Source: an uncultured virus (IMG/VR IMGVR_UViG_3300031813_000007) (taxonomy: Duplodnaviria; Heunggongvirae; Uroviricota; Caudoviricetes). Taken from it: a stretch of 55,345 nt of DNA. Below, piece by piece: positions 1-55,345 of the stretch. Numbering within the stretch: position 1 is the stretch's first letter; each line of letters opens with the position of its first letter. Under the pieces are notes generated by a model. The model saw only the letters and a program-made list of their open reading frames with translations, was not told the DNA's origin and made no database searches. A program made the position numbers and the translations under genes. Where the stretch lies: IMG/VR virus record IMGVR_UViG_3300031813_000007, positions 62,001 through 117,345 of that record. The stretch is one strand, 5' to 3'.

Positions 1-127
1 GAACAATGGGGTCCTCAGTTATATCATATGTCGCTTCATATGTTTTGATAGAAGTGCCAAAACTGCCAAAAGCAGCATCAGCAGTTATTGAGGGTAGTTG
101 TGCTATATTGAATACATTGTTTTTCAT
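1..127 (-). CDS. hypothetical protein, N-terminal part (runs off window)
   Basis: ATG at 127 on minus strand, open to the window edge (MKNNVFNIAQLPSITDAAFG...). Confidence 0.5.
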   Translation of the reverse strand, partial: MKNNVFNIAQLPSITADAAFGSFGTSIKTYEATYDITEDPIV

Positions 128-170
128 GTTTTCACTTTACATTAGTTTGAGTTAAAATACAAGGATAAAG

Positions 171-635
171 TTATCCAATCGTGATATCTTCCATACCAGC
201 AGTTCTGAGACGAACAATGTGTCCCAATTGCCACTGCTTAGTATCAATACCTTTCATTATGCCTAACCATTTGTTACGCAACAGAGCGACTTCGTTTATA
301 AGAACTTCCATATCAATAACTTCATCTTCGCCATCCGCGTATTTTTCAGCATCTCTACTGGTCAATGCTCTAGCATATCCTTCAAGATATTTCTTGAAGT
401 GTTTTTTATGTATCTTTTTTAGTTGAATGTTTAGAAAGTTGAGAACCGCTTCAATCTCTTGAAGTTGGTTGAAGCGGAACTCTGTTATACCTGGTAGTTT
501 AGAAATGTTCTTTTCAACATTCCCATATACTTTTACGTCATTCTTGGCTGATAATAACTCATTTTCATAATGAGTAATAAAGTCGGGAAGGACGCTTAAA
601 TCTTGTGTGATTTGGCTATACCAAGACATTACCAA
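171..635 (-). CDS. uvsY: UvsY-like recombination mediator protein
   Basis: Helical protein with ALTSRDAEKYADGE...KGIDTKQWQLGHIVRLRTAG, located next to UvsX; likely start is ATG at 629. Confidence 0.75.
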   Translation of the reverse strand: MVMSWYSQITQDLSVLPDFITHYENELLSAKNDVKVYGNVEKNISKLPGITEFRFNQLQEIEAVLNFLNIQLKKIHKKHFKKYLEGYARALTSRDAEKYADGEDEVIDMEVLINEVALLRNKWLGIMKGIDTKQWQLGHIVRLRTAGMEDITIG

Positions 636-898
636 TCTTCATCTTCATCTTCGTGATAATCATCAAATAGATCATCAACTTGTTCATGATATAGTCCATC
701 TTCCGGTGATTCCATGAAAAATTCAAGTGCATCCTTAATTTCTTTGTCACCACGGAAAGTATATTTGATTTCTGCAGGAGAATAGTCTTCTTCAATGAGA
801 TAGTTGACTAGCGTTTCTGCTGCTTCATCGGCAACATTACCAGAATCAAGACTTGGCTTGAGTGTCTTCCAGATTTCATTGATAAGTGCTAAACTCAT
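629..898 (-). CDS. acidic hypothetical protein
   Basis: ORF coupled between uvsX and uvsY; acidic C-terminal tail. Confidence 0.7.
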   Translation of the reverse strand: MSLALINEIWKTLKPSLDSGNVADEAAETLVNYLIEEDYSPAEIKYTFRGDKEIKDALEFFMESPEDGLYHEQVDDLFDDYHEDEDEDW

Positions 899-1956
899 TC
901 CATCACCTCATCTTCAATGTGTTTGATTGTCAATGGCTGCTTATTGAACTCTTCCATAATCGTATCCAAGCAACCGTCTGCATTTGCTTCCCATGCTTTG
1001 CGGAACTTTTTGATAAGGGTTCCATCAATCTTGGTATAGACAAGTGAGTTGCCTTCCTTTTTTAGGAGTTCCATACCCTCAAACATATCAGTAAGACCAG
1101 AATATGGATTCATGCCGGTATCATATGGAATTTTGACTTGAACGGATTCAAATGGCTTGGCATAACGGGTCTTCATGATCTTGCAGGCGGCGCGAATACC
1201 ATTAACCTGACTTGTTTTGTTGCCGTCTTCGTCTTCCTTGAGCTTAAGCTTACGCATAGCTACAACGATAGATGAGGCGTAAATAAAGCCCTGACCACCT
1301 GAAATCTTGTCATCTGGATCAAACATGTCCTGTGAAGCATAAGTATGATTTGTTGCAACAAGACCAACATTATGGCTACCGAACATGTTTACACAGTTGC
1401 GAACAAGTGCAGTTAATGCCTTTGGCTTACGACCCATATCACCCTTCAAATCACCACCTTCAAACTGATTAACATCAGTTGGAGTTAGCAACATGCCTAG
1501 TGAGTCAATGATGAATAAAACCTTAGGCTTGTCAGCATCTGATATTGCCTTGTATCCCTTCATGAACTCGCTGATAGTCTTAGCAACGTCATCAATCATT
1601 GCCATATTCAACTTGAGTAACTTATTTTCATCAGTGCTCACACCAAGAGCATGAAGCCATGCTTCATCAAGTGCGTTTTCACTATCAATCAGAACAACAA
1701 AGATGCCTTGTTCTTGTGCATGTTTAATCAGATTGCCCGAGCAAATGTAAGACTTTCCTGCACCCGATTCGCCCGCGAATACAGTAACTTTACCAAGAGG
1801 AACACCCTTATTGAAGTCGCTGCTGATGCGAAAATTTAATGCGTAGTTGCCTGTGCTAACCCAATCTGTTGGGTCATTAAACCCGATACTAAGACCGTCA
1901 ATAGCCTTAGTGATATCTTTACGGAACTTTGAAACGTCAAAGGGTTTCGTTGTCAA
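895..1956 (-). CDS. uvsX: UvsX/RecA-like recombinase
   Basis: Walker A GESGAGKS, IDSE, Walker B FIIDSLG, GDMGRKPK, ISGGQGFIYASS; TTG start with AGGAG Shine-Dalgarno. Confidence 0.95.
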   Translation of the reverse strand: MTTKPFDVSKFRKDITKAIDGLSIGFNDPTDWVSTGNYALNFRISSDFNKGVPLGKVTVFAGESGAGKSYICSGNLIKHAQEQGIFVVLIDSENALDEAWLHALGVSTDENKLLKLNMAMIDDVAKTISEFMKGYKAISDADKPKVLFIIDSLGMLLTPTDVNQFEGGDLKGDMGRKPKALTALVRNCVNMFGSHNVGLVATNHTYASQDMFDPDDKISGGQGFIYASSIVVAMRKLKLKEDEDGNKTSQVNGIRAACKIMKTRYAKPFESVQVKIPYDTGMNPYSGLTDMFEGMELLKKEGNSLVYTKIDGTLIKKFRKAWEANADGCLDTIMEEFNKQPLTIKHIEDEVME

Positions 1957-1969
1957 GTATAATCTCCTA

Positions 1970-2200
1970 TTATCGTGCGATTTGTTTTAATTTATCATTA
2001 TGTGAATATTTTTCAAGCATTTCTGGATTGTTCAGTGCAAGTTGATCAATCTCGTAATCACTTGGAAAGTGTCGTAGAATGCCACGTGCGCGGTCACGAA
2101 TAATGCTTGGGACTCTTGGAGTCTTACCGGGATCACAAAGTTCTTCTAAAAGTTTCTTGCCCTGCTTTAATGATCGGTATCTATCCTCTGCGGTTGTCAT
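1970..2200 (-). CDS. small conserved protein (BPSL0761-like)
   Basis: MT..EDRYRS...LLEEL...PRVPSIIRDRARGILRHFP pattern; GGAG SD. Confidence 0.55.
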   Translation of the reverse strand: MTTAEDRYRSLKQGKKLLEELCDPGKTPRVPSIIRDRARGILRHFPSDYEIDQLALNNPEMLEKYSHNDKLKQIAR

Positions 2201-2220
2201 AAGACATCTCCTTAAAGAAT

Positions 2221-2242
2221 GGGGAGGGCATGACCCCTCCCC
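2221..2242 (-). terminator. intrinsic terminator after SSB gene
   Basis: GGGGAGGG/CCCTCCCC stem followed on minus strand by ATTCTTT. Confidence 0.6.
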
Positions 2243-2249
2243 TGTCTAA

Positions 2250-3230
2250 TCACTTAGACTGACGTGCACGGATCATCTGCAAAATGTCCTGTGCCTTGTC
2301 GCTTGAAGTTGACTTCTGTGGAACCACGATAGGATCAACATCAAACGGAGGTGTGTCATCTTCCGCAGGGGTAGATGCTACCGAATCCGTTTCGTTTGTG
2401 TTGGCAGGTGCCGATTGCTGTGCTGGAGTTGTACCAGCAGGAGCTTCCAATCCATAAGGACGGTAATAAGCACCCCACTTATCATTGTCGTAAGGGCGAC
2501 CATCAACAGATGCTTCAAACATTTCCTTAATGATGCGAAGTTCAGCTTCGCTTGGCTTCTTAGGAAGGAAACTCTTAAGGTCAAAAAGACCATGTGCATC
2601 AATAGCTGCCAACTCTGCTTCAGTCAACGGGGTTTCCTTACGTGCATAGTTGGAAGTTGAGTAGTCTGCATAACCACCCTTGCTGGTCTTACGGATAATG
2701 AAATCCAAACCTGCATTGTAGTCAGTTGGCAGTTCGCTCATTTCAGGGTCCATCAAACCAGTCTTAATGATAGGAATGATCTGTGGGCTGATAACGAGAC
2801 GGCGAATCGGATTAGGTGGGGTTACATCATCACCAAGAGGATTCTGACGAACGAAGCCCTGAAACAGGTAAGTACGCTTCTTCCAGTACTTGTTAGCAAG
2901 TTCCTTAAGAGAGTCATCCTTGTACCAAGGGCGAACTTCGGCAAGAACTGGGCAGTTATCGCCATACATTTCTACGCAAGGAACCTGAACGATAATCTGC
3001 TTGCTGTCGCCACCTTTTACACCATTGAAAGGCAGCTTGAGCATTGCTCTTTCTACCCAGAAAAATGAGTTGGTAGGATCGTTGTCAGGAAGAAAACGAA
3101 CGGTTGCCGAAGAACCTTCGCTGATGTTCCAGAACGGATAGATTGCGTTATCGGATTGAGTGTTGGGACCCTTGTTCTGTCCCTTGTCTTGTGCTGCTAA
3201 GCGAGCACGTATTTCTGCTAAACTTGCCAT
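2250..3230 (-). CDS. T4 gp32-like single-stranded DNA-binding protein
   Basis: VRFLPD, CVEMYGDNCPV, YWKKR, GLDFIIRKTSKGGYADYSTS, acidic low-complexity tail; beside uvsX/uvsY. Confidence 0.9.
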   Translation of the reverse strand: MASLAEIRARLAAQDKGQNKGPNTQSDNAIYPFWNISEGSSATVRFLPDNDPTNSFFWVERAMLKLPFNGVKGGDSKQIIVQVPCVEMYGDNCPVLAEVRPWYKDDSLKELANKYWKKRTYLFQGFVRQNPLGDDVTPPNPIRRLVISPQIIPIIKTGLMDPEMSELPTDYNAGLDFIIRKTSKGGYADYSTSNYARKETPLTEAELAAIDAHGLFDLKSFLPKKPSEAELRIIKEMFEASVDGRPYDNDKWGAYYRPYGLEAPAGTTPAQQSAPANTNETDSVASTPAEDDTPPFDVDPIVVPQKSTSSDKAQDILQMIRARQSK

Positions 3231-3314
3231 TGTGTATTCTCCTTTAAAATGTGCTAAATGTTGAGCTAGGTTTGAGTTTCATGTTTTGCTGTCGGAGACA
3301 ACTAACACTTTATG

Positions 3315-3343
3315 GTTATATAACAATAACCACTTAGTGTCAA
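3315..3343 (-). promoter_or_regulatory. sigma70-type promoter for SSB operon
   Basis: TTGACA-17 bp-TATAAC on minus strand. Confidence 0.7.
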
Positions 3344-3388
3344 GATATTTAGTAATGTTTGTGGACCAAAATATGTTATTATATTGCG

Positions 3389-5296
3389 TCAGGGCCTGAA
3401 ACGAACAATGTCCATCAAGCGACGAAGATCATCATATTCTTTGCTTTCGCAAGAACCGACTAGCTTTCCAACTGTCCCTTTTTTGCCGATCTTTTCGGTC
3501 GGACCAAGCTGACCTACACGCTTTTGTTCTGGTCCTAGGTCTTCGTCAAGTTCTTCGCCATCAAAGTTATCGTGAACAGAATCAACTTTATCTGATGCCA
3601 ATGCGATAAGCTGTTGCTGCCAAGGCTCCAGACTTTCCTTATTGCCCATCTTTTTAACTGCTTTGGCTAAACGAACTGAATCCTTTGCCATGGTCTTGAG
3701 ATTTGCAAGAGCCATACCGTTTTCTTCTTCGGTGTGACCTTCATCGTTTTCGTCAGTACGTCTTCCTATCCCAAACTTTGTTGGTCTAACAGGGTTGTTA
3801 ATGATATCATCAGTGGTTTTCTTATCGTCAAAGTTTTCTCTGCGCCACTTTTTATACTCTTCGCCTTGTTTATCTTCGCCTTCTGGAATGCCAACAGGAT
3901 TGTTTGAAGTCAGACTTTCGCCATCTGCTTCTTCAATCTTATCCTTGTCTTTTCTGAACTTCTTTTTCCAAGGCTTTTCACCCTTCCAAACAACTTCTTC
4001 TTCCTCTGCAAGACCAAATGCCTTTAGATTCTTTTCTTCTGTTGATTGATTATGCTTTAGGGTTTGGGCACCCGGTGCTTCATCCAAGCCAATCGGTCTA
4101 TCAAGAGTAGAAATATGATGACGTGTTACCTTGCCGTCCTTATCCTTGATGGAATATGATTCACCATTATCATGCTTTTTTACAACGGTTCCACGAAGAC
4201 CTTTGTGATCTCCACTGATGACCTTTGTGCGATCACCGGGTTCCATTTCAAACTCCCAGTTCTTAAAATCTTCATCAAGTTCAAGGGTTTCATTTACAAG
4301 ATTGTCTGCCCATGCAGCCAGTTCATCAACTTCCTTGGCTTCCAATACGTTCTTATGTAAACGTGAAAGAATAGGCATTACTGATTCAATGCGTGGATCA
4401 AGGCTTGAACTCATGAACATTTCACTGATGTCAGTTGAGCCTTCATCTTCCATTAGGGTTGGGGTCCATGATTCAAAATACATGTTGTAACCGCGATGAC
4501 TGGTTAATCTATTGAGACTTTCACGTAGGTTATTATAATGACTTACGCCTTCTGCAACAAGTGCTTGGACTGACTCATTAAACTGTCCATTGCGAGTTGC
4601 GCGAACAAATCCACCCATCTTGTTATATTCTTCGCATAGACTTTTGATATGGTTCCAACGATCATCATTAGGAACGCCACCTTCTGCGATATGGCGAGCA
4701 TACACACGTGCAATACCGGGACGAGTAGTAGGAGCCAGAAAGCGTTCTCCATCTACGTTTTCAAGATAAATCTTGGCGATGTTACGATAACGCTGCTCAC
4801 CTTCTTCTAGAGCACGATTGTGCTGCAACACAATCTTTACGTTTGGAACAGCATCGTTGTATGATGCTTTCTTACCCATTGGATGATAACTTTCACCAAT
4901 CTTTTCTTTCATTTTTTGATGCTCTCTTTGCTTCATATCATCGCCCAAGCGATCTTTGTTTGCTAACTCAAAACTCATCTGTCTACGCTGTGCCCACTGT
5001 TTCAACATCTTTAGGAAACCAAGCCAAGTGTCATCATAATCAAGCCCCGGTGTTTCAACATCTGGGCTATCTTCCTGCTCAGAATCATAGTATACTGTGA
5101 GGTCTTGAGCGTCATCAATGCTTATCCAGACTTTACCGTAGTCTTTGTTATCCTTCATGAAAGTAAACTCAATGACATCGGCGTCCTGTGATGCCTGAAC
5201 TCGTTGATTCTTGGCACTCAGTGGCGTGGGTTTATACCCTCTCACTTTGAGAAGATCATAAAGCTTTTTGTTAAAGGATTCGTTGTCTATAGCCAT
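3389..5296 (-). CDS. late protein, probable head/internal polyprotein with modular acidic C-terminal half
   Basis: TATAAATA directly upstream; lies downstream of terminase; repeated LDE/LAEE/IEEA junctions; KOW/SH3-like insert. Confidence 0.55.
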   Translation of the reverse strand: MAIDNESFNKKLYDLLKVRGYKPTPLSAKNQRVQASQDADVIEFTFMKDNKDYGKVWISIDDAQDLTVYYDSEQEDSPDVETPGLDYDDTWLGFLKMLKQWAQRRQMSFELANKDRLGDDMKQREHQKMKEKIGESYHPMGKKASYNDAVPNVKIVLQHNRALEEGEQRYRNIAKIYLENVDGERFLAPTTRPGIARVYARHIAEGGVPNDDRWNHIKSLCEEYNKMGGFVRATRNGQFNESVQALVAEGVSHYNNLRESLNRLTSHRGYNMYFESWTPTLMEDEGSTDISEMFMSSSLDPRIESVMPILSRLHKNVLEAKEVDELAAWADNLVNETLELDEDFKNWEFEMEPGDRTKVISGDHKGLRGTVVKKHDNGESYSIKDKDGKVTRHHISTLDRPIGLDEAPGAQTLKHNQSTEEKNLKAFGLAEEEEVVWKGEKPWKKKFRKDKDKIEEADGESLTSNNPVGIPEGEDKQGEEYKKWRRENFDDKKTTDDIINNPVRPTKFGIGRRTDENDEGHTEEENGMALANLKTMAKDSVRLAKAVKKMGNKESLEPWQQQLIALASDKVDSVHDNFDGEELDEDLGPEQKRVGQLGPTEKIGKKGTVGKLVGSCESKEYDDLRRLMDIVRFRP

Positions 5297-5301
5297 AGAT
5301 G

Positions 5302-5309
5302 TATTTATA
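5302..5309 (-). promoter_or_regulatory. T4-type late promoter TATAAATA
   Basis: Exact T4 late consensus 5 nt upstream of ATG 5296. Similar TAAATA motifs precede genes at 6870, 8497, 12217, 12955, 16243, 19573, 25530, 26112, 29487 and 38014. Confidence 0.7.
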
Positions 5310-5313
5310 CTTT

Positions 5314-6861
5314 TTAGCCTAGGATGGCATAGAATGGTAATGGCATAATAATCTCATCATGGTCACGAATATGAGATTCAAGATCACCATGATAATCAGC
5401 AAGTTGTGTCATTATGCGAACAGCAAGTAACGATGCCATAACTAAGTCATCATGATCACCTATCTTTGCTGCATAACTGCCAGCATGTGCCACAAAGGCT
5501 TTTAGTTCTGAAATCAATGGGCGACTATTAACAGTTAGCTTTTTTGATTCAAGAAGCGTCTTGAACTTAGCACAAGCAGCCAGTTTCGGTTTCTGACTAG
5601 TGTTGAAACCTCTGCGCTTTTTTCCCGGTTCACTGAGGAATACACCTTGAATGTTTGATTCACCATATTCATTTAGTGAAATAAGAGCGGCTTCACCTAT
5701 GCTGTTGTTTTCAAGTGAATAATAGATATTATTTGGCTCACCTGTGCATTCTGCTATGTATTTGTTGATTTCCGCCAACAGCTTGATCTGATTAGGAATA
5801 TCAGTCTTGTTATGCTTCCATTCACCAATCTGAGTGGTGGTAGATGCTTCAAATATCTGAATGGCGGCAGGATCGCCACCTGTTCCCAATGATGGGTCAA
5901 GAGCAACGACATAAAGATGTCCCTTTTCTGGCTTTTTATACCAACGAACTTGTCCCATGCGTGAGATTGGCTCAATGCCTTCAAGTTGGATAAGCGTATT
6001 TGGATTAATAAGTGTTTCGTCAGCGATGATGAATTCACAACCGATTTCACGATTGAAACGATCTTCACCTAGCTGTGCTTGCATTTCCTGTGCCCATTTA
6101 TCGTCTCTTCCTGGCTGCTCTTTCCAGTGTGCACGATAGGCTCTAAATCCGTTTACGCCTACTTCTGTGGTATTTCCAAACTCATCTTCTGTCTTGTTAG
6201 CACCTTTCCAAATGAGAGCAAACTGATCTTCGTCAGAGTTTGGTGTTGATGTGATGATTGCTTTACCACCGGTTGCCAATGTAGGAGTAATGGCAGTCCA
6301 GAACTCTGTTGCGATTGATGGTCTAACGAACGCAAACTCGTCCAGATATAACAATGAGATAGACATACCACGACCTGTATTTTCAGTTGTGGTGGCAGAA
6401 ACGATACGTGAACCATTCTCAAAGTCAATAGAACCTTTGTTATAGGTTGTTACTCCTGCTTTAATATGATCTGGGCAGTTTTCATAAGCATAACGAATAC
6501 GCTGCATGATTTCTTGAGCACCTTGATATTTGTGTGCTGCAATCAGAATAGTAGAATCCTGCACAAACATCGCATACCAAAGTAGATATCCAGCGGCTGA
6601 TGTTGATTTACCAGACTGACGAGGCATCAATGAGATTGAGTAGCGATACTTATGATAAGTTTCAATCAGTCTCTCTTGATAAGGCCAAGGGTGATAATGC
6701 ATTGCACCTCTTGTTGGGTGCTGAATCATAAAGAAGTTATCCATAAAATACAGATAACCGGTAGCTGGATCACAACACTTTAGGAAATCATCCAGTTCTT
6801 TTTGAGTTTTATATACCGTCTTTTGGTATGGTGGTTTAATTAATGTTGGTGTATTTGCCAT
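5314..6861 (-). CDS. terminase large subunit (T4 gp17-like)
   Basis: YQE motif, Walker A PRQSGKST, Walker B LLYLDEFAF, STPN coupling motif, nuclease LDPSLGTGGD...HDDLVMA. Confidence 0.95.
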   Translation of the reverse strand: MANTPTLIKPPYQKTVYKTQKELDDFLKCCDPATGYLYFMDNFFMIQHPTRGAMHYHPWPYQERLIETYHKYRYSISLMPRQSGKSTSAAGYLLWYAMFVQDSTILIAAHKYQGAQEIMQRIRYAYENCPDHIKAGVTTYNKGSIDFENGSRIVSATTTENTGRGMSISLLYLDEFAFVRPSIATEFWTAITPTLATGGKAIITSTPNSDEDQFALIWKGANKTEDEFGNTTEVGVNGFRAYRAHWKEQPGRDDKWAQEMQAQLGEDRFNREIGCEFIIADETLINPNTLIQLEGIEPISRMGQVRWYKKPEKGHLYVVALDPSLGTGGDPAAIQIFEASTTTQIGEWKHNKTDIPNQIKLLAEINKYIAECTGEPNNIYYSLENNSIGEAALISLNEYGESNIQGVFLSEPGKKRRGFNTSQKPKLAACAKFKTLLESKKLTVNSRPLISELKAFVAHAGSYAAKIGDHDDLVMASLLAVRIMTQLADYHGDLESHIRDHDEIIMPLPFYAILG

Positions 6862-6885
6862 AGTATAATTATTTAGCTTAATATG

Positions 6886-7176
6886 CTACTTTTTTGAGAA
6901 GGGATGTTCCCCCGTAAGATGCGGTTTAGCAAACATTACTTTGAACCATTCAGGATCGCCCGGTCTGATGTTATTGTCTCGCATGTATTGAGCTTTTTGA
7001 GCGCCTGTTATTTCGTGGTTGTTGTCTAGTCTATCACCGTTTAGATCATAGTACTTGGGAATGCCAGCTAACCGCTTTAGTTCGTCTACTGACATATCTT
7101 TTTCTTCAGGAGGAGTAAACTCAGTGAACCCTTGGTAAGCGTTCATTAGCTTAGCTTGTTTGAATGGATCAAACAT
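6886..7176 (-). CDS. small late hypothetical protein
   Basis: DELKRLAGI motif, NIRPGDPEWF. Confidence 0.65.
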   Translation of the reverse strand: MFDPFKQAKLMNAYQGFTEFTPPEEKDMSVDELKRLAGIPKYYDLNGDRLDNNHEITGAQKAQYMRDNNIRPGDPEWFKVMFAKPHLTGEHPFSKK

Positions 7177-8120
7177 TAATATCCGCCTGTTAATGGACTA
7201 CGCTTCCAAGTATTTGTAGCAGTACATACATAGATATAGTTTGCATCCCAACATATTTGTCCGGGTGTTCCGGTGGCGTTAGATGCTTTAGTTGTTTGCG
7301 GTGCTTTCAATAAGCCTGTGATAGTGATGTTGTTGGCACCGATATTACCTGCGTAATCTTTTAACTGAGGGCCATATTTAAACTGACTGCCATCGTAAGT
7401 TACGATGTTGCCTTGACCATCAGTTGATCCTACTGAGCTTACATAGAATCCACCATTTACTGATAGTGTAGCACTGCCATTAAATGCGATATTACCATCA
7501 GTTCTTAATTCAATGATATCATTCTGATTGCTGTCCTGTACTAGTACATTGCCGGGTGTAGTTAATGTATTAGAGTCATCAAATGTCCAACTGTTGTCTG
7601 AACCAGCTACAGTTATAGTAACATTAGCATTTGTATCTAATGTTAATGTAGTGTTGCCATTAATTAAGTTTGATTGTAATCCTGTAGCACCGTTGACTTC
7701 TAAAACTCCGTCATGAACTGTTAGTCCCGCAATGTTTGCTGTATTTGCTGAGTCCGTGATATAGATAGTACCAGGCCCTAACCACAAGTTAGCCCAACGA
7801 TGTGTTTCGTCACCTAAGAAATAAATATTATCTGCGGCGGGTGATACATTAGCAGTGATTAATGTATTATCAATAAATGTCAGATTTGCTGAAGCACCAA
7901 ATAAGTTGCCGCCTGCGTTGAATTGTACTGCGCCGACCGATCCGGCTGGCGCGCCATTGCCCGCAAGCCCAATTGGAAGCCCGCCCGGAGTGCTACCATC
8001 GCTGTAGTATAACGCATTAGTATCTGGATTCCACCAAATGCGACCCGTTTCACCTACATAGTTGGCCGAGTTAGCGTTATTGTCTCTACTCGTAAATACT
8101 TTTTGAATAAAACCACTCAA
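7176..8120 (-). CDS. tail fibre/virion structural protein
   Basis: N-terminal YVGETGRIWW...YYSDGSTPGG fibre-type motif, N/T/G-rich beta body, C-terminal GTPGQICWDANYIYVC...WKR. Confidence 0.7.
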   Translation of the reverse strand: MSGFIQKVFTSRDNNANSANYVGETGRIWWNPDTNALYYSDGSTPGGLPIGLAGNGAPAGSVGAVQFNAGGNLFGASANLTFIDNTLITANVSPAADNIYFLGDETHRWANLWLGPGTIYITDSANTANIAGLTVHDGVLEVNGATGLQSNLINGNTTLTLDTNANVTITVAGSDNSWTFDDSNTLTTPGNVLVQDSNQNDIIELRTDGNIAFNGSATLSVNGGFYVSSVGSTDGQGNIVTYDGSQFKYGPQLKDYAGNIGANNITITGLLKAPQTTKASNATGTPGQICWDANYIYVCTATNTWKRSPLTGGY

Positions 8121-8130
8121 GGTAATCTCC

Positions 8131-8478
8131 TTAAACGTCTAGTGGTTCGTCATCACCCAATGCGTCTAGTACGACTGGATTGATACCTGCGTTACGTTTA
8201 ATTGCAGCAAGTTCATTGTAGTGATGAACTTCATCTTCTGATTCTTCTTCGGTGTCATAGATATTATCGACGCCAGTTGCTTTTTTGAGAAGTTCAAGTT
8301 TCATCTGCAACGGCGGAACAAAGATATCATCAGGTGCATGTGCAAGACCATTGTCATCACCGCATCCACAATCTTCACCGCCTTCAGATTCATAATCTGC
8401 GCCAGTTGCTGGGTGCATTCCGCCCTCTTTGGCATCAAGCATGTCTGCTAATCCACGTAATATTTCACTTGGTCTCAT
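8131..8478 (-). CDS. acidic late hypothetical protein
   Basis: Late motif upstream; FVPPLQMKLELLKK, ELAAIKRNAGI. Confidence 0.65.
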   Translation of the reverse strand: MRPSEILRGLADMLDAKEGGMHPATGADYESEGGEDCGCGDDNGLAHAPDDIFVPPLQMKLELLKKATGVDNIYDTEEESEDEVHHYNELAAIKRNAGINPVVLDALGDDEPLDV

Positions 8479-8518
8479 AGTAAACTCCGTATGTTGTATT
8501 TATGCTTTACATAACAAA

Positions 8519-8539
8519 TCACCCGCAAAACGCGGGTGA
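8519..8539. terminator. hairpin, probable terminator
   Basis: TCACCCGC-aaaac-GCGGGTGA inverted repeat after methyltransferase stop. Confidence 0.55.
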
Positions 8540-8564
8540 CTGTTCAATCAAATTTAAAAGGTGC

Positions 8565-9254
8565 TCACTTGATATCTAGTGGACGAGCCTTAGTTGCGAC
8601 GATGCAGAAATATTTCTCTTTGACTGTCTTCTGTCCTTCTTCTCCATGTGACAGATTAACATCAAACTCAAGATTGTTAAACTTATCAATGTTGAAGCCG
8701 GTACGAATAAGAAGGGCGGCCAACTGATTAGCGCCGAAAACGCTATAATGATTTGGATTGTATTCGTGACCGCGTTCACAATCTGGTGCTGGAACTTCAA
8801 TATAAATCTTTGAGCCTTGTTTCAATACGCGATTGTATTCCATTAATGTGAAAATAGGATATGGTGAATGTTCAAGTGATTGGCGAGCAAAGATGAAATC
8901 TACAGATTCGTCATAATATCCCTCTTTCTGAGGCAAGAATGACATATCATACTTTTTAATAGTATGACCATTTGCTTCACAAATCTTGATATCTTCTGGA
9001 CTCAAAGAAATTCCAACAAGATCGGTATAGCCACGGTCTTTCATTTCATCTAAGAAGTATCCTACGCCACATCCTATATCAAGAATCTTGGAATCCTTTG
9101 GGAGTTCCATAGGGTCAATATAAGTTTCTACTACCTGAGTGGTCAACTTCTTGTGGAAGTCGCTTTCCCCCTCATCATAGATGTGGCAATTAACTAGCCA
9201 CTCATAGTAAAATTTAAGTTTAACAGCGTCAAAAACTTGGTTTATATCAATCAT
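8565..9254 (-). CDS. class I SAM-dependent methyltransferase
   Basis: ILDIGCGVG motif I, DFIFARQSLEH, RVLKQG; start reassigned to ATG 9254 (MIDINQV). Confidence 0.85.
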   Translation of the reverse strand: MIDINQVFDAVKLKFYYEWLVNCHIYDEGESDFHKKLTTQVVETYIDPMELPKDSKILDIGCGVGYFLDEMKDRGYTDLVGISLSPEDIKICEANGHTIKKYDMSFLPQKEGYYDESVDFIFARQSLEHSPYPIFTLMEYNRVLKQGSKIYIEVPAPDCERGHEYNPNHYSVFGANQLAALLIRTGFNIDKFNNLEFDVNLSHGEEGQKTVKEKYFCIVATKARPLDIK

Positions 9255-9318
9255 TTGTAATCCTGTATAAGTTATAAAATTACTTATGCTATGTTCAATC
9301 GTTAAATTTTTATTTGAT

Positions 9319-9399
9319 GATAAATAAAAGTGTAGTTCGCGGGCGTCCACTCCCCAACTACTCTAATGCTATAAAGGAGCGATCAGCATGTCTATTTAT
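9319..9399 (+). promoter_or_regulatory. conserved structured leader of HNH gene (late promoter plus two hairpins)
   Basis: ATAAATA, GTAGTT/AACTAC stem, ATGCT/AGCAT stem around the AAGGAG SD; second copy at 37943-38021. Confidence 0.7.
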
Positions 9400-9987
9400 C
9401 GTAAAATATACGAACAGAATTTTGGACCTATTCCAAAAGAGCCAAACGGAAGAACTTATGAAATTCACCATATTGATGGCAATCATGATAACAATGACCC
9501 TATAAATCTCAAGGCTGTAACAATCCAAGAACACTATGATATTCATTATTCACAGCAAGATTGGGGAGCTTGTCTATTAATAGGTAAGCGTCTCAATCTT
9601 TCTCCTGAAGAAATTTCTAGCATATCAAGTAGAAATGCAAAAAAACAAATTGAGAACGGAACGCATCCTTTTCTTAATCCTGAAGTTGGTCGTAAAAGCA
9701 TTATTAATGGAACGCACAATTTTTTCGGTGGTAGTATACAAAGTAAAAGCAATCAACGTAGACTAGCAAATGGTTCGCATCATTTATTAAGAGAAAATAG
9801 CCCACAAATACAAAATAAAACGCATCATTTTTTCGGAGGTGATGTTCAGCGAAATAACAATTTTACGAGATTGGCAAATGGGACTCATCCATCGCAGACT
9901 GTTTGGAAATGTGAACATTGCGGCAAAACTGGACGAGGCAAAACTAATTATAATAGATATCACGGCGATTCGTGTAAAAATATTTAA
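9388..9987 (+). mobile_element. free-standing HNH homing endonuclease
   Basis: YEIHHIDGNHDNNDPINLKAVTIQEHYDIH; five NGTH-like repeats; C-terminal CEHC...HGDSC; inserted against the local gene direction. Confidence 0.9.
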
Positions 9988-10352
9988 TTATTTTTTCTGT
10001 AATCGCCAACTTTTCTTGTTGGACTTACCTTGTTGGTATCTTCGCGTTCGGTGCTTTTAGATTTTGCCCATTTGCGACCACTTTTGTCCCCTACTTGTTT
10101 TGCAGCAAAGTCAAGCATCTTTTGTTCCGCATCAGTATAGGCATGGAACATCGGATTGCCTCCGATAAAGTTTTCAGATGGAGTCGGAAACTCAGGAGCA
10201 CCCGCCAAAGCAATACCCATTCTCCAATGCATATATGAGTTACCATTACTGATATTCTGGTCATCATATGTGTTCACAGCACCCATTTCATTACCGAAGG
10301 ATTCTGCATCCAACTTATGACTAGATTCAGTAATGAACTCGTGTGCTCGCAT
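9984..10352 (-). CDS. putative head internal protein (paralog A)
   Basis: MRAHEFITE N-terminus; WRMGIALAGAP shared with neighbour. Confidence 0.65.
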   Translation of the reverse strand: MRAHEFITESSHKLDAESFGNEMGAVNTYDDQNISNGNSYMHWRMGIALAGAPEFPTPSENFIGGNPMFHAYTDAEQKMLDFAAKQVGDKSGRKWAKSKSTEREDTNKVSPTRKVGDYRKNN

Positions 10353-10732
10353 TATTTTTTGTAGCCTTTGACTTTTCTAACTGGACTTACTGTATTAGTA
10401 TTTGACATTTCTGTGCTGCGATTATCGCTTACCTTTTTCACTTTTCCGGCACCAACAGTCTTTGCAGCAATATTGATAATTTCAAGTTCTTCATCTGTAT
10501 AAGTGGAAAGAAGCGGATCACCTGCCATTGGTCCTACTGGTGGCGTGGGATAATCTGGAGCACCAGCCATCGCAATACCAAATCTCCATGCGAGATAAGG
10601 AGAACCATTTGATTTGTTGATACTCAAATCGGGCATACTGATTGCGCCCTTTATAGCATCAAGTTGCCCTGCTGCAAAATCTTTAGGTTGAACCGGGGAA
10701 TCAGCCTCTGTAATGAATTCTCTTGCTCTCAT
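10352..10732 (-). CDS. putative head internal protein (paralog B)
   Basis: MRAREFITE N-terminus; WRFGIAMAGAP; tandem duplicate of 9984-10352. Confidence 0.65.
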   Translation of the reverse strand: MRAREFITEADSPVQPKDFAAGQLDAIKGAISMPDLSINKSNGSPYLAWRFGIAMAGAPDYPTPPVGPMAGDPLLSTYTDEELEIINIAAKTVGAGKVKKVSDNRSTEMSNTNTVSPVRKVKGYKK

Positions 10733-10757
10733 ATTAATATTCTTTCAGTTGCAATAC

Positions 10758-11636
10758 TTATTTATCAGAAGTGTGCTTCATTCCGTTGGAACTGAATGGT
10801 GGTTCACCATTGGTATCCTGCCACAATGCTCTGTTACTAAGGATTTCCACCCAACAGTTTGTTTTTGGATGGTTAAGTGCCCAGAAATCAAACGATATAT
10901 GACTTGAGATTGGGCGACAATAAAACGTCTTTTCACTTGGAATGATCATTTCCTGTGCAGTGGTTCGCATCTTTTTACGTTCTGTGCTTGTTCTCATTAC
11001 ATTAAGCTGCGGACTATCAACATAGATTCGGCACATTCCATTTACCATATCATCTTCATTTTCTGAAGTCATTACTATGCCCTGTGCCTGTAACATTCTG
11101 GATTCGCTGCTTATTCGGCTGAGAGTTTGTGATTCGTCATCTGGTGTTCTCTGATAACCGGCCCACGGCAACCATACACCGTGGTTAGTTCTTGCCACAA
11201 CCTCATCATGCGGAATCTTTTTGCAAACGTAATGGTATTCATCATCTCTTTTGCAAGCTTCAAGTAAAAACAGAGTATCTTGATCATAGATAATCGTGTT
11301 CCCGGTCAACTCGTTTTCTATAGCACGTTTTGCTGCACTGGTTGCATCTTTTTGAAGCAATGCGTCTGAAATCTTTTTACCATCTGGACTATGTTTAGTG
11401 GAAGTTTTGGTAACTTCCTTTTCATCATCCTGAACCATCAAGCTTGCACTGAGGATTGCAACCCCACTGCTATTAAATCCTTCTTTATATCCAGTAACTT
11501 TGTCACAGAACATAAGTCTTTCAAGACCATCTTTTTGAGAAACTTCAAATCCAATTTCTGGCACATAGTTTCTATCTCGGTTTTTTACTCCGACCCAGCC
11601 TTTATCTTCAAAGTATTTGGCAATGATAACACACAT
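10758..11636 (-). CDS. N-terminal-nucleophile (Ntn) hydrolase-like protein
   Basis: MC start, KNRDR, EGFNSSGVAI, RTNH motifs typical of Cys-Ntn hydrolases. Confidence 0.65.
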   Translation of the reverse strand: MCVIIAKYFEDKGWVGVKNRDRNYVPEIGFEVSQKDGLERLMFCDKVTGYKEGFNSSGVAILSASLMVQDDEKEVTKTSTKHSPDGKKISDALLQKDATSAAKRAIENELTGNTIIYDQDTLFLLEACKRDDEYHYVCKKIPHDEVVARTNHGVWLPWAGYQRTPDDESQTLSRISSESRMLQAQGIVMTSENEDDMVNGMCRIYVDSPQLNVMRTSTERKKMRTTAQEMIIPSEKTFYCRPISSHISFDFWALNHPKTNCWVEILSNRALWQDTNGEPPFSSNGMKHTSDK

Positions 11637-11642
11637 TAAGTA

Positions 11643-12194
11643 TTAACTTCCTGACTGGTTAGTAGTAATGTCTCTTGAATCTTCGGTTTCCATTGCCGAG
11701 TTTGCATAACCATCAAGTGCTATATCAAGACCGGGAGGATTTTCACCGATCCACATAATTTGTGATGAAATAAAATGTTCTAAAATGGTAGTACCATTAA
11801 CCAATGGGTTGGCTAATATTTGCACATTTCCACCGTTTAAGTTCATATCATATCTTGATACCGCATTACCAAAGAATGTAGTTCCATAACCGGTAAATGA
11901 TACTTGAGTTCCATCATTGCTTAGTTGTGCGGACAGTTGTATGTTCTGAGAATCTGATGTGGCGGGGTTGCTTGAACGAATGATAAACTGACCCTGAGTA
12001 AACGTATTGGCGGCAGTTTGAAATATTACTTGGTTGGCAGTGTTACCTGTTGTAGTGGTGTTGCTAGTGTTTACGAAAGTAGCAAAAAGATTGGAAAAGT
12101 TATTGTTTACTTTTCCGAATGCTGTACGTAATGGATCACCTTGTTGATCATTTGGTGCAGTTCCAATATTGATGATTTGTTGGGTAGCAGTCAT
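11643..12194 (-). CDS. baseplate/tail protein with T4 gp9/gp10-like N-terminus
   Basis: QIINIGTAPNDQQGDPLRTAFGKVNNNFSNLF. Confidence 0.7.
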   Translation of the reverse strand: MTATQQIINIGTAPNDQQGDPLRTAFGKVNNNFSNLFATFVNTSNTTTTGNTANQVIFQTAANTFTQGQFIIRSSNPATSDSQNIQLSAQLSNDGTQVSFTGYGTTFFGNAVSRYDMNLNGGNVQILANPLVNGTTILEHFISSQIMWIGENPPGLDIALDGYANSAMETEDSRDITTNQSGS

Positions 12195-12233
12195 TTAAAT
12201 CTTCCACGTTATAGACTATTTATCTATGGGAGA

Positions 12234-12506
12234 TTATTTAGAAGCGTTATCAAAAAGTTCTTTTTGGGTCTTGTACCATTCGTTCCAAGCATCCACTTTG
12301 GTAGAGCAATCGTGATACTTTACATAGTTGTTAGTAACAGTGGTCATCATATCACTAAGTTTAGGATCATCCTTTTTTAGTGTATCCAACTGAGGACATG
12401 GCTGCTTTAAGACATCGGGTGCTACAGGAAACTTTACTGTGATTGGAACTGCGGTTGTACAGGCAGAAGCTAATAACAGTAATGGAAGTACTAGCAACTT
12501 TTTCAC
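12234..12506 (-). CDS. o-spanin (Rz1-like lipoprotein)
   Basis: Signal peptide with lipobox LASAC, Pro-rich, two further Cys; overlaps i-spanin. Confidence 0.8.
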   Translation of the reverse strand: MKKLLVLPLLLLASACTTAVPITVKFPVAPDVLKQPCPQLDTLKKDDPKLSDMMTTVTNNYVKYHDCSTKVDAWNEWYKTQKELFDNASK

Positions 12507-12946
12507 TTTTTGTCTCCTGTAATAAGTGCTGCTTGATTGTGTAAGTCAACTGCCTCGGGTGGAATTTTACAATCTTTATCAAGTATAGGAGCATCTTGCT
12601 GGATAGTTGTAACTATAGCTTGTCCCTTCTCATGAATGACTTGAGTTTTGGTTAAAACCTTGGTTACAATCTGGGTGTTTACTTGAGCCGATTGCGCTTC
12701 TGCATTTGCCAACTTTGCTTTAAGATTGGCAGCTTCGGCATCAATCTTCTTTTGCTGCGCTTGCTCTCCAGAAAAATAAATGGCAAATCCCAGAGCCACT
12801 GATCCTAAAATACTAACCGGTAACTTAAAAAACTTTGCAGTTCGCAGAAAACCCATTATGAGTGCCATGATATGAAGTCCAACACCCACTACAATGAGCA
12901 TGTGGATTAACCATTTCATCATGAGTCCGAATAAAAATGAAAACAT
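12503..12946 (-). CDS. i-spanin (Rz-like)
   Basis: N-terminal TM helices, coiled coil, C-terminal DCKIPPEAVDLHNQAA. Confidence 0.75.
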   Translation of the reverse strand: MFSFLFGLMMKWLIHMLIVVGVGLHIMALIMGFLRTAKFFKLPVSILGSVALGFAIYFSGEQAQQKKIDAEAANLKAKLANAEAQSAQVNTQIVTKVLTKTQVIHEKGQAIVTTIQQDAPILDKDCKIPPEAVDLHNQAALITGDKK

Positions 12947-12957
12947 AGCACAAGTAT

Positions 12958-14043
12958 TTATACTTTGCTTTTATAATATCCCTTTATGGCATCAATCACA
13001 TATTCTACATCACCATCAACCATTTCTGGATAAATGGGCAAACTGATCAATCCTCTAACAAGATGTATACTTGTACTCATCATATCAGGCTTTGACAATA
13101 TTTTGTGGCTTCTGGATATTGGAAGCTCGCTCAATGTACGTGGATAGTGAATCTTTACTTCAATACCATGATTAATCAGATAGGCAAATAGACGGTCACG
13201 ATCCTCTACATAGATAACGAACTTTTGGTCTGCATGTAGCATGAAATCCTTTGATAGACATCTGATCGGCAAGTTCTCAAACTCCTTGATATACTGTCGT
13301 TTGATTTGCTTTCGGCGGGCTTGCCACTCACCAAGATACTTTGTTCTGACTAAAAGATGAGCACAATCTAGTTCACTCATCTTGGAGTTAGTCCCGTGCC
13401 ACTCGTGTATCGGTTTACCGTTGTTTTTTACTGCATCAACATATCGGTATAGGTCTTCATCATTAGTTACAACTGCTCCACCATTACCAGAAGCAGGCAA
13501 GTTTTTGGTTGGGTCAAAACTGATCGCCATCCCTGCACCAATATTATCTACAGCCGCCAACCAATGTTGGGCACCATCTACGATGGTTTTGCTATCATGA
13601 TAGTTAAAGTTTTTGCCTGCGGCACCGTAAAGACCGACGAAACATTGATAGTCATTATCAGATACTTCTTCTTGTTGTTCCATAATTCCCCATTTGTCAG
13701 TGTCAACGAGATGAACACGCCACCCATTATTCAGAAAAGCATTGAGCGTAGCAGGATAGGTGATATTGGGGATTCTGATTACAGGATTCTGATCGTTGCC
13801 ATTTATAAAATCTTGGTCACTGACATATTGTGCAATAAACTCAAGTGCATGAGTACCACTATGAACCACACTGGCATACTTGGCTCCAGTCCTATCGGTC
13901 AGCCATCGCTCAAACTCTAAGGTGAACTGACCACCAATCAACTGTCCACTTTTTAGGACAAGATCAGTTGCTTCTAACAGTTCTTCCTTGAGATTATCGT
14001 ATTGCTTTGCTAGACCAAAATGGGGAACTTTGTAGATACTCAT
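12958..14043 (-). CDS. DegT/DnrJ/EryC1/StrS sugar aminotransferase
   Basis: SGTHALE, VDGAQ, SFDPTKNLPASGNGGA (PLP lysine), LPIYP; start reassigned to ATG 14043. Confidence 0.9.
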   Translation of the reverse strand: MSIYKVPHFGLAKQYDNLKEELLEATDLVLKSGQLIGGQFTLEFERWLTDRTGAKYASVVHSGTHALEFIAQYVSDQDFINGNDQNPVIRIPNITYPATLNAFLNNGWRVHLVDTDKWGIMEQQEEVSDNDYQCFVGLYGAAGKNFNYHDSKTIVDGAQHWLAAVDNIGAGMAISFDPTKNLPASGNGGAVVTNDEDLYRYVDAVKNNGKPIHEWHGTNSKMSELDCAHLLVRTKYLGEWQARRKQIKRQYIKEFENLPIRCLSKDFMLHADQKFVIYVEDRDRLFAYLINHGIEVKIHYPRTLSELPISRSHKILSKPDMMSTSIHLVRGLISLPIYPEMVDGDVEYVIDAIKGYYKSKV

Positions 14044-14959
14044 AGTATCGCTGAAATCCTTCTTCAATATCAATCTTGGGGTCAAAACCCAAGTCACGAC
14101 TAATCTCATGAATGGAAAGCGTTCCCCGACTGGGATAGTCTACGCTTTTATGACCAATGTGAATATCCCCTTTACCGACAATATTAACAACAAGCTGCGC
14201 TGCTTCCAAAAGTGTTCTTGACTTTCCTCTAGCTACGTTGTACGTTTTGAAGTTTGTCCTCGGAGACAATGCAGCCAGAATAATGCCATCTACCGTGTCA
14301 TCCACATAGGTGAAATCCAAGCGTTCATTTGCTCCATTCACTTTCAATGTTTCTCCTCGCATAGCAGCAAGAAAGAACTTTGAAACAACACGATCTTCAA
14401 CATCACGAGGTCCGTATACTGCACTTGGACGAACGATTGTATAATCAAAGCAGCTACGGTAAGCATAATCTTTTACCAGCCATTCGCCAGCAAGCTTCAT
14501 GATGCCATACTGGCCCTGAGCAGCACAAGCAGAATACTCATTGTTAATGCCATCAAAATCGCCGTATACCATACTGCTGCTTACATAGACGAACTTCTTA
14601 ACCTTGTATTTGCAACTCAGTTCACATAGGTTGAGAAGTCCCTCAATCATAGTCCTTGATCCAAGCATTGGATCAGCGTTCACTACTTTTTGACGAGGGA
14701 AACTTGCCAGATGGATTACCATTTCTGGCTCAAACGTTTTAAAGACAGTCTCCACTTCCGGCCACCCAATATCATACATGTGACATATGGATGAAATATG
14801 TGAACTACGTTCTTCAATCAATGCGTTCAACTCGTCTTCTGGAATGATCCCATAATGCGTGATTTTGTCAAGGATTTCAACATCATGTCCCATATCTTCA
14901 AGACGAGAAACTACGTTGTGGCCAATGAAGCCCATACCTCCAGTAACAAGTATCCTCAC
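13994..14959 (-). CDS. NAD-dependent nucleotide-sugar epimerase/dehydratase
   Basis: ILVTGGMGFIG, SSSMVYG, YGIMK, VYGP, DFTYVDD. Confidence 0.92.
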   Translation of the reverse strand: MRILVTGGMGFIGHNVVSRLEDMGHDVEILDKITHYGIIPEDELNALIEERSSHISSICHMYDIGWPEVETVFKTFEPEMVIHLASFPRQKVVNADPMLGSRTMIEGLLNLCELSCKYKVKKFVYVSSSMVYGDFDGINNEYSACAAQGQYGIMKLAGEWLVKDYAYRSCFDYTIVRPSAVYGPRDVEDRVVSKFFLAAMRGETLKVNGANERLDFTYVDDTVDGIILAALSPRTNFKTYNVARGKSRTLLEAAQLVVNIVGKGDIHIGHKSVDYPSRGTLSIHEISRDLGFDPKIDIEEGFQRYYEYLQSSPFWSSKAIR

Positions 14960-15246
14960 TTGTTGTTATCCAGATAATGCTGACCGACCAAAACCATAGC
15001 CCTAGCTTGTTCGTCGTTGTTGGGAAGCTGAATGTGCGTTCCTGATTCATAACGATTAGCATTTTCCAGCAAAGGTGCAATATCGTTGTCAAAGATTTGA
15101 GCCATGTTATTAAACAGCATTTTTCTCTCAGATTCGGTCATTCCTGACATTAGGGAATACATGCGATCATCTTCACTGATTTCAAGTCCATAATCATGTC
15201 TCCACGTAAAGCACATAGCAGTGATAATTTCTTCTCTAGTTTTCAT
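14956..15246 (-). CDS. hypothetical protein
   Basis: ORF with overlapping stop/start coupling on both sides. Confidence 0.6.
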   Translation of the reverse strand: MKTREEIITAMCFTWRHDYGLEISEDDRMYSLMSGMTESERKMLFNNMAQIFDNDIAPLLENANRYESGTHIQLPNNDEQARAMVLVGQHYLDNNK

Positions 15247-15410
15247 TTCAATGAGTCCAATTGATTTTTTAATGAGTCAAGTCTAGTAGAATGATAGTTA
15301 AGAACGACATGATCCAGATAGGTCCCGTTTTCGGATAGATTCATCATTTGCTTTTGCAATTCAAGAAACTCGGAAATTATCTGACTTCGTTTCTCTGCTC
15401 TAGATTTCAT
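15243..15410 (-). CDS. 55-aa hypothetical protein (not in ORF track)
   Basis: MKSRAEKRSQIISEFLELQKQ...; ATGA overlaps at both ends. Confidence 0.55.
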   Translation of the reverse strand: MKSRAEKRSQIISEFLELQKQMMNLSENGTYLDHVVLNYHSTRLDSLKNQLDSLK

Positions 15411-16228
15411 ACTTCAATCTTTCTAACAATATGGTTTTTAAATACGCTTTTAGTGGGCATCTTTCCTTCAGCCATTCTTTTAACAGTAGCATGGACATTA
15501 GCTATACTCACTCCAAACTCATTTGCAATGGTTTTTAATCCTGCTACTGTTTTCGTTTCTCCAGAAGGGTAAGTTATTTCATACCATGTTACATAAGATA
15601 GTTCAGCAGGGTCAACTCCCTTTATCCAACTATTCTCTAATTGATACTCCTTCAATCGTTGTTTAGTATCATCAGTATGGGAACGTCTATAGAACGGATT
15701 GTTTTCACCGGTCCTATCACGACATTCACCGCAGGTGTTAGCAGTCGGTTCGATCTTATTTTTTGAGCAACAAGGGCATAATTTCATTCTTCCACCGTTC
15801 TTCCAATTCGGGTTTTGTGATCCCGGTTTGCTAAACCGAGCAACCTTTTCCTCTGAGGACAACGAATTCATCCAATCTCTAAACTTGGTTGTGCGATTCT
15901 CTATAATTTGTTCGCGGTTCGGATGATTTAATAATGTATCGCCACCGTTAGCCGGGGCGATGTTATATCCTCCTGCATTGTTATCAATATACCACTGCTC
16001 TCTGTAGTGAAGTTCTTCTTCAGAAGGGTCACCCATATCTTCTACTAGAGTAAAATGGAAGTTTTCCATACCATGCTTATTATAAGCCCGCTGTAGGAAC
16101 ACATTAATGTGATGGCCTTTGCGTAGGCCGCGACGGTGTTGCTCTAATCTCCATTCTACCTTCATAGAGCTTCCATAGTATTTCTTTCCATCTATCACAT
16201 TTTCAATACAGTATATACCCTTCATCAT
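15407..16228 (-). mobile_element. free-standing GIY-YIG homing endonuclease
   Basis: GIYCIENVIDGKKYYGSS...RLEQH, REQWYID, GYNI; NUMOD3-like GENNPFYRRSHT; zinc motif CPCC...CGEC. Confidence 0.9.
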
Positions 16229-16270
16229 AATCTCCTATGATGTATTTAGTCCTAGCTCTACCTTTTCACA

Positions 16271-17101
16271 TTACACCGCCATCGGGGCAGGTAATGCGGA
16301 ATGACTTTCATACCCGATTAATTTCACATCTGCCATAGTAAACTTATCTATGTCAGTAATTTCTGGGTTAATCCACAGTCCGGGCAGTGGGTAAGGCTCT
16401 CGTGATAGTTGTTCTTTAACCTGATCAATGTGATTAGTATAAATATGAGTGTCCCCCGTTGATATGATCAGTTCACCTACATCAAGATTACAAACTTGTG
16501 CAATCATATGCGTAAGCAATGCATAACTGGCGATATTAAAGGGACTTCCTAAGTATACATCGCAACTGCGCTGGTACATGTGACAGCTTAGCTTACCGTT
16601 GCTAACATAGAACTGACTCATTACATGGCATGGAGGAAGCGCCATTTGATCGAGTTCGTCTACGTTCCATGCAGTAATGATGTGCCTGCGACCGTTAGGA
16701 TCGTTCTTTAATCCGTCGATAAGTCTTTCAACTTGATCGACTCCACCCCAGTCTCTCCATTGAACACCGTATACTCGGCCCAAATCCCCGGAGAATTTTG
16801 CTCTAGGTTGCCAATAAGCTGCCTCAGCATTTCCTGTCCAGATCGTATTACGGCCTGAGTCTGACCGTCCGTATAAAATTTCAGCAAGTCTTCTCTCATC
16901 GTTGCTCCCTTCTAAAAACCAAAGCAGTTCACTGACTACTGCTTTCCATGCGAGTTTCTTTGTAGTAACAGCGGGGAACCCTTTTGTCAAGTCAAACCTT
17001 AGTTGGCGACCAAAGACACTGATTGTTCCTACTCCGGTTCTGTCACTTTTTTGTTCGCCGTTATTTAGTATGTCTTGTAATAAATCTAGATATTGATTCA
17101 T
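16271..17101 (-). CDS. thyA: thymidylate synthase
   Basis: DRTGVGT, ELLWFL, VYGVQWR, MALPPCH, YQRSCDVYLGSPFNIASY, GDTHIY. Confidence 0.97.
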   Translation of the reverse strand: MNQYLDLLQDILNNGEQKSDRTGVGTISVFGRQLRFDLTKGFPAVTTKKLAWKAVVSELLWFLEGSNDERRLAEILYGRSDSGRNTIWTGNAEAAYWQPRAKFSGDLGRVYGVQWRDWGGVDQVERLIDGLKNDPNGRRHIITAWNVDELDQMALPPCHVMSQFYVSNGKLSCHMYQRSCDVYLGSPFNIASYALLTHMIAQVCNLDVGELIISTGDTHIYTNHIDQVKEQLSREPYPLPGLWINPEITDIDKFTMADVKLIGYESHSALPAPMAV

Positions 17102-17115
17102 GTGTTTTACCTATT

Positions 17116-18117
17116 TTATAAACTATAAAGATATTTCCAGTTATCACATTGCCATTCGTGACGTTTTTGCGCAAAATATTTCATGAAAAATGGTATAGAG
17201 ACAAACAAGCCTAGCATAAACCATCCTTCTGTTAGTTCCCATGCCATCCAAGCGGCAATGAAGGGAAACAGAAAAATAAAAATACCGATCAGTTTGTCAG
17301 TACTTTTTGCTTGGGCTGCTTTATGTCTCTCACGTTTAATTTCGGCTACTTCGTTGAGTAGACGAGACTCCTTGAGTTCTTCCGTGTTAACTTCCCAATA
17401 TACTTCACTGGCCCCATTAGAAAATGCTTCGTTAAGCTCTTCATCTTTGAATGGCTTTTGCCATCCCATTTTTAGTTCACCTGTCTTTTCATCAATGGTG
17501 GAAGAAAAATGACTATCAAACGTATCTGTTCTAATAGTTTTTCCGTTAATGGTGATTCCTGTATATAGACTAAATCGTGAAGACAGAGTGCCTTCCGCTA
17601 TTTGTCTACCTGCTCTGTAAGCACTATCCAGCAGGGATTCTCTAGCATAAATCTGAAGTCCATTTATGCGATCCCTCAACCCTTTTCGGAATTCTTCCTG
17701 TAATGTAGGAGTAACAAATGGATGATCATATGTCCATTTTGTAATGCCACTTTCCTGTACAAGAATGTTTAGATTTTGCTGATTGCCATCAACAAACTCA
17801 TCATCAATATAGTTATACCCTTTATTATAGGCGTCTTTGGGACGTATGGCAATTTCAAATATTGCCTGAGTCTGGGATGCAATCGCTGCAATGCGCTGTT
17901 GTTCTGCATTTATTATCGCTTGTGCACGGTTTGCGGCAGCAATATCATTCTGGCGCTGCATTTCGTAATCGTGTTGGCGGTTTAAATCTACTTGACGCTG
18001 ATGCTGTTTTGTTATAGCTTCAGTTTGAATACATACTGGACATCTTGTTGCGCCAAGATCAGTGTAAAATATTGATCCACATCCCCAGCAATTTCTTTGA
18101 CTCATTTTCTCTTCCAA
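17116..18117 (-). CDS. membrane-anchored hypothetical protein with N-terminal zinc ribbon
   Basis: CWGC...CPVC, Q/A-rich coiled coil, two C-terminal TM helices. Confidence 0.6.
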   Translation of the reverse strand: MEEKMSQRNCWGCGSIFYTDLGATRCPVCIQTEAITKQHQRQVDLNRQHDYEMQRQNDIAAANRAQAIINAEQQRIAAIASQTQAIFEIAIRPKDAYNKGYNYIDDEFVDGNQQNLNILVQESGITKWTYDHPFVTPTLQEEFRKGLRDRINGLQIYARESLLDSAYRAGRQIAEGTLSSRFSLYTGITINGKTIRTDTFDSHFSSTIDEKTGELKMGWQKPFKDEELNEAFSNGASEVYWEVNTEELKESRLLNEVAEIKRERHKAAQAKSTDKLIGIFIFLFPFIAAWMAWELTEGWFMLGLFVSIPFFMKYFAQKRHEWQCDNWKYLYSL

Positions 18118-18560
18118 ATTTGATATTCGTGGTCGGAGAACACCTCGTTGTAAGTCCTCTCAAACATATGTTCCAAGTATATCAAACTTATGAAAGTATC
18201 GCAAGTATAATGGGTAAACGTCTTACTCAAATGCACTTCGTCTATATAATCCCAACATGTCTCGATGAGTTTTGCTCCACCTATCAGCCAATATTTTTCA
18301 CCAGCGGTGGAGAAATCAGTGTTCATCGTTACAACATGTGGGTTTCCAGTGATGTTAGATATACTAGTCGTAACAACTACATTTATTCGGTTAGGCAACG
18401 GCTTGTTATTCAAGCTATCCCATGTGTTTCTTCCCATGACTATGATGCCATTTGAAGTTAACCTCTTGAATCTTGGCAAATCGCCTTGGATTTTACTCCA
18501 AGGCAATCTGTTTTGATAACCAATACCGCCATTTGGATCGCAGGCTAATATCAGTTTCAT
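18102..18560 (-). CDS. folA: dihydrofolate reductase
   Basis: GIGYQNRLPW, DLPRFK, MGRNTWDS, PLPNRIN, IGGA. Confidence 0.95.
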   Translation of the reverse strand: MKLILACDPNGGIGYQNRLPWSKIQGDLPRFKRLTSNGIIVMGRNTWDSLNNKPLPNRINVVVTTSISNITGNPHVVTMNTDFSTAGEKYWLIGGAKLIETCWDYIDEVHLSKTFTHYTCDTFISLIYLEHMFERTYNEVFSDHEYQIWKRK

Positions 18561-18857
18561 TTATAATCCACTTAATAACTTATCTGTTTCTGGTTGCACT
18601 ACCTCTGCGATACTTTCCACGTCGAGAATGAACTCAATCCCAATTACCATATCATCTAGATCAATAAGTTTACGACTAATGAACTCTTCTATTTGATCTG
18701 GTTCAAGCCCTTGGTTAAGCAGCCGCCCGATGTTGATAGTATGCTGACGGCGACCTTCAAGCCTCAAGATCAACTTCTTGATAAACTCTACAGGAATCTT
18801 CTGCTTATCAACGTCTTCTAGCAGCCGCTCCCATTTCTGAATGAACTCAGGCGACAT
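18561..18857 (-). CDS. hypothetical protein
   Basis: Compact ORF in operon. Confidence 0.65.
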   Translation of the reverse strand: MSPEFIQKWERLLEDVDKQKIPVEFIKKLILRLEGRRQHTINIGRLLNQGLEPDQIEEFISRKLIDLDDMVIGIEFILDVESIAEVVQPETDKLLSGL

Positions 18858-18871
18858 ATATTATATGCGCC

Positions 18872-19546
18872 TTATGCCGCTACAGGGGTTTTCTTTGGAC
18901 GGCCACGGCTCTTCTTTACTGGCACATCAATGACTGCTGGCTTCGCGGGGTCAATTGAAGATGCTTCGTTTAAAAGGCGCTGTGCTTCTGCCAATAGCCC
19001 TTGTGCTTCACGGCTCATACGTTCCGCTTGTGCACGTAGATTATTCGCAAGAGCAGAATCACCTAGGGCATCATTGGATGATGCTGCAATAGGCGTTGAA
19101 GGTGGGTCACCGCGCATTCTACGGGCAACTTCGGCAGGGTCTTGCATCCCACGTTGGCTATCAAGTTCTGCCATTCTCTTGACAGCATCTTCACCCAACT
19201 TCATTTCATCAAGAATCTTGTTGAGTTCACTCAACTTGATCTTCACGTTTGGTGCAGGGGTCATTACGATGTTTTCCGTGTTGACCTTCTTGAGCATACC
19301 TTCACTGTGAAGGCGCTGTAGAATGAAATGACCATCCTTAGTATACGAACGATTTAATGCGTCGGCAAGGTTTTCACTGTTCTGACCGATATCGCTTTCA
19401 ATGCACCTTATAAGTGGATCGTGAATATTCTGTCCGAGAATCTCAGTGTAAACTACCAAGCACATATGAGGCTCACCGGGAACTTCACGAAATACTACCG
19501 CTACCTTACGGTCTCCGTGCTTGCCCACATGTCTCAAAAAACTCAT
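18872..19546 (-). CDS. hypothetical protein with C-terminal AT-hook-like KKSRGRPKK
   Basis: Strong AAGGAG SD, coiled coil, basic tail ending PVAA. Confidence 0.7.
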   Translation of the reverse strand: MSFLRHVGKHGDRKVAVVFREVPGEPHMCLVVYTEILGQNIHDPLIRCIESDIGQNSENLADALNRSYTKDGHFILQRLHSEGMLKKVNTENIVMTPAPNVKIKLSELNKILDEMKLGEDAVKRMAELDSQRGMQDPAEVARRMRGDPPSTPIAASSNDALGDSALANNLRAQAERMSREAQGLLAEAQRLLNEASSIDPAKPAVIDVPVKKSRGRPKKTPVAA

Positions 19547-19604
19547 ATTGTGTCTCCTTATTATGACTATTGTATTTAATAAGGATTTTCACATTTGAAT
19601 ATTT

Positions 19605-19928
19605 TTAAGACCACCTCGTTAGAAACCAAGTTTCTAACTCAGGACTCAGAACGTAGTTCAACGTGTAACCATTGTAACTCGCGTTCCCGTGATTCCACAT
19701 ATGAGGAGGCTGAGACTCTATCCAGTCTGAAATATTTCCTGTTTTGATAGTATATACGTTCCAGCCAGTTGGACCATGCGTTCCAGACTTTAACCATGGT
19801 AGAACCAAAGACTCTAGGATTTCCTCGTCAATAGTCTTTTGCAATTCTTGTGCCATAATAACTGCAAGTTCGTCTAATTCTTTCCGAGAAAGCCGCGAAA
19901 GCTGCACGTTAACTCCAAGTAAGCTCAT
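19605..19928 (-). CDS. small hypothetical protein (F-x-L/T-x-W-S tail family)
   Basis: Ends LETWFLTRWS; probable start MSLLGV. Confidence 0.55.
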   Translation of the reverse strand: MSLLGVNVQLSRLSRKELDELAVIMAQELQKTIDEEILESLVLPWLKSGTHGPTGWNVYTIKTGNISDWIESQPPHMWNHGNASYNGYTLNYVLSPELETWFLTRWS

Positions 19929-20160
19929 AAAACAACGCCTCTTTAGGGTCTTCAAATGCAGGGAACTTTTTACCGAACAAATCGCTTGAAACAAGGCCAT
20001 ATCGTCCGATAAGCTTTTCTCTTATCCATTCATCCGATTCTTGGGTTGTAGGCGTCTTAGTTCTAACGAAGTGCGCAGGAACGTGCTTCACCTCTCGTTC
20101 CATAAACCATTGATGTAGGTTTAAGTCATTCACGTTCTTCATTGTCTTTGACCAGTTCAT
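19909..20160 (-). CDS. small hypothetical protein (F-x-L-x-W-S tail family)
   Basis: Ends FEDPKEALFYELTWS. Confidence 0.6.
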   Translation of the reverse strand: MNWSKTMKNVNDLNLHQWFMEREVKHVPAHFVRTKTPTTQESDEWIREKLIGRYGLVSSDLFGKKFPAFEDPKEALFYELTWS

Positions 20161-20416
20161 AAAGCATTTCCAACTTATTCAGTGCATCATTTAGAGTTGG
20201 ATTAGTTTCTGCAAGCCGAATTATACGCATCATTCGCTGAGAACGTATAGCGAGTTCCTGTTGCTTAAGCACTTCCGGGTCTTCCCAATGTAGTTCACGA
20301 GTTAGAGAACCAAAAGATCGCTTGTAAATGGTTTTCCCCCCGTCAGGTGACTCAAATATCACCCGACGAGAGGTATCCACCATCATGATTTCCGGCTTAC
20401 TTCCGGTGGTCATCAT
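20126..20416 (-). CDS. hypothetical protein
   Basis: IFESPDGGKTIYKR...AETNPTLNDAL; start uncertain. Confidence 0.55.
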   Translation of the reverse strand: MMTTGSKPEIMMVDTSRRVIFESPDGGKTIYKRSFGSLTRELHWEDPEVLKQQELAIRSQRMMRIIRLAETNPTLNDALNKLEMLYELVKDNEERE

Positions 20417-21698
20417 AGATTGCCCAAGCACCGAACGGCGGGTTCGGATCAGGATCACCGTGAATGATCCACGTGGTGTCACAGTAATCTGCATCACCCC
20501 ACGAACCAAACGGATAACCGTCAGTGAAAACGATCAGCCGTTCGGGCACGATTGCTTCTTCCTTGAGAAATTTGAAAATGCAATCAAAGTCAGTGCCACC
20601 ACCACCATGGATTTGATATTCATCAACAGTGTCAAGGTTCTCAGAAGTGAACTCCTGCATGTTGTAGACCTGAGTATCAAAGCAAGCAACACGGATACGG
20701 AAACCGTCAAACGCTTCCATCATACCGGCAACTTCCGAGAGGAATGCCTGACCCTGCTTCATGGAAATGGAACCCGACATGTCAATCATGACAACAACGT
20801 CGATTTCTTCACCGGGGTTCATACCGGGCATGACAGCATCCATGTGCCAGCCGCGACGAGAAGGACGCATCCAGCTATAATCCGACTTGATAGCAGAGGT
20901 CAGATTGGTCTGGATCAGTTCGCGCCAAGGCATGACCGGATCAGTAAGCTGCTTGATCATGCGTTCAACGCCCTTCGGAATCGAACCAGCTTCGGCAGTA
21001 GACGCAGCGTTCAGGATAGCCTGCTTCACTTCCTGACGAATCTGTTCCTTTTCAGCCTCAGACAGTTGAGGACGGCCCTTGCCCCTACGACCTTCGCCAT
21101 CCTTGCCATCTTCGCCTTCGCCTTCGCTATCACCATCACCGTCGATGTGATCGTCCAGCATCTTGTCCAGAAGGTCTTGAACGTTGATGTACTGGACATT
21201 CTTCATGAGGTCATCATAGATAGCCTCAGCAGCCCAGTTTTCATACTTGGCATCGTACAAGCAAGGAACAGTGGTGATGAACTCACCAACCTTGTGACGC
21301 TTCAAGTCAGCATTCACAGCATAGTCATCAGCAATGTTCCAGATTTCAGGATCGCGATTGTCACGACGACCGAGGTGATCGTAGACAACATGCAGAACTT
21401 CGTGACCGACGAGGAATTCAACTTCCTTCGTCTTGAGCATGTTGATGAAGCGCGAGTTGTAATAGAAACGCTGACCATCAGTAGCAGCAGTAGTCAGCCA
21501 TTCGTCAGCGTTGACAAGCGTGAGACGAGTAGCAAGATTGCCGAAAAACGAATGACGAAGCAAAAGACCGATACGAGCAGTAACCAGACGCTCACGGGCA
21601 ATATGATCAACCTTCGGATCGGTGGGTCCAACAAGGTTTTCAAACTTCTTGCTGCGCGAACGCTTGGACTTCTTGGGGGCAGTGGTATTGGTAGTCAT
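20397..21698 (-). CDS. metallopeptidase-like (HExxH) plus VWA domain protein (DUF2201-type)
   Basis: TAATDG, HEVLH, WNIADDYAVN; VWA MIDAS DMSGS, GGGGTDF, FTDG. Confidence 0.88.
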   Translation of the reverse strand: MTTNTTAPKKSKRSRSKKFENLVGPTDPKVDHIARERLVTARIGLLLRHSFFGNLATRLTLVNADEWLTTAATDGQRFYYNSRFINMLKTKEVEFLVGHEVLHVVYDHLGRRDNRDPEIWNIADDYAVNADLKRHKVGEFITTVPCLYDAKYENWAAEAIYDDLMKNVQYINVQDLLDKMLDDHIDGDGDSEGEGEDGKDGEGRRGKGRPQLSEAEKEQIRQEVKQAILNAASTAEAGSIPKGVERMIKQLTDPVMPWRELIQTNLTSAIKSDYSWMRPSRRGWHMDAVMPGMNPGEEIDVVVMIDMSGSISMKQGQAFLSEVAGMMEAFDGFRIRVACFDTQVYNMQEFTSENLDTVDEYQIHGGGGTDFDCIFKFLKEEAIVPERLIVFTDGYPFGSWGDADYCDTTWIIHGDPDPNPPFGAWAIYDDHRK

Positions 21699-21773
21699 TG
21701 TGGTTACCTTTCGTTGTTGATGAAGTGACATTACGCTATACACGGAGCGATGTCAACTCAAAAAATGATTTTT

Positions 21774-21872
21774 CTATTGCCCATATAACAAACTTCGCCA
21801 GAGCAGCACCAGTGCTACTCCAGCGATGAGTATGGCAAGAAATGTTAAAATAGATAGTAGCATATTTGCCAT
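21774..21872 (-). CDS. 32-aa single-pass membrane peptide (not in ORF track)
   Basis: MANMLLSILTFLAILIAGVALVLLWRSLLYGQ. Confidence 0.4.
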   Translation of the reverse strand: MANMLLSILTFLAILIAGVALVLLWRSLLYGQ

Positions 21873-21882
21873 TCCAAAAAAG

Positions 21883-21908
21883 TGGGGAGGGTGTCTCTAC
21901 CCTCCCCA
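21883..21908 (-). terminator. intrinsic terminator after MoxR gene
   Basis: TGGGGAGGGT/ACCCTCCCCA stem followed by a T6 run on minus strand. Confidence 0.75.
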
Positions 21909-21921
21909 TGGAGCCGCTGGA

Positions 21922-23019
21922 TTAGTTACCAGCTTCCACGATGTACTTGCCGTACTTCTTGTGGAACTCGTCAAAGTTGCTCAACTGAGAAGGCTCAATC
22001 GGCAGCTTGTAGGTCTTGAGGGCAATCTTGGCACCCATCACGACCAACTCCGTTTCAAAGTTCTTCATGATGTACTCAAAGAAGTTGTCAGCCATTTCGT
22101 GGAACTTCTTGTTGTCAGCCGTCTTGTTCTGGAGGGCATCACGCAGTTCATAGCACATGGAAATGGTCAGCGAGTACATGGCCGAGATTTCCTTGACCTG
22201 CAGGTCCTTCACCTTGCCCGAGAGAATGTCGGCAGGGTTCGGCATACGACCAGCAACCTTGCGGTGAGCCATGAACTTGGTGGCGAGACCATCACCAATG
22301 GAACCAGCGACCAGGTTGAACAGCGTATCATTGTCAACGTCTTCATCGTTGAGCAGATCGCTGACAAAGCACCACGAACGCGGAGTAGCGAACGCACGGC
22401 TGGACGACTTGGCTTCAAAGTCATAACCATCCTGCTTGGAGAACGAGAGATAACCAACAACGTCCTTGTGGATACCCTTGTTCACGGCCCACTGCTGCCA
22501 AGCATTGAAGTCATAGCGCATTTCAATGTGAACGAAACGGTTGGCCAGCGGCATCGGCATACGATAGGTGACACCCTTGTCGCTGTCACGGTTACCGGCA
22601 GCAACGATCACCACGTTGTCAGGCAGCTTGTACTTGCCGATGCGACGGTTCAGGATCAACTGATAACCAGCAGCCTGCACGGCAGGCGGAGCCGAGTTCA
22701 TTTCGTCAAGGAACAGAACGACGATGGGATAGTTCTTGCAGACTTCTTCGCTCGGAAGGTCAACAGGTTCAGCCCAGTCCATCTTGCCGATGTCCTTGTT
22801 GAAGAAGGGGATACCGCGAACGTCAGTCGGTTCCATCTGCGCCATACGCATATCGTACATATAGCCGCCGAGGTCGTCGGTGATTTCCTGCACGACTTCC
22901 GACTTGCCGATGCCCGGAGGACCCCAGAGGAAGACAGGACGCTTTGCCTTGAAAGCAGTGAGGAGGGCCTTGCGGGCCTGAATCGAGGTAACGGTAAGGG
23001 TGTCAGATACTTGAGACAT
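21922..23019 (-). CDS. MoxR-like AAA+ ATPase
   Basis: GPPGIGKS, DVRGIP, LFLDEMN, AAGNR, PLANRF, TPRSW; GGAG SD before ATG 23019. Confidence 0.92.
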   Translation of the reverse strand: MSQVSDTLTVTSIQARKALLTAFKAKRPVFLWGPPGIGKSEVVQEITDDLGGYMYDMRMAQMEPTDVRGIPFFNKDIGKMDWAEPVDLPSEEVCKNYPIVVLFLDEMNSAPPAVQAAGYQLILNRRIGKYKLPDNVVIVAAGNRDSDKGVTYRMPMPLANRFVHIEMRYDFNAWQQWAVNKGIHKDVVGYLSFSKQDGYDFEAKSSSRAFATPRSWCFVSDLLNDEDVDNDTLFNLVAGSIGDGLATKFMAHRKVAGRMPNPADILSGKVKDLQVKEISAMYSLTISMCYELRDALQNKTADNKKFHEMADNFFEYIMKNFETELVVMGAKIALKTYKLPIEPSQLSNFDEFHKKYGKYIVEAGN

Positions 23020-23084
23020 GGTATTAAGCTCCATTAGGTTAAAAGTGATAGAGAGTGTTTTCCTTTGTTGCTCCCTATGAACCC

Positions 23085-23113
23085 CGTATAGCGATGGTTC
23101 CGATTCGAGTCAA
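23085..23113 (-). promoter_or_regulatory. sigma70-type early promoter
   Basis: TTGACT-17 bp-TATACG with GC just before the -10 element. Confidence 0.55.
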
Positions 23114-23141
23114 CAACTATTTTCACATTTTTTGAAGCTTT

Positions 23142-23429
23142 TTATGCCATCAGTTGAGCGATGAGGATAAGCTGATCCAAGTGATTGATTGCATTGATGA
23201 TTTCGTTGAGTTTCTTATCTGAGGCAATGATATGCTGATTGCTGCGAAGATTGCGCGCAGTCCTTGGCACACTACGAGATTTTACCTCAAGTTTGCTGAG
23301 TTCAGTGATCATCCGCTTGATGTTGCCATGCATCTTATACAAGTCTGGATTATACTCCAGCTTGAAAAGCTTTAACAGCCTTTTGTCAAGGTGTGACTGA
23401 GCCGAAATCGCACTATGAATGTTTTCCAT
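23142..23429 (-). CDS. hypothetical protein
   Basis: Helical ORF with TTGACT element upstream. Confidence 0.6.
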   Translation of the reverse strand: MENIHSAISAQSHLDKRLLKLFKLEYNPDLYKMHGNIKRMITELSKLEVKSRSVPRTARNLRSNQHIIASDKKLNEIINAINHLDQLILIAQLMA

Positions 23430-23460
23430 GGTCTACCTTTACGATAGCATCGGGAATAAG

Positions 23461-25524
23461 TCAACGTGTTTCTTTCATCATATTGGGATCGTTTGGAGAA
23501 AAAGAGCCACGATTTCCGACCGCTGATTTAACCTGATTTGGATTAAAAACTACCCAAACTTCACCAGACTTTGCATTGCTATTGTTCGGTATTGATTCAT
23601 TGATAATAGCACCATCAAAGCCAAGCTTCTGTAAGGTTTTTACAAAGTGGTCACCTTCTGGTCCGTCAAACAGTTCCCAGCGTTCAAACTCATCAACATA
23701 ATAATATATTGACCTCAAGTCAATACCATTGTCTTTAAATCCTTGCACGGTTTCTTCGTTATCTAACATATGTGAAAGATTGTTATCTCTTAGATCAATG
23801 GGATTCTGTACTGAAAGATATACAGGCAAGATTCGTCCACCTGGCTTATATTCACCGGGGTAATCTGGTCTTTCAATGAAGAGTTCAGCAAACTTTGGGT
23901 CAACCGCAAAGAATGATCCATGACGATCTACTTCAAATGTCATACCCAGTGCACTTGCAAATCCCGTTCCATGTGTGTTGAATGTATCAAAGTCTTTAGT
24001 AGTTGCATGGTAGAATACTATTGGCTTATGTCCATCCCATGCGTGAGTATGCTGTAACCAGTCATCCATTCTCTTTTGACGATGTTGCTGATCGTATCCT
24101 GGGAAGAGTTCTTGTTGTTCTTCTGCTTCCGATAACATTCTTGACAACTGCTGAATGAAACTTTCAGCTATCTTACCGTTTGGATTAGCTTGGGGAGGGA
24201 TACCTGCTCGTGAAACTTTAGACCCAAGCCTTTTTGCATTGTCTTTAATGGAATCTGGTTTCACATCTACAGTAAGAGCAGTCTTAAAACGAGGATCGTT
24301 CTTTTCTTTTGCAGATGGAATGTAACCTGAGGCTTCATCAATATACGGAAGACGAACATTCTTGTATTGTTCTGGATCATATGGTTTGATTTCTGCTGGT
24401 TTCTTAGGCTTTGGACCTCTCCAACCGCGTTCCCATGCTGCTGCACCCTTTCGTGCTGCTATATTAACGTCCTCACCGCGATACTTTGCTGATCTGACAA
24501 AGTGATCAATCACTTGCTGCTTAGTGGTATAGGCTTCGTCAAGTTCTTCATCCTCAGCAAAGATACCACGCTTGAAGCGTTCCCATTCACCTTTCATTGC
24601 AGCAGCAGCCATTTGCTTTTCATACGCTGCTTTAGCTAACTTAGCCTTGAATGGATCAACGGGCTGTTGCTGACCAATTTCTTCTGGTTTGATATTATAC
24701 TGCTTCATCATTTTATCAATGATTCGCTTTATACTTTCAATCTCAGATGGAGTTCTTCCGGCAGTGTTTTGTAGCTTTTTGATCTTTAGTAGAGCATCAT
24801 CGCGAGTACCTGCTTCTTCAATGCTTAATGCTTGACTATGCAGCTTGTCGCTTAGATCATAAAGTTTATCAATGCCACCTTGTGTTCTAATAGCCTTATA
24901 GGCAAGATTTTCTGGACTGAACTCGCCGCCTTTTGACAGTCCTGCTTTACGGTAGCGTTTGATCAGACCGATAACATCATCTATTCTTTTTACACTTTTG
25001 GTCTTTAGTGCAAGATCAATCAAATCTGACAATTTATTGTATTTTGCTTGGGTTGCATTCTGATCAAAGTTGGCTTTACGTTTAACTGGATGCCTAATCC
25101 ATTTGTTATGAAGAATACTATATTCACCAAGCGATACTACAGGAAGATTAGAATCCTGAACATACACTTCAATCGGAACTCCATGAACTGTGATATCATG
25201 TGAGTCGTTGTATAGGGTTTTCTTTGCGTTGAACAGTTCCTGATAAACTTCATTGTCAGGAAGTTTGGACATGTCTACAATGATGTGAAGATCAAGGTCA
25301 CTGTGTGGAGTATATGAATAGGCAGCGTTTGAACCTGATATTCTCACATCTTCTACGTTGACATCTTTGATGCCAAGCGCCGAAATGAAGTCTTCTGCTA
25401 TATCTAACAGCGCATTTCTAACGTCTGGATCAAGCTTGTTGTTTACCCATAGCTTTGGGTTAAGTTCATCATGAAACTTAACAGCGTCAGATAATTTAAA
25501 TGAATGAAGTTCTTTAATGTCCAT
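23461..25524 (-). CDS. polyvalent protein: nucleotidyltransferase plus C-terminal ADP-ribosyltransferase-like domain
   Basis: ISGSNAAYSYTPHSDLDLH...IEVYVQD (Pol-beta NTase); FYHAT...SFFA...PVYLSVQNP...GFDGAII...EVWVVFNPNQVKSA (ART fold); late motif upstream. Confidence 0.75.
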   Translation of the reverse strand: MDIKELHSFKLSDAVKFHDELNPKLWVNNKLDPDVRNALLDIAEDFISALGIKDVNVEDVRISGSNAAYSYTPHSDLDLHIIVDMSKLPDNEVYQELFNAKKTLYNDSHDITVHGVPIEVYVQDSNLPVVSLGEYSILHNKWIRHPVKRKANFDQNATQAKYNKLSDLIDLALKTKSVKRIDDVIGLIKRYRKAGLSKGGEFSPENLAYKAIRTQGGIDKLYDLSDKLHSQALSIEEAGTRDDALLKIKKLQNTAGRTPSEIESIKRIIDKMMKQYNIKPEEIGQQQPVDPFKAKLAKAAYEKQMAAAAMKGEWERFKRGIFAEDEELDEAYTTKQQVIDHFVRSAKYRGEDVNIAARKGAAAWERGWRGPKPKKPAEIKPYDPEQYKNVRLPYIDEASGYIPSAKEKNDPRFKTALTVDVKPDSIKDNAKRLGSKVSRAGIPPQANPNGKIAESFIQQLSRMLSEAEEQQELFPGYDQQHRQKRMDDWLQHTHAWDGHKPIVFYHATTKDFDTFNTHGTGFASALGMTFEVDRHGSFFAVDPKFAELFIERPDYPGEYKPGGRILPVYLSVQNPIDLRDNNLSHMLDNEETVQGFKDNGIDLRSIYYYVDEFERWELFDGPEGDHFVKTLQKLGFDGAIINESIPNNSNAKSGEVWVVFNPNQVKSAVGNRGSFSPNDPNMMKETR

Positions 25525-25538
25525 ACAAGTATTTATTG

Positions 25539-25931
25539 TTATGGACGAGCGTTTCTCAATCTTGTAGCAACGTTCTTTGATTTTTTAGGATTTGGAGGAT
25601 TACCAAAACCAAGCTCATCATGACCGAATATACCATCTAATACTATGTAAGTTGGATTTCTCCCAGACACTTCATATATAATACTAAAGTTATGCGTTAA
25701 GTGGGCTTTTCTTGCCTTTGGTAAAATAGTATCAAATGGAGTTCCACTTACCATAGGTTTATCGTTAGCCCCATATGACTGAATGGGGTTATCTGCTTTA
25801 GTTTTAAGAAAGTCTTTTAGTTTATCCCGAACAGAAGGATTACTAGCAGCAGCACTTGCTAAACTGCTATTAAACAGATCACCATACCTAAAAATGACTT
25901 CTGATGTTGCAGGCTTATTATTTTTGGACAT
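25539..25931 (-). CDS. RelE/YafQ-like ribonuclease toxin
   Basis: DKPM...RKAHLTHNFSIIYE...LDGIFGHDELG resembles the YafQ RxCH...LIY...GSHSEL pattern. Confidence 0.55.
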   Translation of the reverse strand: MSKNNKPATSEVIFRYGDLFNSSLASAAASNPSVRDKLKDFLKTKADNPIQSYGANDKPMVSGTPFDTILPKARKAHLTHNFSIIYEVSGRNPTYIVLDGIFGHDELGFGNPPNPKKSKNVATRLRNARP

Positions 25932-26106
25932 TTACTACCCTATCAACATGCTCAAGCAACTGGTCAATCGTGGCTTCCTGAAAGGAACCACGGCGACCCT
26001 TGATCACATTCACAAGGTCTTCGGTAAGAATGTCGGTATTGTTTTCGGCATCAATAGCCTCAAAGAGAGCCTGTTCGCTGGGTTGGGTAACTTCGGTGAT
26101 CTTCAT
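25918..26106 (-). CDS. small acidic protein, putative antitoxin
   Basis: 62 aa, upstream of and overlapping the toxin-like gene; SFQEATIDQLL tail; MKITEV N-terminus. Confidence 0.45.
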   Translation of the reverse strand: MKITEVTQPSEQALFEAIDAENNTDILTEDLVNVIKGRRGSFQEATIDQLLEHVDRVVNVQK

Positions 26107-26147
26107 GGTATTATTTATCCTTGAAAAAGATATTTGACGTTGGCCTA

Positions 26148-26669
26148 TTAAATCGTCAGACCCAACATGTCAAGACCTTTTTTATGGAAACATTTGGTAT
26201 TCTCAATCGCTTCTTCTGTACTCAATGCGGCGAAACCCTTAGAATGCATTTCTTCATCCGGTAGAATTTTGGAAAACACCTCACGAATGTCTTCGTCAAT
26301 CTCATTGTCTGCGGCCAATGCACGAATGCGAACAAGACGCATTGCTTCGGCATGATGACCTGCTGCGGTTACTTCTTCAAAAGTCTGGACATTTCCTAGG
26401 ATTTCACTCCAATAACGGTCATGTTCATATGTTGGGGTTGGCAGTTCAATGTTACGAGCGGCGAGAAGTTCTCCTACCCAGTCGCGGTGCTTAGCTTCAT
26501 CAGAAGCAATCTTTTCCAAAAGTACTTTGCCTTTTCCTTCTGTCGTTTTGGCGAGTGATTCAATTCGTTCTGCGGCAAGAGCTTCACCGATATATTGACG
26601 CTGCAACCAGTGATTAAGCTTTTCAGGAGATGCTTTTACCTCGTTGAGCCACTGTTCGGTAGTTTTCAT
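26148..26669 (-). CDS. ferritin-like di-iron protein
   Basis: GEALA, DEAKH, AEAM, DEEMH carboxylate/His pairs; AGGAG SD before ATG 26669. Confidence 0.8.
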   Translation of the reverse strand: MKTTEQWLNEVKASPEKLNHWLQRQYIGEALAAERIESLAKTTEGKGKVLLEKIASDEAKHRDWVGELLAARNIELPTPTYEHDRYWSEILGNVQTFEEVTAAGHHAEAMRLVRIRALAADNEIDEDIREVFSKILPDEEMHSKGFAALSTEEAIENTKCFHKKGLDMLGLTI

Positions 26670-26689
26670 GATTAATCTCCTATGTAAAG

Positions 26690-26994
26690 TGGCCCGTTCT
26701 GTTTCTAGGTGGAGCCGTACCCAGGAAATCATGCCGCTAGGGCAATATCCATAGTTGAGTTATCGTTTGCAGATAATTCTATTTAGTCTATAATGCGACT
26801 AACCAACCAGTCTACTCTCACCTTCAACTCGTAGTCGAATCCTAAATACGCCCCCATCAACTACTCTGAATCGCTGTGTTTCCGCCAGACAGCTTTTCAC
26901 CCTTTATAGCGGCGGGTTATCAGAGTAGATGGTGGAGGCGAGGGGAGTCGCACCCCTGTCCTACGCAGCATTCAGTTTGTATCAACAACTGATA
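26690..26994 (-). ncRNA. ssrA: two-piece (circularly permuted) tmRNA
   Basis: Acceptor piece ending GGACAGGGGTGCGACTCCCCTCGCCTCCACCA (3' end 26930) precedes the coding piece starting GGGGGCGTATTTAGGATTCGAC (26855). 7-bp acceptor stem with G3-U. Tag 26770-26729 reads ANDNSTMDIALAA*. Outer ends approximate. Confidence 0.93.
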
Positions 26995-26999
26995 ACTTA

Positions 27000-27028
27000 C
27001 TTATACACTATTCACAGAAACATGTCAA
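27000..27028 (-). promoter_or_regulatory. sigma70 promoter of tmRNA
   Basis: TTGACA-17 bp-TATAAG. Confidence 0.8.
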
Positions 27029-27249
27029 GAAATAACTTGAACCATGTAGTTTTTAGATTTTTCCTCAAACTCTGCTCGTTTGCGATCCATATCAATCTTG
27101 CGAAGGAGCAAAGGATCGTTGGGCTTGATCACATATCTGTTTTTTTCAAGAACAGCCCGAAGACGTTTTTGATCATCCGTGAAAGTTTCACGGTCGCTGT
27201 TTATTTTTCTAGCCATTAAAGTTGTCCTTTGAACCACAATATTTAACAT
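27025..27249 (-). CDS. hypothetical protein
   Basis: Basic small ORF; probable start MARKINS. Confidence 0.5.
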   Translation of the reverse strand: MLNIVVQRTTLMARKINSDRETFTDDQKRLRAVLEKNRYVIKPNDPLLLRKIDMDRKRAEFEEKSKNYMVQVIS

Positions 27250-27258
27250 TACCCATCG

Positions 27259-28383
27259 TTAGTCTCTATCAAGTCCCACATACTCATGAGAAAAGCAAAC
27301 ACGCTTGATGTGCTTATCTTTATGGTTCTTTTCCTTGACGGCGCGGTTGGTTATATAATCTTTTCTACCCTTACCGTTCTTTGACGTTCCTCTCCACCGT
27401 GGGGAAGAGTTTCTGTATTCACCCAAACGTGGATGTGCAGTTTTAGAAAAAAACCTACAACCTCTTGCTAAGAAGATTTCACCAATCGCATCACTTAAAC
27501 GGGTTCCAAATCCAAGACCCTGATACTCTGGTAGAATAACGGTTCTATGACCTCTCCATGCATTCTTGAAGTTGCCATTTGGAAATGGAAGAGCAGCAGA
27601 AAATCCTACTATTTCACCATCCCAAATAGCTAACCAGCATTGTGCAGTTCTATTAAGGTTTCCGTCAAGATAGTGATGGTGGCGGAAGATTGGCCAAACT
27701 TCGGTTGAACAAGGTATGATTTCCAGTTTGATTTCAGGTCTTGGCCGAAGTGACCCCCTTCCGGTCATCTGACCGGTCATAGTGTCATATACCCAATCGG
27801 GCTGTAACCATTCAATCACATCATAATGGCATGTTGCGAGAACAATGTTCTTTAGGTTATGTTTGTCAACATATCTACGAATGGCAACAGAACACGATTT
27901 AGCTACATTCCTGTCAATAACAGATGTGAACTCATCAAATACCATACCTGACACCAATGACCTTGCGAGATTAGCGCGAAACTGTTCTCCATTTGAAAGA
28001 ACATGATATGGCCTGAGCCAAGATGGAATGGTGTTTAATCCCACAGCAGACAGTCGTTCTGCAGCTTGATCTGCCGATTCAAAGTGTGAGCAGATTGCTT
28101 TAGTTTCATCCCATTCAGGTTGTTCAGTAGAACCAAACGATTTCAGCAGAGATGACTTACCTGATCCAGATGGACCAACAATCAACCCGATACCATAATC
28201 TTCCGGAATACTTGGAACATTTGGAACAGTAAATGTGGTAGTCCCGTTGAACTCATAGTCAAACATAGATGATACTGCTTTAGTGATATCATCTTGAAAT
28301 ACAGATACCGATATATCTCTACTCGGTATCTTATCGTTCTCAAACTCAAATAGAGATGCTATACTATCGTGCATATTATTCAT
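27259..28383 (-). CDS. ABC-type ATPase fused to GNAT acetyltransferase
   Basis: GPSGSGKS, LSNGEQFR signature, FDEFTS; C-terminal HHYL...RTVILPEYQGLGFG acetyl-CoA motif. Confidence 0.85.
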   Translation of the reverse strand: MNNMHDSIASLFEFENDKIPSRDISVSVFQDDITKAVSSMFDYEFNGTTTFTVPNVPSIPEDYGIGLIVGPSGSGKSSLLKSFGSTEQPEWDETKAICSHFESADQAAERLSAVGLNTIPSWLRPYHVLSNGEQFRANLARSLVSGMVFDEFTSVIDRNVAKSCSVAIRRYVDKHNLKNIVLATCHYDVIEWLQPDWVYDTMTGQMTGRGSLRPRPEIKLEIIPCSTEVWPIFRHHHYLDGNLNRTAQCWLAIWDGEIVGFSAALPFPNGNFKNAWRGHRTVILPEYQGLGFGTRLSDAIGEIFLARGCRFFSKTAHPRLGEYRNSSPRWRGTSKNGKGRKDYITNRAVKEKNHKDKHIKRVCFSHEYVGLDRD

Positions 28384-28726
28384 CTGCTATTTCAAACAGG
28401 TCCCCATATGGGTTCTGTTCTTTTTCGTATTGCTCTTTTGCATTCTGAATACGTGCTTGTGAAATCTTGATATAATCTGGATCAAGATCAATGCCAATAT
28501 AGTTGAAGCCTTCAAGCATCGCAGCCTTACCTGTTGAACCAGAACCATTGAATGGATCAAGAACAGTCCCACCCTTTGGTGTTACTAAACGACACAGATA
28601 CTTCATCAAGTCAGTTGGTTTTACCGCCTACGTGGGGTGAGTATTTAAATACTCACCCCGAACCTCCTTTACATATATCTTCAACTCATTTGGTAGCGAG
28701 TCGAAGTCTTTCTTTGATAATTCCAT
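28376..28726 (-). CDS. DNA methyltransferase C-terminal (SAM-binding) fragment with in-frame TAG at 28630-28628
   Basis: Frame reads MELSKKDFDSLPNELKIYVKEVRGEYLNTHPT*AVKPTDLMKYLCRLVTPKGGTVLDPFNGSGSTG...GIDLD. Confidence 0.75.
28634..28659. repeat. perfect 26-bp palindrome
   Basis: GGGGTGAGTATTTAAATACTCACCCC. Confidence 0.95.
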
Positions 28727-29459
28727 TGTTATTTTTCATTTCCTCTATGACTTCATGCTCCCAGAATCTCAAAACAGTAAATCCACATTTCCTCAAATAT
28801 GCATCTTGTGATTTGTCTAAGTTCATTCTTTTTTGCTGCCTAAGGTCCGGAATTCCATTTTTCAATTTTGATGGATGTCCGTGCCAGTAATCACCATCCC
28901 ATTGAATGATGATTTTTTTATCCGGTATTAGAACGTCAACTGATATTTTGTCTGCTATTAGTATTTGTTCTTCAAATATAATATCCTCGTTCAATAATAT
29001 CTGCCTTCCGAGTAACTCTAATTTGTTTGGTCCTTTTTTTCTATTCTGTGCCATGTTTCCATTAGTAGATGCTCTCCTGATCCATTCTTCATCTGTATTT
29101 CTGCATTCTATGGTGCAGTAAGTTGGGTTATTATCTTTCAGTCGGCTTTTACTCCAATAGAAAGTATTATGACACATTTTACATTCAAATGCAACTTTAT
29201 TTTTTGCCTGAAAATCATTAGCACACTTATGACTGCAGAAATGATTAGCATGTGCCTCTAATGTCGCCAGACTCCTATACACTTGATTACCACACATAGC
29301 ACATTCAACGATTCGTCCAGTTTTTCTTTGTGGTTTAGGGCTGGTCCTGCTACAATATGCACTGCAATATTGCCTATTTGCTGGCATATCTGCAGTATGA
29401 GGTTTTCCGCATCCCTTACATATTATCGTTCTCGTTTTATATTTGTTTTTTCTGTACAT
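28686..29459 (-). mobile_element. zinc-finger plus Vsr/DUF559-like endonuclease inserted in the methyltransferase gene
   Basis: Three CxxC...(Y/F)C(S/T)xxC repeats; PNKLE, FEEQ, VDVL, QWDGDYWH, D...GFTVLRFWEHE; TATAAATA at 29487-29494 and GGAG SD. Confidence 0.85.
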
Positions 29460-31992
29460 TTAATACTCCATTACTTTCGTTTGAAGTATTTATATGTTTT
29501 TTGATTTTTTCAATAATATCTGGTGGCGTATTTTCATCAATCAGATAACGCGAAACTTTATCCAATCCGCTGTTACGATCTGATCTGCTGGCTTTAGCAG
29601 CATAATACATTCTCTGAACATTCTCATAATCCAGTGTGTCTTCCTCTGTGAATTCACAAGACTTAAAAAATCTTGCTGCTGATCCTGTGTCGCCTCGTTT
29701 CGCTGATGGAACTCTTTGATATTCACCATAACAGTTGGTATTATCATCTCCTGTATGTGATGGTTCTGTTCCCTTTACATCGCCTTGTTGACCCTTACTT
29801 TCAGGAAACAATGCGACAACTTCATCACTGCCATCATGAATGATATTAGCGGGGAATCTTCCTTTTAGTTCTGGTCGGTCAAACTCAGTTCTAGGTCTAT
29901 GATCAGATTTTCTATAGTAACAGTTTGTGCAAATATCTTGATCTTCTTCTACTGGATTTAGTGTATCAGGAGCATAATCATCGCATCCCATATATTCCGA
30001 AGAGCCAGCAAGTGATCCTGACTTCGCCGTGCATTTTCCTTGCGGCGTTGCACTTAGCTTATCCTCTTCCGACATATAATCAACCCGACAATCATCAATA
30101 TTGATTCCACCAGTTCCATGCTTTAGAACATTCTTCGCTACAGTCTTTTCAGATAGTGGCTTCCTAGCAACGCAAATAGGCTCCCACGCTGGCTTCAGTG
30201 CCGTGCCCCAGCCATCCCATTGTTTTGCTTCTTCTGTTGCTGGTGCAGTAACGTCCCAAGTTTCATAAACAGTTGTTCCACCAACAGTTGGCAATGCGGA
30301 TTTTCCACTAGTGCTTCTAGCTTTAATCTGCTGACCAATTACCCTTCGTTCAATATTATTATAAATGCCGGTCAATCTTTCAGAAGTTTCTTCATCCGGA
30401 TTGAGCACTTCCTTCATGCGTTTCCATTTTTCCTGTGGTGGCAACAAATTAACCCATGGGTCAAACTTTTTTCCATCTGCTGGTAGTGTTAGATAGTTAC
30501 TTGCTCTGAACCCACACTCAGTGTCAATCTGCTTTCGCGTTTTCCCACTTTTTTTAAATATATTAGTCAGGATATTCTTTAGTTCAATTACTTCTTCATC
30601 ATCGGCAGGATTTTCCATATGCTTATCAATAGCCTTACCGATGTTCATAGACTTAGGAAAGCCAGAGTTTCCAGTAGTGAATGCTTTACCATCCCTTACT
30701 GCGACGAATGCGCCAGTAGGAACCTTAACACACCAAATCTTACCTTCATATTCAATCGGAGTTACAGTTGCCAGAGTGGTTTTATGTCCTTTCCAGCCTC
30801 GTATAACTTGTGATCCGAGTTGTTGGCAAATAACATCAGATTCTCCGCCCGATTGTCCAATGGATCGTGGTTTATATGATGCACTACTTCCGTGCGAGTA
30901 AGCATTCTGTTTAAATGCTTCGCTACTATTAGACGGTGCTCCATGACATACCCGTCTCTCCTCGCCATAGGCAGGAAGTCCACTGGACAACGAACATACT
31001 TCGCTCCTTTGTAGTTTCCATGTGAGCGACGGTATGTTACTCCACCCTTCCAAGCAGGGTTGGTTTCTCCAGTCATGCGGTCCACCAAATCTTGTTCCGA
31101 CTTCTCGGACCAGTTGGCTCTCCCCTTGTGTGCGTGAGCTTTCCATTCTATTCCCCGCAAAACTCCGTTGCATGTTTTTGAACACACAGGAGTTTTCACT
31201 CGTTGTAAATGTTTTATATTTCTGTAGAACGTTATCCCACATACTTGACAAGTATGTTGTTGTTTTCCAATATGTTCGTTTATAGGTGGCGATCCAGTAT
31301 TGGAACGACCTATTGACTTGTTGGAACATTGTTTGCTGCAAGTTTTGTTTCTTATAGCCTGTTCTTTGGTATGAGTCTGATAAGGATTGTTGCAAACCAG
31401 ACAGGTTTTCCAAAAAGGGTATATTCTCTTGCGAACTAAGTTCTTCTGCAAAAGCGAATATTTCTCTTCCGCCTCGTTCAACAATGCAACGATGGTTTCG
31501 GCTGACGATTTGGTCTGTATGATCAGATTGTATTCTGTAAGCGGTATCCTTGATGTCATATTCATAAACTTCCTCAACTGGCATATAACTATATGTTTGA
31601 GTATATTTATCATAACACAAGACTAAATCGTTTGGTTTTATTGCTGTGTATGGTTTTATGCCGTTTGGCGTCACAATCTCTGTGTCATCAGATAGACAGC
31701 CATAGACCCACCCAATCTGATCGCGAATATCAAATCCAGCGTCTTCAATCGCTACCACCATTCTATGATATGTGCGAGTACCAGAGAATGCCAACAGGTG
31801 TCCGCCTGGCTTCAATACACGCATCACCTCTGACCACATCTCAACACTATATGCGATGCCAGAACTGTCCCACGACTTACCCATGAAACCAAGTTCATAT
31901 GGCGGATCAGTTACCACAGAATCAACAGAGTTTTCTTCCATGGTTTTTAATACGTCAACACAGTTGCCGTTATGTAATACAAAGCTACTCAT
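29437..31992 (-). CDS. N4/N6 DNA methyltransferase N-terminal part, intein-containing
   Basis: VTDPPY, RVLKPGG, DQIGWVYG|intein|SGFPKS, WDGWGTALKPAWEPI, GRFPAN, GSAARFF, YAAKAS. Confidence 0.9.
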   Translation of the reverse strand: MSSFVLHNGNCVDVLKTMEENSVDSVVTDPPYELGFMGKSWDSSGIAYSVEMWSEVMRVLKPGGHLLAFSGTRTYHRMVVAIEDAGFDIRDQIGWVYGCLSDDTEIVTPNGIKPYTAIKPNDLVLCYDKYTQTYSYMPVEEVYEYDIKDTAYRIQSDHTDQIVSRNHRCIVERGGREIFAFAEELSSQENIPFLENLSGLQQSLSDSYQRTGYKKQNLQQTMFQQVNRSFQYWIATYKRTYWKTTTYLSSMWDNVLQKYKTFTTSENSCVFKNMQRSFAGNRMESSRTQGESQLVREVGTRFGGPHDWRNQPCLEGWSNIPSLTWKLQRSEVCSLSSGLPAYGEERRVCHGAPSNSSEAFKQNAYSHGSSASYKPRSIGQSGGESDVICQQLGSQVIRGWKGHKTTLATVTPIEYEGKIWCVKVPTGAFVAVRDGKAFTTGNSGFPKSMNIGKAIDKHMENPADDEEVIELKNILTNIFKKSGKTRKQIDTECGFRASNYLTLPADGKKFDPWVNLLPPQEKWKRMKEVLNPDEETSERLTGIYNNIERRVIGQQIKARSTSGKSALPTVGGTTVYETWDVTAPATEEAKQWDGWGTALKPAWEPICVARKPLSEKTVAKNVLKHGTGGINIDDCRVDYMSEEDKLSATPQGKCTAKSGSLAGSSEYMGCDDYAPDTLNPVEEDQDICTNCYYRKSDHRPRTEFDRPELKGRFPANIIHDGSDEVVALFPESKGQQGDVKGTEPSHTGDDNTNCYGEYQRVPSAKRGDTGSAARFFKSCEFTEEDTLDYENVQRMYYAAKASRSDRNSGLDKVSRYLIDENTPPDIIEKIKKHINTSNESNGVLNVQKKQI
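30667..31698 (-). mobile_element. intein (344 aa, Cys99-Asn442)
   Basis: Block A CLSDDTEIVTPNG, block B VSRNHR, blocks F/G YEGKIWCVKVPTGAFVAVRDGKAFTTGN followed by Ser; removal restores WVYG-SGFPKS. Confidence 0.92.
30762..31565 (-). CDS. zinc-finger HNH endonuclease nested in an alternative frame inside the intein
   Basis: CLVC...CSKQC, CQVC...CSKTC, GETNPAWKGG, GYVMEHRLIV...EVVHHINHDPLDNRAENL; GAGG SD before ATG 31565; ATAAATA at 31604-31610; ORF is open from 31613. Confidence 0.85.
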   Translation of the reverse strand: MNMTSRIPLTEYNLIIQTKSSAETIVALLNEAEEKYSLLQKNLVRKRIYPFWKTCLVCNNPYQTHTKEQAIRNKTCSKQCSNKSIGRSNTGSPPINEHIGKQQHTCQVCGITFYRNIKHLQRVKTPVCSKTCNGVLRGIEWKAHAHKGRANWSEKSEQDLVDRMTGETNPAWKGGVTYRRSHGNYKGAKYVRCPVDFLPMARRDGYVMEHRLIVAKHLNRMLTRTEVVHHINHDPLDNRAENLMLFANNSDHKLYEAGKDIKPLWQL

Positions 31993-32046
31993 GAAATCAT
32001 CATTCCTTATAGATGGATGTAATATAGCGCAATATGGAGTTAATGT

Positions 32047-32520
32047 CTATTGTTTTGGGCAAACCGATGAGGTTGACATAAGATACCAGCCATCTTTGAA
32101 CTCACTGCTTATGCTAAAGCCCAACTTTGTATAAAAGTCAGGAATATCAGTGGATAAAACCACCTCTTGCCCTTTTGCCTTGCTAAAATATATAGCTTCT
32201 CTGGTTATTCGTTTTGCTATTCCTTGGCCTCTATGGGATTCGGCAACTGCAACCCACGATAGGGCAAAGAAATGTTGAATAGCTAACATGTTCAGTGCAG
32301 CGAAACCAACAAGCTCCTCGCCATCTTCTACGAGGATATAATACTTGGTTGCATTCTGCAGCGAAACCAAAAAGTCAATCTGTTCTAACTTGATCTTTTT
32401 CTGTTTCGGGTCTTGTATTAAAATAGCATCATCTACATGAAAGAATGGATAACATTGATACAGTAATCCAGTTACCTTTTCAATGTTATCCAGTTCTTCA
32501 ACTATTCTTAGTCGGATCAT
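32047..32520 (-). CDS. GNAT family acetyltransferase
   Basis: VAVAESHRGQGIAK, FYTKLGF. Confidence 0.85.
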   Translation of the reverse strand: MIRLRIVEELDNIEKVTGLLYQCYPFFHVDDAILIQDPKQKKIKLEQIDFLVSLQNATKYYILVEDGEELVGFAALNMLAIQHFFALSWVAVAESHRGQGIAKRITREAIYFSKAKGQEVVLSTDIPDFYTKLGFSISSEFKDGWYLMSTSSVCPKQ

Positions 32521-32831
32521 TCGCCGTAGCAAATGGTCTGACGAGTTACAAAGTTATTATACTGATCGTAAGTATCACGGACTTCACATGTGCCACGGAA
32601 ATGATCGTAGTAGCGATATGCAATAATCGTATGATACACTGGATAAGTAGGTGCAACTACTACCGTGTGTGGCTGAGTTGATTCAACGATGACACCACCG
32701 ATGATTCCCCCAATAACCAAAGGAGCAACCCATCTTCCTCCACCACCATGCCAGTGACCGGGGCGAGCGTCCGCCATTGCTGGTGCAGTTAGAAGTGCCA
32801 ATCCCGCTAATGCTGATACAAGTTTCTTCAT
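32517..32831 (-). CDS. small secreted/membrane Gly-rich protein
   Basis: Signal peptide, HWHGGGGRW, glycine-zipper IGGIIGG; TTGACA-17-TATATT upstream. Confidence 0.65.
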   Translation of the reverse strand: MKKLVSALAGLALLTAPAMADARPGHWHGGGGRWVAPLVIGGIIGGVIVESTQPHTVVVAPTYPVYHTIIAYRYYDHFRGTCEVRDTYDQYNNFVTRQTICYGE

Positions 32832-32891
32832 AGTTTTTCTCCTTACTTGCTAATATATTTACTTTTTGATCAAATGTCAAGAGTTAATGTG

Positions 32892-35800
32892 TTAAAGTTG
32901 CTCAAAACGCTCACGAAGCCATGCCCATTCGTAACTTAGCTTCAGCTTATCAAACTCACCGTTTACATCGTCATAGTATTCATCAGCGTCTAATGCACCC
33001 TTGATACTATATTCCGAGAACTCCCCTTGACCCTTGTTTAACCATGCTTCCAGCCTTTCTCGCGAAATGTCAGTATCATCAGCCTTTAGCTTCAACACTT
33101 CACGAAATGCCGTTCTCCACGTGGAGAATGGATCGGTATTGTACTGTGCAATACCTGATAGCAGTGGCACTACTTCATGTTCATCATCCAACGTAAAGTC
33201 AAGCCCATTTCCTACATTAGCTAATGTAAGTTTCTTATTGTAACAAATGAGGCCCTGGTGGCCGTATATCAAACCATTTACTGGATTTTTGGCATGGAAA
33301 ATATAATGCTTCGGAACCTGCATTCTATCTGGTTGCCAGTTGAAGTCAAACTTTAAACTGACTTTCAGCTTAGCAAATACAGTAAAGCACCATGGAGTGT
33401 CACTTGCCTCAACGGCGGCATGATACGCGGCTACACGACCATTTACACCATCAACTCTAACAACACGATTCTTCAAGTTTTTGGTTGCTTGAAGTAGATG
33501 TTCCCAGTTTTCTTCTGCACCAGTTTCACCATTGCTCAAATATACAATGTCCAGTGGCCTTGACATCGCAAGTTTAGGTGCACGTTTGATGTAAGGATAG
33601 TCATACAGTTCCTTCTTAACGTGATCCTTTACTTCCTTGGGAACAGTGATTCGGGTTGCGCCCGTGCTGGTGATAATGATATTCTTGTTCTCTGGTGCCC
33701 ACAAGCACATAGGCTCAACATCTTGAACATTGACGCTAGCATTATCTTCCGTAATGATGGTAGCATATGGAAAACCATCAACCTTTTTAATGGCATTAAC
33801 ATGCGTATCATCGCTTGTAACGATGATTGGCTCCGGAAGTCTATTGGTCTTGATGGTCCCATTGTAGTTTACCTTATGGTAATCTTCCAACACTTGCATA
33901 TCGTCAATGATTTCACGAGTCTTGTTTACGTCAATAAAAAATGTATCGCCAAACTTAAGCTTACCGCTCGGGAAGACATGAAGATGATCACGAGCAAATG
34001 GATCAACCGTATATGAGAAATCAAAGTTGGAATAATCACATACGCTACTGCATATCCAAAGATAATGCTCTTTCTTCTGATGCTGCCTAGAGATAATATT
34101 TCTCAACGTGTTAAGATAGCTTTCGTCATACGGAATAGTGGTTACATGTTTTCCGCTTGCTTTGCTTTTTAATAGTTCAACTACCTTTTCCGTTTCTTTA
34201 TTACCATGATCAATAACCACAATGTCATGGACACACTGTGTTGCAGTTGCACGAATGTTCTTGACAAAGTTGAGGTTACTTAGATGCTCAATGATCTTAA
34301 TCCACTTGGTATCTTCGCCAAATGTCTCACGGTTAACCAAGAATGTGCTACCCCAATGTGACCACTGAGTTCCGAACACATGGACCATTTTCATCTGCCA
34401 TGGGTTAGGATAATATTCAAAGTCAAAATTGGTGTAATCCAGTTCTGAGTTTAGTACCCAAAACAGATCGGTAGTAGATCGGTTGGAACACCGATTTATA
34501 GTATCAACCCAAGAGTTAAGATAACGTGTCTTTTGTATGTTAGGGTACTTTGCCTTTAACTCGTCAAATCTTGCAAGAGACTCTGGGTTGCCCTTATCAA
34601 CATAGAACATATCAGACTTTTTGAATAACTTAAACAATGTTTTGTCATCAAGCTTTTCATCAACTACCCAATTGATTTCTCTGTGGCCCTTTAACCACAT
34701 ATTGGCATTGATCAAGTATGTCTGTGTCAACTCACTGTCAGATGATCCAAATGCATGAACATACTCTGCTTGTTCAATGGTCGGTCTCCATGAGAAATCA
34801 AAATCAGTGTAATCAAGATCAGAATTTAGTGCCCAAAAAATCTCACCATGGTGTTCTTCAACAAGATCACTCAGAGTGGTCTTAACGTAATACCGAGGGT
34901 AATCAGAAACCACATTCTCATCAATACTAAGCCATTCCATTTTAACGATTTCACCGTTTGTATTTGGCGAAACATATCGTGGACCATCTTCTGGATTTTC
35001 AATGGTTCCAAACTGATAGATATATGGAGGAGACAACTCATCAGGATGCCATGAAAAGTCAAACGTGTCAACATTTATTCCATCAGGAATGACCCAGTTT
35101 TCTTTTGATGGAAGACGCATTGCCGTTGGATTCCCAACATAAAAGTTATCTGTTGCGCCCGGAACAATATACATTGGACCACCGGTTTTCTGATGCTGAG
35201 TACCGAAGATGTAGATATATGGATCATTGGTATCATCAGGATGCCATGAATAATCAAAATCTCCGATTACTGTTGGATCGGTAATGGTCCATTTAGACTT
35301 GTCTGGTTTACGAATGGCTTTAATGATACGAGTATCAATATACTTTAACGGAGAACTTTCTGTTGCACCCGGAGCAATATATCTTGGACCGCCTGTCTTT
35401 TGCCACTGAGTTCCGAACTGATAGATATATGGCTGATCGTCCAAATATGGATGCCAAGAGAAATCAAATGCATCAACATCAATCTCATCGGGATTGTATT
35501 CCCAGTTGTCTCTATTAGGAAGCACTTTGGCAGTTTGACATTCTTCATACTTGACTGCGACACCACCCGGAACAGTATATGTAGGACCACCAGTCAATGC
35601 CCACTGTGTAGGGAACTGATAGATATAGGGTGGTGCAGTATCATCAGGATGCCAAGAAAAGTCAAAACCTTCCATGTCCACATTATCCGGAATGGTCCAG
35701 TTTTTCATGCTTGGATGACGAATGGCTTTCACATCATCAACATATTTTACTTCAGTGGCATTAGGCATTACATAACGTGGACCGCCTGTCTTCTGCCACT

Positions 35801-37829
35801 GAGTTCCAAACTGATAGATATATTTTGGCTCACCGGGATTTGGCTTCCAAGAGAAATCAAACTTGCTAGCATCAATGTTGTCTGGAACTTCCCAGTACTG
35901 CATATCATTATCAAGAGTTGCAATAACATCTGTAACATACTTGACCTGAGTTGCACCTTCCACTCTATATTCAATAGTCGGCATTACTTCTGCTGGATGC
36001 CACTGATTACCAAACACATAGATATATGGTTCATCAGTTTCATCAGGATGCCATGACCAATCAAAGTCTTTTATTTTCAGATTTCTCAGAATAGTAAAAT
36101 TTTGTTCATTTGGCAAACGAGTTGCCTTGATGATAGATGTATCAATATACTTGACGGGGCTGTTCTTATCGCAACCGGGCGTCATATATGTGGGGCCACC
36201 GGTTTTTTGATGCTGAGTCCCAAATTTATAGATATATGGTTGATCTTCCGCATATGGGTGCCACGAGAAATCAAACGTTGATTCGTCAATAAGTTCATGA
36301 TCATAAACCCAGTTTGTTTTGTCAGGCATTGCTATAGCAACCTGACCCTCTACGTACTGAACTTTTATGGCACCGGGAACGGTGTAGACAGGACCTCCAC
36401 TAAATGCCCATTGAGTACCAAACACGTAAATATAATCAGGGCTAGTAGCATCTGGATGCCAAGAGAAATCAAAACCGTTAACGTCCACGCTTTGAGGGGA
36501 TGTCCAATGCTCCATGCTAGGCAGTCTTTTAACTTTTTGTACATCAACATATTTTCTTTCTGTTGCACCCGGAACAATATACATTGGTCCACCGGTTTTC
36601 TGCCATTGCGTCCCGAACTCATAGATGTAGGGAGGATCGTGTGGATTTGGTTCCCATGAGTAGTCAAAACCCCTATCATCAACGTTATCAGGGATAATCC
36701 AGTTTGTCAAGCTTGGATTACGTGTGGCACGTTCATCCATATATTTGTATTCAGTGGCACCTTCTACCACATATTGAATTGATACCTTGTCTTCTGGCTT
36801 GTTCCATTGATTGCCCCAAGCATATATATACGGCGGGGATGTTGGATCAGGAACCCAGCTATAATCAATACCATATGAGTCTTCCAAGTGTTGAAAATTA
36901 TTGGGCTGAGGCAGCAACTTTGCTGAACTTGGTATATGCTTTTCATCTATTGCACCTTCCATAAGATACCGAATTGTAGGCATCTTTGTGCTATCATACT
37001 GATTGTTACCAAATACATAATTTAGAGTTGGTTCACGTGGATCAGGTCTCCATGAGAAATCAAAACTGTTTATGTCAATAGGATATAATATTTCCCACTT
37101 ATTCCATTCAGGTAGAACCGGAATCTTTTCTGGCATATATTTTTTATCAGTTGCTCCGGGGGCATGATACTCTAACGTGGACTTGAGGGTGCCCTCAATA
37201 TACTTGTTTCCCCATATATAAATGAAGGGAGGGTCCATAGGATCAGGACGCCAAGACATATCAAATCTTGACTTATCAACTTCCTGAACTTCTACCCAAC
37301 AATCATTGGGTAATAGTTCAACAATGTTGTTCATATACTTCACGTTCACAGCACCGGGAACATGATACTCTAAAACAGACTTAATCTGTACGGGGAAGTA
37401 TTTGCATCCCCACTTATAGATATAAGGAGGGTCAGATGGATCAGGGTGCCACGAGAAATCAAACTTGGTATGATCTACGGTGTCAAGTTCAACCCAGCAA
37501 TCGTTGCTAAGGTTTCTGCGTTTTACCGGATCAACATCGGAGCGATATATGATGACATCGCTATGTTCTTTGGGGCAAAGCCAAGTTCCAGAATCCTTTT
37601 GATGTTGGCTTGGCCACACATTATTATGTTCTTCCGCCCACACATCTTCATCGGGAAGGAACTCAAAGTCAAAGTCCCAGTCAAACCCACGATAGTCACA
37701 GAACTCATTAATGATCCAGAAATGTTCAGTCGTTGACTGGCTTCTGGCATCCTCTAATGATTCTGCAAACTTTTCTCTTGGGTGAACGTTTGGTTTTTTA
37801 CCGTAATAAAAAACATCTCTAATTGCCAT
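32892..37829 (-). CDS. giant repeat protein with glycosyltransferase-A-like domains
   Basis: 13 short FDFSWHPD..PYIY.FGTQW repeats plus longer GT-A-like units; last unit LDIVYLSNGE...RVDGVNGRVAAYHAA. Confidence 0.7.
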   Translation of the reverse strand: MAIRDVFYYGKKPNVHPREKFAESLEDARSQSTTEHFWIINEFCDYRGFDWDFDFEFLPDEDVWAEEHNNVWPSQHQKDSGTWLCPKEHSDVIIYRSDVDPVKRRNLSNDCWVELDTVDHTKFDFSWHPDPSDPPYIYKWGCKYFPVQIKSVLEYHVPGAVNVKYMNNIVELLPNDCWVEVQEVDKSRFDMSWRPDPMDPPFIYIWGNKYIEGTLKSTLEYHAPGATDKKYMPEKIPVLPEWNKWEILYPIDINSFDFSWRPDPREPTLNYVFGNNQYDSTKMPTIRYLMEGAIDEKHIPSSAKLLPQPNNFQHLEDSYGIDYSWVPDPTSPPYIYAWGNQWNKPEDKVSIQYVVEGATEYKYMDERATRNPSLTNWIIPDNVDDRGFDYSWEPNPHDPPYIYEFGTQWQKTGGPMYIVPGATERKYVDVQKVKRLPSMEHWTSPQSVDVNGFDFSWHPDATSPDYIYVFGTQWAFSGGPVYTVPGAIKVQYVEGQVAIAMPDKTNWVYDHELIDESTFDFSWHPYAEDQPYIYKFGTQHQKTGGPTYMTPGCDKNSPVKYIDTSIIKATRLPNEQNFTILRNLKIKDFDWSWHPDETDEPYIYVFGNQWHPAEVMPTIEYRVEGATQVKYVTDVIATLDNDMQYWEVPDNIDASKFDFSWKPNPGEPKYIYQFGTQWQKTGGPRYVMPNATEVKYVDDVKAIRHPSMKNWTIPDNVDMEGFDFSWHPDDTAPPYIYQFPTQWALTGGPTYTVPGGVAVKYEECQTAKVLPNRDNWEYNPDEIDVDAFDFSWHPYLDDQPYIYQFGTQWQKTGGPRYIAPGATESSPLKYIDTRIIKAIRKPDKSKWTITDPTVIGDFDYSWHPDDTNDPYIYIFGTQHQKTGGPMYIVPGATDNFYVGNPTAMRLPSKENWVIPDGINVDTFDFSWHPDELSPPYIYQFGTIENPEDGPRYVSPNTNGEIVKMEWLSIDENVVSDYPRYYVKTTLSDLVEEHHGEIFWALNSDLDYTDFDFSWRPTIEQAEYVHAFGSSDSELTQTYLINANMWLKGHREINWVVDEKLDDKTLFKLFKKSDMFYVDKGNPESLARFDELKAKYPNIQKTRYLNSWVDTINRCSNRSTTDLFWVLNSELDYTNFDFEYYPNPWQMKMVHVFGTQWSHWGSTFLVNRETFGEDTKWIKIIEHLSNLNFVKNIRATATQCVHDIVVIDHGNKETEKVVELLKSKASGKHVTTIPYDESYLNTLRNIISRQHQKKEHYLWICSSVCDYSNFDFSYTVDPFARDHLHVFPSGKLKFGDTFFIDVNKTREIIDDMQVLEDYHKVNYNGTIKTNRLPEPIIVTSDDTHVNAIKKVDGFPYATIITEDNASVNVQDVEPMCLWAPENKNIIITSTGATRITVPKEVKDHVKKELYDYPYIKRAPKLAMSRPLDIVYLSNGETGAEENWEHLLQATKNLKNRVVRVDGVNGRVAAYHAAVEASDTPWCFTVFAKLKVSLKFDFNWQPDRMQVPKHYIFHAKNPVNGLIYGHQGLICYNKKLTLANVGNGLDFTLDDEHEVVPLLSGIAQYNTDPFSTWRTAFREVLKLKADDTDISRERLEAWLNKGQGEFSEYSIKGALDADEYYDDVNGEFDKLKLSYEWAWLRERFEQL

Positions 37830-37861
37830 AACAATATTTACTCAACGCCAACCAGTTGTCT

Positions 37862-37954
37862 TTATTTTATATACCTACACGGGTCTTTAGTAGTCTTACC
37901 AAGATACATCAATCCGGTTTTGTTATGGGTTTTCTTGTACAAATAAATAATCAT
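37862..37954 (-). pseudogene. truncated GIY-YIG endonuclease remnant (30 aa)
   Basis: MIIYLYKKTHNKTGLMYLGKTTKDP then stop; preceded by the conserved leader. Confidence 0.7.
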
Positions 37955-38021
37955 ATGCTGATGCTCCTTAATAGCGTTAGAGTGAGTGGGGGCGCAATCC
38001 CGCGACTCACAACTATTTATA
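37943..38021 (-). promoter_or_regulatory. second copy of conserved endonuclease leader
   Basis: TATAAATA, GTGAGT/ACTCAC stem, TCTAACGCTATTAAGGAGCATCAGCATATG. Confidence 0.7.
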
Positions 38022-38022
38022 T

Positions 38023-39513
38023 TTAAGAGCAAACTTTGACACCGTATAGCAACTCGAAACGATCCGCATCGGCGCGACCATTTACCATAGGTTCGCCACG
38101 AATGTTTAATGATGTGTTGAGGAGCATAGGACAACCTGTCTCCTCATACCAACGCTCTAGCAGTCTTCTGATTCCTGATCCATCATTCGGAACGCTCTGA
38201 ACACGGCTAGTCCCGTCAGCATGAACGATAGCAGGGAATAGGTCAGGATGCCTACAAGGAGCGACGACTTGCATATACCTACTGTTATTCCAGCCGTAAG
38301 GCATATCAAAATAGTCAGACAAATGCTCCTCCAAAATGACTGGAGCAAACGGTCTGAACTTTTGTCTGCGCTTGATTTCATTTACTTTGTCCTTAATCTC
38401 TGGTCCTCTAGGATCGGCAAGTAGAGAACGATTCCCCAATGCTCTTGGTCCGAACTCTGCTCTTCCACTTGCTACTCCTACAATCTTGTGTGTATACAAC
38501 TCTTTTACGATATTGTCAACAGGATAATCACCTTTGATTTCATGACCGAGGAATGCATCCTTCCATGCTAATCTTTTACCATATCCAAGAGCGGCTGCAC
38601 CAAGAGAGTTTCCTGCATCACCGGGATTTGGCATGATCCATATGTTATTAAAGAATGCACCAAGTTTACGATTGGCAGAACAGTTCAATGCAACGCCACC
38701 GCCAAACACAAGATTGCGACTCTTCGCAAAGATTCGAGCTTTAATCATGACTGTAGAAATCAACGATTCAGTGAGAACCTGAGTTGATGCTGCAATGTCC
38801 ATCTCATTCGCATCTTTACCCAAATATTCGTCTTGTAATCCTGTGTGAAGATTAACGGCAAAATCTAGGGTTGATCTATCCTCTATCAAATCTTCAAGCT
38901 TGTTAACATGAATTGGATTACCATATGCAGCCATTCCCATAAGGATATACTCTTCATCTAATGGACGCAATCCTACATAGGCAGTCATGGCAGAATACAT
39001 CAATCCTATTGAATCTGGATATTTCTTGCCCCACAGACGTTTATATACTGCTCGTCCATTTTTGTCATATGATGCATCCCATATAGACATAGTATCAAGT
39101 TCACCAATAGCATCAATGATGACTACCGTAGCATTATCATACGGGCTAGTTTGAAATCCAGCAGCAGCATGTGACAGGTGATGGCTGTGAGTACTCAGGG
39201 TAGTAAAATCAAACCGATCATAGATATCATGACCCATGATCTTGGAAATGCTTAGAGGACCAATCGGCTGTTTAGCCTTGAACTGCCTGATAGCTTTTAG
39301 CCACGGCTTTTCATAGTAGTGAAGTTCATACTCACCATTGGTATATTTTAGAGCATCATCCACCAATGCATGACATAGATTGGCATCATGTTTATTCTTA
39401 CTGTAACGCTCACTGTGCCCTGCAAACTTGATTTCACCATGATCATCCACAACAGTTATGGCAGCATCATGGAATCCGCAACTAATACCAATATAGTTCA
39501 TACAACATATCAC
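38023..39513 (-). CDS. carbamoyltransferase (NodU/CmcH family)
   Basis: GFHDAA, ERYS..KHD, HHLSHAA, DAIGE, GGVALN, GDAG, EFGPRALGNRS, RPFAP, LLNTSLN. Confidence 0.95.
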   Translation of the reverse strand: MICCMNYIGISCGFHDAAITVVDDHGEIKFAGHSERYSKNKHDANLCHALVDDALKYTNGEYELHYYEKPWLKAIRQFKAKQPIGPLSISKIMGHDIYDRFDFTTLSTHSHHLSHAAAGFQTSPYDNATVVIIDAIGELDTMSIWDASYDKNGRAVYKRLWGKKYPDSIGLMYSAMTAYVGLRPLDEEYILMGMAAYGNPIHVNKLEDLIEDRSTLDFAVNLHTGLQDEYLGKDANEMDIAASTQVLTESLISTVMIKARIFAKSRNLVFGGGVALNCSANRKLGAFFNNIWIMPNPGDAGNSLGAAALGYGKRLAWKDAFLGHEIKGDYPVDNIVKELYTHKIVGVASGRAEFGPRALGNRSLLADPRGPEIKDKVNEIKRRQKFRPFAPVILEEHLSDYFDMPYGWNNSRYMQVVAPCRHPDLFPAIVHADGTSRVQSVPNDGSGIRRLLERWYEETGCPMLLNTSLNIRGEPMVNGRADADRFELLYGVKVCS

Positions 39514-39553
39514 CCGATAAATATCATATGATATTTAACGAAACATTTATTCA

Positions 39554-40777
39554 ATGAATAAATCCTTATGCCCATATCCTTTTATACATTCACATGTTAG
39601 CGCAACATATGAAAGAAAGCTTTGCTGTGTCGCAAATAGAAGTATAACGGAGTTGCACAAAACTACCGATGAGTACTGGAACTCAGATTATATCAAAAAA
39701 ACTAGACTTGATATGATATCCGGTATTCCAATACCTGACTGCAGCTTTTGTTATGATCATGAAAACAATGGCGTAAAATCACTTAGACAAACTCTTAATG
39801 AACAGTTTCCCATACAGCATTTAGTTGATCAGACCAAAGAAGATGGATCATTGGAAGTTCCGCCATCCTTTTTTGACTATCGTTCCACGACATGTAATCT
39901 GCATTGCACTACCTGTGACCACAATCATAGTTCTAAATATGCAAAAATTTCCAATAAGCTATTGGGTAAAGAAACGATCCATAAAGTTGACATTGCCTAT
40001 GAAAACAGCTTGGGAGAAGAAATCATCACTGGACTGAGGAACAAAACGGTTAATACCATCTATTGGGCAGGCGGCGAACCAATGATAATGAAAATGCATT
40101 GGGATGTGATTGGCGAAATGGAAAAGTTATATGATGATGCCGAATATTGCTCCTACATAAAGAGCATAAAGCTATACTATAACACGAATATGACCAAGTT
40201 ATACTGGAAGGGGCGTCTAATACCAGAAATACTATCCAAGTTTGATGTTACGTTATGGGCCAGTATAGATGGAGTAGAAGAAACGTTTGAGTACTGTAGA
40301 GACGGAGCAAGCTGGGAAACGGTCAAGAACAACTGGCTAATATATAAAAAATACGTTCCAAAGACTTGGGTTACATCCGTTCTATCTGCCCCAGTATTGA
40401 TGGATATAGATCGCTTTCTTAGCTTTTTTGAAGCGACTGATTCCACAACCGACTTTTTCAATCACCAGTATGTGCCAAATGCGTTCTTGAACTTGCTGGA
40501 TATCAGGCAGTACCCATCGGAAATATTCAACGATATCATTGACAATGCCATAGCCAGAGTTGAGAAGTCTCCTTTAGGTGGCAAAGAATACACGCTATCT
40601 ATTCTAAGAAAGTATAAAGCAGAAAACCAACACATTGACTCAGTTGGTTATTCCGAAATAAAAAAACAAATCATTCAAAGAGACAAGTTTCTAATATCCG
40701 GATTATCATTTGAGCAATTACTTGAACAGATTAATCCTGACGCTCACCGATGGTATAAGTCTATAACAGTTGATTAG
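39554..40777 (+). CDS. radical SAM protein with N-terminal twitch/SPASM-like cysteines
   Basis: CPYPF...LCC, CSFC, CNLHCTTC, AGGEP, SIDG. Confidence 0.88.
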   Translation: MNKSLCPYPFIHSHVSATYERKLCCVANRSITELHKTTDEYWNSDYIKKTRLDMISGIPIPDCSFCYDHENNGVKSLRQTLNEQFPIQHLVDQTKEDGSLEVPPSFFDYRSTTCNLHCTTCDHNHSSKYAKISNKLLGKETIHKVDIAYENSLGEEIITGLRNKTVNTIYWAGGEPMIMKMHWDVIGEMEKLYDDAEYCSYIKSIKLYYNTNMTKLYWKGRLIPEILSKFDVTLWASIDGVEETFEYCRDGASWETVKNNWLIYKKYVPKTWVTSVLSAPVLMDIDRFLSFFEATDSTTDFFNHQYVPNAFLNLLDIRQYPSEIFNDIIDNAIARVEKSPLGGKEYTLSILRKYKAENQHIDSVGYSEIKKQIIQRDKFLISGLSFEQLLEQINPDAHRWYKSITVD

Positions 40778-41534
40778 ATAGTTCTATTAACTTTGGATAA
40801 AAATCCTCAAAGACCTTCTTGACTTCATCAGCATTGACAATCTGATCATATGGATCAATTGATAACTGCTTTTCCCTGTAGATACCAAAAGCCTTTTCTC
40901 GCTCAGCATCACTCAGATTATCAGATTTAGCAATCAGAGTATCATACTCCACAGTATCATAAGTGATCATTGAATCAATGATCTTTTTGTGTTGCTGTTC
41001 TATCAGATAACGAGAAACGATGAAAGACTTTAGTTCATCAATATCTACGTTTAGCATCATGGTATTACGATATGTGCTAAAGATAAAACTCTTTTTCGCA
41101 AACATGGCGCTGATTACCTTGTGCTCAAAGCTTCGTTCAACATACAAAAACTTAAACCCAAGATTAGTCAGATAATTTATTCCGTCAGCAAATCCAATTG
41201 ATGCCATTCTGTCATCAAGAAACACTCTGCATGTTAGAGCCTGAGACATATTCGCTTTGGATATGATATCAAGCCGTTCCTTGGCAACGTCTGACATTGT
41301 ATTAAAGGTTGCTGCTGGCTTATTGTAAATCTTTAATTTACCATTTTCCAATGCTATAGTGTGAACTAGGCCAGCCTGAACCGTGAAGATTTCTTGCAGA
41401 GATACCACATCGTTGTATTTATTACTAAGAGAGTAATTAACAAATGCTTCTGTTAACTGCGTTCCTGATCTTGGAACGCCCAAAATCACATAACGGTGAT
41501 GTTCTAAATCCCACGGAAGATTGCTGTTAAACAT
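40761..41534 (-). CDS. sulfotransferase-like protein
   Basis: PAPS-binding-like GVPRSGT, ER...S, VEYD; start reassigned to ATG 41534. Confidence 0.6.
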   Translation of the reverse strand: MFNSNLPWDLEHHRYVILGVPRSGTQLTEAFVNYSLSNKYNDVVSLQEIFTVQAGLVHTIALENGKLKIYNKPAATFNTMSDVAKERLDIISKANMSQALTCRVFLDDRMASIGFADGINYLTNLGFKFLYVERSFEHKVISAMFAKKSFIFSTYRNTMMLNVDIDELKSFIVSRYLIEQQHKKIIDSMITYDTVEYDTLIAKSDNLSDAEREKAFGIYREKQLSIDPYDQIVNADEVKKVFEDFYPKLIELSNQLL

Positions 41535-41538
41535 TCTA

Positions 41539-41643
41539 TTACTTATAGATGAATGGATCGCGCTTGCGAAGTTCCTTGATGCGCTTTTTGTATGCGCGAT
41601 CACGTTTTATATTATTGATAATCTTTTTAATCCACTTGAACAT
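41539..41643 (-). CDS. 34-aa basic peptide ending RDPFIYK (not in ORF track)
   Basis: MFKWIKKIINNIKRDRAYKKRIKELRKRDPFIYK; AAGGA SD. Confidence 0.65.
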   Translation of the reverse strand: MFKWIKKIINNIKRDRAYKKRIKELRKRDPFIYK

Positions 41644-42403
41644 TATTGTTATCCTTTATAAAATTGTACAGTTCTTCAGCATACAGACGATGTGGTTCCT
41701 CACTATGATGCCAGTACTGTGCCTTGTCATTGGTGTATCCCATGTGTCTGTATTTCCAGTAGAATGCTTGACTTTCATCTGTACCAACATTGTAATATCT
41801 GGTCTTGTCTATCTTGTTGACAAGGTAACTGGTAAAATGTTCATTCGGAGCAAACATATGCATGGTGTCACACATGACATAATCAATACCCAAAGACTTT
41901 AAATAATACTGTGTCATTAATACATCAGTGGCTGACCAGTTTTCCAATATCGTTTCATTTTCTGCCATGAACTGATGATATGGAGGAATCATTTCCTTTT
42001 CATCGTCTGTATTACCATGCCATCCAAAGTTTATACGAAAGAAACTATTGCTTGAAGAATCAAACCATGGACTTGCAGAATTTCCCTCATTATAATAACA
42101 TGCTCGTTTTTTTGCTGGAACTTCCATGCGTGTGCTTTCAGTCCATCCTATTATAACAAACACGTCCATTGTATCGGGATTATATTCTTCATGAAACCAA
42201 CTAAGAATGCTACGAGCAATACCAGAATTGGTGGCACCATTCAATGAAATATTAAGTGGACGATAGCCCATTTTCTTAGCTAGTACAGCACCATATGCGT
42301 TGTCACGGTTGTAGTGGCTATCTTCTGTTCCATCAATTTCTGATCCGGCAGAATGGCTACATCCGGATATTAAGGCGATCTTTTCTTTTGGCATATTGGT
42401 CAT
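41627..42403 (-). CDS. SGNH/GDSL hydrolase-like protein
   Basis: GCSHSAG block I, NISLNGATN, IIGWT, HHSEEPH. Confidence 0.7.
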   Translation of the reverse strand: MTNMPKEKIALISGCSHSAGSEIDGTEDSHYNRDNAYGAVLAKKMGYRPLNISLNGATNSGIARSILSWFHEEYNPDTMDVFVIIGWTESTRMEVPAKKRACYYNEGNSASPWFDSSSNSFFRINFGWHGNTDDEKEMIPPYHQFMAENETILENWSATDVLMTQYYLKSLGIDYVMCDTMHMFAPNEHFTSYLVNKIDKTRYYNVGTDESQAFYWKYRHMGYTNDKAQYWHHSEEPHRLYAEELYNFIKDNNNVQVD

Positions 42404-44616
42404 GGTAAATTTGCCGTCTTTCTTCTATTCACTAGTGACTGAAACTCTGTACCATTGTCAACTTTCTTTTCAGGAATCGTGTCTCTTTTATTGGATGATA
42501 CCTCTACGATATAATCTTTCCAGTTGCTCCAATCGCCAGTATTCTTATATTTTAACTCAAATGAGAAATCAATCGTTGCATTGAGAGCCGCTTCTTCGTT
42601 TAATAAATCAGCGAAATCTTGACCTGATCTTCCTTCATCCTTATCCCAATCGGGCTTGGCAAGCTTTCGTGCACGTTTAGCTGTATTAGCCTGAATGCGC
42701 GAATAATCCTGTGCATAAAATGGTCCCTTACGACCCTCAGGAGGCGGTGCACGATCATCAAATGGATTGTCAATCTGATCAAACTTAATGTCAAAGTCTG
42801 CTTCCCATAATCCTTCATCAGTAATCTTGAACTTATAGACAGCATTATACATGCCGGGACCAAACTGTGATCCGAACTCTTTCAAGTCTATTTCAGGATT
42901 AAATCTGACTTCGGCTTCGTATCCACCTCGTGCACGCCACAGGTTTCGGAAGAAAGGCCACATTTCATTAACAAGGGTATTAGCAAAAGGGTTGCTAGGA
43001 TCAACGGGAGGAATAATATTATAATCAAATTTCTCATAGAACATTTCTTTCTGGCAATCAGGGTTATTTAACTTAATATCATAATGATCTTTTGCCAGTG
43101 CATAACGAATAGGATAAGTTATTGGCTCACCGTCTTTACAGTGTGAAATAAAGTCTGCCCATATGTGAATGCACTTGACACGAGTCATGACATGTGTGCC
43201 ACCCTTTGCTAAATCGTTGGATATCCAATGTCCCTGATATTTGTGCCATGATACATTGAACTTGTGGGGATTTTGTCCTACGATAGTTTCTGGTCCTACA
43301 GCAAATCCTACACCAAGACCCATATTACCAATGGCATCACGCATACGCCATTGTAGAGTCATCGTGTCAGAATAATCTTGAAAGTCCTCAGTGCTGAATC
43401 CTACAATCCAGTTAGTATCGCACCCAATACCTACCTTCTTACAGTCAATGAAGTTTTGCTCAATCTCAGCAATGGTAACTCCCTTGTGCATATCATCAAG
43501 AACCTTTTGGCTTCCTGATTCAGTGCCAAAATTAAATCGTAGACATCCACCGTCCGCCAAGTCCTGTAGATATTCCAAATCCATTCTCTCATCATGGCGA
43601 GCATACCCAGTGAACTTTACCTTTAAGTCTTTAGCTTTAAGTGCTAGCGCAAATGCACGAAGTTCTTTTATGTTACCATTAATAAGAGAATCAATAAACC
43701 AAATAACATCTGTGCCCTTATTATAATAGAGCCATTCTATTTCAGTGATTAAATCTACAGCCTGACGTTGACGATATTTCCAGAAATGTGTCTCTTCACA
43801 AAAAGAACACTTGGCAGTACATCCTCGTGATATTTCAGAGTTAATACCATTGGGAAGTTCATAATGACTAAAATCAATACTTTCATAGTCGGGCATTGGA
43901 AGGTTATTAATATTGATACGTTGATTTTCTGGTTGTGATAGGATTTGTGTTTCTGTAGGTCTCCATCCTTCTTCAATCTCATCCAACATTACCAATAGAT
44001 TTTGCTCGCCTTCACCAATAACAACATAGTCATAATATGGCTGAATCTCAAACCATGATTTATGAACGTTTGGTCCACCCACAGCAATAAGAATGTCTGG
44101 CTTACGGCGCTTTAGTTCTTTGCACATCCACTTTGTAGGCTCTTCGGAAATATAGTAGACGCTGAATCCAACAACATCTGGATTCATTGCAATAATATCA
44201 TCTACGGCCTGTGATAGAATAGGTTCCAGAACAGGATGGATGTCGTTCATATATGTTTCACCCAGCCAGTGCCATGATGCACTCGGGTCCCAAAGCCTAA
44301 ATGGAAGTTTATTATTTGGATGCCAATCATTACGATAAGCATTGTATGCCTTGACATTTAAATCCATAATATGAGTTTCATATCCAGCCGCCTTGGCAAT
44401 GCCAGATAGCTTAGCTAGAGAGAATGGAGGCATATATGGCGACCATTCAGGACATAGAACAAGAACCATTTTGGTTTGTCTCGTTTTATAATCCACATAT
44501 ACCGGCGTCAAGTTTTTTTCATTGACGACCGCAGGCTTGGCATATGGCGCAATAGCGTCCATCATAGCCTGATGGCGCAAATCGGATATATCCTGTGTAG
44601 GTCTTTCTCTTGTCAA
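42400..44616 (-). CDS. cobalamin-binding radical SAM protein
   Basis: PPFSLAKL, DVVGFSVY, VGGPN, GEGE; SRGCTAKCSFC; GTESGSQKVLDDMHKG. Confidence 0.9.
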   Translation of the reverse strand: MTRERPTQDISDLRHQAMMDAIAPYAKPAVVNEKNLTPVYVDYKTRQTKMVLVLCPEWSPYMPPFSLAKLSGIAKAAGYETHIMDLNVKAYNAYRNDWHPNNKLPFRLWDPSASWHWLGETYMNDIHPVLEPILSQAVDDIIAMNPDVVGFSVYYISEEPTKWMCKELKRRKPDILIAVGGPNVHKSWFEIQPYYDYVVIGEGEQNLLVMLDEIEEGWRPTETQILSQPENQRININNLPMPDYESIDFSHYELPNGINSEISRGCTAKCSFCEETHFWKYRQRQAVDLITEIEWLYYNKGTDVIWFIDSLINGNIKELRAFALALKAKDLKVKFTGYARHDERMDLEYLQDLADGGCLRFNFGTESGSQKVLDDMHKGVTIAEIEQNFIDCKKVGIGCDTNWIVGFSTEDFQDYSDTMTLQWRMRDAIGNMGLGVGFAVGPETIVGQNPHKFNVSWHKYQGHWISNDLAKGGTHVMTRVKCIHIWADFISHCKDGEPITYPIRYALAKDHYDIKLNNPDCQKEMFYEKFDYNIIPPVDPSNPFANTLVNEMWPFFRNLWRARGGYEAEVRFNPEIDLKEFGSQFGPGMYNAVYKFKITDEGLWEADFDIKFDQIDNPFDDRAPPPEGRKGPFYAQDYSRIQANTAKRARKLAKPDWDKDEGRSGQDFADLLNEEAALNATIDFSFELKYKNTGDWSNWKDYIVEVSSNKRDTIPEKKVDNGTEFQSLVNRRKTANLP

Positions 44617-44626
44617 CTTAGGTTCC

Positions 44627-45712
44627 TTATTCAGACATATTTAGAGCATCGCTGACAGTGAAATATTTAATAAGGTCTTTTGTTACGGTAAAATCAGTCT
44701 GATTGTTCAGTATATCAGCATTGTGTTCTACTATGGGTTTAATATTGTGTGTCCACTGAATCATCTCATCGTCAGAAAGGCTGCACAATCGTTTTATTTC
44801 ATTTACTATCGCATCCATTCTTTCTCTAGGGTCAGTGATCAGATCATATGATTCATCAATATAAGGAGCAAAGGTTTTGTATCCTCGGGAGCGCAATGTA
44901 GCGAGAAAGCCTACAGTTCCAACCACAATGAATGGATGTTTCATTGCCAGCGGCTTGAATATCTTCTCAGAGAAGAAACAACCCGGAGATATTATTTGAC
45001 CATCTGGATAATACCTATACATGGTTTCAGTTACTACCGAGAAATAAGAATTGCTGAAATACGACCAATCATCTGGTGTGATGTCCACTGGATTCTCATC
45101 ATAGCTATTAATATTCAGTTTTAATGGTAGCCTGTTTATATTCTGCACACAGTATGGAAAGTTGTCCTTGTATTCAATAATATTGTCAATAAAAGATGGC
45201 TCGCTTCCTTGAAATGAATAGTAAGCCTGATCAACAAGTCCTGCCTTAAACATTTCCTCTAGTAGTTCTATTCTATGTTGACGATGAACTTTATTAAAGC
45301 AAAGAAACTTTTTATCCCTCAGACCCGGTACATATTCATGAGGCGTGTGGATTCCATAGGATGACTTAAACATCGCTTCAAAATAAGACATTGATGCTAT
45401 TTTGAGTAATGATTCTTCGTGGTTCATTTCCAAGAACGTATTATAGGCTTGCTCACCCTTAAGATCACCAGTCAGGAAAAAGAACTGAGCATTAGGAACA
45501 CTGTCTTTTACGTACTTAACTATTGAATGAACTCTAGAGATAACATCGTACCAAAATGATTCAGACAGGCAATCAAACATGATGTTTGTTTTGCCTTCTG
45601 AATAAGCTAATCGTATATCGTTAACTACGGTAAAGAAATCTCTGTGAATAATACTGTGATCACTATGCAGCCCAGCATATATGGGATGCATAGTGTCTTT
45701 AAAAGGAATCAA
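44627..45712 (-). CDS. glycosyltransferase-like protein (paralog 1)
   Basis: KKFLCFN..HR..HR; SYFSVVTET...SEKIFKP...HPFIV...GYKTF...DESYD. Confidence 0.6.
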   Translation of the reverse strand: MIPFKDTMHPIYAGLHSDHSIIHRDFFTVVNDIRLAYSEGKTNIMFDCLSESFWYDVISRVHSIVKYVKDSVPNAQFFFLTGDLKGEQAYNTFLEMNHEESLLKIASMSYFEAMFKSSYGIHTPHEYVPGLRDKKFLCFNKVHRQHRIELLEEMFKAGLVDQAYYSFQGSEPSFIDNIIEYKDNFPYCVQNINRLPLKLNINSYDENPVDITPDDWSYFSNSYFSVVTETMYRYYPDGQIISPGCFFSEKIFKPLAMKHPFIVVGTVGFLATLRSRGYKTFAPYIDESYDLITDPRERMDAIVNEIKRLCSLSDDEMIQWTHNIKPIVEHNADILNNQTDFTVTKDLIKYFTVSDALNMSE

Positions 45713-45738
45713 ATCATTCCAGTTTTCAAGTATTTGTG

Positions 45739-46962
45739 TTAGAGTCCACTGTCCTGCTTCAGGGTGTGGCTCAAATCTTTTTTTTGGCGTGTGTTGCCAT
45801 AGTGGACAATTGGTCCACTATGTTGATATGTATTAATACGTCTCCAAGGATCAACTACCGTGCAGCGATCGGGAAACTTTAGATCAGCAACATAATGTTC
45901 CCAATATCCGATTAAATAAACATCAGTCGTATCAGCAGCAAGATCGGTATCACCAGTATGAATGTCATAGTAGTTTACATTTCCACCATGCTGTTCAACA
46001 TAATATCCGACCAACATTGAAGAAGAACCATTCGTATAGTGCACTCCGGGCTTATATGCCTTACCGACGATGGTTACATTATTGCCATACTCAAGACACT
46101 TCTTGGCCATGTTTTCAGCCTGCACTTCACGTGCTCGCATAATAGCGTCAAAAAGGTCATATCCAAGACCAAGATTTTCTGCCATATAACGCAGAGCAAT
46201 ATTGTCACGTGGATGACATGCCCCACCATCACCCATTCCAGCCATCATATATGCTGGACCTGTGATGCGATAGTTTGATCTTGCAAGAGCGCCTGTTACC
46301 ACATCAACGTCAATATTGCCATTCTTTTCGGCAACGTCCTGAATCATGTTAACGATACCAACCTTTGCTGAAATAAAAGTGTTGTAGAAAATCTTAATGG
46401 ATTCTGCTTCATCCCATGTACCAACTTCATAACGTGGATCATTCTGCATGAATACCTTGTAGAAATCAATCAACTCAGCAGCATCACCAGTAATAGAGCC
46501 ATCCTCTGTACCAATAATGACCATTTCTGGATTAACCATATCCCACTTGATTGTTCCCATTGCAATAAGATATGGATTGTAAATAAACCGTGCATTAGTG
46601 ATGCAAGGACGTAATTGACTACGAACTGTTCCCGGAAGCACTGTGCTAATGAGCACTACCAACTGGTCTTGGCTTACCCATTTATTAACTTCTTTGAGAA
46701 TATCAGTTACGATAGTGTAATCAAAGTCCTTATTAGGAAGATGACTTGTTGGAGTTTCTCCACCATAGATAGGATCATGTGGAGTAGGAGCAGCAATAAA
46801 GATAATATCTCTATCTGCTACTGCATCCTGAATGGTATTGCACATTGGGAATAATGGAGTTCTTGGTTCAACATCATATCCAACTACATCATAGTGTTCT
46901 GACATAACTTCGGCACAGTCTTGCCCGAGTTTGCCGCATCCGATCATTGCTACTTTTTTCAT
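45739..46962 (-). CDS. UDP-glucose/GDP-mannose dehydrogenase family protein
   Basis: GCGKLG, APTP, STVLPGT, AESIKIFYNTF, GDGGACHPRD, GKAYKPG. Confidence 0.92.
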   Translation of the reverse strand: MKKVAMIGCGKLGQDCAEVMSEHYDVVGYDVEPRTPLFPMCNTIQDAVADRDIIFIAAPTPHDPIYGGETPTSHLPNKDFDYTIVTDILKEVNKWVSQDQLVVLISTVLPGTVRSQLRPCITNARFIYNPYLIAMGTIKWDMVNPEMVIIGTEDGSITGDAAELIDFYKVFMQNDPRYEVGTWDEAESIKIFYNTFISAKVGIVNMIQDVAEKNGNIDVDVVTGALARSNYRITGPAYMMAGMGDGGACHPRDNIALRYMAENLGLGYDLFDAIMRAREVQAENMAKKCLEYGNNVTIVGKAYKPGVHYTNGSSSMLVGYYVEQHGGNVNYYDIHTGDTDLAADTTDVYLIGYWEHYVADLKFPDRCTVVDPWRRINTYQHSGPIVHYGNTRQKKDLSHTLKQDSGL

Positions 46963-47050
46963 GAAAATATTTATAGTCCCTGTTGGTGTGTAATAAATTT
47001 TATCTGATATTCCATTATACCATGGTATAATGCGCCGCGTTATTTAATAC

Positions 47051-48181
47051 TCAAATCAGCTTAGTGATAAAATTGGTTTGGTTCATGAGTGCGTTGTAGT
47101 TGAACTCGCATATTTCTCTTGCCTTACTTAGAAAATCAGATAATTGGTCTTGATTTAACTCGCATAATCGTTTTGTTTCATTCAGTATCATCATGAGACG
47201 CTTATCGTCATTTTCTTCCGTGTCATAGCTTTCATCAATGATGTCATCAAAGGTTTTATAACCAATACTACGCAATGCTCTTAGTGTATGAGGACGAGTA
47301 ATAACAATGAACGGATGCTTTTTCAGTATGGGCTTGAATATCTTCTCCGATACAAACACACCTTCTCCTCTGTGCTTGAAAAAGTTTGTCTCAGATACAA
47401 TGCTGAAATAGCTATTTGCATAGTAATAATCGGTTGAATCTGTCATTGTTGCCTGATTGATGTGCAGGTCTTTTGTGTCCAAATACATGGGCGGAAGGCT
47501 TTCATATTCTTCACGTCTAGTATAAAGCGTGTTTAATAGTTCTTCATCGTTTATACACCATAGAAAGGAATCTGCTGCTCTTTCCCATGATGCGCCGTCC
47601 ACACCAGCAGCCAAACTCACAAATCCCTGATTTAATAATCCATGTAGCTGCAACAATGCCACAAACATTATGCGATGTTCTCTCCATCGTCTATTGAGAT
47701 TGAGAAACTTTTTCTCATAGTGTTTGTCTTCAAGAGTAGCCAACTGTTGGTGCTGTGTCTGTTTAAGATTGTATTCAAACATTCTCAGCCATTCCACATT
47801 GATCGTGTCCTGATTGTATAGCGAGGCAACTCTCTTGACTTCCTGATCAATAATTGCCGATTCACTGAGTAATACTATATGCTTTGGTGGTATTCCCAAT
47901 CCTATGACATAATGCTGATATATGCTGTCTACAACATCATGAAACGCTTCATGTGAATTATTTAAACACAGTGTTATTCTACCATTACGCATGTCTTCTA
48001 TGGCAGTCTTGTCCATACGTGCTATAGATTGATTCAAATATTCCCCATGGTGGAAATCAATATACCAATAATCAGTGTCGTTAAAGTCTCTTATATAGAA
48101 TAGAGAACTGTTTGGACGAAGTTCTGGACCAGTACTACTATAATAATATATGGTATTGACAATAGACACTATTTCATCCAT
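47051..48181 (-). CDS. glycosyltransferase-like protein (paralog 2)
   Basis: KKFLNLNRRWREHR; SYFSIVSET...SEKIFKP...HPFIV...DESYD. Confidence 0.6.
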   Translation of the reverse strand: MDEIVSIVNTIYYYSSTGPELRPNSSLFYIRDFNDTDYWYIDFHHGEYLNQSIARMDKTAIEDMRNGRITLCLNNSHEAFHDVVDSIYQHYVIGLGIPPKHIVLLSESAIIDQEVKRVASLYNQDTINVEWLRMFEYNLKQTQHQQLATLEDKHYEKKFLNLNRRWREHRIMFVALLQLHGLLNQGFVSLAAGVDGASWERAADSFLWCINDEELLNTLYTRREEYESLPPMYLDTKDLHINQATMTDSTDYYYANSYFSIVSETNFFKHRGEGVFVSEKIFKPILKKHPFIVITRPHTLRALRSIGYKTFDDIIDESYDTEENDDKRLMMILNETKRLCELNQDQLSDFLSKAREICEFNYNALMNQTNFITKLI

Positions 48182-49236
48182 CCCATTTTTCTGTAGTACT
48201 GCAATGTATATTCTGTTAGTTTTTTAACATGACCATGCATCGTATAATCGGTTCCATCAGTGAGGAACTTAAGAGATGTTGGTACCATCTTGTCTTTGTT
48301 CAAACCAAAGTCAATCATGCGCTGTCTATTACGTATCATTTTTGGTAACAAGGTTTCATGCATTTGATCACGATAATCATTATTGTATATCTGGACTATG
48401 CGTTCAATGTTGTCTACTAACCCATTGATTCTATCCTTTACGTTCGGCATCGTGTCAAAACTATAATCAAACAGTTCATCATACAGTTCCAGACCGTACA
48501 TGTTTGCCAAGTAGTCTGTGTGGTAACCAGCACTACATAGAGCGATAAACGGCTTCAACTGTGCGATACTTTTTATTGTTTTCTCAGTTAGAAAGAACTC
48601 TTCTGGTTCAACATGACTTTCAGATACTAGATCAATAAATCCTCTGGTAAAGCTTGCGGGAATGGAACCGGCGTTAAACTCTGGTTTGGAATTCAACTCA
48701 AAATCTTGCTCATCCAACAATCGTGAACCATCGTGATATTTCCATCCCAGAAACGGTTCACTTTTCATTGAAAATGATACTCTCTCGGGATATATAAAGG
48801 TCACAATCCCATGTTGAAGGAGGCTTCTTTTTACTAGCTCATCAACCAGTAATGCTCTTTCATACTTTGGATTGTTATTATAACTAGTGAATACTTTATC
48901 CGCTTTAAGATGAGTATTCAGTGTGTCAGGTGCTGATATGCCCTTGTACAGTAAATCAACAAAGAATATATAGATACCAGAGGTAGATTCTGTTACGATA
49001 TTTGGAGTAATTTGCAAGTTATTTGGATTTGGAACTAGCACAGTTACGGTTTTATTATTTTCTTCTAACCATGGTTGTATATTATTAAAGAAGTGTTTGA
49101 AAATAAATCTAAAGTCATATTCTTCCAAACACAAACAAAGAATTCTGTCTGGGTTGAGTTCTTTGATTTCATTTATTTCCTGTTCCCATTGATAGTTATT
49201 GGCATGATACAAATGGTGAACAATATATACGTTCAT
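48169..49236 (-). CDS. glycosyltransferase-like protein (paralog 3)
   Basis: FIDLVSES...LTEKTIK...KPFI...FDYSFD; start reassigned to ATG 49236. Confidence 0.55.
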   Translation of the reverse strand: MNVYIVHHLYHANNYQWEQEINEIKELNPDRILCLCLEEYDFRFIFKHFFNNIQPWLEENNKTVTVLVPNPNNLQITPNIVTESTSGIYIFFVDLLYKGISAPDTLNTHLKADKVFTSYNNNPKYERALLVDELVKRSLLQHGIVTFIYPERVSFSMKSEPFLGWKYHDGSRLLDEQDFELNSKPEFNAGSIPASFTRGFIDLVSESHVEPEEFFLTEKTIKSIAQLKPFIALCSAGYHTDYLANMYGLELYDELFDYSFDTMPNVKDRINGLVDNIERIVQIYNNDYRDQMHETLLPKMIRNRQRMIDFGLNKDKMVPTSLKFLTDGTDYTMHGHVKKLTEYTLQYYRKMGWMK

Positions 49237-50213
49237 TGATCTTCGTTCCCCTGTACTATTTGTTGTGAAATCCATTGATAGGTTTTGATCAAACCTGTTT
49301 CTAAATCTTCGTCAGGACTCCATCCCAATACTTCTTGAATAAGCTTATTATCAGAGTTGCGTCCCATCACTCCTACAGGACCGTCTATATTCTTGACTGT
49401 GACTGACTTATTAGTGAGACTTGCAATCAGCATGACAAGATCATTTATACTAATCATGCGTTCGGAGCCTAGGTTTAATGGCTTGTCATATTCTCCGTCC
49501 ATGATGCGATGAATGCCCTCAATGCACTCATCGATGTACAGAAACGATCTTGTTTGTGTTCCCGGTCCCCATACTTCAATCTCGCCATTGTGGTCGCACA
49601 ATGCGACCTTACGACATAATGCGGCTGGTGCCTTTTCCTTACCGTTATTCCATGATCCTTGAGGACCAAATATATTGTGAAATCTTGCGATACGAACGTC
49701 TATATTATAGTTCTTTGCATATGTCATATACAGGCGTTCACTGAATAGTTTCTCCCATCCATATTCAGAATCTGGATTGGCAGGATATGCGCTGTCTTCA
49801 GATAGTAGAGGATTATTAGGATCAATCTGATTATGTTCCGGATAGATACATGCAGACGAAGAATAAAAAACTTTCTTAACACAGTGTTCTTTCATTGCAT
49901 CAAGGATGTTCAGATTAATACTTACAGAGTTGTGCATAATATCAGCATCATGTTCGCCTGTAAAGATGTATCCTGCTCCACCCATATCTGCGGCAAGCTG
50001 GTAGACTTCATCAAACTGATATAATCTAAAGATTGTATTAACACTGTTAATGTCACGTAAGTCTATAATGTGAAAATTGTCACACGATGTTTCAGAATAA
50101 AGTGGATGTTTTAAATCAACTCCTATTACTTTGTGTCCCTGTGCCTTGAGACTTGCAGCCAAATGTGAACCAATAAATCCGCCTGCACCACAGACTAATA
50201 CTTTTTTAGTCAT
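49233..50213 (-). CDS. GDP-mannose 3,5-epimerase-like NAD-dependent epimerase
   Basis: GAGGFIG, QLAADMGGAG, SSSACIYP, YGWEKLFSE, GKEKAPAALCRK, GRNSDN. Confidence 0.9.
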   Translation of the reverse strand: MTKKVLVCGAGGFIGSHLAASLKAQGHKVIGVDLKHPLYSETSCDNFHIIDLRDINSVNTIFRLYQFDEVYQLAADMGGAGYIFTGEHDADIMHNSVSINLNILDAMKEHCVKKVFYSSSACIYPEHNQIDPNNPLLSEDSAYPANPDSEYGWEKLFSERLYMTYAKNYNIDVRIARFHNIFGPQGSWNNGKEKAPAALCRKVALCDHNGEIEVWGPGTQTRSFLYIDECIEGIHRIMDGEYDKPLNLGSERMISINDLVMLIASLTNKSVTVKNIDGPVGVMGRNSDNKLIQEVLGWSPDEDLETGLIKTYQWISQQIVQGNEDQ

Positions 50214-51535
50214 GGTATATTCTTTCTGAATATGTTTGTCATTTTATCTACGATTAACTTTGGACTTGCATTCTTTACCAGATGATAGTTATGCTCTAAG
50301 ATGGGCTTCACTCTGCGTCTAAAGTCAATAATCTGTTCTGGCGTCCATTGCCCAATCTGAGCCGTCACAGCAGCAAGTCTGCGCATTCTTTCATGTGGAT
50401 CATGGCAGGTGTCATAGCTTTCATCCCAGAACTCTGAGAACGTTTTAAACCCCAAATCTTGCAATCCTCTAAGAGCGCCATTAACACCCACTGTGATAAA
50501 TGGATGCTTTTCTTTTGCTGGTTTAAATGACTTTTCGGTTAATGTTACTTCTGCTTCATAGAAGTTTGTTTCTGTTACAATACTAACAAGACTGCTTTGA
50601 TAGTATGGGCGAGATGCATTTGCACGATCTTCACACATTCTATTAATATCAGTTTCGTTATCAAGTATTAATGGAAGCCTAGACTGAAACCTGTTAATAT
50701 CGTCTATCTTGATTCCGTACTGGTTATCCAGTAACGTCTGATCAACCCTATGATGGAACTTAATAGATGGTGTTTCAATGTCATGTCCACTAAAGCTTAT
50801 TAGGCTTCGGTCAATCAGATTATTCTTTTCCAGATTTAATGCCATCTCAACACGATGCTGGCGAAATCTTCTATTCCACATTAGAAACAGCTTCTCAGGA
50901 ACAGTGTCAGTATTATACTCTGGTTCCTCATTGTTTTCAGAATATTCTGTGCTGAACACATGCATTGCAGATGCATATGGAACTATAGTCAGACGATGTT
51001 CTGGTGTATTTGGTATATTGTTTCTAGAACAGTAACTGTCGTATATTTCCTGCCCATTAATACAGCCTGTCAAATATAATATCTTATGCAGAGGAATATT
51101 GTGAATATCTTTAAAGTAACCATGCATTGCAGTAATGTGATTATCTTGAATAAATGCCTCGGCAAAATGATTAATCAGAATGTAACCATTGGCATTTCTT
51201 ACTCTTTCAACCAAATGCCATGGAATATGAGCAAACTCCAATATTCCAGTATTGCCTAGAAAATAATGTTCAAACTGTATGCGCCATACTAGCGTGAACG
51301 GTATAACAAATGGTCTGGTATCATTATTGGCGATGGAGACGGCTGGATAGATTTCATAATCATCTTGAGCATAACGGAACATTCTTGTCCATGCATCATC
51401 TCCCCACCATTTTAGAGAACTGATTTCTTTAACACCCTCAGCCACTCCTGCAAGGCTTAATACATTTGGTAACTCGGTATTCCAAATAGGACCTCTTGGG
51501 CCTATCCAGCTATAAACAACTTTGATTTTTTCCAT
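50210..51535 (-). CDS. glycosyltransferase-like protein (paralog 4)
   Basis: KLFLMWNRRFRQHR; SLVSIVTET...TEKSFKP...HPFI...GFKTF...DESYD. Confidence 0.6.
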   Translation of the reverse strand: MEKIKVVYSWIGPRGPIWNTELPNVLSLAGVAEGVKEISSLKWWGDDAWTRMFRYAQDDYEIYPAVSIANNDTRPFVIPFTLVWRIQFEHYFLGNTGILEFAHIPWHLVERVRNANGYILINHFAEAFIQDNHITAMHGYFKDIHNIPLHKILYLTGCINGQEIYDSYCSRNNIPNTPEHRLTIVPYASAMHVFSTEYSENNEEPEYNTDTVPEKLFLMWNRRFRQHRVEMALNLEKNNLIDRSLISFSGHDIETPSIKFHHRVDQTLLDNQYGIKIDDINRFQSRLPLILDNETDINRMCEDRANASRPYYQSSLVSIVTETNFYEAEVTLTEKSFKPAKEKHPFITVGVNGALRGLQDLGFKTFSEFWDESYDTCHDPHERMRRLAAVTAQIGQWTPEQIIDFRRRVKPILEHNYHLVKNASPKLIVDKMTNIFRKNIP

Positions 51536-51539
51536 GCCA

Positions 51540-52517
51540 TTATTTATCGACCTTATATTTAGGTATGATAATATCTGTGCCACAGTGGCAATGATCTTTA
51601 AAGCATGTGATTTCTTGTGGACCCACTTTGCTTACATCTTCCAATATATGACCAACGCGGTCTCCTTGTCCACAACTTGCCAGACTAATCTCTCCCACAG
51701 GATTAATAAAAATGGCGTCTCCTACTTGACACTTCCAATGTTTAAAAAAGTTCTGACCATTCACAATAATGTCATTTGAGTTGGTGGGATAAGAGAATGA
51801 TTCGTTATCTCCACGATAACGATTATAACTGACAGTTCTATGTGTGCGTTTATTTGGCTTTGGTTTTGTCTGTTGGATTTCAATATTGTGCTGTTTTAGA
51901 AAGTCAGACTTCTTTTGGTCTTTATATTCCCATGGGCTTGCATTAATACTGAGTTCATCAAAAAGTGGTGTCCATTCTAAGAAATAGTTAGGCATTACCT
52001 TTTTTAATTCTTCTGCATACTCTACGATTTCCCAGAATCGTTCCTCGTGCATGAGCATCTTAGTAGAAAGGTAGTTTACCTTTTCGCATAGATAAATGGA
52101 ATTCTCCTTGTAGCGTTCCTTGTTAGTGAACTCTACATGAAAGGACGCAACGATGTCATCAAACAGATAGGCATGTTTTTCCCACCATGCCAGTGGGCGA
52201 GAAAGATTCGTATTCACGGCCAAAGTAGCAAATGGAAGTTCCTTGTAAATCCATTCACAGATGGGAATAAAGTTACGCCATGCTGTAGGCTCACCACCAG
52301 AGAAAAAGAACTTGAAGTTTTTGTAACCCTTTTCCTTGTATTTGTTGATGATTGTCTCTAGGTTGGCAAGATAGATATCTAGATTGCCATTGTTTGGGCT
52401 TGTGCCACCCCAGTTGCCGGGGTTGCAATAACTGCATCGGAAGTTACAGAAGTTAGAGACTTGCCATGTGATCGCAAGATATGGTTCTGGTGCTTCAATG
52501 GCAATAAGTTCTCTCAT
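51540..52517 (-). CDS. radical SAM protein with C-terminal SPASM/twitch-like cysteines
   Basis: CNFRCSYC, SGGEPT, TNLS, ASFH; C-terminal C...C...CHC. Confidence 0.88.
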   Translation of the reverse strand: MRELIAIEAPEPYLAITWQVSNFCNFRCSYCNPGNWGGTSPNNGNLDIYLANLETIINKYKEKGYKNFKFFFSGGEPTAWRNFIPICEWIYKELPFATLAVNTNLSRPLAWWEKHAYLFDDIVASFHVEFTNKERYKENSIYLCEKVNYLSTKMLMHEERFWEIVEYAEELKKVMPNYFLEWTPLFDELSINASPWEYKDQKKSDFLKQHNIEIQQTKPKPNKRTHRTVSYNRYRGDNESFSYPTNSNDIIVNGQNFFKHWKCQVGDAIFINPVGEISLASCGQGDRVGHILEDVSKVGPQEITCFKDHCHCGTDIIIPKYKVDK

Positions 52518-52834
52518 AATGTCTCTTCTATATATTTCTTTAGTTCTTTTAAAGTGGTATCGTAATCTTCTACTACACCGATCATGCTGTTTTTGACTTT
52601 AGGTTCAATGACTACAGTATAACAACAGTTGTTATTGGTGGTCCATCTGAATACTCGGTTATAAATCCATCGTTCACTGTAAGTTGGTTCACCGAAAAAG
52701 CCTTTATATCCCGAAATGAAACCATATGACTTGTAATCATTAGCATTAGGATGAAAATCAAGCTGCTCCAGCTTTTTGAGATTATATAACTTCTTCAAGA
52801 AATATAACATGTCAGACATTAACTTGCTGCCCAT
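52514..52834 (-). CDS. hypothetical protein
   Basis: ORF coupled between radical SAM genes. Confidence 0.55.
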   Translation of the reverse strand: MGSKLMSDMLYFLKKLYNLKKLEQLDFHPNANDYKSYGFISGYKGFFGEPTYSERWIYNRVFRWTTNNNCCYTVVIEPKVKNSMIGVVEDYDTTLKELKKYIEETL

Positions 52835-54093
52835 TCATAGACTTCTTTAATCTCTGGTACAATGTCTTCAAACTTCTCGTTACGAAACTGATCCAACTCA
52901 TCATTGAACTGCTTGAACTCCAAAATGCCGCCCTTGTTCTCATCACCTACGTTGAGGTTATAGATGATCATCTTGAAGCCGTTAAAGATGTCTACATTGT
53001 CCTTATACTTTTCCTGATACACACGGTAAAGTTCAGTGAGCCTACGCTTTACGTGGTTTGGCAGAATCATGATATTTGCATACCATGGATTAGTAGCCAG
53101 ATTAAATCTAGGACTGGTCTTGGTATCAATAAAACCATTGTCAATCATATAATCAAAAAAGTCTGCAAAGTGAAAGATGTTCCATATGGAAATAGTAGGT
53201 GTAATCTGAAACTGAACGTGTGGCAGTTCTTCCTTCAACTTCTTCATATTCTTGATAGTGCGGTCCCAGTCAGTTCCTTTACGCATACATTCAGCAAGAG
53301 CACCATGAGCATCAAGTGATGCCCATACCTGAATGTTCTTGAACTTCTTCCAGTATTCAATCAAGTCTTTGTTCTTATAGCCATGTAGCGTAGAGAAGTT
53401 TGTAGTATAGTTTAACTCAATACTATCTGCTTGACCCGATTCAATCCAATAATCAAGACATTCATAGTGTTCTGGTGTAATAATGATTTCACCACCAGCA
53501 AAATATACTTCCGTAACATCAGCAAGATATGGCTTTAACTTGACCATGAACTGTTGGTCTTCGTTATTATTAACAACTACTTTCTGACCGGGGAAATATT
53601 CATCCCACATTTCCTTGCCACGCTTGTCCAGAAACTCTTGTGCCCACTGTGATGAGCATGATGGACCACATGAGCGGCACTTCATGTTACAGAGGTTACT
53701 GAACCGAATATCCATATACTTCATTTCAAACTCAGATAGCGAACCATCTTCGTTTGTGTTTTCTGCAATATAGTTAACGTAGTCAAGACCTCTGCGACGA
53801 TTATGAGACTGTCTCATCGTCCATGTGCCCATAAGTTCCAAGTCAAAGCAACGCTTACACTCTGGAACTTCCTCATCATTAAGCATTGCCTTACGAATCT
53901 CATTGTAACGATCACTGTTCATCATTTCAATGATAGACTGATCTGGATCAATCTGTGCCACTGGCATATTACTATCAGCAACACAGCAAGGCATTACTCT
54001 TGAATCAGGCCATGCATGAAAGTGCACCCATGGCAGAACACAAAAGTGCTTACCGTTGCATACCAGATTCTCAACTACGTTTTTATCAGCCAT
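52819..54093 (-). CDS. radical SAM protein with N-terminal twitch domain
   Basis: FCVLPW...PCC, CKRC, RFSNLCNMKCRSC, AGGE, SLDA. Confidence 0.9.
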   Translation of the reverse strand: MADKNVVENLVCNGKHFCVLPWVHFHAWPDSRVMPCCVADSNMPVAQIDPDQSIIEMMNSDRYNEIRKAMLNDEEVPECKRCFDLELMGTWTMRQSHNRRRGLDYVNYIAENTNEDGSLSEFEMKYMDIRFSNLCNMKCRSCGPSCSSQWAQEFLDKRGKEMWDEYFPGQKVVVNNNEDQQFMVKLKPYLADVTEVYFAGGEIIITPEHYECLDYWIESGQADSIELNYTTNFSTLHGYKNKDLIEYWKKFKNIQVWASLDAHGALAECMRKGTDWDRTIKNMKKLKEELPHVQFQITPTISIWNIFHFADFFDYMIDNGFIDTKTSPRFNLATNPWYANIMILPNHVKRRLTELYRVYQEKYKDNVDIFNGFKMIIYNLNVGDENKGGILEFKQFNDELDQFRNEKFEDIVPEIKEVYEWAAS

Positions 54094-54337
54094 TTGCTTC
54101 TTCTGTTTCCGAAACTCTTTTATAAGTTACAATATTATTGAGAATATTCTTAATCTTGATTTCAATGCTGTTGTCTTCATCATCAAGAGTTACTTGTGCA
54201 GCAGCATCACTGCCAAATGATCTGATAATATCACTCATTACCGCATCACATGTTTCCTGAGTTAGAGGCTCAAACATATACTTGTCAAGAATAGCGTTAA
54301 TCTCTTTATCCATTGCTTCATTAATATCAAATGTCAT
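54086..54337 (-). CDS. hypothetical protein
   Basis: ORF in operon. Confidence 0.55.
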   Translation of the reverse strand: MTFDINEAMDKEINAILDKYMFEPLTQETCDAVMSDIIRSFGSDAAAQVTLDDEDNSIEIKIKNILNNIVTYKRVSETEEANG

Positions 54338-54338
54338 A

Positions 54339-54878
54339 TTACTTTCCCTGTTTCAACTTTTGAATTTCACTCAGTAACTGTTTATATTCTGCTTCTTTCT
54401 TTGCATGTTCTTTTGCCATAACAGTCAACTCGTCACGAAGTTTTTTAGATTTTTTTAAGAAGCTGTTATCATCTGTTGTTTTGCTCGTTGGAAGCTTAAC
54501 TACACACGGTGTGCTAATCTTCATGGCATGATTGCGAATACGTGCTGCCAGATGTTCTAGTTTTGTTGCCAGCCAATCATAAAAACGCACACGCAAGCAA
54601 TCATTCTTTTCGGTAATTTGTTGCAAACGATCAATCAAAGTGCGATTGTCCTTTGCATCTTTTAAGATTTTAATTTTGTCACGAAGACGCTGAATGGCAT
54701 TAGCCGATGCTATTACACTTTTAAGTGCGGCTGCTCGTTCATCTGTATCTGGATTGTCCTGACCATCAATTTCTTTTACAATTGCACAGTATTTGTTATG
54801 GACCGATACTGCCGCCTGTAATTCTTCTTCAAGAACTGGCAAATCAGATACATTGTATTCTTCTATTAATATTCCCAT
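54339..54878 (-). CDS. coiled-coil hypothetical protein
   Basis: ORF in operon, GGAG SD. Confidence 0.6.
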   Translation of the reverse strand: MGILIEEYNVSDLPVLEEELQAAVSVHNKYCAIVKEIDGQDNPDTDERAAALKSVIASANAIQRLRDKIKILKDAKDNRTLIDRLQQITEKNDCLRVRFYDWLATKLEHLAARIRNHAMKISTPCVVKLPTSKTTDDNSFLKKSKKLRDELTVMAKEHAKKEAEYKQLLSEIQKLKQGK

Positions 54879-54879
54879 A

Positions 54880-55345
54880 TCATTTCTCCAAATCTCTCAG
54901 TTTACTTAGTTCAGGGAAGACAGACCAAAAGTTTTCGTCTCTGATTCTATCTATAGAACGAGTGTGCTGTAGGAACGTTTCCTTTACTTTAGCCCAATCA
55001 TCACTGTCTGATGCAAAGTTGACAGCATCGGTAATAAGTCTTGACAATGATGTTCCATCACCTTCGTTGGCTGTTGCCCATGCCAATGCTTTCTTGGCGG
55101 CTTCATCCTTAAGTTCACGAGGTAATGATTTGGCACAGTAATAGTTAGGATGAACTGCAAGATAGAGTGAGTGATACCAATCTTCTCTACGAACTATTCC
55201 CTTGTCCTTTAGGTATTGATAAAACTCACCAATGGTGCTATAGTTAAAAATGCTAAACACCGTGTTCATTTGAAATACTACCTGCTCAAGGTCACGAAAA
55301 ATGAGGAGGTTTTCCTCTACTTTACCCCAATCGGTTCCCTTGCGC
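54880..55345 (-). CDS. radical SAM protein, C-terminal part (runs off window)
   Basis: RKGTDWGKVEEN... and D.IRDENFWSVFPEL tail homologous to 52819-54093. Confidence 0.75.
   Translation of the reverse strand, partial: RKGTDWGKVEENLLIFRDLEQVVFQMNTVFSIFNYSTIGEFYQYLKDKGIVRREDWYHSLYLAVHPNYYCAKSLPRELKDEAAKKALAWATANEGDGTSLSRLITDAVNFASDSDDWAKVKETFLQHTRSIDRIRDENFWSVFPELSKLRDLEK

What the first reader, a model, noticed from the sequence alone, without database searches (positions are those of the whole stretch)
28607..28670. In-frame ACG-TAG-GCG inside the HPT-VKP motif after a perfect palindrome: candidate ribosomal stop-hop
Seen: the frame reads N-T-H-P-T(ACG)-TAG-GCG-V-K-P-T-D-L-M, whereas this methylase family has HPTVKP, so exactly six extra nucleotides are present. 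Directly 5' are a perfect 26-bp palindrome and a full SD (AAAGGAGGT). Known: peptidyl-tRNA can hop over a stop to a matching codon, and T4 gene 60 bypassing uses a take-off codon, UAG and RNA structure. Inference: tRNA-Thr leaving ACG could re-pair at GCG (first-position G-U) and resume at GTA, restoring HPTVKP exactly. Alternatives: reinitiation at TTG/ATG 28609/28606 using AGGCGGT as SD (the palindrome also has TAAATA on both strands), a pseudogene, or an assembly error.
Basis: partly seen in the sequence, partly recalled or inferred. Interest (0 to 1): 0.75.

Follow-up and report, generated by a model that had tools for sequence, protein, structure and literature searches.

The report
Ribosome stop-hop in phage methylases
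A selfish DNA-cutting gene has inserted into this phage's DNA-methylase gene and left a stop codon plus a few extra bases inside a conserved motif, and the same break recurs in many phages with a sequence pattern suggesting that ribosomes hop over it, something known from very few natural genes and not yet tested here at the bench.

Summary
In detail: ACG-TAG-GCG sits between HPT and VKP, behind a perfect hairpin and a Shine-Dalgarno (SD) sequence, and contigs of three runs carry it unchanged. Pattern scans gave 90 distinct methylase genes (50 clusters) broken at the same place by a stop-led gap of 5-9 nt, 58 of 90 out of frame. The last triplet of the gap is R-Y-N in 88 of 90, the set a tRNA-Thr can re-pair with by G·U wobble. 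Its third base follows the take-off codon in 81 of 90. The hairpin shows compensatory changes. Best reading: a programmed mini-bypass, forming the right end of a 948-nt DUF559 nuclease cassette that split the methylase and added tails to both halves. It works like the T4 MobA/gene 60 element but is not a member of it. It also occurs in cultured mycobacteriophages (Harley, Fishburne), so it can be tested. No protein or RNA evidence exists. Ten literature searches found no description. This scan noted an apparently same-kind element on another genome (e1-5962504).

The parts
29437..31992 (-). N-terminal ORF (851 aa) of a beta-class N6/N4 DNA methyltransferase, with the catalytic DPPY at residue 29; ends in a cassette-derived tail
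   Evidence: PF01555 E 8e-10; collinear in blocks with intact sisters L002/L005/L048; DPPY position
30667..31698 (-). Intein-like insertion in the methylase frame (CLSDDT...FTTGN/S), absent from sister L002; a separate element from the hop
   Evidence: the intein reading is from terminal motifs (recalled), no Pfam intein hit
30762..31613 (-). HNH_3 nuclease ORF lying out of frame inside that insertion
   Evidence: PF13392 E 1e-6
29440..29572 (-). C-terminal extension added to the N-half by the cassette (YLIDENTPPDIIEKIKKHI-type tail)
   Evidence: homology with L048 stops at 29573; similar tails in the 20 split loci where one could be located
29460..29494 (-). TATAAATA late-promoter-like box and a hairpin covering the GGAG SD of the nuclease gene
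   Evidence: T4-type late control is recalled, not tested
28686..29459 (-). DUF559 (Vsr-like) zinc-finger endonuclease, 257 aa, the putative homing nuclease
   Evidence: PF04480 E 8e-8; relatives in or beside methylase genes
28631..28726 (-). Middle ORF (32 codons, MELSKK...NTHPT): N-terminal extension plus the His-Pro-Thr of the SAM-binding motif, overlapping the nuclease 3' end
   Evidence: its own SD is weak here (15 nt from the ATG) but clear in many relatives
28663..28670 (-). Internal Shine-Dalgarno AAAGGAGG, 3 nt 5' of the stem
   Evidence: GGAGG/AGGAG in 22 of 25 elements from SD-unbiased scans versus 2 of 42 intact control clusters; seen in all three codon frames
28634..28659 (-). 11-bp RNA hairpin whose 3' arm ends on the base before the take-off codon
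   Evidence: stem median 10 bp in 50 cluster representatives versus 3 bp in 42 controls; 130 of 164 Watson-Crick pairs beyond the anchor versus shuffled mean 67, max 91
28631..28633 (-). Take-off codon ACG (Thr)
28625..28630 (-). 6-nt coding gap: TAG, then landing triplet GCG
   Evidence: homology with intact sister L002 (96% nt) resumes exactly at 28624
28376..28624 (-). C-terminal methylase piece from the resume codon GTA (VKPTDLM...DPFNGSG..., 82 aa), with the SAM-binding motif
   Evidence: PF01555 E 1e-14; 100% identical over 68 columns to intact L002; matches solved beta-class MTases

Best explanation
A programmed short translational bypass (stop-hop) that belongs to a mobile homing-nuclease cassette. 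The cassette (window 29572-28625) split the methylase between its YxxKAS segment and the HPTVKP motif, added tails to both halves, and brought its own copy of N-T-H-P-T followed by a stop and a landing triplet. Ribosomes start at the middle ORF (ATG 28726) and reach ACG with TAG in the A site. Termination is slow. The stem just 5' re-forms as mRNA leaves the ribosome and, helped by the SD, pushes the ribosome forward; peptidyl-tRNA-Thr lets go of ACG, re-pairs at GCG (first-position G·U) and decoding resumes at GTA. The product is a 114-aa subunit with HPTVKP and the FxGxG motif, which pairs with the N-half carrying DPPY. The likely purpose is to put foreign bases in the nuclease's conserved target without changing the protein. 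SHOWN: the sequence, its conservation, the landing rule, stem covariation, SD enrichment, cassette limits, nuclease association. INFERRED: that the hop happens, the driving role of stem and SD, assembly of the halves, self-protection. Efficiency is unknown.
For: 90 distinct elements in 50 clusters with gaps of 5, 6, 7, 8, 9 nt (26, 25, 25, 7, 7) and all three stops. In a scan that required neither stop nor SD, 20 of 21 methylase elements begin the gap with a stop, against 2 of 23 chance matches. Landing R-Y-N in 32 of 33 cluster representatives with gaps of 6 nt or more; departures from AC in the 64 such gaps are A>G 37, C>T 9, other 1. Third base class of take-off and landing agrees in 46 of 50 representatives (Fisher p 3e-8). 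U after the stop in 2 of 50 versus 14 of 47 at the same genes' natural stops (p 7e-4); that U makes a strong terminator is recalled. Downstream piece kept: pN/pS 0.19 in 16 close pairs, motif I pattern in 81 of 90. The His of HPT aligns with H168 of M1.HpyAVI, which contacts AdoMet; H168A weakens binding about tenfold (PMC5173035 passages). Nuclease within 1.4 kb upstream in 41 of 55 hop loci versus 3 of 39 intact controls. Same overall design as the MobA element, whose bypass insert blocks self-nicking (10.1101/2022.08.31.505936 section 12).
Against: No protein, ribosome or RNA data. Only 14 of 90 landings match the take-off exactly and 39 of 90 are Thr codons; 2 break the rule (ACC>AAT L105, ACC>TCC L483) and 9 of 90 disagree at the third base. 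The tree-based test of third-base covariation is underpowered: 4 independent pairs on well-supported branches, on average 2.8 same way, 0 opposite, median p 0.25. Wobble-compatible changes are also transitions, so decay of a duplicated codon would lean the same way, though 46:1 is extreme. SD-to-stem distance (0-14 nt where resolved) does not track gap length (rho 0.17, p 0.26), so the SD's role is unclear. 9 of 50 representatives gave a perfect stem of 6 bp or less. 14 of 55 hop loci have no detected nuclease, and L086, L035 and L054 have a nuclease with intact HPTVKP; the nuclease profiles were built from hop loci. L663 has the stem and a 2-nt gap without a stop. The pN/pS pairs were chosen at 78% or more protein identity, which lowers pN.
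Confidence: 0.83

Rival explanations
1. Separate initiation of the C-terminal piece (TTG/ATG 28609/28606 here, the Val codon, or an SD-led GTG in the stem), giving a three-piece enzyme.
For: Annotators of Harley, Ksquared, Fishburne and Malithi call the pieces as separate genes. An SD-led start in the downstream frame exists in 17 of 90 elements, 15 of them with 7-nt gaps. The gene is already split once.
Against: No such start in 73 of 90, including this window, where the TAG is in frame. 0 of 71 have an SD before the VKPxxLM Met; the Val codon is GTG in only 32 of 90 and GTA here. It leaves the landing-triplet rule and the retained VKP codons unexplained.
Confidence: 0.06
2. The gap is removed at the RNA level (micro-excision or an RNA-polymerase jump between near-repeats) and the mRNA reads HPTVKP or HP-x-VKP.
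For: Take-off and landing form an imperfect 3-nt repeat and a stable hairpin abuts the site. R-Y-N codons give T, A, I, M or V, which the position might tolerate. No RNA run was available to exclude it.
Against: A transcript ending in AC would meet A·C and C·A mismatches on the template of GC or AT landings, which are 49 of 90, whereas an anticodon meets G·U wobbles (inference). No Rfam intron match in 24000-34000, only tmRNA. I know of no splicing of 5-9 nt in bacteria (recalled).
Confidence: 0.04
3. Stop-codon readthrough gives HPT-x-A-VKP.
For: In this window the gap is in frame; 32 of 90 gaps are 6 or 9 nt.
Against: 58 of 90 gaps are out of frame; all three stops are used; TAG ends 4 of 55 long ORFs of the window, so it is a normal stop; no suppressor tRNA in the 117-kb contig held (incomplete genome); two extra residues would sit in the SAM-binding motif.
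Confidence: 0.03
4. The methylase is dead: the gap is an inactivating scar of nuclease invasion.
For: This copy carries several insertions relative to L002; activity was not tested.
Against: Compensatory stem pairs, SD in three frames, landing rule, stop-context bias and conserved downstream frames across phages and genomes of at least four phyla all need ongoing selection on expression.
Confidence: 0.04

Closest known systems
T4-like MobA element / gene 60 50-nt bypass (Manning and Atkins, 10.1101/2022.08.31.505936; passages and section 12 read)
   Same: A free-standing nuclease splits a conserved gene, adds a C-terminal tail to ORF1 and an N-terminal tail to ORF2, then a stop-led gap that tRNA re-pairing would cross. 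The same decay series is seen: nuclease lost with the gap kept (Harley), gap absent with the split kept (L086), secondary fusion (L441, L117), nuclease family swapped (DUF559, HNH_3, HNH).
   Different: [quoted passage not shown]
Streptomyces phage phiHau3 terminase bypasses (PMC10732093, passages read)
   Same: Short gap in a phage gene with a proposed 5' stem-loop and flanking SD; bypass supported there by mass spectrometry of a UAA variant in E. coli.
   Different: Hungry UUA codon and 10-nt gaps, a few genes, proposed life-cycle sensor, no nuclease mentioned in the passages read; here true stops, variable 5-9 nt gaps, at least 90 elements.
Synthetic 'stop-hops' of Weiss et al. 1987 as described in PMC5009743 (passages read)
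   Same: [quoted passage not shown]
   Different: Seen in constructs; that 2016 review states that no natural in-frame stop hopping is known. Here it would be natural, with stimulators.
Invaded actinophage methylases: intein, ShiLan hidden HNH, second endonuclease (PMC9957025, PMC11855218; term searches read)
   Same: Same enzyme family and some of the same phages (ShiLan itself carries the break); out-of-frame HNH genes also precede many unsplit hop genes.
   Different: Those inserts keep the frame open; 'bypass' and 'frameshift' occur 0 times in both main texts.

Membership tests
Beta-class N6/N4 DNA methyltransferase (PF01555) | DPPY in the N-part; HPTxKP and FxGxG in the C-part | tested here: met
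   met only when the pieces are taken together
MobA/gene 60 element | Nuclease inserted in an ORF, adding tails to both halves | tested here: met
MobA/gene 60 element | Host gene is the topoisomerase large subunit; nuclease is HNH MobA (or its replacements) | tested here: not met
   host is a methylase; nuclease is DUF559
MobA/gene 60 element | Stop or hungry codon right after take-off | tested here: met
   20 of 21 in the stop-unbiased scan
MobA/gene 60 element | About 50-nt gap with matched Gly take-off and landing codons | tested here: not met
   5-9 nt, Thr take-off, exact match in 14 of 90; scans required a Thr codon and gaps of at most 12-23 nt
MobA/gene 60 element | Take-off codon inside the 5' side of a stem; mini-SD about 6 nt before landing | tested here: not met
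   stem ends before take-off; SD mostly 26-41 nt upstream
MobA/gene 60 element | Nascent-peptide signal | tested here: inconclusive
   split elements share a PxxLxxYF tail; unsplit elements lack it
MobA/gene 60 element | Insert protects against the element's own nuclease; homing in mixed infection | not testable with these tools
   only association (41 of 55 vs 3 of 39) and a cassette edge at the gap
Programmed translational bypass (mechanism) | One protein made across the gap from an unspliced mRNA | not testable with these tools
   no RNA holder listed; no proteomics
Programmed translational bypass (mechanism) | Landing triplet can pair with the take-off tRNA, in any frame | tested here: met
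   R-Y-N in 88 of 90; 58 of 90 gaps out of frame
phiHau3-type bypass | 5' stem-loop plus internal SD | tested here: met
   spacing could not be compared, the figure and supplement were not seen
phiHau3-type bypass | UUA hungry codon, 10-nt gap, terminase | tested here: not met
Self-splicing intron | Ribozyme core around the insert; exons that join into an intact frame | tested here: not met
   no Rfam intron hit; the upstream ORF holds no HPT to be joined to VKP

The most novel reading that the evidence does not exclude
A portable mini-bypass module of about 50 nt (SD, 10-bp stem, Thr codon, weak stop, wobble landing triplet) drives efficient ribosome hops of 5-9 nt without a nascent-peptide signal. 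It would be a natural in-frame stop-hop of the kind a 2016 review calls unknown, and a larger set of programmed bypasses than the dozens reported for gene 60. Unrelated nucleases reuse it as a general way to shield their target inside the most conserved motif of a host enzyme, and it may also tie phage methylase output to release-factor activity.
Probability: 0.5. Interest if true: 0.9.

Novelty: new variant of a known kind. Interest (0 to 1): 0.8.

Why it matters
Programmed bypassing is known from T4-type gene 60, phiHau3 terminase and Magnusiomyces mitochondria (10.1101/2024.12.09.627546 introduction). PMC5009743 says shorter counterparts were long presumed and that no natural in-frame stop hop was known. 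This family supplies at least 90 natural variants of one small element, which amounts to a ready mutagenesis of take-off, gap and landing. It bears directly on the open proposal that mRNA pairing on exit from the ribosome drives forward sliding. It is present in sequenced, cultured mycobacteriophages with cassette-positive (Fishburne, Malithi), nuclease-lost (Harley, Ksquared) and empty (BigNuz) alleles on one harmless host. It also suggests that many phage methylase 'fragments' in annotations are one recoded protein.

Tried and rejected
Assembly error: rejected. No RNA holder listed, so nothing on expression. Exact-TAG pattern scan: 4 loci, 3 chance and 1 identical to the window; the family appeared only through nuclease relatives and looser patterns. 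Link with the nearby tmRNA: rejected, since sisters with intact methylases share that DNA. Other SD-stem-stop sites in the 117-kb contig: 69 stem-stop matches, 6 with an SD-like word; only this one had an evident gene context and the others were not followed. Constant SD-to-landing spacing: not supported. Tree of 68 columns: poorly resolved (12 of 131 branches starred); 12 changes between broken and intact on the best tree but only 2 forced, so one origin is not excluded. Search with the 32-aa middle piece in cultured phages gave only E 7 helicase matches; plasmids gave one 34-nt chance match. A search for methylome data on these mycobacteriophages found none. PMC4351075 raises a hop only as one option for an unrelated cytosine-C5 methylase pair and a tape-measure gene. 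PMC13732428 had nothing relevant. Supplements of the bioRxiv papers and of PMC10732093 were not seen.

Full report
OBSERVATION. The window is part of a large phage (IMG/VR locus L001, on a 360-kb contig, matches it). On the minus strand the frame reads MELSKK...EYLNTHPT (28726-28631), TAG, GCG, then VKPTDLM...DPFNGSG (28624-28376). A perfect 26-nt palindrome ends on the base before ACG, and AAAGGAGG lies 3 nt before it; the region folds at z -3.47. Contigs of X1, X16 and X17 span the site with no difference; X1 and X16 may be the source sample, X17 is another study. Of the 80 closest relatives of the C-terminal piece, 79 have no insert.

SURROUNDINGS. The methylase (PF01555) is in pieces: an 851-aa N-ORF with DPPY, a DUF559 nuclease gene (28686-29459), the 32-codon middle ORF and the 82-codon C-piece. 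Sister phages give the cassette limits: homology with L048 ends at 29573, and homology with L002 (96% nt) resumes exactly at the Val codon, 28624. So 948 nt holding an N-half tail, the nuclease, a C-half tail, SD, stem, a private copy of NTHPT, the stop and GCG came in as a unit. The C-piece is identical over 68 columns to intact L002, which points to recent gain or loss.

FAMILY. Of 12 viral loci with nuclease relatives, L087 reads ACG-TAA-GCG, L089/L090 ACG-TGA-ATG, L088 ACC-TAG-G-GCC, L086 has nuclease and tails but plain HPTVKP without SD or stem, and the rest lie elsewhere in or beside other genes. Those whose downstream frame scored 20 bits or more against a profile of intact C-domains collapse to 90 distinct elements (59 metagenome, 26 viral, 5 genome); the rest scored 18 or less and were dropped as chance. 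They form 50 clusters at 80% identity of the upstream 36 nt. All scans required His-Pro-Thr and Val-Lys-Pro codons; the metagenome scan also required GGAGG and a gap of at most 12 nt. The five genome hits lie in records titled as Chloroflexota, Bacillota, Actinomycetota and Cyanobacteriota. In cultured phages 85 of 160 matching records (RefSeq and GenBank duplicates included) cover the Harley element; Harley, Ksquared and Malithi read ACC-TAG-A-GCC, Fishburne ACC-TAA-T-GCC, BigNuz is intact. Their annotators list the pieces as separate genes.

WHAT THE FAMILY SHOWS. Gaps are 5-9 nt; 58 of 90 shift the frame. Stops: TGA 61, TAG 15, TAA 14; TGG was allowed and never seen. With neither stop nor SD required, 20 of 21 elements start the gap with a stop (chance matches 2 of 23); L663 has a 2-nt gap without one. 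The triplet before Val is R-Y-N in 88 of 90: 63 of 64 where all three bases are free, 32 of 33 by cluster. The third base agrees in class with the take-off codon in 81 of 90, 46 of 50 by cluster (p 3e-8). On a weak tree only 4 independent pairs were usable (2.8 same way, 0 opposite, p 0.25), so relatedness is not fully controlled. A perfect stem ending at the Thr codon has median 10 bp against 3 bp in 42 intact clusters; beyond the five-base anchor, 130 of 164 positions are Watson-Crick pairs of mixed types against a shuffled maximum of 91 (41 of 50 clusters could be anchored). The SD is present in 22 of 25 elements found without asking for it, against 2 of 42 controls, and falls in all three frames. 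U follows the stop in 2 of 50 elements, against 14 of 47 natural stops of the same genes. Downstream frames stay conserved (pN/pS 0.19 in 16 pairs chosen for similarity).

MECHANISM. A tRNA-Thr anticodon can pair with A or G at codon position 1 and C or U at position 2, which is the observed set; the third base follows the usual split between ACY and ACR readers (established decoding rules, recalled). Frame independence excludes readthrough as the general mechanism, and the start-site tests exclude reinitiation for 73 of 90. The stem cannot fully form while the ribosome sits on the take-off codon, because its 3' arm would be inside the mRNA channel; zipping it up would push the ribosome forward, as proposed for the gene 60 stems (10.1101/2024.12.09.627546, abstract and first part of the introduction). 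This step is inference. So is the SD's role: its distance does not track gap length. The joint matters because the His of HPT aligns with M1.HpyAVI H168, an AdoMet contact (PMC5173035 passages).

WHY IT EXISTS. A nuclease lies within 1.4 kb upstream in 41 of 55 hop loci with enough flank (one hit weak), against 3 of 39 intact controls; the profiles came from hop loci. Split genes mostly carry DUF559 in sense or antisense (29 of 33 have a nuclease); unsplit genes carry out-of-frame HNH genes (12 of 21). In the MobA element the bypass insert is what blocks self-nicking, tails are added to both halves, and nucleases are lost or swapped while the bypass stays (10.1101/2022.08.31.505936 passages and section 12). 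The methylase elements repeat this design with different parts. Against a strict link: L086, L035 and L054 have a nuclease and no gap, and 14 hop loci have no detected nuclease. The tails are fused in one frame in L441 and L117, which fits their forming one small domain; binding was not tested.

NOVELTY. It works like MobA/gene 60 but fails its membership tests (host gene, gap, tRNA, stem and SD position). In signals it is closest to phiHau3 (PMC10732093 passages), in layout to synthetic stop-hops, of which PMC5009743 knew no natural in-frame case. Ten searches of the held library found no description of this break; two papers on this methylase family do not contain 'bypass' or 'frameshift'. 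Subscription journals and the supplements of these papers were not seen. This scan has noted an apparently same-kind element on another genome (e1-5962504) and stop-led gaps at the DPPY motif (e1-5410433, e1-6000740); these are unchecked notes, found after my reading was formed, and not counted as support.

VERDICT. Real, conserved and very likely a programmed ribosome hop (0.83), unproven at the bench. New variant of a known kind; interest 0.8.

Noticed in passing
window 30667-31698 and 30762-31613 (-): An intein-like insert in the methylase keeps the methylase frame open while encoding an HNH_3 nuclease in another frame; absent from sister L002. Resembles the ShiLan hidden HNH but has intein-like ends.
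   Followed up: partly
window 26638-27022 (-): Permuted (two-piece, alphaproteobacterial-type) tmRNA gene with tag ANDNSTMDIALAA; hints at an alphaproteobacterial host; shared with sisters that have intact methylases.
   Followed up: partly
window 29460-29494 (-): TATAAATA box inside a hairpin that covers the nuclease gene's SD, like late control of T4 homing nucleases (recalled).
   Followed up: no
window 30255-30622 and 29863-30080 (-): Two more in-frame methylase segments that differ from sister L002; the first looks like a helix-turn-helix-type insert also swapped in L002.
   Followed up: no
L663, element near 422-471 (-): Stem and SD-like word retained but the gap is only 2 nt with no stop (ACC-CT-GTC): lost stop, a -1 shift site, or an error.
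   Followed up: no
L086:4001-4850: DUF559 cassette with both tails but intact HPTVKP and no SD or stem: split kept, gap absent.
   Followed up: partly
L441 and L117, upstream of HPT: The two tails stand fused in one reading frame with the nuclease gone, and the gap is kept.
   Followed up: partly
L091:3850-4780: A relative of the nuclease sits at the very end of another methylase, flanked by a near-duplicate of the C-terminal peptide (QLSSDDF..LI).
   Followed up: no
L674:1723-2511 and L676:1723-2511 (Fishburne gp58, Malithi gp54): Annotated as plus-strand hypothetical proteins, but the DUF559 nuclease homologue is on the opposite strand: probable mis-annotation.
   Followed up: partly
window 39518-39537 and 47013-47032: Two perfect 20-nt palindromes between genes; the first contains TAAATA on both strands.
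   Followed up: no
L105 group and L127, L384, L399 and others: A clade of gap-bearing methylases has a lengthened, altered motif I region (RRLLVPFSGSGSE) instead of VLDPFxGSG.
   Followed up: no
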